DNA of 64,000 bases from Bacilli bacterium (GCA_050948885.1 JBMNER010000002.1:107344-171343); one strand, 5' to 3'. Positions 1-64,000 are shown, counted from the stretch's first letter. The notes: a model not told the origin generated them from the letters alone. Numbers and translations: made by a program.

Positions 1-36
1 GGTGGTGGAGGTGGTGGAGGTGGTGGAGGTGGTGGT
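1..36 (+). repeat. Tandem 9-bp repeat (GGTGGTGGA) x4 encoding a poly-glycine run
   Basis: Directly visible at the window start: ggtggtgga repeated four times. It lies inside the partial CDS below. Confidence 0.8.
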
Positions 37-372
37 GAGGTCAGTTATCAAGATACGGGGTTAAAAATATATGAAACTATAAATTTTATAGATTTGGAAA
101 AACATAATAGTGTAAATATAGAATATAGTCTTGGGGATGGTATAAAAAAACAAGCTAGCGGGGTATTGGGCAACGATTTAAGCTCTGTATGCCAATTATA
201 TTTAGCAGCCCTTTTTGGAGAGAAAGTAGATACTGGAGAAATTACATTTATGCTAATTATATCTCCTGATATTGCCGATGGGACAGGACTACACATTGTT
301 ATACCAGAAGCGGAAGTACTTAAATACGAAAACACCCTAGAGTTTAAAGTGTATAAGATCTGGTTTGAATAA
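1..372 (+). CDS. 3' portion of a gene entering from upstream: a 12-residue Gly run (GGGGGGGGGGGGE) followed by a ~110 aa C-terminal domain; hypothetical protein
   Basis: Frame 1 is open from position 1 and continuous with ORF 94..372 (stop at 370-372). The downstream pgk has its own RBS. No family recognised. Confidence 0.45.
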   Translation, partial: GGGGGGGGGGGGEVSYQDTGLKIYETINFIDLEKHNSVNIEYSLGDGIKKQASGVLGNDLSSVCQLYLAALFGEKVDTGEITFMLIISPDIADGTGLHIVIPEAEVLKYENTLEFKVYKIWFE

Positions 373-423
373 ATTTTAAGAACATAATATTATAATAATT
401 TTAATTTAACAAAGGGGAAAACC

Positions 424-1608
424 ATGAAAAAAACCGTTAGGGATTTTGCGTTAGAAGGAAAAAAAGTAATTGTTAGATGTGACTTTAATGTGCCCATTGT
501 TGATGGTAATATTACTGATGATAGTAAAATTAAAGCCAGTTTAGATACCATAAGATATATTATTGATCAACAGGGGAAAGTTATCTTATTATCGCATCTT
601 GGAAGAATTAAGGATGAAATAGACAAACCACATAATACCTTAAGACCAGTGGCTGAGAAGTTATCAGTTTTATTAAACCAAGCGGTTGCGTTTATTCCCG
701 TCACTAAAGGTCCACAAGTAGAATCCGCGATTGCTAATTTAAGTAACGGGGATATTATCCTCATTGAAAACACGAGATATGAAGATATTAATCAAAACAA
801 AGAAAGTAATAATGATTATGAACTTGGCAAATACTGGGCTTCATTAGGTGATATCTTTATTAATGATGCCTTTGGTACTCTTCATCGCGCTCATGCTTCT
901 AATGTTGGTATTGCTAGTAACTTAGTAAGCGGTATTGGTTTTTTAGTGGAAAAGGAACTAAATGTGATGACCCCAATTATTAATAATCCGAAGCGACCTT
1001 TGATAGTAATTTTAGGTGGTAAGAAGGTCAGCGATAAGATTGAGGTAATTGAACATTTGGTTACGATTGCTGATCAAATCATTATTGGTGGGGCGATGTG
1101 TTATACTTTTCTGAAGGCCCAAGGTTATCAGGTGGGATTATCACTAGTCGAAGATAATCAATTGGGTTTTTGTGAGGAAATATTAAAACAATATCAACAA
1201 AAAATAATACTCCCCATTGATATTAATGTGGCTTTAGAATATGCCCCTAATGCGAAAGGCAGAATAGTTAGTATTAATAATATAAATTATAACGAAATGG
1301 GTTTGGATATCGGCCCCCAAACTATTAATTTATATAAAAATGTTTTACGACCAGCTAAAACCGTTATTTGGAATGGTCCAATGGGCGTTTTTGAATTTAA
1401 TTCTTTTAATATTGGTACGAAGAGTTTATGTGATTTTTTATCAAAACAAAAAATAACGGTTCTTATCGGTGGTGGTGATAGTGTTGCTTTTGTTAAAAAG
1501 TTTGGTTATCAAGATAAGTTTACTCACATCTCAACCGGTGGCGGTGCCACTCTTGAATTACTCTCGGGAAAAGATCTACCCGGGATAACAATTATTGATA
1601 GTAAATAA
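424..1608 (+). CDS. pgk: Phosphoglycerate kinase
   Basis: 394 aa with typical PGK N-terminus (VRCDFNVP), hinge and C-terminal motifs (GGGDS, STGGGA). RBS aaagggg upstream. Confidence 0.95.
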   Translation: MKKTVRDFALEGKKVIVRCDFNVPIVDGNITDDSKIKASLDTIRYIIDQQGKVILLSHLGRIKDEIDKPHNTLRPVAEKLSVLLNQAVAFIPVTKGPQVESAIANLSNGDIILIENTRYEDINQNKESNNDYELGKYWASLGDIFINDAFGTLHRAHASNVGIASNLVSGIGFLVEKELNVMTPIINNPKRPLIVILGGKKVSDKIEVIEHLVTIADQIIIGGAMCYTFLKAQGYQVGLSLVEDNQLGFCEEILKQYQQKIILPIDINVALEYAPNAKGRIVSINNINYNEMGLDIGPQTINLYKNVLRPAKTVIWNGPMGVFEFNSFNIGTKSLCDFLSKQKITVLIGGGDSVAFVKKFGYQDKFTHISTGGGATLELLSGKDLPGITIIDSK

Positions 1609-1671
1609 AATCTATAATAAACTCTTGAGCCTTATTATATTATAGGGGGTAAATTACAAGGGAGCGATAAA

Positions 1672-2397
1672 ATGAAAAAGTTAGTAGTGGCTAATTTAAA
1701 AATGAACTTAGGACTAGAGGCGGTTCAAAAATATATCACCACGATTAAAGGGCAAATTACTAATCAACTCTTAGTTATTATTTGCCCCTCTTTTCCTTTT
1801 TTATCATTGTTTAAAAGTGCGGAATATCAGTTAGGATCCCAAAACACTTTTTATAAAAAAGACGGAAATTATACGGGTGAGGTTTCTCCTTCTCAGTTAA
1901 AATCATTAGGAGTAAAATATATTATTGTTGGTCATAGTGAAAGAAGACTTATTTTCCATGAAACTAATAAAATAATTAATCAGAAAGTGGCGGCCGTTTT
2001 AAAAGAAAATCTATATCCTATTCTTTGTGTGGGTGAAAATAAAGAACAGAAATTATTACATAAAACGCCAGTGGTTATTAAAGAACAACTTAACGAAGCT
2101 TTAAAAAAGATTGATCAGGAAATGCTTAATGACGTTATTATTGCTTATGAACCTATTTGGGCGATAGGGACCGGTTTAACACCTACTCCTGGTGAGATTA
2201 ATTCAATGGGTGAATTTATTAAACGAGTTATGAGCTTTGAATACAATGCTAATAACACCAGGGTTTTATATGGCGGTAGTATTAATCAAAATAATATCAA
2301 GAGCATATTCTCATTAGAAAATATTGATGGGGTTTTAATAGGTGGAGCCGCTGTAAATCCTGATTTGTTCATAGAGACTCTAAATAAAATAAGTTAA
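1672..2397 (+). CDS. tpiA: Triosephosphate isomerase
   Basis: 241 aa with conserved motifs VVANLKMN, IIVGHSERR, AYEPIWAIGTG and YGGS. Gene order pgk-tpi as in Firmicutes. Confidence 0.95.
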   Translation: MKKLVVANLKMNLGLEAVQKYITTIKGQITNQLLVIICPSFPFLSLFKSAEYQLGSQNTFYKKDGNYTGEVSPSQLKSLGVKYIIVGHSERRLIFHETNKIINQKVAAVLKENLYPILCVGENKEQKLLHKTPVVIKEQLNEALKKIDQEMLNDVIIAYEPIWAIGTGLTPTPGEINSMGEFIKRVMSFEYNANNTRVLYGGSINQNNIKSIFSLENIDGVLIGGAAVNPDLFIETLNKIS

Positions 2398-2450
2398 ATA
2401 GATAGATAATATTTTTTCTACCCTGATAATATATTTTATCAGGTGAGGAC

Positions 2451-3413
2451 ATGGATTTAATCTTGTTTTTTATTATTGCGGTCATTACTATAATTCTTAG
2501 TATTAAATTATCCCATTATGCCGATATGTTAGACAAGGGGACCAAGGCGAAAGGTTTTTTTATTGGTGGAGTCTTATTGGCTGGCGTTACTAGTTTACCA
2601 GAGTTGGTCACGACTCTTTCTAGTGTTAGTTTAAATAATCCGGCCTTAGCAATTGGGGATATTATTGGGAGTATAATATATAACTTTATCATTATTGTGG
2701 TCCTTGACTTAATCTTTATACGAAAAAGGTTTATGAATAAAGTCTCTGATAAGTATGTGATTGTTCATTTAATTTTAATTTACATCTTTGTGATTTTAAT
2801 CGCCTATTTTAAAGGCGAATTAATCGGTGGTATATATAATATTGGCCTTCCGACCATCATAATAATTATTTGCTATCTAATTTATCTATTGGTGGTCTCT
2901 CGAACAAAACTATCTACTTCTAAACCAAAAACTTCTAATAATAAACCAGCCATAATAATAAAATTCACTCTTACCTCAATATTAATGGTTATTGTAAGTA
3001 TCCTTTTAACGATTAATGTTAACCAGATATCTATTATTTACTCTAATTTCTCCGCCAGCGTTATTGGGGCTTTTTTACTTGGGATTACCACAAGCCTCCC
3101 CGAGACCGTGTCCGCATATGTCTTAATTCGGATGGGTAGTTATAATTTGGGTTATTCTAACATTGTGGGAAGTAATATGGTCGATTTTTTAATTATCGCC
3201 TTAGCCGATTTTTTTGTGCCAAGTAAAATAATTTATGATTTTTATGATCAGGATACATTACTACTAACATACCTTGGTTTAGCGTTCTGTATTATTTTAA
3301 TCTATCCAATCATTAGGCAACGGAGCAACTTTAAGATAACTTATCTTATACCGTCACTGGTAATTTTGCTTATTTATTTAATGTTTTGGTTTTATTTATT
3401 ACTAGGAAATTAA
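2451..3413 (+). CDS. Ca2+/cation antiporter (CaCA / Na-Ca exchanger family) membrane protein
   Basis: 320 aa polytopic protein carrying two alpha-repeat motifs, G(V/T)TSLPE(L/T)V. Assigned to the family by established knowledge. Confidence 0.7.
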   Translation: MDLILFFIIAVITIILSIKLSHYADMLDKGTKAKGFFIGGVLLAGVTSLPELVTTLSSVSLNNPALAIGDIIGSIIYNFIIIVVLDLIFIRKRFMNKVSDKYVIVHLILIYIFVILIAYFKGELIGGIYNIGLPTIIIIICYLIYLLVVSRTKLSTSKPKTSNNKPAIIIKFTLTSILMVIVSILLTINVNQISIIYSNFSASVIGAFLLGITTSLPETVSAYVLIRMGSYNLGYSNIVGSNMVDFLIIALADFFVPSKIIYDFYDQDTLLLTYLGLAFCIILIYPIIRQRSNFKITYLIPSLVILLIYLMFWFYLLLGN

Positions 3414-3498
3414 TAATATAAATGAGAGCATTTTAATTGGTTTTATGTTTGCAAATAAACTAATTATATGATAAATTAAATAACAGGGAAGTGAGAAT

Positions 3499-3711
3499 GT
3501 GGAAACCATTTTATTAATTGTGGCTCTTTTATTAATTGCCATTGTCCTTTTACAAAGTGGGAAAGCCGAAAGCGCCTCACAAGTAATCCAGGGCGGTAAT
3601 GCTGACCTTTTTAGTCAACGTAAAGAAAGAGGATTAGAATTATTAATAAGTAGAATAACTATGATATTAGGCGCCTTATTTTTTATTTTATCCTTAATTC
3701 TATCACTCTAA
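3499..3711 (+). CDS. secG: Preprotein translocase subunit SecG (GTG start)
   Basis: 70 aa with two TM segments around a central Gly-rich hydrophilic loop (QSGKAESASQVIQGGNADLFS). Conserved position upstream of rnr-smpB. Confidence 0.7.
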   Translation: METILLIVALLLIAIVLLQSGKAESASQVIQGGNADLFSQRKERGLELLISRITMILGALFFILSLILSL

Positions 3712-3771
3712 AATATAAGGCTTATCAAAGCTTTTTTCTTTTATTAGTAGTTTAAAAAAGCAGGTGTAAAT

Positions 3772-5865
3772 ATGAAAGAAAGCATACTAACGATTTTAAA
3801 AGAATCTAATCAAGCTTTAAGTATTAAAGAATTGAATAGTTTATTATTATTAACAACTAAGGAAGAACATCAACATTTGCTTGAAACAATGAAGTCTTTA
3901 GAAGAAGAGTTTTTAATTTATCGTACTCATCATCAGCGCTATCTTCATTTTGTTAATAGTCCTTTAAAACAGGGCCGCCTTATTATCAATAAGAAGGGCT
4001 TTGGCTTTGTAGCTGTTGATAATGAAGATGACATTTATATTAGGGCGGATAATTTAAATAAGGCTATTCATAATGATTTGGTTATTATTAAAATAATTAG
4101 TAAGCCAGGTATTGCTAAACAGGAAGGACGCATCGTAAAGATTCTCAAGCGGGAACTAGATAATTTAATTGGCGAAGTTATAGGGCGTAAAAATAAATGG
4201 TACCTAAAACTAGATGACGACCGGATAAAACTCAAAATAGTTATCGCGCCTGATAAACTTAATGGGGCTGTTGCCGGTCACAAAGTAATCTTAAAAGTTA
4301 TTGCCGAACTAGGTCTTAATAAATATAAGGGTGAGGTTATCAAAATACTTGGGCATAAGAATGATCCTGGTATTGATATATTAACGATTCTTCATAAGTA
4401 TCATTTTGATAATACTTTTAATCCTAATTTAATGCTTGAAGTGGAAAAAGTACCAAATAAAATAAGTACTCTTGATATTAAAGGAAGAAGAGATTTACGA
4501 CATAATATGATTTTTACTATTGATGATGCTGACGCGAAAGATTTAGATGATGCTGTTTCCCTTAAAAGATTAGCTAATGGTCATTATTTATTAGGTATTC
4601 ATATCGCTGATGTTAGTTATTATCTTTCTGAGGAGAGCCTAATTAATCAAGAAGCCAAACAAAGGGGTACCAGTGTTTATTTAGTTGACTCGGTTGTTCC
4701 CATGTTACCTCACCAATTATCTAATGGTATTTGTTCCTTAAATGAAGGCGTTGATCGTTTAACCATCACCTGTGAGGTGGAAATAGATAGTCGTGGTCAG
4801 GTTATCAAATATGACCTTTATGAAAGCGTTATCAATTCAAAAAAGAAAATGACCTATCAAAAAGTAAATCAAATATTAGAGCATAATTTAAACGCGCCAG
4901 GGTATGAACCGTTTTATCAAGTGCTTAGTGATATGCAAGAGTTATCTGATATATTAACTCGCACGAAAGAGAAGCGCGGTTATCTTGATTTTGCCTTAGA
5001 CGAAGCCAAAATAATAGTTGATAATAATGGAAAACCGCTGGATATTAAGCTAAGGGAAAGAGGCGTTGGTCAAAAGATAATTGAAGATTTTATGATTATA
5101 GCCAATGAAACAGTGGCTCATCATATTAATCACTTAAACCTACCCTTTGTTTATCGTATCCACGAATATCCAGAAGAAGAGAAAATCCGTTCCTTTTTAA
5201 AATTTCTTACTATATTAGGGTATAATATTAAAGGTAGACCTAAGGATTTACATCCTAAAGCCATTCAAAACATCTTAAATAATCTAAAAGATAAAAAAGA
5301 ATTTAAGATATTATCTAGCTTATTACTAAGGGCCATGAAAAAAGCTATTTATGCCCCAAATAATGTCGGGCATTATGGACTGGCTAGTCGCTGTTATACT
5401 CATTTTACAGCCCCTATCAGAAGGTACCCAGATCTTATAGTTCACCGTTTACTACGAACATATATATTTAATCAGAATATTAATAATAAGACCGTGGATG
5501 AGTGGCTGTTAAAACTAGGCCCCTTATGTGAGCACTCTTCCTTAAAGGAAAGAGAAGCCATTGACTGTGAAAGAGAAGTAATGGATATGAAAATGGCTGA
5601 ATATATGCTAGACCATATCGGCAAAGAATATACCGGCATCATATCTTCAGTCATGAAATTTGGTTTATTTGTTGAGCTTGATAACCTGGTTGAAGGATTA
5701 ATTCATATTACTGATATAAAGGATGATTATTATTTATATGATGAAACAACCCTTAGCTTAGTTGGCAAAAGAACTAATAAACGTTATCGAATAGGTGATA
5801 TCATAAATATAAAAGTGAAGAGTGCTTCTAAGGAAGCCAAAAGCATTGATTTTGAATTAGCATGA
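3772..5865 (+). CDS. rnr: Ribonuclease R (RNase II/VacB family, C-terminal S1 domain)
   Basis: 697 aa. RNB catalytic motifs (DDADAKDLDDAVS, HFTAPIRRYPDLIVHR) and a C-terminal S1-like segment. Synteny secG-rnr-smpB. Confidence 0.9.
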   Translation: MKESILTILKESNQALSIKELNSLLLLTTKEEHQHLLETMKSLEEEFLIYRTHHQRYLHFVNSPLKQGRLIINKKGFGFVAVDNEDDIYIRADNLNKAIHNDLVIIKIISKPGIAKQEGRIVKILKRELDNLIGEVIGRKNKWYLKLDDDRIKLKIVIAPDKLNGAVAGHKVILKVIAELGLNKYKGEVIKILGHKNDPGIDILTILHKYHFDNTFNPNLMLEVEKVPNKISTLDIKGRRDLRHNMIFTIDDADAKDLDDAVSLKRLANGHYLLGIHIADVSYYLSEESLINQEAKQRGTSVYLVDSVVPMLPHQLSNGICSLNEGVDRLTITCEVEIDSRGQVIKYDLYESVINSKKKMTYQKVNQILEHNLNAPGYEPFYQVLSDMQELSDILTRTKEKRGYLDFALDEAKIIVDNNGKPLDIKLRERGVGQKIIEDFMIIANETVAHHINHLNLPFVYRIHEYPEEEKIRSFLKFLTILGYNIKGRPKDLHPKAIQNILNNLKDKKEFKILSSLLLRAMKKAIYAPNNVGHYGLASRCYTHFTAPIRRYPDLIVHRLLRTYIFNQNINNKTVDEWLLKLGPLCEHSSLKEREAIDCEREVMDMKMAEYMLDHIGKEYTGIISSVMKFGLFVELDNLVEGLIHITDIKDDYYLYDETTLSLVGKRTNKRYRIGDIINIKVKSASKEAKSIDFELA

Positions 5866-5879
5866 AAGGAGCTTAAATA

Positions 5880-6032
5880 GTGCCCGCAAAGAAAACAACT
5901 ACTTTAGTAACGATTTTAATAATACTATCAATTGGTTTACTATTATGTATAATATATATTAATAAGGATTTACATCAAAAAGAACAAGCTGATCAATTAA
6001 AGAAAACAACTGTAATTAATTTTAAAGTATAA
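5880..6032 (+). CDS. Small (50 aa) single-TM membrane protein, not in the ORF track
   Basis: GTG start 8 nt after a strong RBS (aaaggagc). One hydrophobic helix ([19 protein letters not shown]) then a charged tail. Sits between rnr and smpB. Confidence 0.4.
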
Positions 6033-6063
6033 ATTAATAATAAAAGATCCAAGGGGTGAAAAA

Positions 6064-6513
6064 ATGACCCAAGAAATAATAAACCGGAAAGCCAAATATG
6101 ACTATTTTATTGAGGAAACACATGAAGCTGGTATTGTTTTAAAAGGGACTGAGATTAAATCAATTAGAAATGGCAGGGCTAATTTTAACGATGCCTATGC
6201 GATAATTCAAAATCAGGAACTATATCTTCTAAATATGTTTATTGCCCCTTACCATCAAGGTAATTTATTTAATCATGATGAGCGTCGGACCCGAAAATTA
6301 TTAATGCATAAAAAGGAAATAATTAAATTAGAAAACAAGTTGCGTTTAACTGGTTATACTTTAGTACCCTTAAAATTATATTTTAAGAATAACAAAGCTA
6401 AAATATTACTTGGATTAGGGAAAGGCAAAAAAAGTTATGATAAGAGAGAGATAATAAAGAAAAGAGATCAAGAAAGAGAAATAAGAAAGGAAACTAAATA
6501 TAATTTGCGGTAG
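6064..6513 (+). CDS. smpB: SsrA-binding protein SmpB
   Basis: 149 aa with SmpB signature ([19 protein letters not shown] ... [15 protein letters not shown]) and a basic C-terminal tail. Confidence 0.95.
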
Positions 6514-6534
6514 TTCATTGTATAATAAAAGCGT

Positions 6535-6562
6535 TTACAACGTATTAATTATATGATATAAT
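6535..6562 (+). promoter_or_regulatory. Sigma-A type promoter for ssrA (-35 ttacaa, 16-17 nt spacer, -10 tataat)
   Basis: ttacaacgtattaattatatgatataat lies immediately upstream of the tmRNA 5' end GGGG at 6574. Confidence 0.5.
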
Positions 6563-6573
6563 CTTCAACACAT

Positions 6574-6913
6574 GGGGCTGACTTGGCTTCGACGGGAACA
6601 ATAGATTTTAAATGGCAAGTCGTAGACATACGTTAAATGTAATCAGTAAATAACTGCAGATAATCAATTTGCATTTGCTGCTTAATTAATTAGTGGCAAG
6701 CTTCTCCTTCCTTTGTCCATTGGGGAAGATAGAGGCTCATATTAATGGACTATATTATGTTTATGTTTAGGAAATATAACGAACCAATACTAAACTAGCT
6801 ATTAAGTAATTTTGTTAGTTAATGCTTAATAGTAAAGTAATAACTAACTAAACTTGTAGAAGTTTAAATATTTATATTTTCGGACATGGGTTCAATTCCC
6901 ATCAGCTCCACCA
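6574..6913 (+). ncRNA. ssrA: tmRNA (SsrA), about 340 nt, predicted tag ending ...ADNQFAFAA
   Basis: 5' end GGGGCTGACTTGGCTTCGACGGG. Tag reading frame gcagataatcaatttgcatttgctgcttaa. tRNA-like 3' end GGACATGGGTTCAATTCCCATCAGCTCCACCA. Directly downstream of smpB. Confidence 0.9.
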
Positions 6914-7015
6914 TATAAGGATTATACGAACACAACCACTTGTTGTGGGCGAATTTATAGTAGAAGTACCTTTAGTAGGTGCTTTTTTGTAAAAAAAAAG
7001 AAGACTAGTTAATTT

Positions 7016-8098
7016 CTATATCTTCCATAACTTTTTTTGTTCGTTTGGATTAAAGTCAAAATCAAAGTAAGAGTATTTTGTTGTTTCAAAACTTAAATAA
7101 TTATCGATATCCTTTTTTGCTGATCGTGATAGATTATAAACTCTCTCAGCATTCTCCCCGTTTTGTACTAAAGGAATTATGTACCGTCTTTTTGCTTTAA
7201 TACTAACACAATGTTTATCCTTAACAAACACATGACTATCAAAAACTTGAGTCGCTTCTTGAAACATTTTAAAAGTTTCACTTAAATAATTATCCTTGCA
7301 ATTTCTTATTCTATTAATTATTTCTTCTTCTGATAATGTATATAAGTCTTCAAGTGTAATAAACTTTCTGTCATACATAGCCTTTACCATATCAGCTAAA
7401 AATTGCATAGTTGTTTTCTCGGCATTTGTAATCCAAGTAGGCCATAACTTTGAAACAATAGAAATATATTTTTCGCATACCGACAAATCTTTAAATGCTA
7501 ATTCATTAATGCCATTTTCATTTTTTACTATAGTTATATTGTTATAGCATTCCTTAATATCATCTAAGTTCCAAACCCTATGAAAAATTAACCCTGTTGA
7601 AAAATTATATTCAAACCGATCAGCTGATAATTGAGGTGTATCATTATCAGCTATCGGATATAACTTATAATCATTTACTTCGTCTAAAGTAATGTTGTCT
7701 CTTTTCAAAAGAGCCATTATTTGTTTAGAGTTTTCTATTATTTCTGTAGTTTTTTCTTCTGTACTTTCTTGCCTTTCGTGGTCGCCATTTAAAAAATCAA
7801 TAACATGTTTAAATACTGGTGCAGCAATATCATGCAATAAACCGGCTATAGTTTGCTTTTTATCGTGAGTAAAGTTCCATATAATCAAAGCAACGCCTAC
7901 ACTGTGGTCTAAATTAGAATACCAGTATCTAGTATTAAATACATTTGTGTAGTCTTTTCCGCATCCTAACGCTATTTTGCTTATTCTTTCCATTTCTGGC
8001 GTTTCAATATATTCTAGTAACCACTCAGGGAACTCATTTGATAATATTCTAAAATATTCTCTAACTTCATCATTTAAATTTTCTAAATATTTTGACAT
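7016..8098 (-). CDS. HD-domain metal-dependent phosphohydrolase (soluble, ~360 aa)
   Basis: H...HD motif (LDHSVGVA ... GLLHDIAAPVFKH). Start moved to the internal ATG at 8098, which has a GGTGG RBS; the longer TTG start at 8137 would fall inside an extended -10 (tggtataat). Confidence 0.65.
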   Translation of the reverse strand: MSKYLENLNDEVREYFRILSNEFPEWLLEYIETPEMERISKIALGCGKDYTNVFNTRYWYSNLDHSVGVALIIWNFTHDKKQTIAGLLHDIAAPVFKHVIDFLNGDHERQESTEEKTTEIIENSKQIMALLKRDNITLDEVNDYKLYPIADNDTPQLSADRFEYNFSTGLIFHRVWNLDDIKECYNNITIVKNENGINELAFKDLSVCEKYISIVSKLWPTWITNAEKTTMQFLADMVKAMYDRKFITLEDLYTLSEEEIINRIRNCKDNYLSETFKMFQEATQVFDSHVFVKDKHCVSIKAKRRYIIPLVQNGENAERVYNLSRSAKKDIDNYLSFETTKYSYFDFDFNPNEQKKLWKI

Positions 8099-8142
8099 AT
8101 ACAAAACCACCAATAAAACTATTATACCATTAAACAAATAGA

Positions 8143-9311
8143 TTTTGACAAAATTAAAAGAAAATCTTGTAATGTTACAATTGATGTGAGACCGATAAAT
8201 ATATTCAAAAGCGATTTAATACCTTATAATGTTAATTGATAAAAACATTTAGAAAGGAATAAATCGCTATGATAAGTATATCACACTCACAACGATATTA
8301 TCCACATGAATTACACACAAAATATCACGCTGTTAATTTATATCGCCAGGTTAGATCAATTTCTTTTGTCTGCCGAAGATATAAAATTAGTAAAGCTTCT
8401 TTAATGCGCTGGAATAAGAAATTTGATGGGAATAAAAAATCTTTAATTGATAAGTCTCACAAGCCCCTAACTCCTCATCCTAATTCTCATACCGAAGAAG
8501 AATTAACATGGATTAGAAATTATATTAGAAGAAATCCCAATATTTCAATGATTGAACTGTATGGTAAATTAAGAATTGATAAGGGTTACTCTAGACATGC
8601 CTGTTCCTTATTTAGAATTCTAAGAAAAATGGGTTATGTGAAACAACGGCAGCATAATTATAAAAAGTATGTTCCTAAACCCTATGATACTCCTAAAGAT
8701 TTAGGTGTGAAATGGCAAATGGATGTTAAATATATCTCTAAACGTTGTTATACTGGCAAAATCCCAGATAAATTTTATCAATATACTATTATTGATGAGG
8801 CTTCTAGAGAAAGATTTATTTACCCATATAAGGAACAATCTTCTTACACTACTATTGATTTTGTTAAAAGAGCTATTGTTTACTTTGGTTACTCACCAAA
8901 GATAATCCAAACTGATAATGGTCAAGAATTTACTCATCTAAAGATGACAAATAGAATTCATCCATTTACTACATTATGTAAAAACTTAAATATCAAACAT
9001 CAACTTATCAGACCTAGAACACCTAGACATAATGGTAAGGTGGAAAGATCTCATCGGAATGATAACGAAAGATTTTATAAATACTTATCATTCTACTCAT
9101 ATGATGATTTATTATTACAGATGAAAAGATATTTAAGAAGGTCTAATAACATTCCGATGCAAACTCTAAATTGGTTATCACCCCTCCAAATGAGACATAA
9201 ATTAATTAATAATAATTAACATTTATAATATATCATTTTGCTTCATTTTTTATCACTTTTTAGTCTCACATCATTTACAAACGTACATTTTGACAAAATT
9301 AAAAGAAAATC
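8143..9311 (+). mobile_element. Insertion sequence (about 1.12 kb): 24-bp direct repeat, 26-bp inverted repeat starting TGTA, DDE transposase, inverted repeat, 24-bp direct repeat
   Basis: Direct repeats ttttgacaaaattaaaagaaaatc at 8143-8166 and 9288-9311. Left IR tgtaatgttacaattgatgtgagacc at 8168-8193. Right IR reads inward as tgtacgtttgtaaatgatgtgagact (9262-9287). About 18 of 25 positions match, with a shared core tgatgtgagac. Confidence 0.7.
8269..9219 (+). CDS. IS transposase with N-terminal HTH and rve/DDE integrase core (IS481/IS3-like)
   Basis: 316 aa containing WQMDVKYI, IQTDNGQEFT and other conserved rve-core residues. Lies between the inverted repeats. Confidence 0.85.
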   Translation: MISISHSQRYYPHELHTKYHAVNLYRQVRSISFVCRRYKISKASLMRWNKKFDGNKKSLIDKSHKPLTPHPNSHTEEELTWIRNYIRRNPNISMIELYGKLRIDKGYSRHACSLFRILRKMGYVKQRQHNYKKYVPKPYDTPKDLGVKWQMDVKYISKRCYTGKIPDKFYQYTIIDEASRERFIYPYKEQSSYTTIDFVKRAIVYFGYSPKIIQTDNGQEFTHLKMTNRIHPFTTLCKNLNIKHQLIRPRTPRHNGKVERSHRNDNERFYKYLSFYSYDDLLLQMKRYLRRSNNIPMQTLNWLSPLQMRHKLINNN

Positions 9312-9596
9312 ATTTCTTTTTCTTCAAAAAACTTGCTTTTACAAGTAAGTCAAACCTACTTTATGACCTTTTGTAATATTATTGTTTTACTTTTAGATAA
9401 ATATAATAATAATAATCTATTTCTAAGAAAGAATGATGAACCTACAATTTTGAAACAAAAAATAAGGGAAACTGAACAACTAATTAGAACTTATAAATAT
9501 AAAAGGTAAAATAAAAAATATAGGTAATTTTTATATTCTTATATAGTTTTAATTTTAAATTTAGGTTATATATGGATATTTTTTTGAATTATATCA

Positions 9597-9680
9597 TCTG
9601 GAACAGTACTAAAGCGGTTGAGGGGACGCTCCAACCAAGGGCGTAGGGCGGGTAACTAATATGATAGTTGTTCCGTCACA
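9597..9680 (+). ncRNA. Candidate small structured RNA / cis-regulatory element (GC-rich island in AT-rich intergenic DNA)
   Basis: ggaacag...(c)tgttcc closing helix around gaggggacgctccaaccaagggcgtagggcggg. Local GC far above the ~20% GC neighbourhood. No recognisable Rfam family by eye. Confidence 0.25.
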
Positions 9681-9861
9681 AGTTTATAATCCCTTCAATA
9701 TAAGTTTTTTTTAAAATATTATTAAAATATAAATTAATTAAATAAATATTTATGATGTTTCTTTTGATAATAAGATTTGAAAAGTTATCAATAATTATAA
9801 TAATGGTTGTTTTTTTATTTTACGAATGATAATATATATATTATAGGAGGATATATTTAAT

Positions 9862-10581
9862 ATGGAAAAAATTATTGATTTTTTTGAAAATGTATATGCT
9901 GAAAACGACTATATTTGGATTATTGGTGCTGTTGTTTTAGTATTAATCATCGCGTTAATTGGTTTTTTTGCTGATAAGAGCAGTAAAAAGAAAAAGAAAA
10001 ATGTTGAGGCTGATGAGAGCCAAGTACAAGCAATAGTTAATGAAGAAGTCTCATTAAAACAAGAAGTTACTAACGAAGGTACTGATTCATTAAATACTAA
10101 TCCGCCAATTCCGGAGGATAATAATCGCCCTAATTCTGAATTATATAATCTTGGTGAAGCGATTACTACTCCCCCATCATCATTAAATGGAGAAAATAAT
10201 ATTAATCAGGAAATGGAAACAACCGAACCAGCTAACTTAGATTTTAATGTCCCCTCATCACCAGAAGGAGAAGTAAAGTTAGACGAACCAGGGCTATCAT
10301 CAGTTAATGATAATCCCCTAGATTTTAGTGTCCCATTTAAGGCGGAAGAAACAAAACCCATGATGGAACCGGTGGAAACACCAACCGCCACCGAACCAAT
10401 CAATTTAGATCTTAATCAACCTTCAACTCCTGAAGCTGGTATAACAGAGTTTAAAGAGGAAACTGTTCCTGGGGTTGAACAACCAACCTATATTAATCCA
10501 GATGAACCAATAACCCCAACTTACCCAGCCGAACGGGTAGATGATGAAGTTGAAATATTAGGAGAAGATGACGATAAGTAA
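9862..10581 (+). CDS. Membrane-anchored, highly acidic Pro/Glu-rich low-complexity protein
   Basis: N-terminal TM (IWIIGAVVLVLIIALIGFFA), a KKKKK stretch, then a disordered acidic region with three (N/P)LDF(N/S)VP-like repeats. Confidence 0.6.
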   Translation: MEKIIDFFENVYAENDYIWIIGAVVLVLIIALIGFFADKSSKKKKKNVEADESQVQAIVNEEVSLKQEVTNEGTDSLNTNPPIPEDNNRPNSELYNLGEAITTPPSSLNGENNINQEMETTEPANLDFNVPSSPEGEVKLDEPGLSSVNDNPLDFSVPFKAEETKPMMEPVETPTATEPINLDLNQPSTPEAGITEFKEETVPGVEQPTYINPDEPITPTYPAERVDDEVEILGEDDDK

Positions 10582-10651
10582 ACCACAGAAAAAGTTTTTA
10601 TTAAAATTCTCGGGTTAATCTTGAATCATAAAATTTAATTTGATATACTTA

Positions 10652-10696
10652 AAAAGAGCCAAAGAGTTCTCGCCAAGTGGGAGCTCTTTTCTTTAT
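10652..10696 (+). terminator. Rho-independent terminator after the acidic-protein gene (possibly a pyrG leader attenuator)
   Basis: aaaagagc...gctctttt outer stem with inner stem aagagttctc/gggagctctt, followed by ttctttat. Located 25 nt upstream of the pyrG start. Confidence 0.45.
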
Positions 10697-10720
10697 ATCG
10701 GTAGTAGGAGGTAAGGTATT

Positions 10721-12328
10721 ATGACTAAATATATTTTTGTTACTGGCGGAGTAGTGTCTGGGTTAGGGAAAGGAATTACGGCCGCCTCATTAGGAGCTCT
10801 ATTTAAGGCCCGCGGTTTGAAGGTATTTGTTCAAAAATTTGATCCCTATCTTAACGTTGATCCAGGCACCATGAGTCCTTATCAACACGGTGAGGTGTTT
10901 GTTACTGATGATGGTACCGAAACCGATTTAGATTTAGGCCATTATGAACGCTTTATTGATGAGAGTTTAAATCGTTTATCGTCTGTAACAACTGGTATTA
11001 TTTATTCTAAAGTTTTAGCCGATGAGCGGAAGGGTGTTTTTTTAGGTCAAACGGTTCAAGTGGTTCCACATATTACTGATGAAATAAAGAGAATGGTTTA
11101 TACGGCAAGTCAAGAAGTCAACCCAGATATTCAAATTATTGAAATTGGCGGTACTGTTGGTGATATTGAATTGTTACCATACATTGAAGCGATTAGACAA
11201 GTTAAACTAGAAAAAGGAAATAATAGTGTTTTATTTATTCATACTACCATACTACCATACTTGAAAACATCTAATGAACTAAAAACTAAACCAACGCAAC
11301 ATAGTGTTAAAATGTTGATGGGGGAAGGTATAACCCCTGATTTTCTTGTTTTAAGAGCCGACATGTCTATTCCTGAAGATTTAAAGTGTAAGATATCAAA
11401 ACTATGCGCTATTCAGAAAGAAAAAATTATTTCGTTACCTGATTTAGATAACATCTATGAAGTCCCTTTGGTTTTATACCAGCAAAAAATGGATACATTA
11501 ATTTGTAAAATATTTAAATTAGATAGAAAAATTGATATTAGAAGATGGCAAACTCTAATTGATAAATCCCATCATATTGAACATGAAATTACGGTGGCAA
11601 TAGTTGGGAAATATGTTGCCTTAGAAGACGCCTACTTATCTATTAAAGAATCATTACGTCACGCTGGTTTTAATTTAAAAACGAAAGTAAATATTGATTG
11701 GGTTAATTCTGAAGAACTTCATGAAACTAATTATAAGAAGCGGTTAAAGCATGCTGATGGGATCTTAGTCCCCGGCGGTTCTGGGATTACGGGTATTAAT
11801 GGTAAAATATTAGCCATTAAGTATGCCCGCGAAAAAAACGTTCCTTTTTTAGGTATTTGCCTTGGTATGCAGTTAGCGATTGTTGAATTTGCCCGGAATG
11901 TATTAAAAATAAAAGATGCGGACTCAACGGAATTTAATCCGCATACTGATAATCCGATTATTGATTATTTACCTAGCCAATATAAAAAGATTGAAATAGG
12001 AAAAACAATGAGATTAGGTGTGTATCAATGTAATTTAAAACCAAAAACGAAGGTGGCTAAAATATATGGTGTAAAAAGCATTATGGAAAGGCATCGTCAT
12101 CGTTATGAATTTAACAACCAATATCTAGACGCCTTTGCTGAAAAAGGAATGGTGTTTTCTGGCGTCAATCCGGCGACTAATTTAGTTGAGATTATTGAAT
12201 TAACGGATCATCCCCACTTCATCGCTACGCAATTTAGACCGGAGTTTAAAAGTCGCCCGATTCAGCCACATCCATTATTTGTCTCATTAGTAACAGCTAT
12301 CCTAACTAATAAAGCAAGTAAAAAATAG
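10721..12328 (+). CDS. pyrG: CTP synthase
   Basis: 535 aa. N-terminal synthetase motifs (FVTGGVVSGLGKG) and C-terminal glutamine amidotransferase motifs (GICLGMQ, HRHRYE). Confidence 0.95.
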   Translation: MTKYIFVTGGVVSGLGKGITAASLGALFKARGLKVFVQKFDPYLNVDPGTMSPYQHGEVFVTDDGTETDLDLGHYERFIDESLNRLSSVTTGIIYSKVLADERKGVFLGQTVQVVPHITDEIKRMVYTASQEVNPDIQIIEIGGTVGDIELLPYIEAIRQVKLEKGNNSVLFIHTTILPYLKTSNELKTKPTQHSVKMLMGEGITPDFLVLRADMSIPEDLKCKISKLCAIQKEKIISLPDLDNIYEVPLVLYQQKMDTLICKIFKLDRKIDIRRWQTLIDKSHHIEHEITVAIVGKYVALEDAYLSIKESLRHAGFNLKTKVNIDWVNSEELHETNYKKRLKHADGILVPGGSGITGINGKILAIKYAREKNVPFLGICLGMQLAIVEFARNVLKIKDADSTEFNPHTDNPIIDYLPSQYKKIEIGKTMRLGVYQCNLKPKTKVAKIYGVKSIMERHRHRYEFNNQYLDAFAEKGMVFSGVNPATNLVEIIELTDHPHFIATQFRPEFKSRPIQPHPLFVSLVTAILTNKASKK

Positions 12329-12345
12329 CGCGGGGAGATTTTGTT

Positions 12346-13062
12346 ATGATTAAAAAAATGAAAATAATATTATTAATAATGTTGGGGTTCCTAGTCGTTG
12401 GCTGTCAAACCGACTATACTTTAACTATTAATCAGTTTCTTGAAGTAGAAGAAATAATTACAACTTCAGTTCAAAATGAAACCATTATATCCAAAGGCCA
12501 AACGAAAGAGGAATTTTTAACGGAACTAATTAGTAACATTAAAAATAAGCCTGATGCTTTGGATTATGAAATTGACCCTTTTTATCATGACGATGAATCA
12601 GGTCTAAATATAAAAAGGCTATATTTAACCACTAATAACTATCAAGAAAACTCCCCTTTAAAAGGCCATCTCTTTTCTGAGTTTAATATTATTCAAGCGG
12701 AAAATAATATCAATATAGCAGCTAAGGCGCAACAACCAACTGTATTGTTAGCGGATAATATTACGATAGGAAAAATAAATATTAAAACCGACTATATAAT
12801 ACATAGTCATAATGCTGATTACGTTGATAACGAAAAAAATATATATACTTGGTTTTTAGATGAAAAAGAAAATGAAAAATTAATAGAGATAACCATCTCG
12901 ACTACCCAAAAATACAAACCAAACTTTTTTAATATTCCTAAATTAGATGAGTTAATTCCAAATATCAACAGCGGAGTTCTAACGATTATAATTATTATTG
13001 TTGGCTTAGGCGTAATAATAATGTGGCTAATAGGAGAACATCAAAAAAATAATCAAATATAA
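12346..13062 (+). CDS. Lipoprotein (lipobox VVGC) with an additional C-terminal TM segment; hypothetical
   Basis: Signal peptide MIKKMKIILLIMLGFLVVGCQ and a C-terminal hydrophobic helix. Confidence 0.55.
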   Translation: MIKKMKIILLIMLGFLVVGCQTDYTLTINQFLEVEEIITTSVQNETIISKGQTKEEFLTELISNIKNKPDALDYEIDPFYHDDESGLNIKRLYLTTNNYQENSPLKGHLFSEFNIIQAENNINIAAKAQQPTVLLADNITIGKINIKTDYIIHSHNADYVDNEKNIYTWFLDEKENEKLIEITISTTQKYKPNFFNIPKLDELIPNINSGVLTIIIIIVGLGVIIMWLIGEHQKNNQI

Positions 13063-13130
13063 TAAATCATGATAATAATTGCCATGCCTTTTTAAAACAT
13101 GGTATAATTACAATCAGATGGAGTGATTAA

Positions 13131-13964
13131 ATGACAATCGATAGCTTTTGGATAATGGTTAAAAAGATTATTGATATCTCGTTAGTATGGCTCATTTTTT
13201 ATTATATTTTAAAAAGTGTTCGTAACAATGTTCGGATGACCCTGTTGATAAAGGGGATTATTTTTGTTGTTGTAATAAAACTAATCAGTAATTGGTTAAA
13301 CTTTGTTACGGTTGGTTTACTGTTGGAATATATCATTATGTGGGGACCACTAGCGCTTATTATTATCTTCCAACCAGAAATTAGAAATGTTTTAGAGCAA
13401 TTAGGGCGTAGTCAGTTACTAGGAAGACATAAAGTTTTAACCGTTGATGAGCGTGAACGCTTAGTTTATGAAATTGTTCAAGCAATCGATTACTTAAGAA
13501 AAACCCGTATCGGTGCTTTAATCATTTTAGAGCGAGATGTTAGTCTCCATGAATATATTGAAAAATCAAAAAAATTATACGCTGATATATCCAGCGAATT
13601 ATTAATTTCTATTTTTTTCCCGCGGAATCCTCTCCATGACGGGGCTGTTATAATCCAAGGGGATCAGATTACTAGTGCTGGCGCTATATTACCAACCAGT
13701 AGTGATATAAAACTTAGTAAAAGATTAGGAACTAGACATAGAGCAGCGCTTGGTATTTGTGAAGAAACTGATGCCATAGCTATTGTCGTTTCCGAAGAAA
13801 CGGGTCGTTTATCAATTGCTATAAAGGGCGAATTAAATTATAACTTATCATTAGAAGATGTTCGAATGATTCTAATTGATGAATTAAGACCAAAACAAGA
13901 AGATATATTTACCGAGATAGAAGAGGGAGAACAGGATTATGAAGAAAATAATAAAACTAATTAG
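13131..13964 (+). CDS. cdaA: Diadenylate cyclase CdaA (c-di-AMP synthase, DisA_N domain)
   Basis: N-terminal TM segments, then conserved motifs DGAVII, GTRHRAALG and ETGRLS. Followed by cdaR as in Firmicutes. Confidence 0.9.
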   Translation: MTIDSFWIMVKKIIDISLVWLIFYYILKSVRNNVRMTLLIKGIIFVVVIKLISNWLNFVTVGLLLEYIIMWGPLALIIIFQPEIRNVLEQLGRSQLLGRHKVLTVDERERLVYEIVQAIDYLRKTRIGALIILERDVSLHEYIEKSKKLYADISSELLISIFFPRNPLHDGAVIIQGDQITSAGAILPTSSDIKLSKRLGTRHRAALGICEETDAIAIVVSEETGRLSIAIKGELNYNLSLEDVRMILIDELRPKQEDIFTEIEEGEQDYEENNKTN

Positions 13965-15306
13965 TTCTTTGTTAGCCAATATAGTCACTAAAATAGGTTT
14001 GTTTATTGACCAACAGATAATTATCCCTATTACTAAAGCGGTGATGTTAATAACAACGCTCTTAAAAGATAATAAAAAAAGAACGGAGCGACTTTTAACC
14101 CAGAAACATTCTTTAATTCTCATATCGTTGGCCTTGGCCTTAATCATGTTTTTAATTGTTGATAATAAGGCTAATTTATTTATTGAAAGTTCAGCGGAAG
14201 TTTTATATAATCAACCTGTTAAAGCCGTTTATAATGAGGAAGCTTTTGTTGTTGAAGGGATTCCTGATGTTGTGGATATTACCTTAATCGGTCGAAGAGC
14301 CGATCTATACTTAGCTAAACAATTACCTATTCAAGAGGTTAATATTGATTTATCTGGTTTAAAACCAGGAACACATCGCGTTCCTATTCGCTACAGTCAC
14401 CCTCTAACCTCTATTGATTATAAATTAGATCCCTCTTTTACTACCATTGTTATATATCCTAAAGTATCAGTCGTAAGGGGTGTCGGGATTGATTTACTTC
14501 ATGAAGAGAAACTAGATCCAAAGTTAATCATAGAACAAAGTGAAATAGATAAGACGGAAGTCATCATTAAAGGGGCTCAACATACTATTGATAAAGTAGC
14601 GGTTATTAAGGCTATGATTGATATTGAAAATATATCTAAACCAGTTGTCGGGACCCTAACACTAGAAGATATTGCCCTTATAGCCTATGACCAAAAAGGA
14701 AATCAGGTTGATGTTGAGATTGTCCCAGCGAAGGTAAAAGCCACTATTGAAATAACCTCACCTAATAAACAAGTCCCAATTAAAATAATTCCCGTGGGAG
14801 AGGTTAGTTTTGGTAAAGCGATTGAATCAATGAGCGCTGACAAAACTGATGTTATTGTTTATGCCGATCAAAAAACATTAACAGAGATAAACTATATCAC
14901 CGTCGAAATAGATGTTGATAAGTTAAGTGCCGCTAAAGAGTTTAATGTTACTCTCAAAAAACCAAGTGGTGCGAAGCATATTTCAGTTGCCAATGTAACC
15001 GTTAGTGTTACCTTAGGTGAAGAAGTTAATCAAGAAATACCTAATATTAAAATCGAACACCGTAGTTTAGCGGATAATTTAAGCGTTCAAGCTTTATCGG
15101 CCGCTGATACAGAAATATCAGTTGTTGTTAAAGGCACCAAGCATGTTCTGGCCGAACTTGACCATAAAGCAATATATGCTTATGTTGATTTAAGCGGTTA
15201 TGGTGTGGGCCAACACGAAGTTGAGGTGGCTGTGTATGGCGATGATTTAAGAGCTACCTATACACCTAAGACGAAGAAGGTTAAAGTTAGAATTATTAAA
15301 CAATAA
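13939..15306 (+). CDS. cdaR: CdaA regulatory protein CdaR (YbbR-like repeats)
   Basis: 455 aa. N-terminal TM then repeated YbbR-like beta-rich segments. Overlaps the cdaA 3' end. Confidence 0.75.
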   Translation: MKKIIKLISSLLANIVTKIGLFIDQQIIIPITKAVMLITTLLKDNKKRTERLLTQKHSLILISLALALIMFLIVDNKANLFIESSAEVLYNQPVKAVYNEEAFVVEGIPDVVDITLIGRRADLYLAKQLPIQEVNIDLSGLKPGTHRVPIRYSHPLTSIDYKLDPSFTTIVIYPKVSVVRGVGIDLLHEEKLDPKLIIEQSEIDKTEVIIKGAQHTIDKVAVIKAMIDIENISKPVVGTLTLEDIALIAYDQKGNQVDVEIVPAKVKATIEITSPNKQVPIKIIPVGEVSFGKAIESMSADKTDVIVYADQKTLTEINYITVEIDVDKLSAAKEFNVTLKKPSGAKHISVANVTVSVTLGEEVNQEIPNIKIEHRSLADNLSVQALSAADTEISVVVKGTKHVLAELDHKAIYAYVDLSGYGVGQHEVEVAVYGDDLRATYTPKTKKVKVRIIKQ

Positions 15307-15313
15307 TAGAAGC

Positions 15314-15349
15314 AAAAAGGGATTCCGGTAACGGAATCTTTTTTATTTT
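15314..15349. terminator. Bidirectional rho-independent terminator between convergent cdaR and the DUF378 gene
   Basis: aaaaagg gattccg gtaa cggaatc ttttttatttt. Confidence 0.6.
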
Positions 15350-15368
15350 ATATAAAAATTTAGTTTTA

Positions 15369-15575
15369 TTATTTTCTTGTTGGTTCCTCCGCAAATAACA
15401 ACCCAATATTAATTAAACCGGCAAGCCCAATTAAAGCATATACAATTCTAGCTAAGGCGGTATTCATGCCACCAAACAATGATGCGACTAAGTCAAATTC
15501 AAAAACACCAATAAGACCCCAATTTAAAGCGCCAATAATAGTTAATATTAAAGCTGTTTTTTGTAATGTCTCCAT
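15369..15575 (-). CDS. Small membrane protein, DUF378-like (68 aa)
   Basis: Two TM helices (ALILTIIGALNWGLIGVFEF ... ARIVYALIGLAGLINIGLLF). Start set at METLQ, which has an AAGGAAGG RBS. Confidence 0.55.
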   Translation of the reverse strand: METLQKTALILTIIGALNWGLIGVFEFDLVASLFGGMNTALARIVYALIGLAGLINIGLLFAEEPTRK

Positions 15576-15686
15576 CTTATCCTTCCTTTCAATATTTATC
15601 ATAAACATTTTTTTTCGTTTTATTCATGAATAATCAAAAAACAATATCCATATAATTTATAGAAAGCAAACAGGTGAGGTGAATAT

Positions 15687-16685
15687 ATGAAGAAAATATT
15701 ATTATGGAGTTTTATATTGACGGTCTTTTTTCTGGCTGGTTGTGGAAAATATAATGATAAGGATATTATTAGGGATTTAACTAAGCAATTAGATAGTACT
15801 AAGGGTTATTATTTAGAAGGAGAAATGGAGATAACCAATAATGATGATGTTTTTAACTATGATGTTAGCGTTTCCTTTGAAAAGAAAAATTTTTACCGAG
15901 TAAACTTAAAAAACAAAGCTAATAATCATGAACAAATAATCCTTAAAAATAATGAGGGGGTATATGTTTTAACGCCCTCATTAAATAAAAGTTTTAAATT
16001 TCAAAGCGAATGGCCATATAATAATTCCCAAGTCTATTTAATACAGTCATTAATAAAAGATTTAAAAGATGATAACAACAGAACTTTTGAGGAAAAGGAT
16101 AATTATTATATTTTTAAGACTAAAGTTAACTATCCAAATAATCGACGCCTAGTAAAACAAATTATTTATTTAGATAAGAAATTAAATTTTAAAGAAGTTC
16201 ATGTTTTAGACGACCATGATAATCCCCAAATAAAGATGAAATTTAGTTCGGTTGATATGAAAGCTACTTTTGATAATAATTATTTTTCCCTAAGTGAAAA
16301 TATGAAGGTTGGTTTAGAACAAGAAAAAGTAGCTGATGTAACAGCCTTAAAGGAGATAATATATCCATTATATATACCAGATAAAACTTACTTATCAGGC
16401 AAGGATAAAATTGCTAAAACGAACGGGGAACGCTTTATCCTAACTTTTGAAGGTGATTATCCCTTTATGCTAATTGAAGAGACCGCTCATTATGAAACAG
16501 ATGGTTTGATAGTCCCAGTTTATGGGGACCCTGAATTATTAGTTGATACAGTAGGGTCAATCTCCGATTCTTCTATTAACTGGATTAGTAACGGGATTGA
16601 ATACTATATTGTCTCTTCCGTTTTAGATAAAAACGAATTATTAACCATCGCCAAATCAATCGGGGTCTTGCCAGTAGCTAAATAG
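15687..16685 (+). CDS. Lipoprotein (lipobox LAGC), possibly LolA-fold; hypothetical
   Basis: Signal peptide MKKILLWSFILTVFFLAGCGK. Otherwise a soluble 330 aa protein. Confidence 0.55.
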   Translation: MKKILLWSFILTVFFLAGCGKYNDKDIIRDLTKQLDSTKGYYLEGEMEITNNDDVFNYDVSVSFEKKNFYRVNLKNKANNHEQIILKNNEGVYVLTPSLNKSFKFQSEWPYNNSQVYLIQSLIKDLKDDNNRTFEEKDNYYIFKTKVNYPNNRRLVKQIIYLDKKLNFKEVHVLDDHDNPQIKMKFSSVDMKATFDNNYFSLSENMKVGLEQEKVADVTALKEIIYPLYIPDKTYLSGKDKIAKTNGERFILTFEGDYPFMLIEETAHYETDGLIVPVYGDPELLVDTVGSISDSSINWISNGIEYYIVSSVLDKNELLTIAKSIGVLPVAK

Positions 16686-16705
16686 ATATCCGTGTTAAAT
16701 TAATA

Positions 16706-16740
16706 AAAGATTAGTAATCAAATTACTAATCTTTTCTTTT
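16706..16740 (+). terminator. Rho-independent terminator
   Basis: aaagattagtaat caa attactaatcttt tctttt: 13-bp stem plus T-run. Confidence 0.6.
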
Positions 16741-16891
16741 ATTAAAACTGAAAGTATAATCACTATTATCGAGCTAGTTAAAAGATTGATATTGTAAAGA
16801 TTTTAAACTTTCCCCTACCCCGAAACACAATTTACACAATCTTCAATACAATTTTATCTATTTTTTTTATTGTATGTTATAATAAATAAAG

Positions 16892-17407
16892 GTGATAAGA
16901 GTGAAAAGAAAGCCCGATATAAAAAACAATATAGAAGTAACATCAACCATTAAAACATTAGCTTTTATCCTAATCTTTTTTATCTTAATGTATTTAATTA
17001 CGGCGCTGATAACTGGGGAAATAAAGTTAAATAAAAAAGATAAAACAGGAAATGATAATACTGCTATTCAATATCAAGAAATATTAGCCGGCGAAATATT
17101 TAATAAATTAGAGCCGCAATATTATGTTATCATTTATGATTTTAATAACCACGATTCTAGTATTATTAAATCATTGATTGATCAATATTTTGCCAATGAA
17201 ACGGCAACTCTAACAAAATTATATGAAGTTAATTTAGGAAACCACTTTAACAAAACTATTAAGAGTGATGTTAGCAAGATTAATACTAGCAATATAAAAG
17301 AATTGCAAGTTAAAGATGTCACTTTAATCAAAGTGAAAGATGGTCAAAATATTTTAGCGGTTGAAGGAGTGACGGCTATCAGTAAAACATTACTCGGGGT
17401 TAATTAG
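16892..17407 (+). CDS. Hypothetical single-TM protein (GTG start; alternative GTG at 16901)
   Basis: ORF with an N-terminal TM (LAFILIFFILMYLITALI). No family recognised. Confidence 0.4.
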   Translation: MIRVKRKPDIKNNIEVTSTIKTLAFILIFFILMYLITALITGEIKLNKKDKTGNDNTAIQYQEILAGEIFNKLEPQYYVIIYDFNNHDSSIIKSLIDQYFANETATLTKLYEVNLGNHFNKTIKSDVSKINTSNIKELQVKDVTLIKVKDGQNILAVEGVTAISKTLLGVN

Positions 17408-17561
17408 AAAAAGTGTATAAAACTTATCTTTATTCCATATTATTAATATAGGTTTTAGCGGTCCTTTTGATTAAACAATCCTTATTAAAATGTATTAAAT
17501 TAATTTGTTTTTATAAACCGAAATGATGCTTAAACATTTATTAGGAGGTGTAGGTGAGATA

Positions 17562-18785
17562 ATGAAGACAACCAACAGTCATAAAACCGGCTTTAGATTA
17601 GTAGAAGTTATTTTCATTATGGTGGTAACAACTATTTTAGGAATTGTTATTGGTGCCAGCATTATTTTTATTGATAATAGTAAACAGGCTTTAATAAGTT
17701 GTCGTAATGATGTATTAATTGATGATAGTATTAAACAATTAGTAGATACCTACAATTTAATTATCAATAACTATTATGAAGAAGTTGATCAAGCTACTCT
17801 TATCAATAGTGCGATTAAGTCAATGTTAGATTCCTTAGAGGATCCTTATTCTCTTTTTATGGATGACGAACAAAGTATTTCTTTTGATGATCGGATGCAG
17901 GGTGATTATTCCGGCATCGGAGCGGAAATTTCCCTTAATGAAGAAGGGAAAGTTATTGTGGTTAAAATTTTTAATAACTCCCCGGCTCAGGAAGCGGGGT
18001 TAAAACCTAATGATATTATTTTTAAAGTTGATAATAAACCCACCGAAGGTTTAACAACCATGGAAGTGGCGTCATTACTTAAAGGTAAGTCAAAAACAAA
18101 AGTAACTGTTACCGTTATTAGAGATAAGCAACAAATCAATTTTGATATTATTCGCAATAAAATTGTTATTGAATCGGTTACTACGCAAACCCATACCAAG
18201 AACAACAAAAAGATTGGTTATATTAAAATTGACTTGTTTTCTGACAATACTTATAAGCAGTTTAAAGATCGCTTAATTAAATTAGAAAATCAAAAGATAA
18301 ATTCTTTAATTATCGATGTTCGGGATAATACCGGGGGCTATTTAAATAGAGTATCAGAAATGATATCATTATTTCTTGATAAAAATAAAGTTATCTACCA
18401 ATTGGCAAATCGCACCACCACCAAAAAGATATATTCATATACCGATGAAAAAAGGGATTATCCAATCATTGTTTTAATTAACAAATATAGTGCTTCGGCT
18501 TCCGAAATAATGGCGGCAGCCTTAAAGGAATCTTATGGGGCGACGATTGTGGGAGAAAAGTCGCTTGGTAAAGGCACGGTTCAACAAACGGTTCGCTTGG
18601 AAAATGGGGGCATGTTAAAATATACTATTCAGAAATGGCTTACACCAAAAGGCAATTGGATTAATGGAACTGGTATAAAACCTGATGCTGAGGTAATACA
18701 ACCGACTGATTATTATCAACAACCAACGGCTACCAATGATTTGCAATTACAAAAGGCTTTAGAAATCTTAAGTCAATTAAAATAA
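17562..18785 (+). CDS. ctpA: C-terminal processing peptidase (S41 family, PDZ domain)
   Basis: ATG at 17562 after RBS AGGAGGTG. TM anchor, PDZ (GIGAEI ... VVKIFNNSPAQEAGLKPNDII), S41 motifs (IDVRDNTGGYL, SASASEIMAAALK). Confidence 0.85.
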   Translation: MKTTNSHKTGFRLVEVIFIMVVTTILGIVIGASIIFIDNSKQALISCRNDVLIDDSIKQLVDTYNLIINNYYEEVDQATLINSAIKSMLDSLEDPYSLFMDDEQSISFDDRMQGDYSGIGAEISLNEEGKVIVVKIFNNSPAQEAGLKPNDIIFKVDNKPTEGLTTMEVASLLKGKSKTKVTVTVIRDKQQINFDIIRNKIVIESVTTQTHTKNNKKIGYIKIDLFSDNTYKQFKDRLIKLENQKINSLIIDVRDNTGGYLNRVSEMISLFLDKNKVIYQLANRTTTKKIYSYTDEKRDYPIIVLINKYSASASEIMAAALKESYGATIVGEKSLGKGTVQQTVRLENGGMLKYTIQKWLTPKGNWINGTGIKPDAEVIQPTDYYQQPTATNDLQLQKALEILSQLK

Positions 18786-18786
18786 A

Positions 18787-18810
18787 AAAAGGGGATTAAC
18801 TTCCCCTTTC
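18787..18810. terminator. Bidirectional terminator between convergent ctpA and the CotF-like genes
   Basis: aaagggga ttaact tccccttt: 8-bp stem flanked by A and T runs. Confidence 0.55.
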
Positions 18811-19119
18811 TAGCTCCTGCTTCATATTAGAATATTCATTATATTTTTGGGCTATTTTATTTTGATCAGCCTTCTCTAATGGATACCACCCCTTTTTAAA
18901 TAATAAATCAAATAAGTCTCTTTGGGTATTTTGTGTTTCAGTAAATATTTCTAATAGAGGTTGATAAAGCGCTTCATTACTCATTTCGTTTAAAGCTACC
19001 GAGTAGTTATTAGTGATGTTTTTTTCAGACATTAAAATATCATTTAAAATATCTTTGGCATTCATTTCCATAGTGCTAGGTACCTCTTCCTTTGGATTTT
19101 GTATCTGGTTGTTATTCAT
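18796..19119 (-). CDS. Spore coat protein F (CotF)-like domain protein
   Basis: 107 aa. Coat_F-like pattern (DILNDILMSEKNITNNYSVALNEMSNEALYQPLLEI ... GWYP). Confidence 0.55.
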   Translation of the reverse strand: MNNNQIQNPKEEVPSTMEMNAKDILNDILMSEKNITNNYSVALNEMSNEALYQPLLEIFTETQNTQRDLFDLLFKKGWYPLEKADQNKIAQKYNEYSNMKQELERGS

Positions 19120-19327
19120 TTTGCTCCCCCTTATTGAGTAAATTTAGAAGTATATTATAATGATTATAATGCATATCGGCTATATCATTTAATATATTAA
19201 TTACTTCTGAATCTGACGCTTCATTTGCAAAATGAAGTGCCTTTTTGGCTAGTACGAAATTCCAGCTTAGCATATCACTAATGTAAGATAGATCTTTCGT
19301 GGAAATCATACCAAGAATATTATTCAT
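19112..19327 (-). CDS. Small CotF-associated protein (71 aa); its 3' end overlaps the downstream CotF-like gene by 8 nt
   Basis: Co-oriented with the CotF-like gene and overlapping it (ATGA-type overlap). Sequence resembles the N-terminal halves of two-gene CotF pairs. Confidence 0.4.
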   Translation of the reverse strand: MNNILGMISTKDLSYISDMLSWNFVLAKKALHFANEASDSEVINILNDIADMHYNHYNILLNLLNKGEQNE

Positions 19328-19551
19328 TACTCTCCTCCTTTAAAATTGTTTCCTTTATATTATTTGTCAGGGTGGGTTAAATATTCCTTTTTGTTACTAA
19401 AATTAAGAAATATACTTAAAAACCGTAATGTTTAAATCTTTTTTACATAAAATAAGTAGGATAAAAAAGTTAATAAAAGTAAAATAAAAGGAGATAAATT
19501 AATAAAAGTTGACAAGAATTAAATATAATCAACAAAAAAAGAAAAAAGTTG

Positions 19552-19580
19552 TTGACATACAAGGGTTAATTTGCTATATT
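19552..19580 (+). promoter_or_regulatory. rRNA operon promoter (-35 ttgaca, 17 nt spacer, -10 tatatt)
   Basis: ttgacatacaagggttaatttgctatatt lies about 110 nt upstream of the 16S 5' end. Confidence 0.6.
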
Positions 19581-19620
19581 GATAACGCGTTCTTTTATTT
19601 TCCATATTAAAAGGCGCTAA

Positions 19621-19636
19621 TGATCTTTGAAAACTG
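19621..19636 (+). promoter_or_regulatory. boxA-like rrn antitermination element in the 16S leader
   Basis: tgatctTTGAAAACTg. The same core ctttgaaaactg recurs in the 16S-23S spacer at 21345-21359. Confidence 0.4.
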
Positions 19637-19689
19637 AGCAAAACGTCAATTTGAGAAGCTAGGAAAAAACAAACAAAACCAAAATTATT

Positions 19690-21257
<1,568 letters not shown>

Positions 21258-21344
21258 ATGGAGAAAGATATTATTTAATAATAATAAAAAGCTCTTAAAT
21301 TGGAGAAGTTTTGCTTAGTTTTGAGAGATTATCTCTCTAAAATA

Positions 21345-21359
21345 GTTCTTTGAAAACTG
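21345..21359 (+). promoter_or_regulatory. Second boxA-like element in the 16S-23S spacer
   Basis: gttcTTTGAAAACTg. The spacer contains no tRNA. Confidence 0.4.
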
Positions 21360-21439
21360 GATAATGTGTAGTCTTGTTTTTTTTCCGAAACAAGACATCA
21401 AGGTCTCATTAAATTAGGATAGAAATATCAATAATTGGT

Positions 21440-24362
<2,923 letters not shown>

Positions 24363-24422
24363 TACTTATTTAATTTAGTGGACACACATTATCTTGTTTT
24401 CAGAGAATTATTTCTCTATTTA

Positions 24423-24528
24423 TCTTGGTAACCATAGCGAGACGGGTACACCTGTTCCCATACCGAACACAGAAGTTAAGCGTCTCTGCGCCGACGATAG
24501 TGTAAGCGAAAATAGGACGTTGCCAAGA
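24423..24528 (+). rRNA. rrf: 5S ribosomal RNA (about 106 nt)
   Basis: tcttggtaaccatagcgagacgggtacacctgttcccataccgaacacagaagttaagc ... ggacgttgccaaga. Confidence 0.85.
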
Positions 24529-24545
24529 TTTTTTTATGAGAATAA

Positions 24546-24575
24546 AAAGACTAGAACTTGCCGTCTAGTCTTTTT
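24546..24575. terminator. rrn operon terminator, also serving the convergent GDPD gene
   Basis: aaagactag aacttgccgt ctagtcttt tt: 9-bp stem with an A-run upstream and a T-run downstream. Confidence 0.7.
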
Positions 24576-24589
24576 ACTTGCCTATAAAT

Positions 24590-25381
24590 TTATCTATTTC
24601 TAGTTAAATTGGATTTATTATTTTTAATATTAGGTTCGAAACCTTCAAATATGATATTATCTACTTTTTCTAAAACCATGGAAGCCTGGTTTTTGGTTCT
24701 AATAGTCCAGGCTAGGACAACTCCTTTTCCATCCGTCTTTTGTTTAAAATTAACTATTAATTTATTTGACAATCCTTCTTTTCCTATTGCTAGGAAGTCA
24801 TATGGATTTTCTCTAACTAATTTTGTGTACACCGGAATAGTTGCGACTGAAAAGGGCGGAATTAATAATCCAGTTTTTATATCTGACCCCGCTTCAGCGT
24901 AGGTTTTATAATGAAATATATCAGGGCAGAAACTTTGAAGATAAACAGGTCCTTTATCTTTATATATTCTTAATTCTTCGCTAATCAGCCCAAAAATTTC
25001 CCTCATTTCAGTTTCGTTCTTGAATTTAAATTTTTTTAATTCAATAAGTAGAGGCACTCTTCCGTCTACTAGTTTTAGGACATCAGCAAAAGTTGGAATT
25101 ATATGTTCGGTTCCTAATAATCCAGTTTTTAATCTTTCTTTTTCCGAAAGATTTTCAACTTTGGTATTAACAGTTTGGTTGGTTAGTCTCTTTAACGTCC
25201 CATCATGAACCCATAATAATCTGCCATCTTTTGTGACTCTAATATCTCCTTCAATAGCATAACCTTTCCTGATTGCCTCTTCAATAGCAATTAATGTGTT
25301 TTCGGGAATTATCGAATCATCTTTTTTGCCATGTAGACCACGGTGGGCAATAGGAGCACTCTTTAATAATCCCATATTCAT
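24590..25381 (-). CDS. Glycerophosphodiester phosphodiesterase (GDPD family, cytoplasmic)
   Basis: 263 aa. IAHRGLHG ... ENTLIAIEEAI ... EGDIRVTKDGRLLWVHDGTL: the GDPD catalytic His/Glu/Asp pattern. Confidence 0.85.
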   Translation of the reverse strand: MNMGLLKSAPIAHRGLHGKKDDSIIPENTLIAIEEAIRKGYAIEGDIRVTKDGRLLWVHDGTLKRLTNQTVNTKVENLSEKERLKTGLLGTEHIIPTFADVLKLVDGRVPLLIELKKFKFKNETEMREIFGLISEELRIYKDKGPVYLQSFCPDIFHYKTYAEAGSDIKTGLLIPPFSVATIPVYTKLVRENPYDFLAIGKEGLSNKLIVNFKQKTDGKGVVLAWTIRTKNQASMVLEKVDNIIFEGFEPNIKNNKSNLTRNR

Positions 25382-25696
25382 ATACGCCCCTCTTTTCTAA
25401 AAATATTAATTAACACTTTTTATGGGGATAGTATATAGTATTGATTGTAAATAGTCAACAAATAGGAGAAATAAAGTAGATGTTGGCAAAACGGAAAAAA
25501 ATAAAGTTATATAATTGGTTTTAAAAAAGCTATTAATCCTTAAGATAAGACTCGAAGCTTATAAGGACTTAAAGAAGACGTTTTCTCATGAATATAATAC
25601 CACTTTTCAACATCTAGTTTACTATTATTGTAAGAAAAAATTGACTAATATTCCACTATATGTTATTATACAAAGCGTTAATAGGGGGTAAAAGAG

Positions 25697-27217
25697 ATGA
25701 TTTTTGAACAGTTTTTTATTGAAATACCCAGAAAAACAAGTGAAATAATATATTTGGCTATAAAAATATATGCCGTTTTAAAGGAAGAAAGTGTATCTTG
25801 CACGCTTTATAAAACTAACAACCACATTAAAGAACGGTTATTAAGTGATAATGATAAAAAGTGTTTAGCTTTGTTTTTAGGTATTCTTAAAGTCAACAGC
25901 AATATAAAGAAACTTTTGAATAATTCAGGTGTTAATTATGAAAATATATTAACTCTCTTTAGCGCCTATAACGATATTAATTTTAATGATTTAAATGAAA
26001 AAGAAATTAGACAATATTTTGAACAAGATTTTAAATTGCTTTTTAAAAATTTAAAACGTTATAATACAGATTCATTAGGAAATAAAATGTTAACCCCTGA
26101 AGTATTAGTAGCTAGTTTGTTTTCCAAACATACTTGCGGTTCTTCTTTACTTGATTGGATAAGCCGCGAAGATGGTTGGCGTTATATTCTTTTTGATTCT
26201 GATGAATATACTTCTGCCTGTAATACCAAAGAATCCCCAAAACAAGAATTAGACGATCCTAAGCAAATTACTGATAATTCCAGCCTCTTTTTTACCCAGT
26301 ACGGTAACATCATTACCGAAGAGGATTACCCAACTAACCCTGCCATTGGAAGGGAACAAGAAATAAGGGAAGTTATGTTGGCTTTAATAACCGAGAAATC
26401 GGTTATTATAACCGGTGAAGCGGGTGTGGGTAAAACCGCTGTTGTGGAAGGGCTGGCGCACTTAATAAAAAGTAATCAAGCACCACCAGCATTTGCCAAT
26501 ACTAACATAGTTAAAATAAATACTTCTACCATATTAAGTGGTTGCATGTATATTGGTATGTTTGAGGAACGAGTTGAAGGAATAATTAAAGAGTTAATAG
26601 ACCGCCCAGATACTATCTTATTTATTGACGAAATACATACTTGTATTGGTGCGGGTGCGGGTGTTAAAAATAATATGGATTTAGCCGATATCTTAAAGCC
26701 TTATTTAGACAAGGGGCAAATAAAGATAATAGGTACGACTACTAATGACGAATATGCTGATTTTATTGCTAGTGATGAAGCCTTTAAGCGTCGATTTGAA
26801 CGGGTTAATGTTTTGGAACCAAATCTTAAGATGACATCTAATATCTTATTACAATCAATTCCACAAATAGAAGCGGCTACACAAGTAAAGTTTACCTATT
26901 CTGATATAGATAGGAAAGATATTATAGACTTAATGGTTGAAGTGACAAAGGAAAATTATAGGGTCTTTGATGATCGATTAAATAATCCCGATTTAGCTTT
27001 AACCATATTAAAAAAATCCTTTGCGTTGGCTTTAATTGAAGGTAATGATCAGGTTACAATAACTAATATTATAGACGCTATTAATACTTGCGATCGGATT
27101 TATGAATCAGTAAGGAAAAAGTATGAAAACTTATTGTTATTAGCATCGGATGGTTTAATAAATAGTAAGACAGAACCTAAATTGGGAAAGGTAGTTCAAT
27201 TTCCGCTTTTAAAATAA
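25697..27217 (+). CDS. AAA+ ATPase, ClpA/ClpB-like with a D1 domain only and no second nucleotide-binding domain (506 aa)
   Basis: GREQEIREVMLALITEKSVIITGEAGVGKTAVVEGLAHLI (Walker A), ILFIDEIHTCIGAG (Walker B), GQIKIIGTTT (sensor). The protein ends soon after D1. RBS AGGGGG. Confidence 0.7.
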   Translation: MIFEQFFIEIPRKTSEIIYLAIKIYAVLKEESVSCTLYKTNNHIKERLLSDNDKKCLALFLGILKVNSNIKKLLNNSGVNYENILTLFSAYNDINFNDLNEKEIRQYFEQDFKLLFKNLKRYNTDSLGNKMLTPEVLVASLFSKHTCGSSLLDWISREDGWRYILFDSDEYTSACNTKESPKQELDDPKQITDNSSLFFTQYGNIITEEDYPTNPAIGREQEIREVMLALITEKSVIITGEAGVGKTAVVEGLAHLIKSNQAPPAFANTNIVKINTSTILSGCMYIGMFEERVEGIIKELIDRPDTILFIDEIHTCIGAGAGVKNNMDLADILKPYLDKGQIKIIGTTTNDEYADFIASDEAFKRRFERVNVLEPNLKMTSNILLQSIPQIEAATQVKFTYSDIDRKDIIDLMVEVTKENYRVFDDRLNNPDLALTILKKSFALALIEGNDQVTITNIIDAINTCDRIYESVRKKYENLLLLASDGLINSKTEPKLGKVVQFPLLK

Positions 27218-27288
27218 ATTATTCTTCATAATATTTATTTTTTGATTAACAGACTACGTTTCTAAGTGTAAAACGATTAAAATGATGA

Positions 27289-27314
27289 AAACAAGTTGAA
27301 TAACTTGTTTTTTA
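27289..27314 (+). terminator. Rho-independent terminator followed by the tsaE promoter -10 (tataat at 27320-27325)
   Basis: aaacaagtt gaat aacttgttt tttt. Confidence 0.6.
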
Positions 27315-27341
27315 TTTGCTATAATAGACTAAGGTGATAAT

Positions 27342-27794
27342 ATGGAATATCGAGTAACAACTTATAAGGAGCAAGAAACCATTGAACTCGCTCAAAACTT
27401 TGAATCAGAAAAATTCCCTAACATGATTATTTGTTTAGAAGGCGATTTAGGGAGTGGTAAAACCATTTTTGCGAAAGGAATTGGTAGTGGTCTTGGTATT
27501 GAAGAAAATATAACCTCGCCCACTTTTACTATTATTAAAGAATATGAACAAGGCGAGATTCCTTTTTACCATGTTGATGTTTATCGGGTAAAAGGTTCTT
27601 ATGCTGATTTAGGAATAGAAGAATACTACGATAAAAAAGGGATTGTGGTAATTGAATGGGCCGATATGATTGAGGATATTTTGCCCAAGGAAAGATTGCG
27701 TATTAAAATAAAGGTCGTTGGTGAGAATACGCGCGTGTTTATTATTAAACCTTATGGTCATAAGTATGAAGATTTATGTGAGAAAGTTCTGTGA
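27342..27794 (+). CDS. tsaE: tRNA t6A37 biosynthesis ATPase TsaE (YjeE)
   Basis: 150 aa. GDLGSGKTIFAKG P-loop and SPTFTII motif. Confidence 0.9.
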   Translation: MEYRVTTYKEQETIELAQNFESEKFPNMIICLEGDLGSGKTIFAKGIGSGLGIEENITSPTFTIIKEYEQGEIPFYHVDVYRVKGSYADLGIEEYYDKKGIVVIEWADMIEDILPKERLRIKIKVVGENTRVFIIKPYGHKYEDLCEKVL

Positions 27795-28360
27795 TAACTT
27801 TATTTATTGATACTTCGTTATCATCTTTAGTTATAGGAATTGTGAAGGATAATAAATTATTATATTCTAATATAAAAGAATTAGATAATGATTTATCTAA
27901 ATATACTCTCCCAACCACCCAGCAAGCTTTAGCTAATTTACAATTAAAACCAAATGATATTGATACTATTATGGTTGTTAATGGGCCTGGTTCATTTACC
28001 GGGATTAGGATTGGCATCACTATTGCGAAAGTATATGCTTGGGCCCTAAATAAAAAAGTAATTCCTATCTCAGGCCTAAAAGCTAGAGCCATATCATCAT
28101 TAGAAAACGATTATATTATCGCCATAATTGATGTTAAAGATAGTTATTATTATGCCGGTATATACAATAAACATTATAAGGTAATTATGAGCGATAGATA
28201 TATTAATCAAAAAGACTTAATTTTAGAAATAAAAAAGCTGGGGAACAATTTTACTATTGTCAGTGATCAAGCTTTTAAGATTAATAAATTCAAAGCGGAA
28301 AAAAGAAAGTTAGATATTTTAAAGATTGTTCAATACCATCAGCACGATGCTGGGAGTTAA
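27791..28360 (+). CDS. tsaB: tRNA t6A37 biosynthesis protein TsaB (YeaZ)
   Basis: 189 aa. Inactive Kae1/YgjD-like fold (VNGPGSFTGIRIG). GTG start overlapping the tsaE stop. Confidence 0.85.
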   Translation: MITLFIDTSLSSLVIGIVKDNKLLYSNIKELDNDLSKYTLPTTQQALANLQLKPNDIDTIMVVNGPGSFTGIRIGITIAKVYAWALNKKVIPISGLKARAISSLENDYIIAIIDVKDSYYYAGIYNKHYKVIMSDRYINQKDLILEIKKLGNNFTIVSDQAFKINKFKAEKRKLDILKIVQYHQHDAGS

Positions 28361-28445
28361 TCCCCATCATCTTAGCCCTTGCTATCTTAAGAAGATTGCG
28401 GTTGAACAATAATATATATTAGTAGGAATTAAAAGTTGGTGAAAA

Positions 28446-29450
28446 ATGAAGGATATATATATTCTAGCAATAGAAACTAGTTGTGATGAAACTAGTGTTA
28501 GTATTACTAAAAATGGTACCGAAGAGATAAGCACGGTTATCCTATCCCAGATGGATATTCATAAACAATATGGGGGGGTAGTACCGGAAATTGCTAGTCG
28601 CAAGCATTTAGAAAACATAACGATGGTCTTAGAAGAAACGCTTAGTAAAGCGAAGATGAAAATGACCGAGATTGATTTTCTGGCGGTTACCTATGGCCCC
28701 GGTTTAATAGGTTCTTTGTTAATTGGTTTAGAGGCGGCTAAAACATTAGCCTTTATTTATCAAAAACCATTAATTCCAGTTCATCACATTGCTGGTCATA
28801 TTTACGCTAATAAATTAAATAATAAATTGTGCTTCCCCTTAATCTGTTTGGTAGTAAGTGGCGGGCATACAGATCTTATTTATATGGAAAAGGATTATTC
28901 TTTTTTAAAAATTGGGGGTACCTTAGATGATGCTGTTGGGGAGTCTTATGATAAGGTGGCTCGCGTTTTAGGTCTAAGTTATCCTGGGGGACCTATTATC
29001 GATAAATTAGCGACCAAAGGGCAAGACACCTATGATTTACCATTACCTCTTGATGATGATACCTACAACTTTAGTTTTAGTGGCATCAAAAGTGCCGTTA
29101 TGAATTTAATCAATAACGAAAAACAAAGAGGGAATAAAGTAAGAGTTGAAGATGTCGCAACTAGCTTCCAAAATCGCATTATTAATATTTTGACTAAAAA
29201 AACCATGAGAGCAGTAGAAGAGTATCAAGTAAGACAATTATTAATTGCTGGAGGGGTGGCAGCCAATAAAGGGCTTAGAGAAAAGTTTAAACAATTATGT
29301 GCCAAGGGAAATATCGCTTTAAGTATTCCGAAGATAAAATATTGTACTGATAATGCTACCATGATTAGTATAGCCGCTTATTATGCCTATCATAAGGGCC
29401 ATGTTGCTAATTTAGAAATAAGTGGTAAAGCTAATGTATCAATAAAGTGA
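28446..29450 (+). CDS. tsaD: tRNA N6-adenosine threonylcarbamoyltransferase TsaD (Kae1/YgjD)
   Basis: 334 aa. ETSCDETSV, metal-binding HHIAGH, SGG and GGVAAN motifs. Confidence 0.95.
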   Translation: MKDIYILAIETSCDETSVSITKNGTEEISTVILSQMDIHKQYGGVVPEIASRKHLENITMVLEETLSKAKMKMTEIDFLAVTYGPGLIGSLLIGLEAAKTLAFIYQKPLIPVHHIAGHIYANKLNNKLCFPLICLVVSGGHTDLIYMEKDYSFLKIGGTLDDAVGESYDKVARVLGLSYPGGPIIDKLATKGQDTYDLPLPLDDDTYNFSFSGIKSAVMNLINNEKQRGNKVRVEDVATSFQNRIINILTKKTMRAVEEYQVRQLLIAGGVAANKGLREKFKQLCAKGNIALSIPKIKYCTDNATMISIAAYYAYHKGHVANLEISGKANVSIK

Positions 29451-29463
29451 GGTGGATATAAGA

Positions 29464-31005
29464 ATGAATCAAAGAGCGTTTACATTAATAGAATTATTAG
29501 CCGTTATTGTTATTATAGGGGTAATATCTTTAATAACGATTCCGGTCGTAACCCGTTTAATTACCGAAAATAAAATGGATGTTTTTAAAACCCATGAAAA
29601 AGCATTAGAAACAGCGGCTGAGTCATACATGTCTGTTAACCAAAATAAATTGCCAGAAATGATAGATGAAACAACGGAAGTTACTTTACAAGAACTAATT
29701 AATACAGGCTTTATTAAACCAATGACTAGCCCCAACAATAAAAAGAAGCAATGTAGCGGTTATGTTTTAGTTACTAAAGAAAAAGAAAACATTTATGTTT
29801 ATACTCCTCATTTAAATTGTATAGAAGATTTTGGTAATGCCGAAGATGATGGGTTAGTTTTACATTATAAATTTGATGATTTTCAGGAGCCGACGGAGAA
29901 TATCTTTGACGATTTAGGATTAGTAGCGATACGAGAACTTACCTATATATACATAGGAGAAGAAGACGGATGGTTAAAATATGGTATTTCAGGTGTGGGT
30001 AATGATGATACTTATCCATATAGATTTACTATAAAGCCAATGATAATCCATTCAGATTACCCAACCAGTGTATCCTTTAAATATAAAACAAATGTTGGTG
30101 AAAAATTTTATTCTTTTGGGGACCCAAGAATGGTTAATATACGCTATAAAGATGGATTTAAAAAAACGGAGATAGATAAGGAGGCATATAAAGAGGTTAC
30201 AATAGAAAACATTTCACCGTTAGAAACACTTGCTGGTGTGCCTATAGAGGGTGAATCACATCAACCTATATATTTCTTATCAAGACCAAAAGAAGGTGAA
30301 GTATTTAATCCAGAAACCGATTATATATATTTTAAGGACGTTCAAGTAGAAATAAAACCTTATTCTACTTCATATACGAAAGGAGTTAGAACCGGCGTAG
30401 TAAAAGATTATTCTTCTAAAGGGAATAGTAGTCTTTTACAACTAAATACTACACCCAGATGGGTAGTGGATAGTAAAATAGGTGAAGGAGCATATGAATT
30501 TAATGGAATAAATAGTTATATCGATACTAACAATCCATTTAATTTTACTAAAGAAGGCTCTTTTTCAATAAGTTTTTGGATTAATTCTGAAGATCATTCG
30601 CATAAAGAAGGCGTTGCCGCTGGAATAGTGGGTAAAGGTCATTGGTATGATAATACATGGGATATTTCTCTTTCAAATACAAATCAAATTAGATTTGAAT
30701 GTTCTGGGAACCCTACAAGAAGTGGCATTATAGCTATATTTTCCCCAGAACTTAGCCTGCGAAAGTGGCATTATTATACTGCTACTTATGATAAGGGTAT
30801 TATTAGAATATATTTAGACGGTGTTTTTACATCTACGATGACATATAACGGTACAGGTGATTTTAATGGTAATCGAAATGTAAGGATAGGCATAAGACAT
30901 ACTGATATATCTAGAGTGTTTAACGGAAAGTTAGACGATGTTCGTATCTATAATCGCGCTCTATCAGATGAAGAGGTAATGTTTATGTATGAAAGATATA
31001 AATAA
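29464..31005 (+). CDS. Modular type IV pilin-like / pseudopilin protein with a C-terminal concanavalin-A-like (LamG / Laminin_G_3) lectin-type domain
   Basis: Class III signal with N-methylation motif (MNQRA|FTLIELLAVIVIIGVISLI; Ala instead of Gly at -1). Pilin-like D-region Cys pair (QCSG ... HLNC). C-terminal LamG hallmark GKLDDVRIYNRALSDEEV. The ATG at 29464 has an RBS and lies 13 nt after the tsaD stop. Confidence 0.7.
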   Translation: MNQRAFTLIELLAVIVIIGVISLITIPVVTRLITENKMDVFKTHEKALETAAESYMSVNQNKLPEMIDETTEVTLQELINTGFIKPMTSPNNKKKQCSGYVLVTKEKENIYVYTPHLNCIEDFGNAEDDGLVLHYKFDDFQEPTENIFDDLGLVAIRELTYIYIGEEDGWLKYGISGVGNDDTYPYRFTIKPMIIHSDYPTSVSFKYKTNVGEKFYSFGDPRMVNIRYKDGFKKTEIDKEAYKEVTIENISPLETLAGVPIEGESHQPIYFLSRPKEGEVFNPETDYIYFKDVQVEIKPYSTSYTKGVRTGVVKDYSSKGNSSLLQLNTTPRWVVDSKIGEGAYEFNGINSYIDTNNPFNFTKEGSFSISFWINSEDHSHKEGVAAGIVGKGHWYDNTWDISLSNTNQIRFECSGNPTRSGIIAIFSPELSLRKWHYYTATYDKGIIRIYLDGVFTSTMTYNGTGDFNGNRNVRIGIRHTDISRVFNGKLDDVRIYNRALSDEEVMFMYERYK

Positions 31006-31028
31006 GTATTCTTATTTAATTAACAGAA

Positions 31029-31055
31029 AAAAAGATTATTTATAATCTTTTTTCT
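31029..31055. terminator. Hairpin (possible bidirectional terminator) at the junction of the convergent pilin-LamG and ABC permease genes
   Basis: aaaaagattat tt ataatctttttt. It overlaps the last codons of the minus-strand permease gene. Confidence 0.4.
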
Positions 31056-31819
31056 ATATAACAAACTAACCAGTACATTATATATGCTACTATTCCCAGT
31101 AAGATAATGCCTGTTACCACTAAATTTAAATTAAATACCTGCGAACCATACATGATTAAATAACCTATTCCTTTTCTTGATACGAGTAATTCACCCATTA
31201 CAACGCCAATAAGGGCCATACTAACATTTATTTTTAAAGCATTTACTAAAGTCGATAAATTCCCGGGTAAGATGGCCTTTAGGAAAATATCTACTTTACT
31301 AGCTTTAAAGGATTTTAGTAATTTTATTTTATTGATATCAAAGTTAACAAATCCGTAATAGACATTGATAATGGTTATAATCGTTGATATTAAAAGAGCC
31401 ATTAGAATAATGGAATTAGTATTAGCGCCTACCCAGATAATAATAATTGGACCAAGGGCAACTTTTGGCAAACTATTTAAGATGGTTAAATAAGGGTCAA
31501 AAACACGAGCTAAGAAGTTATTCCACCAAAGCATAATTGCCATACCAACACCAATAATAGTAGCGAGCGAAAAACTAATAATGGTTTCATAAACAGTGGT
31601 AAATATATGGCGGTATAAATTATTAGTTTGATGCAGGCTAATAATGGTTCTTAAGACATTACTTGGGCTGGAGACTAAAAACGGATTAACAATATGGAAA
31701 TGGGTTAACAACTCCCATATGAGGATAAAAGCGAAGATGATAAATATCTGGGTACTTAAAATAAGTCTATTTCTTTTCTTGATTCTTTTTAAATACTGCT
31801 GATGTTCTATACTAAACAT
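31040..31819 (-). CDS. ABC transporter permease (NitT/TauT / SsuC-TauC family)
   Basis: 259 aa with 6 TM segments and a BPD_transp_1-type EAA-like loop. Gene order binding protein-ATPase-permease. Confidence 0.8.
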   Translation of the reverse strand: MFSIEHQQYLKRIKKRNRLILSTQIFIIFAFILIWELLTHFHIVNPFLVSSPSNVLRTIISLHQTNNLYRHIFTTVYETIISFSLATIIGVGMAIMLWWNNFLARVFDPYLTILNSLPKVALGPIIIIWVGANTNSIILMALLISTIITIINVYYGFVNFDINKIKLLKSFKASKVDIFLKAILPGNLSTLVNALKINVSMALIGVVMGELLVSRKGIGYLIMYGSQVFNLNLVVTGIILLGIVAYIMYWLVCYIEKRL

Positions 31820-32558
31820 GGATATCTAAATCTTTCCATATTTTCTCATAATAAGACACAAATTCTTTCGCTTTTCTATTTTCAAAAGGAGTGCTCCTAT
31901 TAGTTAATTTTATCTGATAGATATTTTTAATTCTGGCGGGTCTTTTGGTTAATACCACTATTCTATCAGCCATACTGATGGCTTCGGCTAAATCATGAGT
32001 AACCATAATAACCGTCTTTTTTTCCTTTTTAATAATATTATAAACATCATCACTAACTGCTAGTCTCGTCTGATAGTCCAAAGCGCTGAAAGGTTCATCA
32101 AGAAGAAGTATATCTGGATCTAGGGCTAAGGTTCTAATTAGCGCTACTCGCTGTCTCATTCCCCCTGATAAGGAGTGTGGATAATGATTAATAAACTCTT
32201 TTAAACCATAATCTTCAAGAAGTTTTATAACTTGTTGTTTTTTTTCTTTGGTTAATTGTTTTTTAATTTCTAATCCCAATAAACAATTATCTAAAATAGT
32301 ACGCCAAGGAAAAAGAGTATCCTGCTGTAACATATAGCCAATCTTTGGTTTCCCACAAGCAGCATACTCAATATAACCACCTGATTTATTTTCTATTTCA
32401 CATAGTACTGAAAGAATGGTCGATTTACCACAACCAGAAGGTCCGATTATGGCAATGAACTCCTCTTTGTTAATATCTAGGGAGAAGTCGTCAATGGCTT
32501 TTATTTCTCCTTCTCTAGTGTGATAGTTTTTCCGTAAATTTTTGATTTTTAAAATCAT
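31812..32558 (-). CDS. ABC transporter ATP-binding protein (SsuB/TauB-like)
   Basis: 248 aa. Walker A GPSGCGKST, signature LSGGMRQR, Walker B ILLLDEPFSALD. Confidence 0.85.
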   Translation of the reverse strand: MILKIKNLRKNYHTREGEIKAIDDFSLDINKEEFIAIIGPSGCGKSTILSVLCEIENKSGGYIEYAACGKPKIGYMLQQDTLFPWRTILDNCLLGLEIKKQLTKEKKQQVIKLLEDYGLKEFINHYPHSLSGGMRQRVALIRTLALDPDILLLDEPFSALDYQTRLAVSDDVYNIIKKEKKTVIMVTHDLAEAISMADRIVVLTKRPARIKNIYQIKLTNRSTPFENRKAKEFVSYYEKIWKDLDIHV

Positions 32559-32559
32559 T

Positions 32560-33558
32560 CTATTTACTTACTTTTTTCGCAAATTCATTATTAACTAAAT
32601 TGGTAAATGGTACTCTTTTTTCAAGTTCGCCGGCTTGGGTAATAATATCTTGTAAATGTCCAAAAGCGTCTTCAGTTAATTCTGGGGTTTTACTCCAAGC
32701 TTCAATCTTCTTATAACGATCAATAACTTTAATTAAATCATTCATTGATGTATCCGGGAATTGAGTGTAGATAACTTCCGCAATGGTTTTGGCATTATGT
32801 TCATGGACAAAAGTAAGACCTTTATAGATGGCTCTGGTAAAACCCTCAATAATATCGGGATTTTTATTAATGAAACTTTTTCTTGCGTTATAAGCGGTAT
32901 AAGGTACTTTACCCCCTAAAGCGCCCACGGATGCGACTACATATCCAAATCCTTCTCTTTCTACCATTAAAGCCGTTGGTTCAAATAAAGCCACAAAATC
33001 ACCTAAGCCCCCAATGAAAGCACCTGACATAGCCGGAAAAGCAACACTAGTATCAATGGTTAAATCCTTATGAGGATCAATACCGTGTTCTTTAATAATC
33101 CATTCGAGGGTCATTTCGGGCATACCCCCTTTGCGACCACCTATTACATATTTTCCTTTTAAATCATTTAACGTGAAATTGTTATATGGTTTACGGGCGA
33201 CAATAAAAGATCCATCTTTTTGGGTTAATTGGGCAAAAGTCTGCACATAATCCTTTTCACCAGCGTTGTAAACGTAAATGGTAGCTTCTGAGCCACTAAA
33301 ACCAATGTCAACATCATTTGATAAGACCGCTGCCATTACCTTATCGGCCCCAGGTGTTAATATTAGTTCAATTTCTAATCCCTCTTCTTCAAAATAACCT
33401 TTTTCTAAGGCGACATATTGGGGAGCATAAAAAATACTATGGGTTACTTCGGCCAGTTTTATTTTTGTTAATTTTTGTTCCTTTTTATCTAAAATTAAAA
33501 AGGTTGTGACCACACCAATAACAAATAAACTAATGACCGCGATTAATATCTTTTTCAA
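32560..33558 (-). CDS. ABC transporter substrate-binding protein (NMT1/THI5 / SsuA-like), TM or signal-anchored
   Basis: 332 aa. N-terminal hydrophobic anchor then a periplasmic-binding-protein type II fold typical of sulfonate/nitrate/taurine binders. Confidence 0.75.
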   Translation of the reverse strand: MKKILIAVISLFVIGVVTTFLILDKKEQKLTKIKLAEVTHSIFYAPQYVALEKGYFEEEGLEIELILTPGADKVMAAVLSNDVDIGFSGSEATIYVYNAGEKDYVQTFAQLTQKDGSFIVARKPYNNFTLNDLKGKYVIGGRKGGMPEMTLEWIIKEHGIDPHKDLTIDTSVAFPAMSGAFIGGLGDFVALFEPTALMVEREGFGYVVASVGALGGKVPYTAYNARKSFINKNPDIIEGFTRAIYKGLTFVHEHNAKTIAEVIYTQFPDTSMNDLIKVIDRYKKIEAWSKTPELTEDAFGHLQDIITQAGELEKRVPFTNLVNNEFAKKVSK

Positions 33559-33666
33559 TTTGCAACCTCCTTTTTTAAATTACATGGTATTATATTCTTT
33601 TTCTAATTAATCGTGATAATAATCTATAAATACATGGTATAATTTTAGCTAGGGGTGGTGATAATC

Positions 33667-37760
<4,094 letters not shown>

Positions 37761-37883
37761 TTTACTAACCAAATTGTTATTAGATATTTATAAATATATG
37801 GAACTTAACAAAAACGATTTAATATTTGACAATTTACCTAAATTATAATAAAATAGACCTTATTTTAAAGAGGTGAAGTTGTT

Positions 37884-38204
37884 TTGTTAAGATTAGACGA
37901 ATATAATAAGGTTAATGAAGGCACCAAAGATAATAATTATTATTTTATTTCTAAAATAAATCCACACGTCTTTTATTTATGGTGTGCAGCAGCCGCGGGA
38001 ACATTAATTTTTTCTGTTTATATGTTTGTCGCCGCCAATCTTCAAAGTAAGTATAAACTATACCCAATGTCACCAAAACGCATTGAAATTAACATAGAAG
38101 ACATCTATAAAATTGAAGCCGAAATACAAGCCATAAGAGCTGATAGACTATTTTTAATTGAGGCCCCTTTTTATGAAGAACTAAAACAAAAGGTTAAGAA
38201 CTAA
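37884..38204 (+). CDS. Hypothetical small single-TM protein (TTG start)
   Basis: ORF with RBS aagaggtgaag and one TM (LWCAAAAGTLIFSVYMFVAA). Confidence 0.35.
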   Translation: MLRLDEYNKVNEGTKDNNYYFISKINPHVFYLWCAAAAGTLIFSVYMFVAANLQSKYKLYPMSPKRIEINIEDIYKIEAEIQAIRADRLFLIEAPFYEELKQKVKN

Positions 38205-38360
38205 TTTATATTACTATTGTTCGTGGTATAATTAGTTTAGTTATCTACGATAACGAAGAGATAATGAGTTTTGTTAATAAATAATAATAATTATCAACGC
38301 GGTCAGTTGTTATCAAATAAACATTGTAGTATAATAATTATTATACGGGGTGAGAACCTA

Positions 38361-38822
38361 ATGAAGATTTTTAAAAAAGGATTAGTATCTAAAATAATAG
38401 TAATTATTATTGTCGTAGTATTATCAACTTCCTTGATATTACTTACTAAATTATTCTTTCCTAAGTTTGGTGATCCTGTTTATGGTAATAGACTTGACGG
38501 TATTGAAGAAGTAACTTTGGATGTTAATCGGCTAGCCGATATAAAAAACACCATTATCAATCAGAAAGAAGTAAATAATGCCATCCTTAATATTAAAGGG
38601 ACTTTAATTAATATCATCATTGATGTTAAGGTTGATATTGATGTTGTTACGGCTAAGACAGTTGGTACTAAGGCGGTTACTCTTTTTTCATCAGCCGAAC
38701 AGAATTTTTACGATATACAAGTATTTATAACTCAAAGTATTGAGACTGAAGAAACACAGTATCCGCTAATTGGTTATAAAAATAAGTTAAGTCCATCCCT
38801 CGTATGGAATAATATTAAATAA
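38361..38822 (+). CDS. Hypothetical membrane-anchored protein (153 aa from the ATG at 38361)
   Basis: RBS ggggtgag, N-terminal TM (IIVIIIVVVLSTSLILL). Immediately upstream of the GGDEF-like gene. Confidence 0.45.
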   Translation: MKIFKKGLVSKIIVIIIVVVLSTSLILLTKLFFPKFGDPVYGNRLDGIEEVTLDVNRLADIKNTIINQKEVNNAILNIKGTLINIIIDVKVDIDVVTAKTVGTKAVTLFSSAEQNFYDIQVFITQSIETEETQYPLIGYKNKLSPSLVWNNIK

Positions 38823-38832
38823 AGGTGGTTTT

Positions 38833-40890
38833 ATGAAAACAAAAAGCAAGATTCTTCTGAGCCTAATTATGATTGTTATTATAGGCGTTTGTATATTAGC
38901 TATAATGATAAAAAACAGGCAGGGAGAAACGTCAACATTAACCATTTCCGAACTAAGATGGATTGAAAATAATAAAAACAAAGTAATTGATATTGCCGTT
39001 ATTAACGATTTACCGATATTTGGTTATGAAGGCGAGGGTGTTTTTTTTGAGTTTATTAAAGAATTACAAACCGCAACACCATTAGAGTTTAATCTAGTAC
39101 CATATCAATTTCAAACCAAGCCTTCATTAGGCGAGTATGTTTTCAAAGTTTTGAAGACTAATATTAATCCCCATAAAAATCAATTACTTATTTATCAAGA
39201 TGAATACGTTGTAATAGGATCTAATAAAAATAAGCTAAATGCTATAGATGAACTAAGTAATAAGACTATTGGTTTTTTAAGCGGTGATGAGAATCTTATT
39301 ACTGATTATTTATCAATTGCTACCAACATTAAATATACGTCTTATGAAAATAAAGAAACCCTTTTGACGGCTTTTAATAATAATGAGATTGAACTATGTA
39401 TAGTACCTTATAATATATTTATTGATGAGATATTATCTCATAATAATTATCATATTGTTTTCCAACTAAGAGAAATTAATAAAAAATATGTTTTAGAATT
39501 AAGTAAAAATAACAAAGCCCTAAATTCTATTATCAAGAAGTATTGGTACGAGTGGCAATCACAACAACAAGAGCTAACTTATCATCATTATTTATTTAAT
39601 TTATATTTAGATAAAATGAATATTAACTCAAAAACTAAAAATGCTTTTACTGGTCGCACTTATACTTACGGAGTATTAAAAACCTTACCTTATGAAATGT
39701 TGGTTGATGATCATCTCATTGGTATCAATGGTCAATATATTAATAAATTCAAGAAATTTGCTGGGTTAGAATTTGTTTATATTAATTATAAAAATATTAA
39801 TGATTTAAAGCGGGATTTTGCCGCCGGTAAAATAGATATGGCATTTAATTATTATGATATGCAGACTGATAATTATATCAAAACTATGTCTCCTTTTAAC
39901 GAAGAATATGTCTTATTAGGTCATAATAGTAGTGGTATTGCGGTTAATTCTTTGGCCGCTTTAAATAATGTCACGGTCTTGGTGGTCAAGGATACCTTTT
40001 TAGCTAAAGAAATAAGTGGTAATAAAAAGATAAAGATAAAGACTTTTAATAACTTTGAACAGTTATTACATAACTTAAATAAAAAGCATGTAGTCCTAAT
40101 TGATCGAGGTAATTATGAATATTATAAAAATTCGGTTCTACTTGATTATCGTGTTTTATATAACCATAATTTACCTAAGGATTACACCTTTGTAATAAAC
40201 AATCGTAATGAAAACAAAGTTTTAGCCAGTACCTTTGATCGTTTTATCGCCACTACTAATTATCAACAAGTTGAACAGGAAGCTCTATTAGAACTATTGG
40301 AGGACCCAGTTAAAGAGTATTATTTAAAAAATATTTCCCGCTATTTACTAGTAACTATTCTCGGTGTGTTGTTATTAATGAGAACTGTTATTGTTTTATA
40401 TAAAAGAAGTAAGGTAACTAGAAAGTTAAAAAAAGAGGATAAACTAAGGTATACGGATCCTATTACTAATTTAAAGAACCGCGCCTATTTAAATGATCAT
40501 ATTAATCAATGGGAAGAGGGAAATATTTATCCGCAATCGATTATAATAGTGGATTTAAATAATATTAAGTATGTCAATGATAATTATGGGCATGAAGAAG
40601 GCGATAATCTTATCACAAAAGCGGCGGCGATTTTAATCAATAGCCAGTTAGAAAACAGTGAAATAATTAGAACTGATGGTAATGAGTTTTTAATATATTT
40701 AGTTGGTTATACAGAATCACAAACGTTATCTTACTGTCGTAAGTTATATAAGGAATTAAAAAATTTACCGTATGAATTTGGGGCAGCCCTTGGTTTTAGT
40801 ATGATTGAAGATGAAATTAAAACGATTGATGATGCGATTAATGAAGCAACCTTAGATATGAGAACGAATAAAGAAGAACAAAAGGATTAA
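38833..40890 (+). CDS. Membrane protein with extracellular solute-binding-like domains, one TM and a C-terminal degenerate GGDEF domain (DGNEF instead of GGDEF)
   Basis: 685 aa. N-terminal signal/TM, a long extracytoplasmic region, TM (LLVTILGVLLLM), then a GGDEF fold (NLKNRAYLNDHI ... IIVDLNNIKYVNDNYGHEEGDNLI ... RTDGNEFLIY). Confidence 0.7.
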   Translation: MKTKSKILLSLIMIVIIGVCILAIMIKNRQGETSTLTISELRWIENNKNKVIDIAVINDLPIFGYEGEGVFFEFIKELQTATPLEFNLVPYQFQTKPSLGEYVFKVLKTNINPHKNQLLIYQDEYVVIGSNKNKLNAIDELSNKTIGFLSGDENLITDYLSIATNIKYTSYENKETLLTAFNNNEIELCIVPYNIFIDEILSHNNYHIVFQLREINKKYVLELSKNNKALNSIIKKYWYEWQSQQQELTYHHYLFNLYLDKMNINSKTKNAFTGRTYTYGVLKTLPYEMLVDDHLIGINGQYINKFKKFAGLEFVYINYKNINDLKRDFAAGKIDMAFNYYDMQTDNYIKTMSPFNEEYVLLGHNSSGIAVNSLAALNNVTVLVVKDTFLAKEISGNKKIKIKTFNNFEQLLHNLNKKHVVLIDRGNYEYYKNSVLLDYRVLYNHNLPKDYTFVINNRNENKVLASTFDRFIATTNYQQVEQEALLELLEDPVKEYYLKNISRYLLVTILGVLLLMRTVIVLYKRSKVTRKLKKEDKLRYTDPITNLKNRAYLNDHINQWEEGNIYPQSIIIVDLNNIKYVNDNYGHEEGDNLITKAAAILINSQLENSEIIRTDGNEFLIYLVGYTESQTLSYCRKLYKELKNLPYEFGAALGFSMIEDEIKTIDDAINEATLDMRTNKEEQKD

Positions 40891-40912
40891 TAATTAAAGG
40901 TGAGAATAACTA

Positions 40913-41749
40913 ATGAAAAAGAAAACCCGACACTTTATGAAAAAAATAATCTATACTATTCGGCAACCAGAGATGGCTATTCTTCCGGGGCAATTAGCCT
41001 TTTTCTTTGTTTTATCAATGGTTCCTATTATATCTTTAATCGGTATTGTTGGGTCCTTTTTTTCTATATCAGTCGCTTCGGTTATCGATTTTCTTAATAC
41101 CTCTTTTGCGGTTAATATCAGCGATAGTATGACGACTTTTTTCTTGGGCCGAGGCTTTGATTTACAATTGGGATTCTTTTTGTTAGGTACCTTCTTAATC
41201 GCGTCTAATGGCGCTCGTTCTATTATTATTACTTCCAATATCTTATATAATATTCCTAGCCAATATGAAGTAAAATTAAGAATAAAAGCTATTTTTTTGA
41301 CTTTAATGCTTATTTTCCTTATTATTTTTGTTTTAATTGCTTTTGCTTTTGGCGGTTATATTTTGCAAATGCTACGGGATATCAATGTATCTAGAACAAC
41401 AATTAATAACCTTTATTATTTATATCGAATATTAAGATGGCCTCTAACCTTTTTTGTTATTTATTTTAATATAAAATTAATTTATACTTTCGCCCCCGAT
41501 AAACGAATTAAGAGTAAGGATGTAACTTATGGGGCTGTTTTTACCGCAGTTATGTGGATAACTACTACTAGCGTTTTTTCATATTATGTGGTTCACTTTG
41601 CTAAGTATGATGTTTTTTATGGCAGTCTATCTAATATAATTGCGATTATGTTTTGGATTTATTTATTATGTTATGTTTTTGTTTTAGGGATGGCTTTAAA
41701 TGCCAATAAAAAGGAATTAGAAGTTAAATTTAATAAGAAATTATCATAA
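40913..41749 (+). CDS. YihY/BrkB (virulence factor BrkB / formerly RNase BN-like) family membrane protein
   Basis: 278 aa with about 6 TM segments. Typical YihY N-terminal cytoplasmic segment then hydrophobic helices. Confidence 0.7.
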   Translation: MKKKTRHFMKKIIYTIRQPEMAILPGQLAFFFVLSMVPIISLIGIVGSFFSISVASVIDFLNTSFAVNISDSMTTFFLGRGFDLQLGFFLLGTFLIASNGARSIIITSNILYNIPSQYEVKLRIKAIFLTLMLIFLIIFVLIAFAFGGYILQMLRDINVSRTTINNLYYLYRILRWPLTFFVIYFNIKLIYTFAPDKRIKSKDVTYGAVFTAVMWITTTSVFSYYVVHFAKYDVFYGSLSNIIAIMFWIYLLCYVFVLGMALNANKKELEVKFNKKLS

Positions 41750-41856
41750 AATATAAAAAAAAGTTCACAATATTAATAAGCGCATAAATTATGCGCGAAT
41801 AATACGGACTACATATTATTAAGTCTCCTTAATTTTACAGGTCGTATTATTGACAA

Positions 41857-41882
41857 GGTGGTTTTTAAAAAACCACTTTTTT
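41857..41882 (+). terminator. Rho-independent terminator after the yihY-like gene
   Basis: ggtggttttt aaaaaaccac ttttttc. Confidence 0.5.
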
Positions 41883-41884
41883 CT

Positions 41885-41913
41885 TTGTCAAAAAGTTAAA
41901 AATATGTTAAAAT
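41885..41913 (+). promoter_or_regulatory. Sigma-A type promoter for ltaS (-35 ttgtca, 17 nt spacer, -10 taaaat)
   Basis: ttgtcaaaaagttaaaaatatgttaaaat, about 40 nt upstream of the ltaS RBS. Confidence 0.45.
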
Positions 41914-41953
41914 TATTATCATACCGTGACTAAAAAAGATTAAGAGGTGAACT

Positions 41954-44029
41954 ATGAAAAATATTATTATGCGAATAATTTCTAACTCACAAAAACGGTA
42001 TGTATTTCTAAAAAATAAAATAAGTAATATTAAAATAAAGGAAATTAAAAAATATATTACCGCCGATTTATTATTACTTTATTTTTTTGTCGGAGCATTA
42101 ATAAATTCTACTTTAGTTCGTTATTTAACCGTTAAGAATTACTTTGATATTAGACCAATATTAGCCGATATAACATGTATTCTACTAATTAGCTTGTTTA
42201 GTTATTTTATTAAACCAAAGGGCCGGTTTGCTTACTTTCTAATTTGGTCTTTTATTATTACCATTATTATTTTTATCAATTCAGTTTATTATACTTTCTA
42301 TAATTCTTTTGTTTCTTTTTCCCTATTATCAACCTCTCTCTTTTTAGTTGATGTTGGCGATGCGGTGGTTCAAAATGTTTTAGAACCAAAAGATATCATC
42401 TATTTTTGGTTTCCGATAATGCTTTATTTAGCTAACCGACAAATAAACCATCGTCGTAGACAACGTCCAATTCATTTAAAAAAAAGCAAACAAAGAGCTT
42501 TTAATATATTTATCTTATCGGTAATAACGGGGCTTATTTTTATTTCTACTTTAACCCCACTTGATTTTAGCCGTATCAATAAACAATGGAACCGCGAGTT
42601 TTTGGTAGCTAGATTTGGATTATATATCTACCATCTTAATGATTTAATTAAAAGTATTGAGCCACAGATAAATACTTTATTTGGTTATGATACGGCGGCT
42701 AAACAATTTCGCGAATTCTATCAAGAATTAAATACCATCGAACCCATTAAAAATAAATATACTAATATTTTTCAAGGCAAAAACCTCATAACTATCCATG
42801 CTGAAAGTATTCAATCTTTTGCGATGAACTTACAATTTAATGGCGAAGAAGTAACGCCTAATTTAAACCGCTTAGCGAGTCAAGGACTTAATTTTACTAA
42901 CTTTTATACTCAGGTAGGCGTTGGGACTAGTAGTGACACCGAATTTACTCTTAACACCTCTCTTTTGCCTGTTAGTAATGGTACTGTCTTTGTTAGTTAT
43001 TGGAATAGGGAGTATGTTACTATTCCCAGTTTATTAAAAGAGAAAGGTTATTATAGTTTTAGTATGCACGCGAATAACGGCACCTTTTGGAATCGCTTAA
43101 TTATGCATGAAGTTATGGGTTATGATAAGTTTTTTCATAAACCTAATTACACCATTGACGAAAAAATCGGACTAGGGTTATCAGATGCCTCTTTCTTTAG
43201 CCAATCAGTGCCAATGATTGCCAAATTAAAAGAAAAAGGAAAAGAACCTTTTTATGGCACCATGATTATGTTGACCTGTCATACCCCGTTTGATGAAATC
43301 GAAAAATATGGTGATTTTCCGGTTGATTATAAAACCACCATCATTAATGAGGATAATGAAGAAGAAGAAGTTATTCAACCTTATATGGAAGGAACCCGAA
43401 TGGGTAATTACCTTAAAGCCGTTAATTATGCTGATCGCGCTATTGGGCAATTTATTAATAATTTAGATGAGGCTGGGTTGTTAGAAAATACGGTTATTGT
43501 TATTTATGGTGACCATGACGCTCGGTTACCAAGACGTGATTTTAACCGTCTATATAATTATAATCCAGAAACAGACACCCTTCTAGATGAAGAGGATCCT
43601 AATTTTAAAAGGGTAGACTATTATCAATACGAATTAGACCGGAAAGTACCTTTCATAATTTGGGCGAAAGAGAAAAGACTTAGTCAAAAGGTTGATACGG
43701 TGATGGGAATGTATGATGTATTACCCACTTTAGGTAATATGTTTGGTTTTAGAAGTAATTATCAAATAGGTAAGGATATTTTTAGTATTAAAGAGAATAT
43801 TGTTGTTTTTCTAAATGGTAATTGGTTAACTGATAAAGTATATTATAATAGCCAAAAGGGTGAATACTTATTATTAAAGGACGAACCAATTGAGGAAGAT
43901 TATATCAATCGTAATAATGAATATGCCGATACCATTTTGGGTGTTTCTAATTCGCTAATAATATATGATTTAATTAAAAGAGAAAGAGAAACAACTGAAT
44001 TATTAAAAAGTATACAAAGTGGAGAGTGA
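41954..44029 (+). CDS. ltaS: Lipoteichoic acid synthase family protein (LtaS-type sulfatase / phosphoglycerol transferase)
   Basis: 691 aa. Five N-terminal TM helices plus an extracellular sulfatase-type domain (HAESIQSF ... MHANNGTFWNR ... YGDHD). Confidence 0.85.
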   Translation: MKNIIMRIISNSQKRYVFLKNKISNIKIKEIKKYITADLLLLYFFVGALINSTLVRYLTVKNYFDIRPILADITCILLISLFSYFIKPKGRFAYFLIWSFIITIIIFINSVYYTFYNSFVSFSLLSTSLFLVDVGDAVVQNVLEPKDIIYFWFPIMLYLANRQINHRRRQRPIHLKKSKQRAFNIFILSVITGLIFISTLTPLDFSRINKQWNREFLVARFGLYIYHLNDLIKSIEPQINTLFGYDTAAKQFREFYQELNTIEPIKNKYTNIFQGKNLITIHAESIQSFAMNLQFNGEEVTPNLNRLASQGLNFTNFYTQVGVGTSSDTEFTLNTSLLPVSNGTVFVSYWNREYVTIPSLLKEKGYYSFSMHANNGTFWNRLIMHEVMGYDKFFHKPNYTIDEKIGLGLSDASFFSQSVPMIAKLKEKGKEPFYGTMIMLTCHTPFDEIEKYGDFPVDYKTTIINEDNEEEEVIQPYMEGTRMGNYLKAVNYADRAIGQFINNLDEAGLLENTVIVIYGDHDARLPRRDFNRLYNYNPETDTLLDEEDPNFKRVDYYQYELDRKVPFIIWAKEKRLSQKVDTVMGMYDVLPTLGNMFGFRSNYQIGKDIFSIKENIVVFLNGNWLTDKVYYNSQKGEYLLLKDEPIEEDYINRNNEYADTILGVSNSLIIYDLIKRERETTELLKSIQSGE

Positions 44030-44034
44030 TTAAT

Positions 44035-44661
44035 ATGCGGTTAAAAGTTAAAAACATTGTTATTTTATTAATAGTGGTGATAGTAGTAACTATTATTTCT
44101 TTGTTTGGTGTTAAAATATTATCCCCAAAAGAACCAGGCGTTGAACAACCACAAGTAATAGACCGGATTGAAGGTTATGATTACCTTTTAGCTGAAAATA
44201 AATCAGCTCTATATAAGGAATTGTTTATTAAATTAAAAGATACATTGGAACATAAACCCATAAACGAAGAAGCATACGCTAAATTAATCGCCCAACTATT
44301 TGTGGTTGATTTTTATACCCTAAATAACAAAATAACCAAAAATGATATTGGTGGTGTTGACTTCATTCATTCAGAACATCAAGATAATTTTATTCTTCAT
44401 GCTCGAGATACCATTTATAAGTATGTTAAAAGCAACATATACGGGGACCGCAAACAAAAGTTACCAGTTGTGAAGACTATCGAAGTAAGTGATATAAAAC
44501 AAGCCTCGTTTAAATACCTAGAAAAAGAAGACCCTGATGCCTATTACATAAATTTAAATTGGACTTATAATCAAGACCTAGGATATGATACTAAGGCTGA
44601 AATAATAATTGTTCACAACCAAAACAAACTATTTATTGTGGCTATGGAGAGCTTAGAATAA
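44035..44661 (+). CDS. Membrane-anchored hypothetical protein, apparently translationally coupled to ltaS
   Basis: ATG at 44035 with RBS GGAGAG, overlapping the ltaS stop. One N-terminal TM. Confidence 0.5.
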   Translation: MRLKVKNIVILLIVVIVVTIISLFGVKILSPKEPGVEQPQVIDRIEGYDYLLAENKSALYKELFIKLKDTLEHKPINEEAYAKLIAQLFVVDFYTLNNKITKNDIGGVDFIHSEHQDNFILHARDTIYKYVKSNIYGDRKQKLPVVKTIEVSDIKQASFKYLEKEDPDAYYINLNWTYNQDLGYDTKAEIIIVHNQNKLFIVAMESLE

Positions 44662-44688
44662 AGACCCGATAAAATCGGGTTTTTTTAT
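44662..44688. terminator. Bidirectional rho-independent terminator between the ltaS operon and the convergent LCP gene
   Basis: aag acccgat aaa atcgggt ttttttt. Confidence 0.7.
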
Positions 44689-44701
44689 ACTATTCTATTA
44701 A

Positions 44702-46897
44702 TTAATCAGTAAGCCCATCATCTTTATCTTCTGCGGGTTTTACAAAGTAATAAACAATTAATTCCGCAATATCAATTAATTTAGTGCCGGCGTCCTTACT
44801 TTGACTATTAATAGTACCGGCTTTGGATGGATCATAAAGAGGGGTAACACTATCGATATCAATCGGTTTTTTCTCAACGATAATATTAATTTTAATACTA
44901 TGATACCAATTATCAAATTGGTTAAGGGTCCACCCTTGCATGTTAGGTACTAAACAATTAGATAGGTGGCTATTCTCTTCTAAATTACAATTAATTCTTT
45001 CATCATCTAATGTATTTTCTTCTTTTTTAATTACCTTTAAGGTAATGCCTTTGGCTTTATTCATTTTATCTAGTTGAAAATGTTCGGGAATACTTTGGCC
45101 TATTATTTGGCCATTTACATATGTGTCTTTATATTCCTGATGAGTATTATCAATAGTAGTAAAAGATATTTTAATGTTATTTTGCACTCCCCAATTAAGG
45201 GCCCATTCTTTACTTTGCTGAGTAAAATTAGGGACCGTTTTAATTACATAATCAGTTCTATAAGGACCTTTCCCAATAACGGTTACTTTATAAGGCTCAT
45301 TAATGGAAAAACTAAAAGTCTTAATAATATTTGGTTTTTCTAAATCTAAATTAATTTCCATCGCTCTAACGACATCTTTTAAACTAGCACGATTATATAC
45401 ATAATTTGATAACGCTAGCCTCATGCCTTCATCCCAAATGTATTTATTGTAACCATCTAAATATAATTTTTCAATATAGACTAAATCATCATTGTAATAA
45501 CTTTTGTCTTTCGCGATAATATCTTTCCCGACTTCATAAAAAGATAATATTTGTTTGGTATTAATATTAGTATCTAAATTATTACTAATTGTATCCAAGA
45601 TACTATAAATTTGATTCAAGTTTCTAATATCTTTAGCTTTATTTAACATCCCCGCAACCACTAATTGTTGGTATAATCCGCGGGTGATATCATCTCCTAA
45701 GACATTACGGTTTCTACTTAACGCTAAAGCTTGTTCGCCATTTAATTTACGATATCCTTTTTGTAAACAAACGCTGTGTTTACCAGTTTTCCGGTCACTA
45801 TTTTGCGAACAAAAAGTAATCGGGACATCAACATATATTCCATCAAGGGCATCAACTAAAGCGACCACCCCTTTAAAATTCATTTTAATATAATAATCAA
45901 TATCAATACCGGTAAAATTTTCAATGGTCTTAATCATACAAGATTCACCATACCAAGCCGCATGAGTTATTTTATTTTCTATCTGGTCTTTAAAACACAT
46001 AATCGGTACGTAACTATCTCTTGGGATACTTAACATGGTCGCACTTAATGTATTTGGATTAAAAGTAATTAACATTAACGCATCACCATTAAAAGCGGCA
46101 TTTTTATTTAATCCTTCATGTTCTGAATCCACGCCCAGTAATAAAAGGGTAAAAGGCTCGGTTAACTTTTTATCACTGCTATCAGTAGTAATTATGTCTC
46201 TAGGCATTTTCTTATCTTTTTTGATAATAACTTTTGTTTCGTGCTTAATATTATTAAATTCGTCAATGGACGCAAACATAAAAGCATAATTAGTAGGCAA
46301 AAAAATAGCATCTACTTCTTTAGCGTATAAATCACTAACCATCAAAATAAAGTTATCATATTCAATAATCTCATTATTATCTTTTAATTTATTTGCCTTA
46401 ATAATTTCTTGGCTTATGATATAGCCTTCAATACTATCCTTATCTTTAATAATACCCAGTTTTAAACCACTAACATCATTAATGGTATTTAAATCGCTAT
46501 TCACTAAAGTTACTAAACTAGTTGAATAGGTTACCATTTCTCTATTTATCCTTGCCAAAGAAGAAAACATTTTATTAATATTAAAAATAATAAAACCTTC
46601 AACCGGAATAATTAGTAACAAAGTTATAATAAAAATAACCATTTTACTTTTTTTATTTCCAGTAACCACCTTTTTATAAAAGAAAAAGAAAACAATTAAA
46701 CCCAAGATTGATAGGGTTATAATAAGATATCGCCAAAAGGTTTCAATCCCGGCTAATTTTACTAATAAAAAAATAAAATATCCGGTTATGATTACTAAAG
46801 AGGCAAAAAGAAAAGTTAATATATAGAAGCAAGGTTTATTCGGCATATTATTAATATACCTTTTAAGGGTTTTATAATTCCTTGTAAATAATCTCAT
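44702..46897 (-). CDS. LytR-CpsA-Psr (LCP) family phosphotransferase with an extended N-terminal TM region and a large C-terminal extension
   Basis: 731 aa. LCP core LLLGVDSEHEGL ... GDALMLITFNP ... SIPRDSYV and RGLYQQLV region. Confidence 0.85.
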   Translation of the reverse strand: MRLFTRNYKTLKRYINNMPNKPCFYILTFLFASLVIITGYFIFLLVKLAGIETFWRYLIITLSILGLIVFFFFYKKVVTGNKKSKMVIFIITLLLIIPVEGFIIFNINKMFSSLARINREMVTYSTSLVTLVNSDLNTINDVSGLKLGIIKDKDSIEGYIISQEIIKANKLKDNNEIIEYDNFILMVSDLYAKEVDAIFLPTNYAFMFASIDEFNNIKHETKVIIKKDKKMPRDIITTDSSDKKLTEPFTLLLLGVDSEHEGLNKNAAFNGDALMLITFNPNTLSATMLSIPRDSYVPIMCFKDQIENKITHAAWYGESCMIKTIENFTGIDIDYYIKMNFKGVVALVDALDGIYVDVPITFCSQNSDRKTGKHSVCLQKGYRKLNGEQALALSRNRNVLGDDITRGLYQQLVVAGMLNKAKDIRNLNQIYSILDTISNNLDTNINTKQILSFYEVGKDIIAKDKSYYNDDLVYIEKLYLDGYNKYIWDEGMRLALSNYVYNRASLKDVVRAMEINLDLEKPNIIKTFSFSINEPYKVTVIGKGPYRTDYVIKTVPNFTQQSKEWALNWGVQNNIKISFTTIDNTHQEYKDTYVNGQIIGQSIPEHFQLDKMNKAKGITLKVIKKEENTLDDERINCNLEENSHLSNCLVPNMQGWTLNQFDNWYHSIKINIIVEKKPIDIDSVTPLYDPSKAGTINSQSKDAGTKLIDIAELIVYYFVKPAEDKDDGLTD

Positions 46898-47191
46898 TTT
46901 ATCACCGCCACATTATTCAATATACTATAACATTATAAAGTAAATTAATAACGAAAACAATAGTAATGCTGATATTTTGTTAGTCATAAATGTCAGAGTG
47001 TAAACACCAGTAACAGAATAACGGCAAAAAACTTAATATACTTAGTTTAATATGATAAAATTATAATAGACTATGTATTTTGTGTCGTTATATTTTTGCA
47101 ACGGCTATGTTAAAACAAATTATTACTATATTATCTATAAATGATAAAGCGAAGATGGAAATTTTACCACGGCTTTTTTAGGAGGCGGAAA

Positions 47192-49303
47192 ATGTCACTA
47201 TCCCCAAACGAATTATATGCCGAGAAAAAATATTTAGAAAGAGTTTTAGTATTATTAAAACAACAGATTAAGCTTCGCGAGTACAAAATAAATAGTCTCC
47301 ATAAAATGGTTACTAAACATAAAAAATATATGTGGGAAAGCATATCAAGGATAGATACGATAAACATTGCGGTTAATAAAAATATTGTTGAAGTAAATAT
47401 TGGCGTTGGTGATTTGTTTCAAGCAAAGGTTATCCTTTTGAAACAAATGTTAGATAAGCCTTATTTTGGTAGGATTGATTTTCAAGATAAAAATTTTACA
47501 GAACCGGAAAAAATTTATATTGGTTTAACTGGTTTAAGTGACAAATTCACAAACTATATATATGATTGGCGCAGTCCAATAGCGGGTTTATATTATGATT
47601 ATGAATTAGGTAAGGTGAGTTACCAGACACCAAGCGGCATAATTTCCGGTGAAATTAAACTAAAAAGACAATATAAAATAGAAAAAGGAATATTAAAATA
47701 TGCATTTGACAGTTCACTAAATATAAATGATGAAATGTTACAAGATATGTTAGGTAAAAGTACTTCCAATAAAATGAGGCATATAGTAACAACGATTCAA
47801 AAGGAACAAAATAAAATTATAAGAAATACCACTACGAAGATTTTAATTGTTGAAGGGCCGGCTGGGTCGGGTAAAACTTCTATTTCCCTTCATCGCATCG
47901 CTTATCTATTATATAAACATAGAAATGAAAACAACAAATTAACCTCAAATCAAATACTAATATTCTCGCCTAGTAATATATTTAGTGATTATATTGGGGA
48001 TGTTTTACCTAGTCTAGGCGAAGAAAATGTCATTAATACCCTGTTTGCTGATTATATACATAGTTTTATAACAGAGTATAAAAAGATGGAATCTTATTCT
48101 AATTTTATCGAACGTATTTATATTAATGTTGATCAAGATACGAAGGACACAATTATGGTTAAAATGTCTAATAACTTTAAATCTATTATTGATGCGTACA
48201 TTGAAGAAATTAGTAACAAACTAGAATTCTCAGATATTATTATTAAAGATATTGTTGTTTTAAAGAAGGAACAATGTAAAAAACTATATAGTATAAATTA
48301 TAAGATGTTACCACCATATATGCGTTTAGAAAAATTAATTGATTATGGGGCCATGAAATATAGTCATATGCTAGAACGCCCACTAAGAAGAGAAGAAATA
48401 CGGTTAATTATTAGGAGCCAAATTATATATAATAATGATATTAAAGATTTATTAATAAAAATGTATGAAAGCCCGACAATAAAAAAATTAATAGGCCAAA
48501 AATACCCCACAATAAATATCCAAACGTTTTGCGATATTTCTATAGATGGTTTATTAAACACTAAAATTAATTATGAAGATGCGATTATACTTTTATATTT
48601 AAAAGGGAAACTGCAAGGTTTTGTGATAGATAAAACAATTAAGCAGGTAGTTATAGATGAGGCTCAAGATTATAACCATTTACAATTTATAATAATGAGA
48701 AATATATTTCCCAAGGCTCATTTTACTATTTTAGGGGACCCTAATCAAGGTCTTAATCCATTGTTTGAGTATCAGACTTTAAAAGAAATAGAGGCTATTT
48801 TTCTAGATAAGGAAACAGAATGTTTAAAATTATTGTATAGCTATCGTAATAGTTATGAGATTACTCGCTTTTGTAATAATATATTAGATTTAAAAAAAGT
48901 TAATTTAATTAATCGGCATACAGAAGACCCCGTGGTAATAGATACCATCCCCAATTTATGTAATAGTGATTTTTTCCTTCAAGCTATAAATGATAGCTTT
49001 AGCAAAGATTACAACACTACTGCTGTTATTACTAAAAATAAACATCAGATGAGAGAAGTAAAAAAGCGTTTAAAAGCTCTAGGTATTGAATATTATGAGC
49101 ATCTGACTAACGAAGATAATATTAATCATAAAATAATGGTGTTACCAATTTATTTGGCTAAGGGGTTAGAGTTTGATGCGGTTATTGTTTATGATGTAAA
49201 AGAAGATGGTTTTTTGGAGGACAATAAAAAATTATTTTATGTAGCATGTAGTAGGGCTCTTCATAAGTTATATGTTTTAAGCGAAAACAGAATAAAAAAA
49301 TAA
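47192..49303 (+). CDS. helD: UvrD-like helicase HelD (helicase IV, RNA polymerase-associated)
   Basis: ATG at 47192 after RBS AGGAGG. HelD N-terminal motif GRIDF ... YDWRSPIAGLYY, Walker A GPAGSGKTS, IDEAQDY, C-terminal UvrD_C (LAKGLEFDAVIV). Confidence 0.8.
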   Translation: MSLSPNELYAEKKYLERVLVLLKQQIKLREYKINSLHKMVTKHKKYMWESISRIDTINIAVNKNIVEVNIGVGDLFQAKVILLKQMLDKPYFGRIDFQDKNFTEPEKIYIGLTGLSDKFTNYIYDWRSPIAGLYYDYELGKVSYQTPSGIISGEIKLKRQYKIEKGILKYAFDSSLNINDEMLQDMLGKSTSNKMRHIVTTIQKEQNKIIRNTTTKILIVEGPAGSGKTSISLHRIAYLLYKHRNENNKLTSNQILIFSPSNIFSDYIGDVLPSLGEENVINTLFADYIHSFITEYKKMESYSNFIERIYINVDQDTKDTIMVKMSNNFKSIIDAYIEEISNKLEFSDIIIKDIVVLKKEQCKKLYSINYKMLPPYMRLEKLIDYGAMKYSHMLERPLRREEIRLIIRSQIIYNNDIKDLLIKMYESPTIKKLIGQKYPTINIQTFCDISIDGLLNTKINYEDAIILLYLKGKLQGFVIDKTIKQVVIDEAQDYNHLQFIIMRNIFPKAHFTILGDPNQGLNPLFEYQTLKEIEAIFLDKETECLKLLYSYRNSYEITRFCNNILDLKKVNLINRHTEDPVVIDTIPNLCNSDFFLQAINDSFSKDYNTTAVITKNKHQMREVKKRLKALGIEYYEHLTNEDNINHKIMVLPIYLAKGLEFDAVIVYDVKEDGFLEDNKKLFYVACSRALHKLYVLSENRIKK

Positions 49304-49410
49304 GCAAAGTAAGGGTCTTTTAAAATAAAATCTAACCCGATTTTCTAGAAAATTATGAAATTTGGTATTAATTTACTATTAAAATTTAAAATTATGCATA
49401 TTTTTAAGCA

Positions 49411-49500
49411 AGTCGAATATAATATTAGTGTCACAGCAATAATCTATTGCTGTGATAATGGGAACATCCACTGCAAAGTGGATGTTCCCATTATTACATA
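49411..49500 (+). repeat. Copy A of a duplicated ~90-bp element with two perfect hairpins (stem-loop 1 at 49431-49455; stem-loop 2 at 49460-49489 with a GCAA tetraloop); candidate structured RNA
   Basis: gtcgaatataatattagtg TCACAGCAATA atc TATTGCTGTGA taat GGGAACATCCACT gcaa AGTGGATGTTCCC. Confidence 0.8.
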
Positions 49501-49613
49501 TTATTCTAATACTTACTTATATTATTAATTAAAATAAAATCACCGAATTTATTTTTAATACCAATGTCTTTTGAGTAATAAAAAAAATTATAAAAAATGT
49601 ATATTTTTTTATA

Positions 49614-49703
49614 ATGTTGAATATAATATTAATGTCACAGCAATAGGTTATTGCTGTGACAATGGGTATATTCACCGCAAGGTGAATATACCCACTTTTA
49701 TTA
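49614..49703 (+). repeat. Copy B of the same element (stem-loop 1 at 49634-49660; stem-loop 2 at 49664-49693 with a GCAA tetraloop)
   Basis: gttgaatataatattaat GTCACAGCAATA ggt TATTGCTGTGAC aat GGGTATATTCACC gcaa GGTGAATATACCC. Four positions differ from copy A in stem 2, each with a compensating change on the opposite arm. Confidence 0.8.
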
Positions 49704-49832
49704 CTTGACATAGTTTACTTATTTTAGGGCGGTTTTTAGACCGAAGGATTGGCTCTTCCTTTTTTTTTTGTTATAATTTAAATGAGAAACTGTTATCTCA
49801 AACATAAATTAGGACAAGAAAGGGAGATTGCC

Positions 49833-51848
49833 ATGAAGATAAGATTAGTAAATAGATTATTAATTATTGCTTTTTTAATTAATATTTTCCTTATTCCTAC
49901 TAATATATATGCTGAAACTATTTCTCAACCACTCGTTAATGTTACGGCTAATGTTAGGACCGGACCAGGAACAACCCATCCTAATGTTATGGCGGGTGCC
50001 AGGGGAGTTCAACTTTCTGCTGGGCACAAAGTAACTATTCTCGACACCAAAGCGGGGACTGATGGTTATAACTGGTACCATATTCAATTTATCTACGCTG
50101 GTGTCTCTTATCAGGGATATATGCGGAGCGATTTAATTACTATATATAAATACAGTCTTGATAATGATGATGAGTTTGTGGCTACTTCAAAATCAAAGGG
50201 CTTTCCTGATAGCTATTTACCAGGCTTACGGTTTTTACACGCTTTATACCCCAATTGGCAGTTTGAACCTTTAATGACAAATTTAGATTGGCAAAGCACG
50301 GTTAATGCGCAAAGCGCAACTGGTAAAAGCCTTATCTCTTCCTCGCGTGATGTTGCTTATTTTTCTACCGAGCCAGGTGCTTATGATTGGGATAATGATA
50401 GTTGGAAAAAATTTGATAATGGAGATTGGCGGGCTGCTAATAAAGAAGTTGTGGCTTATTATCTTGATCCTAGAAACTTTTTAAATCCTTATAATATTTT
50501 AATGTATGAAGAGCTAAGTTATAACAATAATTATCATACTACCGCTGTGGTACAGAAAATATTGGATGGCACTTTTATGGCTAATACTTATGTTCATGAA
50601 GGTAAATCAAAATCATATGCATCAACTTTTATTGAGGCTGCGGAAAAGACCAAAGCCAGTCCGATTCATTTAGCGTCGAGAGTTAGGCAAGAACAGGGAA
50701 CCAAAGCGGGACCTTTGGTAAGTGGTAATCCCTATCCCGCCTGTGCTTCTTATATTAATACTTATAATTTCTTTAATGTCAATGCTTATGGCAAGAATCT
50801 AGATGAGGTAATATGTAATGGACTGGCCTATGCCTTTAGGGAAGGTATTTTCGCCCGACCTTGGAACAACATTTATAAATCGTTAATGGGGGGGTCAGAG
50901 TTTTTGGCTAGCAGTTATATTAATAAAGGCCAAAATACTATGTATTTACAAAAATTTAATGTTTCCCCTCAAGCCTTTTATGATGTGCATACTCATCAAT
51001 ATATGACTAATATTGAAGCGCCAAAATCAGAAGGCGCAACAGCTTACTCTTCATATAAGGATTATGGCATTTTAGAGCAGCCACTAACTTTTCTTATTCC
51101 TGTTTATGACAATATGCCAGTAGAAACTACTTTACCAACTAAATTAGGTAATCCTAATAACTATTTAAAGGAAATAAAAATAAATAACAAAAGTATTGCG
51201 TCATTCAATCGTACCACCCAAACATATAATATTAGTATTCCGCCCGCTAGTAGCGTCACCATCGCAGCGCCCCCGATAAGTTCAGTAGCCACAGTTTCTG
51301 GAACGGGCTTAATAAATATGCCGGATACTAATAATCGGGTTGAGATTAAAGTTAAAGCTCAAAATGGAAATATTAGAACTTATACCTTAAATATAACTAA
51401 AGATGATAGTATTCCGATTACTTCTGAGGAAATTCTTTATAATTTAAAATTAAACATTAACGATAATTTTATAAGTGGCATTAATCTACATACTAGTCCA
51501 CAACAGCTTAAAGCCAAAATAGAGGGAACTAATATCGTTGTGTCAGCTGCGGTTAAAGATTATAATGGTAATAGTAAAGTATCCGGGAAAATAGCGACAG
51601 GCGATACTATTACTATTAATAACAGTAAGGAAGAAACTACTTATACCGTTATAATGCCAGGGGACGTTAATGGTGATGGCGAGATAACTATTCACGATTT
51701 ATTAATAATTCAAAAACATTTATTAGGTTTAAATAATTTAAAAGGAGCTTTTGTTAAAGCAGGGGACATAAATAAAGCTGGGACCGTTACCATTCGCGAC
51801 TTATTAAAGGTTCAAAAACATATATTAGGTGTATCACTTATCTATTAA
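49833..51848 (+). CDS. Secreted modular protein: signal peptide, bacterial SH3 (SH3b), GH73-like N-acetylglucosaminidase-type domain, cadherin-like beta-sandwich, C-terminal type-I dockerin
   Basis: ATG at 49833 after RBS AAGGGAG. Signal peptide. SH3b (VRTGPGTTHP ... GYNWYHIQF). GH73-like catalytic stretch (PIHLASRVRQEQG). Dockerin with two Ca-binding repeats (DVNGDGEITIHDLLIIQKHLLG and AGDINKAGTVTIRDLLKVQKHILG). Confidence 0.7.
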   Translation: MKIRLVNRLLIIAFLINIFLIPTNIYAETISQPLVNVTANVRTGPGTTHPNVMAGARGVQLSAGHKVTILDTKAGTDGYNWYHIQFIYAGVSYQGYMRSDLITIYKYSLDNDDEFVATSKSKGFPDSYLPGLRFLHALYPNWQFEPLMTNLDWQSTVNAQSATGKSLISSSRDVAYFSTEPGAYDWDNDSWKKFDNGDWRAANKEVVAYYLDPRNFLNPYNILMYEELSYNNNYHTTAVVQKILDGTFMANTYVHEGKSKSYASTFIEAAEKTKASPIHLASRVRQEQGTKAGPLVSGNPYPACASYINTYNFFNVNAYGKNLDEVICNGLAYAFREGIFARPWNNIYKSLMGGSEFLASSYINKGQNTMYLQKFNVSPQAFYDVHTHQYMTNIEAPKSEGATAYSSYKDYGILEQPLTFLIPVYDNMPVETTLPTKLGNPNNYLKEIKINNKSIASFNRTTQTYNISIPPASSVTIAAPPISSVATVSGTGLINMPDTNNRVEIKVKAQNGNIRTYTLNITKDDSIPITSEEILYNLKLNINDNFISGINLHTSPQQLKAKIEGTNIVVSAAVKDYNGNSKVSGKIATGDTITINNSKEETTYTVIMPGDVNGDGEITIHDLLIIQKHLLGLNNLKGAFVKAGDINKAGTVTIRDLLKVQKHILGVSLIY

Positions 51849-51860
51849 ACGGAGGTTTTT

Positions 51861-53207
51861 ATGAAGGAAATAAAAAAACTTATTTTTCTGGGTACCTGTT
51901 TTATATTTTTTAGTATTTTAAATACTATTAATATAAACGCTCTATCAGGCGTAATTAATACTAGGGCATCATTAACTAATGTGGTAGTAGGTAATAATGT
52001 TAATGTAACAGTGACTGTTTCTAGCTCTGCTCCTATTGGGGCCTGGGAATTTGTTCTTAACTATGATAGTTCTAAATTAAGGTTAGTTAGTTCGACCCCA
52101 GCTACATATATAGTTGGTTATGGGGACGGCGTTAAAAAAACGGCGTCTTATACTTATACTTTTAAGACTCTTACAGCAGGTAGCACATCGGTAAGTGTGA
52201 AAAACGCCTTAGTGTTAGACTTTAATACTGAGGCTAAACTAGCCCTTAGTACCTCTCCGGCGAATATTAACATTGTTAAACCAACCATTACGGTGAAATC
52301 TTCTAATGCCTACTTATCAGACTTAACTGTTTCCGCCGGTACATTAGACCCGTTATTTAATAAGAAAACAACGGAATATAATGTTAGTATTGATGAATTG
52401 ATTGATAAATTAACCATTAAAGCTACTCCTGAAGATAGTAAAGCTAGTATCCTTGGTGATGGCGAGGTAGTGCTTAGTGAAGGCAAAAACACTTTTGAAG
52501 TAAAAGTAACGGCCGAAGATGGTAAAACGCAAATTTATACTATTAATATTGATGTTTTTGATAATAATCCTATTAATGTTACTATTGGCCCTAAAAAATA
52601 TACCGTGATTAAAAAGGGTTCTGTTATCGATATTCCAGATAATTATCGAGAAACCATTATTCCAATTCATGCGCTTGATGTAGTGGCTTATACCAATGAA
52701 ATAACAAAGTTATGTTTGGTGCCTTTAAAAGATGAACAAGGAAAGATTAGTCTGTTTATTTATAATGCGAATAAAGAGACATATATTCCGTATCATGAGT
52801 TTTCAACGGGCATATTAAGATTATATATTGTTGAAAACCCAAAAGGTATTACAATACCAAGAAATTACCGCCCAACATCTATTACTATTAACGATGTAAA
52901 GTTAAAAGCTTGGCAATCAGGTGAAGGTAATGCTCGGGATTTCTATCTTATTTATGGCATGAATGTTAATACTGGTCAATATAATTTTTATCGTTATGAT
53001 AAAGTGGAGGAAACATTTCAGCGTTTTATTAATAAGCAACAAAAATCTTACCAAGATATCATCCAGGAATATTTTATCCCTGTAATTATTATTTTGTTTG
53101 TTCTATTTAGTTTAATAGTAATAATTATTATTCAAGGGATAAAAATAAAAAAACTACGCCGATCGTCAATAAAAGCGAAAAAGATACCACCCATGGCTCA
53201 ATTATAA
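51861..53207 (+). CDS. Membrane-anchored cohesin-domain protein (signal peptide, cohesin-like module, cadherin-like beta-sandwich, C-terminal TM anchor with basic tail)
   Basis: Cohesin-like pattern ASLTNVVVGNNVNVTVTVSSSAPIGAWEFVLNYDSSKLRLVSS (compare the cohesin consensus ...G..V.VPV......I....F.L.YD...L...). C-terminal TM (IPVIIILFVLFSLIVIIII) plus KIKKLRR. Confidence 0.6.
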   Translation: MKEIKKLIFLGTCFIFFSILNTININALSGVINTRASLTNVVVGNNVNVTVTVSSSAPIGAWEFVLNYDSSKLRLVSSTPATYIVGYGDGVKKTASYTYTFKTLTAGSTSVSVKNALVLDFNTEAKLALSTSPANINIVKPTITVKSSNAYLSDLTVSAGTLDPLFNKKTTEYNVSIDELIDKLTIKATPEDSKASILGDGEVVLSEGKNTFEVKVTAEDGKTQIYTINIDVFDNNPINVTIGPKKYTVIKKGSVIDIPDNYRETIIPIHALDVVAYTNEITKLCLVPLKDEQGKISLFIYNANKETYIPYHEFSTGILRLYIVENPKGITIPRNYRPTSITINDVKLKAWQSGEGNARDFYLIYGMNVNTGQYNFYRYDKVEETFQRFINKQQKSYQDIIQEYFIPVIIILFVLFSLIVIIIIQGIKIKKLRRSSIKAKKIPPMAQL

Positions 53208-53214
53208 TTAATAA

Positions 53215-53246
53215 AAACAACTTTTAAAAAAAGGTTGTTTTTTTAT
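53215..53246 (+). terminator. Rho-independent terminator after the cohesin gene
   Basis: aaacaactttt aaaaaggttgttt ttttt. Confidence 0.5.
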
Positions 53247-53320
53247 TATGCGAATAGTCTAAGCATAGTTCGTGTTTTTTCGCCAATAATATAATTAAGA
53301 CTCTTTAAGAAGGTGAAAAA

Positions 53321-53785
53321 ATGGCTAAAAGAATATTATTAATGGCGACATCAAGCGGATCATTGTTTACTTTACTGCAACTTAAGGATTCATTTAATAA
53401 ATATGATTTTTATATTGTTACGAGTAAGAATGATGATACTGTTTTTATGAAACAATATTATGGAAAAAGGCTCCGCTTTTTGAATGATTTAACTACTGAA
53501 AAAGGTATTTTTTCGTTTCTATATAACTATCTTAAAAGTTGTTATTTTTTAGTAACAATAAGACCACATATCATAATAATGACTGAATCGCCTTTGGTTG
53601 TTTTAATTTGTTATACGGCTAAATTATGGCGTCGCAAAGTTATTTTTATTACTAGTTTTTCCAATATTAAAACCTTATCTTTAGTTGGCCGCTTAGTGTA
53701 TCCAATCGCTGATTTATTTATTGTTCAGTGGCGTAAAATACTTAAAAAGTATCCCAAAGCAATTTATGGCGGTTGGCTTTATTAA
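53321..53785 (+). CDS. Alg14-like glycosyltransferase membrane-anchoring subunit (UDP-sugar transferase accessory, CpsF/EpsE-type)
   Basis: 154 aa. C-terminal Alg14 hallmark LFIVQWRKILKKYPKAIYGG. RBS AAGGTGA. Confidence 0.7.
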   Translation: MAKRILLMATSSGSLFTLLQLKDSFNKYDFYIVTSKNDDTVFMKQYYGKRLRFLNDLTTEKGIFSFLYNYLKSCYFLVTIRPHIIIMTESPLVVLICYTAKLWRRKVIFITSFSNIKTLSLVGRLVYPIADLFIVQWRKILKKYPKAIYGGWLY

Positions 53786-54276
53786 TGATATTAGTAATCT
53801 TGGGGGATACTAATCAACCCTTCCCGCGGTTAATGAAGAGTGTCTTAAAACAGGTTGATGTAGGGAAAATTATAGATGAAGTTATTTTAGAAACCAGTCG
53901 TGATTGCCTATCGCGGCAGGTTAAAGTAGTTGATTCTCTCACTAAAGAAAAGAGGGAACAATTAATTACCCAGGCTCATTTAATTATTACCTATGTTGGC
54001 GCCGATATTATAAGGAGTGGGCTACGGCAAAGGAAAAAAATAATTGTGATACCACGTTTAAAGAATTACGAAGAAACCTTAAATAATAATGAACGATTAC
54101 TAGTAAATGTTTTAGCGAAGAAGGGCTTTATTTTGCCACTTGATAACGCTGATGAACTTGATCAATTACTATTAAGAGTAAGAAGATTTAAACCAGCCAA
54201 GTATAAAAGCCGTAAGCAACGATTAATAAAAATATTAACTAATTATATTGACCACAATCTAAAGATTAATAAATAA
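53785..54276 (+). CDS. Alg13-like glycosyltransferase catalytic subunit (Glyco_tran_28_C, CpsG/EpsF-type)
   Basis: ATG overlaps the upstream stop (TAATG). ILGDTNQPFPRL N-terminus, YVGADIIRSG ... KKIIVIPR core. Confidence 0.7.
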   Translation: MILVILGDTNQPFPRLMKSVLKQVDVGKIIDEVILETSRDCLSRQVKVVDSLTKEKREQLITQAHLIITYVGADIIRSGLRQRKKIIVIPRLKNYEETLNNNERLLVNVLAKKGFILPLDNADELDQLLLRVRRFKPAKYKSRKQRLIKILTNYIDHNLKINK

Positions 54277-54383
54277 CTATTGATTTAAAAAGGTTTTATT
54301 TCTAACTTTTTCTTTATTATTTATAATGTTATAATGGTTAATAGAAACTAATATAATAGTAACTATAATAAAGGAGGTTTTTT

Positions 54384-54902
54384 ATGTTTCGTCCTGATAT
54401 CTTTGTAAATAAAATAACTAATATTACTCCTAAGTTCTTAAGGACTAATAATATTAAAGGTTTAATCATTGACATTGATAATACCGTTATGGACGATAAA
54501 TATCACTTAGTCGATGATTTATTAACTTGGATTAATGATCTTAAGAAACATAACATTGGGATTTGTTTTGTCTCAAATACTTTTAGTTACCATAAAAAAC
54601 AAAAACTAGAACAAAGTTTACAAACTGATGTTATTATTAAAGCTCTTAAGCCTAGCCGACGCGGTTTTAAATGGGGTTTAAAAAAGCTAGCTTTGTCCCC
54701 TAAAGAAGTAGCGGTTATCGGTGATCAGCTTTTTACTGATGTATTAGGTGGTAAACGGATGGGGATGTATACTATTTATGTAACCCCCATTGCTTTAGGC
54801 AATGAAGGTTTCCTCGTTAACCTAAAAAGGGTTTTTGAAAAACCACTTATTAAAAAGTATAAAACCAATTATAATGTTATAACTACTAAAGACGATTCAT
54901 AA
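54384..54902 (+). CDS. yqeG: YqeG-family HAD-IIIA phosphatase
   Basis: 172 aa. HAD motifs IIDIDNTV, VSNT and GDQLFTDVLGG. Strong RBS AAGGAGG. Confidence 0.8.
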   Translation: MFRPDIFVNKITNITPKFLRTNNIKGLIIDIDNTVMDDKYHLVDDLLTWINDLKKHNIGICFVSNTFSYHKKQKLEQSLQTDVIIKALKPSRRGFKWGLKKLALSPKEVAVIGDQLFTDVLGGKRMGMYTIYVTPIALGNEGFLVNLKRVFEKPLIKKYKTNYNVITTKDDS

Positions 54903-54930
54903 ATTTATAACATTTAGAGGGATGAACATT

Positions 54931-56010
54931 ATGGTCAAGAAAAAAGTTATTGGTCTTATTTACCATCCAGACTTTTTATTACATAATCAAAATTATCATC
55001 CGGAAAAAAAGGAACGGTTGGAGGCAATTATTAATTTATTGCATCATGAAAAATTATTAACTAAATTACAATTAATTACGCCGAAAGTAGCCAAGGTAAA
55101 AGAAGTTAGAACAATTCATACGGCAAACTACATTAAGAGTCTTCGTAACATGGTTAAGCAGGGAAAGGCTTATCTTGATGCGGATACTTATTTAACGCCT
55201 TACTCATATCAAGTGGCGTTACTTTCGGTTGGGGGCGCTATTACGGCAATGAGAATGGTTATGAAGGAAACATTAAAGGTTGCATATGTTATTAATCGCC
55301 CGCCTGGTCATCATGCTTCCGCTAATCGCGGTATGGGGTTCTGTCTATTTAATAATGGCGCTATTGCGGCTAAATTAGCGCTGACTGAGTTTAATATTAA
55401 ACGTCTTTTGTATATTGATTGGGATGTTCATCACGGTAATGGTATCCAACAAGCCTTTTACCATGACCCGCGGGTATTATATATATCGCTTCACGAAAAT
55501 CCCGCTTTCCCTGGAACTGGTTCGATAGAAGAGACGGGTGCTGGGTTGGGAAAAGGTTATAATATTAATATTCCCTTACCACCAAGATGTGGAGATAAGG
55601 AATATCAAAAGGCCTTTACTAATATCATTATGCCCGCGGCTGATATTTATCGCCCGGAGTTAATTATGGTATCAGCGGGATATGATATTTATCACCAAGA
55701 CCCTTTAGGTCATATGCAAGTAACATATCATGGTTTGGCGACAATGACCTCATTCGTCAAAAAAATAGCTAATCAACATTGCCAAGGTAAAATAGTTCTC
55801 TTTTTAGAAGGTGGTTATCATCTTCAAGGTCAAGCTGAAGCAGTGACTACGACTTTATCAGTATTAGGAAATTGGCGCCGCCCCATTAAAGAAGAAATTA
55901 TAATATCATCCTCTTCAATAAAATCAGAAGCTAGTCAAATTATAAATCGTATTCGTCGCCAAAGTTTACCGCTTTTATTAAAAGCTTCAGATACTATTTA
56001 TCGTAATTAA
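54931..56010 (+). CDS. Histone deacetylase-family protein (acetoin utilization AcuC / deacetylase-like)
   Basis: Arginase/deacetylase-fold motifs DWDVHHGNG, GFCLFNN and SAGYD. Confidence 0.8.
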   Translation: MVKKKVIGLIYHPDFLLHNQNYHPEKKERLEAIINLLHHEKLLTKLQLITPKVAKVKEVRTIHTANYIKSLRNMVKQGKAYLDADTYLTPYSYQVALLSVGGAITAMRMVMKETLKVAYVINRPPGHHASANRGMGFCLFNNGAIAAKLALTEFNIKRLLYIDWDVHHGNGIQQAFYHDPRVLYISLHENPAFPGTGSIEETGAGLGKGYNINIPLPPRCGDKEYQKAFTNIIMPAADIYRPELIMVSAGYDIYHQDPLGHMQVTYHGLATMTSFVKKIANQHCQGKIVLFLEGGYHLQGQAEAVTTTLSVLGNWRRPIKEEIIISSSSIKSEASQIINRIRRQSLPLLLKASDTIYRN

Positions 56011-56071
56011 TTTGTTATCTGTTAGTAATTATAATATAATTGAAATAGAATATAATCATGGTAGGTGGAAA

Positions 56072-59000
56072 ATGGGAAAAACAAGAGTAATAAATGGTAA
56101 TGAAGCATGTAGTTTAGGCGCTTATCCTTTTACCGAAGTAGCTAGTATTTATCCTATTACACCATCATCAGCAATGGCTGAAATGATGGATGAACTAAGC
56201 AGTAAGGGGCAAAAGAACATTTTTAATGATGTTGTTAAAGTAGTGGAAATGCAGTCAGAGGCCGGGGCCGCTGGGTTAATGCATGGCTCGTTACAAATGG
56301 GTTGTTTGACTACTACTTTTACTTCTAGTCAGGGTTTATTATTAATGATTCCTAATATATATAAGATGGCTGGAGAGTTGTTGCCTGGTGTTATCCATGT
56401 CGCAGCGCGCTCATTATCAACTCATGCGTTAAGCATTTTTGGCGATCATCAAGATATATATGCGACCCGGATGAGTGGTATTGCCATTTTAGCTTCTTCT
56501 AGTGTTGAAGAAGCTTATCACTTGGCGGTGGTTGCCCATTTAGCGTCCATGAAGGGTCGCCTTCCTTTTCTTCATTTTTTTGATGGTTTTCGCACCAGCC
56601 ATGAACTACAAAAAGTAACCTTACTACCAGAAGAAAAGATTAAGGGTCTGGTTGATATGACGGATATTAATCGTTTTCGCAAGAGAAGTTTAGCTTCCCA
56701 AAATAATGTTTCGCGAGGCGTAGCCCAAAATGAGGATGCTTATTTTCAAAATATGGAAGCGAGGAATAAGTATTATCTAGAATTGCCCGCTACCGTTAAT
56801 TTTTATATGCAACAGTTAAACAAATTAACTAATAAAAACTATGCTCCTTTTGTTTATTATGGGGTTTTTAATGCTGAGAAAGTAATTATAGCTATGGGGA
56901 GCGTCACTGAAACCATTAAAGAAACCGTTGATTATTTAAATAAAGAAGGATATCAAGTCGGCGTTATAATAGTTCATTTATATCGTCCCTTTAGTAAAGA
57001 CTATTTCTTGTCAGTTTTGCCAAAGTCAGTTAAAAAGATAGCTGTTTTAGATCGGACTAAAGAACCGGGTAGTATCGGTGAACCCTTATATTTAGATGTA
57101 GTAGGGGTTTTTCAAGAATTACCAGAGCGCCCGGTTATTATTGGTGGGCGTTATGGTTTATCTAGCAAGGATACTAATTTAGATGATATTAAAGCCGTTT
57201 TTGATTTCTTAGACCAAGATAATTACTGGCATGGTTTTACGGTTGGTATTAGTGATGATGTTACGCGCCTAAGTTTACCAATTGTACCTAGTAATTATAT
57301 CAATCATAATGTTTATGAGATATTTATTTATGGTTATGGTTCTGATGGCATGGTTAGTACCTCTGAAGATATACTCAAAATAGTGGGGGATAATACTAAT
57401 CATTATGTCCAAGGTTATTTTCAATATGATTCGCGTAAAAGTGGTGGTGTTACCAGAAGTCATCTTCGCTTTTCTAAGGAGCCAATTAGATTAGCTTATG
57501 GCATTACTACTCCACACATGGTGGTTTGTACCAAGGATTCATACTTAGATAAATATGATATGTTATCTGGAATTAGAGAACAGGGTATTTTTCTATTAAA
57601 TACGATGAGTGATGAAGAAGCTATTAAGTCAAAATTATCCCCCAAAATAAAGAAGGTATTAGGGACTAAAAAAATAAAATTCTATGTTATTAACGCTAAT
57701 GAATTAGCGCGCAAATTAGGTTTGGGTAATAAAATAAGTACCATTTTAGAAAGTGTTATTTTTCGGATAACTAATATTATGGATAATGAAAAAGTCCGTC
57801 TTATCATGGTTAATAACATTAAGCAGCGTTTCCGTTTAAAAGGAGAAGATATCATTCGCGCTAATGAGGAAGCGATCATGGCCGCTGATCAATATATAAA
57901 AGAAATAAAAGTTGATGATAACTGGTCTCTCATTACTACTAACGAAGAAGAATTAGACTCTAATTTTATTATGGTAATAGAGCAAATGGAGGGTAATAAG
58001 TTACCTACCTCAGCCTTTATTGATTCGGCCGATGGCTCTTTTACGGGCGGTACCACTAAAAATGAAAAAAGAGCGATTAGTGATTTTGTCCCTGAATTTA
58101 TTAAAGATAATTGTATTGAATGTAATCAATGCTCTTTTGTTTGTCCTCACGCTGTTATTAGACCCTTTCTTCTTAATGAGGAAGAATTAGCTAAGGCCCC
58201 TAAATATATCAAAGAGAATGCTAAAGAATTCCTTGATTCTAACTTTAAACAACTAAGGTTTATTGTTATGCCGTCTATTTTTAATTGTACTGGTTGCGGG
58301 GTTTGTGTTAATACTTGTCCGGGAAGGGGAAAAACCAAGGCTTTAATGATGAAACCGTTTTCCGAACAAAAAGCCCAAGGGGTCCAAGAAGCTTTTGATT
58401 ATTTAGTAGATCAGGTTACCTATAAAAATATTATAAATACCAATACGGTCAAAGGTAGTCAGTTTTTACCACCTTATTTTCAATTTAATGGGGCTTGTGG
58501 TGGTTGTGGACAACCTGCTTATATTAAATTAATAACGCAGTTATATGGTGATAAATGTATTATAGTCAACGCGACTGGTTGCTCATCAATCTATGGTGCT
58601 AGTCTGCCTAATCTTTCTTATACTATTCCTTGGGCCAGCTCCTTATTTGAGGATAACGCTGAATATGGCTATGGAATGATTGTGGCTCATCATTTAATTA
58701 GAGAACGAATTAAAAAGGTGATGTTAGAAAGTATTAATGTGGTTGATTTAGAAACTAAAGATCTCTATGAAGAGTGGTTAGCTCATCCGCGTGATTATAA
58801 TATTACTAATAAAGTATATCATCAACTAAAAGATGAACGGATTCCTAAAGAATTAATAAAACTAAAAACTTATATACCGGCTCGTGCCATTTGGATTATT
58901 GGTGGCGATGGTTGGGCCTATGACATTGGCTTTGGTGGCTTGGATCATGTTTTATCAACCAATGATAATATTAATGTTTTAGTTTTAGATTCGCAAATAT

Positions 59001-59524
59001 ACTCTAATACCGGTGGTCAAACATCAAAAGCAACGGCCAAAGGGGCTATTTCCAAGTTTGCCGGGACGGGTAAAACTACCGCTAAAAAAGATTTAGCGCG
59101 TATGATGTTAAGCTATCCACACGTTTATGTCGCCACTGTTTCTATTGGTTATAATATGCAACAATATATTAAGGCGGTTCAAGAAGCAGAAAATTACCAA
59201 GGGCCAGCTATTATTATTGCGTATACTCCTTGCATAGGTCATGGGATTAAAGGCGGTTTAACAAATAGTATTAAACAAGAAAAATTAGCGACCGCGTGTG
59301 GTTATTTTCCTATTTTTAGATTTAATCCAACAACTCAAAAACTTTATCTAGATTCACCACAACCTAATTTTGACTTATATGAAGAGTTTTTAAATAATGA
59401 AACTAGATACTCAATGTTAAAGGTGGTTAATCCTGATAAGGCTCATCAATTATTACAAGCTAATAAAGAGGAAGCTATCCGTCGCTTTAATTATTACCAA
59501 AGAAGAAGTACCGAGGAAATCTAA
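56072..59524 (+). CDS. nifJ: Pyruvate:ferredoxin (flavodoxin) oxidoreductase, single-chain PFOR (NifJ type)
   Basis: About 1150 aa. Two 4Fe-4S ferredoxin motifs (CIECNQCSFVCPH, CTGCGVCVNTCPG), TPP-binding GDGW region, typical PFOR N-terminus (INGNEA ... AYPITPSS). Confidence 0.95.
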   Translation: MGKTRVINGNEACSLGAYPFTEVASIYPITPSSAMAEMMDELSSKGQKNIFNDVVKVVEMQSEAGAAGLMHGSLQMGCLTTTFTSSQGLLLMIPNIYKMAGELLPGVIHVAARSLSTHALSIFGDHQDIYATRMSGIAILASSSVEEAYHLAVVAHLASMKGRLPFLHFFDGFRTSHELQKVTLLPEEKIKGLVDMTDINRFRKRSLASQNNVSRGVAQNEDAYFQNMEARNKYYLELPATVNFYMQQLNKLTNKNYAPFVYYGVFNAEKVIIAMGSVTETIKETVDYLNKEGYQVGVIIVHLYRPFSKDYFLSVLPKSVKKIAVLDRTKEPGSIGEPLYLDVVGVFQELPERPVIIGGRYGLSSKDTNLDDIKAVFDFLDQDNYWHGFTVGISDDVTRLSLPIVPSNYINHNVYEIFIYGYGSDGMVSTSEDILKIVGDNTNHYVQGYFQYDSRKSGGVTRSHLRFSKEPIRLAYGITTPHMVVCTKDSYLDKYDMLSGIREQGIFLLNTMSDEEAIKSKLSPKIKKVLGTKKIKFYVINANELARKLGLGNKISTILESVIFRITNIMDNEKVRLIMVNNIKQRFRLKGEDIIRANEEAIMAADQYIKEIKVDDNWSLITTNEEELDSNFIMVIEQMEGNKLPTSAFIDSADGSFTGGTTKNEKRAISDFVPEFIKDNCIECNQCSFVCPHAVIRPFLLNEEELAKAPKYIKENAKEFLDSNFKQLRFIVMPSIFNCTGCGVCVNTCPGRGKTKALMMKPFSEQKAQGVQEAFDYLVDQVTYKNIINTNTVKGSQFLPPYFQFNGACGGCGQPAYIKLITQLYGDKCIIVNATGCSSIYGASLPNLSYTIPWASSLFEDNAEYGYGMIVAHHLIRERIKKVMLESINVVDLETKDLYEEWLAHPRDYNITNKVYHQLKDERIPKELIKLKTYIPARAIWIIGGDGWAYDIGFGGLDHVLSTNDNINVLVLDSQIYSNTGGQTSKATAKGAISKFAGTGKTTAKKDLARMMLSYPHVYVATVSIGYNMQQYIKAVQEAENYQGPAIIIAYTPCIGHGIKGGLTNSIKQEKLATACGYFPIFRFNPTTQKLYLDSPQPNFDLYEEFLNNETRYSMLKVVNPDKAHQLLQANKEEAIRRFNYYQRRSTEEI

Positions 59525-59546
59525 TCTTTAATAAATAAGTAACTTA

Positions 59547-59579
59547 AAAAGGGTTCAACAATTAGAACCCTTTTATTTT
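59547..59579. terminator. Bidirectional rho-independent terminator between PFOR and the convergent small membrane protein genes
   Basis: aaaagggttc aacaatta gaaccctttt atttt. Confidence 0.7.
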
Positions 59580-59587
59580 GAATATTG

Positions 59588-59950
59588 TTAAGTCGCCTTT
59601 TTTCGATTAAGCAGATAAAGAGTACTGCCAACGATAATAACATTACCCAAGGCACTAAAAACCATTCTTTTTGAATAAATATTATTCTTTTCCGATATTA
59701 GGTATTGCCTATATTGCCGGTTACAATATTCACGATTAAGTTTATCTTTGGTATCATCAGTATTATCCTTTTCTCTTTCTAGATTAAAACAATATCTAAG
59801 TTCATATTCTTCGGCACTAAGAAGTGGCTTTTTTAAAACTAAATTAACCAAATTACTATATAATAGAAAGCTAGCTCCTAAAAACCATATTAATAATAAT
59901 AAATTAGCTAAGCGGTGGATTAAATCCTTTTTTCGATCAAATAAATTCAT
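59588..59950 (-). CDS. Small 2-TM membrane protein with a Cys-pair-containing extracytoplasmic loop (paralog 1, 120 aa)
   Basis: MNLFDRKKDLIHRLANLLLLIWFLGASFLLY ... C ... C ... VIIVGSTLYLLNRKK. Paralogous to the adjacent gene. Confidence 0.5.
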   Translation of the reverse strand: MNLFDRKKDLIHRLANLLLLIWFLGASFLLYSNLVNLVLKKPLLSAEEYELRYCFNLEREKDNTDDTKDKLNREYCNRQYRQYLISEKNNIYSKRMVFSALGNVIIVGSTLYLLNRKKAT

Positions 59951-59954
59951 TATC

Positions 59955-60284
59955 TTATACCTCTTTTCTCTTGTTTAACAAATACAAAGTCGTTGATATT
60001 ATTATGGTAATACCCGCGGTGGTAAAGAGCATTTGTTGGTAAAAATAATTATCTGGGTGCTGATATAACTTATATTGATCATAGGCTCTATGACAGTCAT
60101 TATTTTTATCTTCCTCATAATAACAATTGATATCCGCATATTCTTCAAAAGTCATTATCGGCTCGGTTATTATTAAATTAACCACACTAACATAAAAGAG
60201 TGATAAAGAAATTACTAACCACAATACCAAAATTAAATTAGCTATCTTAAAAATAAGGTCTTTTTCTTTTTTAAATAAATTCAT
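59955..60284 (-). CDS. Small 2-TM membrane protein with a Cys-pair-containing extracytoplasmic loop (paralog 2, 109 aa)
   Basis: MNLFKKEKDLIFKIANLILVLWLVISLSLFY ... C ... C ... ITIIISTTLYLLNKRK. Same architecture as paralog 1. Confidence 0.5.
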   Translation of the reverse strand: MNLFKKEKDLIFKIANLILVLWLVISLSLFYVSVVNLIITEPIMTFEEYADINCYYEEDKNNDCHRAYDQYKLYQHPDNYFYQQMLFTTAGITIIISTTLYLLNKRKEV

Positions 60285-60335
60285 ATCCTTTCCTCCTATT
60301 TTAATTATATAATATTAGTTTAGAAAATAATATTT

Positions 60336-61133
60336 TTATAAATTAAAGTTTTTCTTTTTGTAATTTAAAAAGGCCACGGTAGTTGATATGATACAAATAA
60401 TAACCATAATTAAAATGTGTTTAAATTTTAAATAACCAATACTAATAAAATCATCACTTAGTAAATAATGGATTGGTGATATGTAAGCTAAATTGGCTAC
60501 TTTATCAGCTATTTTTGACATGATACCTAAGATAAAAGTAACCATGGTAATACCCGCCATAATAGTGGGGGCACTTTTTGGTTTTGGTATTAAAACGGCC
60601 AACATAAATCCGATTAGAGTAAATGTTATTTGAATAAGTAATTGGCCCATGAAAATATTAAATAACAATAAATAATCGATATTTTGATTACTAAAAATAG
60701 TCATACCAAGAGCCGAAATAATAAATAATGTTATATTAAAGAAAATAAGTAAGATGCCCGCCACAATCATTTTGGTTAATAAAATATTAGTTCTTGATAT
60801 TGGTTTAGCATACAAAAATTGAATGGTTTTATCGCTCTCTTCTTTGCCGATTAAACTAGCCCCTAAAATACCGGCAAAAATGGTACTGGCTAATAATATA
60901 AACTGAAATTCATAAAAGAAATAATCTAAGATATTTTGGAAAGATAAATTAGTTAAATTAAGGGCCTTTATCATCTCCGGCGGAAATTGTTCCATCATTT
61001 CATCCATCATATCCATTTTTTCTACTGCTATCGGATGAAGAGTAATAATCATTATAATTAATAATGCTAGAACCAGAATCCAGATCATAACGCTTTTTAA
61101 ATGCTCTTTCATATCTTTAAAAAGTAAATTCAT
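60336..61133 (-). CDS. ABC-2 family transporter permease (exporter type, 6 TM)
   Basis: 265 aa polytopic protein directly downstream of, and overlapping, the ABC ATPase gene. Confidence 0.7.
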   Translation of the reverse strand: MNLLFKDMKEHLKSVMIWILVLALLIIMIITLHPIAVEKMDMMDEMMEQFPPEMIKALNLTNLSFQNILDYFFYEFQFILLASTIFAGILGASLIGKEESDKTIQFLYAKPISRTNILLTKMIVAGILLIFFNITLFIISALGMTIFSNQNIDYLLLFNIFMGQLLIQITFTLIGFMLAVLIPKPKSAPTIMAGITMVTFILGIMSKIADKVANLAYISPIHYLLSDDFISIGYLKFKHILIMVIICIISTTVAFLNYKKKNFNL

Positions 61134-61134
61134 T

Positions 61135-62031
61135 TTATTTACCTCCTTTATAGAAATCCATAAATATATCCTCTAAATCTGGTGTTTCAATTGAAAGATC
61201 AATAATATCATAACCAGCTAATTCCTTTAAAAGTTGGCGCGGTGTGTTTCGATAAATAAAACTGATGGTATGGCCACGGATAATAACATTTTCTAAATCT
61301 TTTACCTTTAAATTTTTCTTTAAATCATTTATGTCATTAGTAGTAATTTTTACTAATTTCATATTCTTTTTGATAATACTATTGATAAGCCCCGTTTTAA
61401 TGATTTTACCATCTTTAATAAAAGCCACCCGATTACAGTGATTTTGTACCTCTTTTAAAACATGGGAAGACATAAATATAGTAGTCCCATCTTTTCTAAT
61501 TTCTTCTAACACGTTAAATAAATTAGCTTGCATTAAGGGATCTAAACCGTTGCTTGGTTCATCTAATATTAATAATTGTGGCTTATGTAATAGACTTTGT
61601 ATAATAGCGACTTTTTTCTTATTGCCAGATGATAATTCCCCCATTTTTTTATCAAGCGGAATGGCAAACATTTTAATATATTTTTTAATTAATTTTACTT
61701 CTAAACCATTATAAAAAGAATTAGAATAATTTAAAAGCTCTTTAACTGTCATGTTTTCATAATAAAAAACTTCCGCGGGTACAAAACCAATATATTTTTT
61801 TAATTCAACACTGTCCTTTATACAATCTAATCCAAGGATTGTCATGTCTCCTTCCGTTGGGAAAAGAAAATTTAACAAGCAATTAATAGTGGTTGATTTC
61901 CCCGCCCCATTCGGACCGACAAAACCAAAGAAATCCCCTTGTTTAACCTCTAAATTAATTTTATCAACGGCAGTAACCTTACCAAAGGTTTTTGTAAGAT
62001 TAGAAATTTTAATAACGGAATCATGGTTCAT
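61135..62031 (-). CDS. ABC transporter ATP-binding protein (ABC-2 / bacitracin-lantibiotic-type exporter ATPase)
   Basis: 298 aa. Walker A GPNGAGKST, signature LSSGNKKK, Walker B LLILDEPSNGLD. Confidence 0.9.
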   Translation of the reverse strand: MNHDSVIKISNLTKTFGKVTAVDKINLEVKQGDFFGFVGPNGAGKSTTINCLLNFLFPTEGDMTILGLDCIKDSVELKKYIGFVPAEVFYYENMTVKELLNYSNSFYNGLEVKLIKKYIKMFAIPLDKKMGELSSGNKKKVAIIQSLLHKPQLLILDEPSNGLDPLMQANLFNVLEEIRKDGTTIFMSSHVLKEVQNHCNRVAFIKDGKIIKTGLINSIIKKNMKLVKITTNDINDLKKNLKVKDLENVIIRGHTISFIYRNTPRQLLKELAGYDIIDLSIETPDLEDIFMDFYKGGK

Positions 62032-62100
62032 TTTTACACCTCTAAATAATATTAATCATTACTATCTAAAATTATAACATAATTAGTTTTATTAACACAA

Positions 62101-62130
62101 AAAAAGGTTATGCCCCCCTGAGACATAACC
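62101..62130 (-). terminator. Rho-independent terminator on the minus strand, after the regulator-like gene and inside the leader of the ABC-2 operon
   Basis: Minus-strand reading: ggttatg tctcagggggg cataacc ttttt. Confidence 0.6.
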
Positions 62131-62244
62131 ATAAGAATAAAAAGGGGTCGGCTAGTGTGATACTAGCTACCAATTCGCCTAATTGGGAATTGGTGTTGCT
62201 TATAATAGCCGATATTATATTATTTGTCAAGAGTTTTAATTAAA

Positions 62245-63189
62245 TTAATTGAAGGGGAGATATTTAATTATGATGGTTTCTTTTTCTTCATTTCTTTCTA
62301 AAGTTGTTCTAACATTAGCGATAAGATTAGAAATTACTAAATAATCGTTATATAATTGTTTGTCTGCTAAATCAAAACACTCTAAAATATATTCAGCATA
62401 TTCTAACTGGATGCTAAGATCATAATGTGTTAATGCATTAAATTCAATTATGAGGGGTTGTAGACTAATTGTTATCGTTTCATCAGACGCTATCTCTGGA
62501 ACAGTTTTATTTAATTGATAACCAATGTTAAAATCTTTCTCGGCGGGTAACCGGCAAGCTGGTAAGTCAAGTTTTGAATTACGATAAAAGCCATATTCAA
62601 CTATACTTTCATATATTACTTGGTAGATAACCTTCTGACACTCAGCTATTGTAACACCAAACATATTTAAATTATTAACTAGTTCTTCGTAATTGATTGC
62701 TCGGTAAATGGTTTGATTAAAACTTTCCAAAGTCAACTTTAATTTTAACAAATAATAGTCAAAAGCTTTATCCTTACAATCCCGATTTATAATAAAATCG
62801 AAGTGTTGTTCCATTAACTTATAGCATAAAGATTTTAGGGCTATTAAACGAGGGTCGGCTATTTGATATTCTAGATGATTATGAAGTTGAATATATTTTT
62901 CAATTAAATCAACATCTAACATAGCGGGTTGGTTTTCTAATTCATTATGTAATAAAGTTAATGCTTGGGTATGAATAAAAGAATCTCTAACCCCAAAATC
63001 ATGCTGATTAAAAAGTTGGGTAATCTGTAATACTAATGCCTTAAAATCCTCGTCTTTGTATGTTGGTTTGTATTTTAAATCAATTTTATCCCGTCTTTTT
63101 TGCTTTATTTTTTCTGTTAGAATAAATTCCGCCAGTTCTTTAATAAGTAATATATCTTGCCGGTTTCTTTTGATGTGTTCATAATCCAT
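62245..63189 (-). CDS. Hypothetical 314 aa cytoplasmic protein, possibly a regulator of the downstream ABC-2 locus (no clear HTH seen)
   Basis: Long ORF with its own terminator, upstream of and co-oriented with the ABC-2 unit. Helical repeat-like composition. No family recognised. Confidence 0.45.
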   Translation of the reverse strand: MDYEHIKRNRQDILLIKELAEFILTEKIKQKRRDKIDLKYKPTYKDEDFKALVLQITQLFNQHDFGVRDSFIHTQALTLLHNELENQPAMLDVDLIEKYIQLHNHLEYQIADPRLIALKSLCYKLMEQHFDFIINRDCKDKAFDYYLLKLKLTLESFNQTIYRAINYEELVNNLNMFGVTIAECQKVIYQVIYESIVEYGFYRNSKLDLPACRLPAEKDFNIGYQLNKTVPEIASDETITISLQPLIIEFNALTHYDLSIQLEYAEYILECFDLADKQLYNDYLVISNLIANVRTTLERNEEKETIIIKYLPFN

Positions 63190-63336
63190 AAAAACCTCCT
63201 ATTAAGCAATCTTTTTATATGGTAACGAAATAAATTAGTAATGTCAAATAATAAAAATAAATACCATTGTTTGTCGATATCTGCCTAATATTTTATTATA
63301 TATATGTTATAATTAAACTTAGGTAGAAGGTGGTTT

Positions 63337-64000
63337 AATGAGCAACTTAAAAGAAGTTAGGGGTATTGGAATTAAAGGGCTTTCATTATTAAAGAAATTA
63401 ACGATTAATAATATAGAAGATTTACTTGCTCATTATCCTTTCCGCTATGTTTTTTTAACGAAAACGAATCTTCAAAAAGCGACTAATGATGAGATTGTTG
63501 TGACGGATGGTACTGTTGAAACCATCCCGACTATTAACCGTTTTAAAGGGAAAATGTCTCGAATGGTATTTAGATTAAATACTAATGATTTAGTTGTTAA
63601 CGTTGTTATTTTTAACCGGGCTTTTATGAAAAGCCATTTACGAATTGGTAAAGCAGTAACTGTTATCGGCAAATATCAGCCATTAAAAAATACCATTATC
63701 GCTTCTGAGATTAGATTAACCAAATTAGAAGATGCATTAACGATTGAACCAGTGTACCATACCACAAAGGGTCTAAGTAATAAAGTGTTATTTAACTATA
63801 TTAATAAAGCCTTAGACAACCATCTTGATGAATTAGTGGAATATATTCCACTTGATATCAAAAATAAATATAATTTTTTAAGTAAAAAGGAAGCGGTAAA
63901 AAATATTCATCAACCGTCTGATGTTGAAGTCTTAAAAAAGGCTAAGATTTTCTTAAAATATGAAGAATTATTTTTATTTATGTTAAAAATAAATTATTTA
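63337..64000 (+). CDS. recG: ATP-dependent DNA helicase RecG, N-terminal (wedge) region; gene continues past the window end
   Basis: ATG at 63337 after RBS GAAGGTGG. The frame is open to the window end. N-terminus MSNLKEVRGIGIKGLSLLKKL ... HYPFRY is typical of RecG. Confidence 0.75.

Follow-up and report, generated by a model that had tools for sequence, protein, structure and literature searches.

A tandem pair of two-hairpin units beside helD in an uncultured Bacilli bacterium, candidate genes for small hairpin RNAs

PrrF1/PrrF2 and OmrA/OmrB are reportedly multicopy sRNA genes arranged in tandem. The LhrC1-5 genes of Listeria monocytogenes are tandem paralogous sRNA genes as well, with a 5' hairpin and a terminator hairpin, and they act through CU-rich motifs in loops or in a single-stranded stretch (PMC4132741). 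A second system with two hairpins is known from phage HK022, whose putL and putR are ~70-nt nascent antiterminator RNAs. They consist of two stem-loops, lie just downstream of a promoter and act on the E. coli RNA polymerase (PMC9378689). Hairpins can also be reshaped at the level of DNA. Template switching in quasipalindromes produces spacer inversion together with multi-base 'compensatory' changes in one step (PMC8794818, PMC8604942, PMC7202029).

Here we analyse a duplicated two-hairpin element from an uncultured Bacilli bacterium known from MAGs. The stretch of DNA examined, called the window below, is 64 kb long. The element resembles the LhrC genes in that paralogous small units stand side by side in one intergenic region, next to envelope-related genes. 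The LhrC layout of an own promoter, a 5' stem-loop and a terminator stem-loop for each gene appears to be shared, as predicted here from sequence. The units differ from LhrC in their loops, which are 3 and 4 nt long and carry no such motif. A UCCC motif of the LhrC type was not found in loops or single strands, and CCC occurs only within the hairpin 2 stem. Unlike in LhrC, the conserved sequence lies inside perfect stems. ANTAR targets are another class with two short hairpins, capped by hexaloops with A1 and G4; this class was rejected on loop size. As far as its sequence tells, the element is a real, constrained, species-restricted tandem element that may act as RNA or as DNA.

Two conserved units between helD and a surface-protein operon

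The window is chromosomal and contains an rRNA operon and tmRNA. Its G+C content is 26-35% outside the rRNA genes, and GC skew across the window shows no change at the element. The pair of units sits in the gap between helD and a dockerin/cohesin operon. This gap runs from the helD stop at 49303 to the operon ATG at 49833, and at 529 bp it is wider than the 480 bp given in the original prediction. The upstream gene is a true helD, scoring 496 bits against the HelD_BACSU equivalog cut-off of 419. HelD is an RNA-polymerase recycling factor. Its gene lies on the same strand as the units and is preceded by a divergent LytR-CpsA-Psr/PASTA gene. Downstream, the operon includes genes for a dockerin-bearing protein that has a glucosaminidase-like domain and for a cohesin/cadherin-like protein, Alg14/glycosyltransferase genes and others; surface proteins are among the products. 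In relatives, the neighbour of the operon is either LytR or the ribosomal S10 operon, and neither helD nor a two-hairpin unit is there; helD and the units occur together only in this species. helD plus the units is a species-specific insertion between LytR and the operon.

Two families of repeats define the units. The first is a 96-nt direct repeat, with copy A at 49401-49496 and copy B at 49605-49700, 79% identical. The second is a 25-nt repeat on its upstream side (49381-49405 and 49584-49608). The homologous unit is ~115 bp and begins about 35 nt upstream of a TATAAT box. The duplication put forward in the original prediction, as ~90-bp copies about 200 bp apart, is therefore real and has a spacing of 204 bp, with the unit being longer than proposed. 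Each unit has the same order of parts: an A/T-rich stretch, the sequence ATG(C/T)ATATTTTT, TATAAT, hairpin 1, a single A, hairpin 2 and a U-rich tail (Table 1). TATAAT follows the conserved stretch after 17 or 18 nt, and the foot of hairpin 1 comes 5 nt past TATAAT. The block GAATATAATATTA(G/A)TGTCACAGCAATA occurs exactly twice in the 64 kb and in none of 100 shuffles. The same holds for the hairpin 1 palindrome, with two exact occurrences in the window and none in 100 shuffles.

Table 1. Features of the two units, with positions counted from the first nucleotide of the window
Feature	Position	Strand	Basis
Unit A, whole conserved block: promoter-like region, hairpin 1, hairpin 2, U-rich tail	49381..49498	+	repeats, segment identity, covariance-model score 109 bits
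Unit B, whole conserved block	49584..49702	+	repeats, segment identity, covariance-model score 111 bits
Unit A -35-like hexamer TGCATA, 3/6 to TTGACA, 17 nt upstream of -10	49395..49400	+	sequence; conserved ATG(C/T)ATATTTTT
Unit B -35-like hexamer TGTATA, 18 nt upstream of -10	49598..49603	+	sequence
Unit A perfect -10 TATAAT in invariant GAATATAATATTA block	49418..49423	+	sequence
Unit B perfect -10 TATAAT	49622..49627	+	sequence
Unit A hairpin 1: 13 pairs, one G-U, loop AUC	49429..49457	+	repeats, pair count, folding
Unit B hairpin 1: 13 perfect pairs, loop GGU	49633..49661	+	repeats, pair count
Unit A hairpin 2: 14 perfect pairs, loop GCAA, U-rich tail to about 49505	49459..49490	+	pair count, folding, terminator scan
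Unit B hairpin 2: 14 perfect pairs, loop GCAA	49663..49694	+	pair count, terminator scan

The full 209-bp periods were aligned and identity between A and B was taken segment by segment. It is 0.76 in the promoter-like block, 0.86 in hairpin 1 and 0.75 in hairpin 2. In the flanks (before 49381/49584 and after about 49500/49704) it falls to 0.51-0.59, and shuffled sequence gives about 0.5-0.6. By this comparison the duplication is old, with a ~115-bp core that was held while its flanks decayed. The conservation of the core above its flanks points to constraint, and we regard it as the strongest argument for function. Eight contigs of the same species from different samples leave both units unchanged except for A49490G, the single intergenic polymorphism. 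These strain contigs are uninformative because they are 99.6-100% identical over 5-10 kb.

We searched for relatives of the units at several scales. The best match in Rfam 15 was mir-1000 at 26 bits against a threshold of 50, and an E-value scan of 1 kb returned hairpin look-alikes only. A gathering scan of the whole window found rRNAs and tmRNA only, which agrees with the proposal that the element matches no Rfam family. With filters switched off, a covariance model built from the two copies detected no further copy in the 64-kb window or in the 10 kb past its right end. Nor did it find a copy at three loci with homologues of the dockerin operon or at two with homologues of helD. The nearest helD homologue is 48-49% identical and the nearest homologue of the dockerin protein 56%, with the compared operon homologues at 47-56%; the element is absent beside these nearest helD and dockerin-operon homologues. 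The exact hairpin 1 pattern, scanned in one genome for each of 185,579 species, matched at 12 loci, all by chance. One of these chance matches is a terminator of Clostridium lacusfryxellense. JGI metagenome contigs gave six chance matches to the same pattern. Pattern scans of viral contigs likewise gave only chance matches, and none of the 32 matches from one viral scan fit the covariance model. A blastn search against phages and plasmids returned nothing. The check for further copies that had been proposed with the original prediction was thus negative in every collection, and the family consists of these two sequences.

Perfect stems, compensated changes and the palindrome readings

The claims that each copy forms two hairpins, that four pair changes are compensated and that GCAA is constant were all confirmed by counting pairs. 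In hairpin 1, 12 of the 13 pairs are identical between A and B, and the remaining one is G-U in A and G-C in B. Hairpin 2 has 4 of its 14 pairs changed on both sides and none broken (A-U to U-A, C-G to U-A twice, and U-A to C-G). Every aligned cell of the two-sequence alignment is a standard pair, and shifting the partners by 1-3 columns destroys the pairing. If eight random substitutions fall in 28 stem positions, they hit four pairs and restore complementarity with P of about 4e-6. The same pair-conservation values, taken from an alignment of two sequences only, were reached by 19 of 500 shuffles. Folding gives z-scores of -8.3 to -12 against shuffles, equally on both strands. A count over 536 kb of other DNA gave 64 perfect hairpins of at least 10 bp, no two of them adjacent. 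Hairpin 2 of unit A can be extended to 18 pairs (49455-49494), an extension that would take in the final 3 nt of hairpin 1 (49455-49457). MFE folds suggested a three-way junction held by a closing stem, which was rejected since the closing pairs differ between the copies.

Hairpin 1 is more conserved than hairpin 2, with 0-1 of 13 against 4 of 14 pairs changed, a difference that is statistically marginal. There are hints that the + strand is the relevant one. These are the G-U pair in hairpin 1 of unit A, the GNRA loop and the strain polymorphism A49490G, which turns the closing U-A of unit A hairpin 2 into U.G and so keeps the pair. Two of two one-sided changes are tolerated on the + strand (P = 0.25).

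The original prediction took this pattern as selection on RNA structure, a view that stands in part. The hairpins, the compensated changes and the constraint are all present, but the comparison holds two sequences only and template switching gives the same changes. The compensated pairs are not proof of RNA selection because template switching also yields them, along with an inverted loop. Read as sequence, the four compensated pairs show that a palindrome was maintained, not that RNA was the selected molecule. An inverted loop is present as well. Hairpin 1 of B differs from hairpin 1 of A at four positions when the two are aligned directly and at two when B is compared with the reverse complement of A. 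The three loop differences in hairpin 1 are better read as a loop inversion plus one change.

These features invite a reading in which the units have no function. They would go back to a tandem duplication of long ago, or to a mobile palindromic repeat now decayed, and template switching (quasipalindrome correction) would keep the palindromes perfect. Between A and B the hairpin 1 loop is inverted, a known footprint of the process (PMC8794818, PMC8604942). Like template-switched quasipalindromes, the units also combine perfect stems with multi-base compensated changes, one of which is a double transversion from A-U to U-A with no wobble intermediate. Confinement of the element to one species is in keeping with this reading. 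We nevertheless judge it unlikely. Template switching restores pairing; it does not explain why unpaired and arm sequences of 13 to 27 nt are identical despite flanks at the random level, or why the GCAA loop stayed constant while eight stem bases changed. Against a mobile repeat, neither terminal inverted repeats nor target duplications were seen at the units, and dispersed copies are lacking: the 64 kb plus 10 kb hold two adjacent copies only, short of what defines dispersed repeats of the MITE, REP or BOX kind.

The palindromes could instead be bound as DNA by protein, a reading we consider rather unlikely. Hairpin 1 (TGTCACAGCAATA-N3-TATTGCTGTGACA) would be a dyad site for a dimeric regulator or recombinase. 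In one variant of this reading it would serve as an operator that overlies the +1 belonging to the TATAAT box; in another, the two sites, acting as a pair, would form a DNA loop ahead of the surface operon. Neither of the 13-nt arms differs between the copies while the central 3 bp vary freely, as is usual for half-sites around an uncontacted spacer. This is the pattern of dyad operators of dimeric repressors, and overlap with the predicted +1 is a further likeness. Such a site works in either orientation, and hairpin 1 of B is that of A inverted with two differences. The four hairpins are perfectly Watson-Crick bar one pair, which is more typical of DNA palindromes than of RNA stems. Both units have a third palindrome, made of A and T only, across the -35-like region; in unit B this palindrome (49587-49615) is perfect and holds the -35-like hexamer in its loop. 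The parallel with dyad operators fails on hairpin 2, whose sequence has changed although its palindrome is still perfect and its loop conserved. At 13 bp, a half-site would also be unusually long, and the excess conservation of hairpin 1 over hairpin 2, being weak in statistical terms, adds little. No regulator or recombinase gene was found within about 10 kb of the units, and the 64-kb window yielded no targets or further half-sites of the hairpin 1 arms. CRP-like, Fur-like and WalR-like sites were weighed by eye as readings of the palindromes and dropped, as they are not conserved between the copies.

The two copies of hairpin 1 can also be seen as 27-nt inverted repeats, 96% complementary, which flank 179 bp containing the promoter-like box of unit B. 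In this form they would be the ends of an inverton or of a deletable switch. The operon downstream encodes surface proteins, and the layout is that of phase-variable invertons found ahead of surface operons. All eight strain contigs have the same orientation and both units, however, and a nearby recombinase gene is missing. The 96-nt units as a whole are direct repeats, for which an inverton has no need. An invertible or deletable switch at this locus is accordingly very improbable.

Promoter-like and terminator-like signals

Each copy had been proposed to be its own transcription unit, which holds up on one count and falls short on another. In its favour, the 13-nt invariant block GAATATAATATTA, found only twice in the 64 kb, holds a perfect TATAAT, and a start would fall at the base of hairpin 1. 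Assuming the customary 7-nt spacing, we infer starts at G49430 in A and G49634 in B, the second base of hairpin 1. Against it, the -35 hexamer matches at three of six positions. The promoter scan, which requires at least 4 matches per hexamer, makes no call. Over both hexamers the match is 9/12 (6/6 at -10 and 3/6 at -35), and the units lack an extended -10; the sigma-70-type criterion used was a spacing of 16-18 nt and at least 9/12. The promoters of tmRNA, rRNA and the dockerin operon in the same genome have good -35 boxes. A sigmaF/sigmaG-like reading of the region, G(C/T)ATA-17/18-TATAATA, was uninformative, with 3 matches in the window against 1.3 expected.

Hairpin 2 and its U-rich tail fit the pattern of intrinsic terminators, in which a G+C-containing stem is followed by a U-rich tract. 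The terminator scan, a pattern match only, calls hairpin 2 of both units terminator-like, and five such sites lie in the region, where 0.2 would be expected. In unit B the tail, CUUUUAUUA / CTTTTATTA (49695-49703), is identical to that of a typical genome terminator at 16705-16735; the tail of unit A is only moderately U-rich. The usual terminators of this genome have A-tract/T-tract stems, which neither hairpin 2 has. Compared with them, the hairpins here come in pairs, have G+C-richer stems and follow a conserved promoter-like block.

The hairpin pairs may serve helD itself, as a cis-acting 3' module that stops transcription, protects the 3' end and insulates the operon, with unit B as a back-up. 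Lacking a terminator of its own, helD would give transcripts that extend into unit A. The terminator scan found no terminator-like site between the helD stop and unit A, and the sequence at 49296-49360 folds no better than shuffles. The calls at hairpin 2, the strand shared with helD and the restriction of helD plus units to this one species, with the relatives' operon abutting LytR or the S10 operon, all sit well with such a module. It would, however, assign no role to the invariant GAATATAATATTA block, the conserved upstream stretch or hairpin 1. In two of eight strain contigs helD is frameshifted while the units are unchanged, an observation that carries little weight because the strains are too close. 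On balance we think a helD module fairly unlikely.

The dockerin/cohesin operon has its own promoter. The promoter scan calls TTGGCT-17-TATAAT with an upstream TG at 49749-49777. Its -10 region TTATAATTTAA recurs directly upstream of the operon homologue with 56% identity, and a variant, TATAATTTAA, lies directly upstream of the homologue with 50% identity; no clear match was found upstream of the homologue with 47% identity. Because the operon has this promoter, and relatives without the element share it, the element is not the operon's leader. The connection drawn earlier between the element and the operon thus reduces to position. A 5-bp hairpin followed by T10 at 49735-49760 had been offered as a weak terminator. 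Its fold is no more stable than that of shuffled sequence (z = -1.25), and it overlies the operon promoter at the -35 hexamer and spacer, so it is unlikely to be a terminator. Beyond this site, the gap, the unit length and the reading of the hairpin 1 loop, the sequence was described correctly in the original prediction.

The operon promoter also bears on a comparison with put. Stem-loops in nascent RNA from the units could bind the transcribing RNA polymerase, making it resist pausing and termination and so driving the downstream operon. Like put, as far as architecture can be compared by description, the units would give ~70 nt with two stem-loops meeting at a junction (helices one base apart), just downstream of a promoter, in two related copies per genome (PMC9378689). 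The stems are where the likeness ends. Those of put have bulges, non-canonical pairs, a triplex and a G-A platform that form the interface with the polymerase, binding the beta' zinc-binding domain, and those of the units are perfect. As a phage element, put acts on the E. coli enzyme; the context here is not a prophage and offers no evident target of antitermination. Hairpin 2 is itself terminator-like, and the operon has a promoter to itself. Action of this kind therefore seems highly unlikely.

Small peptides were considered as a last product of the units. One reading frame runs open across the two copies (..EYNISVTAIIYCCDNGNIHCKVDVP.. for A, ..EYNINVTAIGYCCDNGYIHRKVNIP.. for B), and in unit A a hydrophobic 26-aa ORF (49452-49532) starts at the 3' end of hairpin 1. 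Relatives carry a cluster for a Cys-peptide (RiPP-like) downstream of helD. The units nonetheless lack a Shine-Dalgarno sequence and a shared start codon, and the unit B ATG has lost its frame through a 1-nt indel. Most differences between A and B are amino-acid changes, only seven codons of the hydrophobic ORF remain in unit B, and the motif, being palindromic, appears on both strands. There is no resemblance to the precursor peptides of relatives. The peptide readings fail on start codons, ribosome-binding sites and frame; we rejected them and see almost no chance that they are right.

Two candidate hairpin RNA genes

Our preferred reading, held tentatively, is that each unit is an independently transcribed RNA of ~70 nt with a hairpin at its 5' end and a terminator hairpin at its 3' end. 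The pair would then be a candidate orphan pair of hairpin sRNA genes, and the idea of a structured RNA is plausible and partly supported. The conserved block, from ~35 nt before TATAAT to just past the tail of hairpin 2, looks like the footprint expected from promoter to terminator. Among the readings considered, that of two sRNA genes is the simplest that gives every conserved segment a role.

Each unit would be a small self-contained transcription unit on the + strand. Its promoter would comprise the A/T-rich upstream region, the weak -35 TG[C/T]ATA and the perfect TATAAT. Transcription would start at the predicted G in either unit, so that the RNA begins flush with a stem, and the ~70-nt product would fold into perfect helices of 13 and 14 bp with a single A between them. 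Helix 2, with its GNRA loop and U-rich tail, would end transcription and protect the 3' end. Stem-loops at the 5' terminus of a transcript block decay that depends on the 5' end. Helix 1, the part with the conserved sequence, would stand flush at the 5' end in the manner of such stabilisers. A protein may then be its target, with the RNA as a highly stable, double-stranded ligand or decoy. Transcripts that read through would carry the same 5' structure towards the dockerin/cohesin operon. Classical seed pairing with mRNA is unlikely because only about 10 nt are unpaired. Since so little is unpaired and the loops are not the conserved part, we infer that any action would go through the helices and protein binding.

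Our confidence in this reading is not higher because the -35 is poor, the hairpins are unlike the terminators of the genome, the stems are perfect and the loop of hairpin 1 is inverted. It is also unusual for regulatory sRNAs that the conserved sequence lies in stems and not in loops.

A bolder version of the RNA reading, which we hold to be improbable, makes the units an undescribed 'dumbbell' RNA. Two perfect helices that can stack coaxially, capped by a triloop and a GNRA loop, would leave almost no single strand. Such an RNA might act through its helical surface, either on polymerase in the manner of put or as a decoy for a protein that binds dsRNA or DNA, with its tandem genes beside helD.

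For genome scans the element carries a caution. Covariation between two copies in perfect palindromes cannot separate selection on RNA from template switching, and here the inverted loop, a footprint of template switching, stands beside real signs of constraint. Barring expression or more members of the family, the wider importance of the element is limited, since it is restricted to a single species and is not linked to a phenotype. If the units are transcribed, they would be an orphan, lineage-specific pair of very stable small RNAs in a poorly known lineage of uncultured Bacilli.

Promoter-like motifs and palindromes of the two units

The tmRNA and the complete 16S-23S-5S rRNA operon in the window are preceded by TTTACA-17-TATAAT with a TG and TTGACA-17-TATATT, respectively. 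Promoters of this form show that the organism uses canonical sigma-A promoters. Units A and B, the two copies of the two-hairpin element between helD and the dockerin/cohesin operon, carry G(C/T)ATA and TATAATA spaced by 17 or 18 nt, an arrangement that we take to resemble forespore sigmaF/sigmaG-type promoters. With 3 occurrences in the window where 1.3 are expected, this likeness is uninformative.

In both units an AT-only palindrome spans the -35-like region, and each unit therefore has three palindromes in series. Separately, 37 nt past the helD stop (49340-49353) comes ATTTTCTAGAAAAT, a 14-bp palindrome without mismatches that is presumably similar to a CodY box with an additional base at its centre.

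Coordinates of features in the window and in related loci
Feature	Position	Detail
tmRNA	window 6574-6913	
16S-23S-5S rRNA operon	window 19690-24528	complete
G(C/T)ATA, 17 or 18 nt, TATAATA	window 49396-49424 and 49599-49627	
AT-only palindrome, unit A	window 49386-49407	14 nt, 93%
AT-only palindrome, unit B	window 49587-49615	11 perfect pairs, 7-nt loop
Split helD	L017 343-2471; L025 1343-3471	same species; window equivalent 47141-49303
37-aa Cys-containing peptides	L034 5120-5233 and L035 about 3295-3405	MKKVYVKPEVKIIDLRKDFSLFSGCNTYNSDADSCYS and MKKSYVKPLLKIFDLRKDFPLFVGCNSYSSDDDSCYC
Dockerin/cohesin operon promoter region	window 49749-49832; L027 420-484; L028 3100-3169	

helD in strains and relatives

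In two of the eight same-species strain contigs (L017 and L025), gene calling divides helD into ORFs of 117 aa and 562 aa, so that some members of the population may carry a frameshifted copy. The units downstream of the split gene are unchanged in both contigs.

Two loci of relatives with helD homologues (L034 and L035) contain genes for 37-aa Cys-containing peptides. In each, the peptide gene overlaps the 3' end of the helD homologue, and downstream of it come a hairpin and a gene of PqqD-like type. The L035 contig ends just past this last gene, whereas the L034 locus continues with two genes for radical-SAM proteins and one for an S24 peptidase. These genes of the relatives are a RiPP-like cluster tied to helD, and this cluster is absent from the window.

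The dockerin/cohesin operon

The operon promoter, with the -10 region TTATAATTTAA (TATAATTTAA in L028), is kept in homologous operons of relatives (L027 and L028) at protein identities of 56% and 50%. Its neighbours vary while the promoter stays: helD adjoins the operon in the window, and relatives have either the S10 ribosomal operon or LytR-PASTA there. Within 49833-53207 the window encodes a protein that combines a dockerin, a SagB-like glucosaminidase region and an SH3 domain, and its partner is a cohesin/cadherin-like protein. Such a pairing in a Bacilli MAG makes a cell-wall hydrolase anchored through cohesin and dockerin more likely than a cellulosome.
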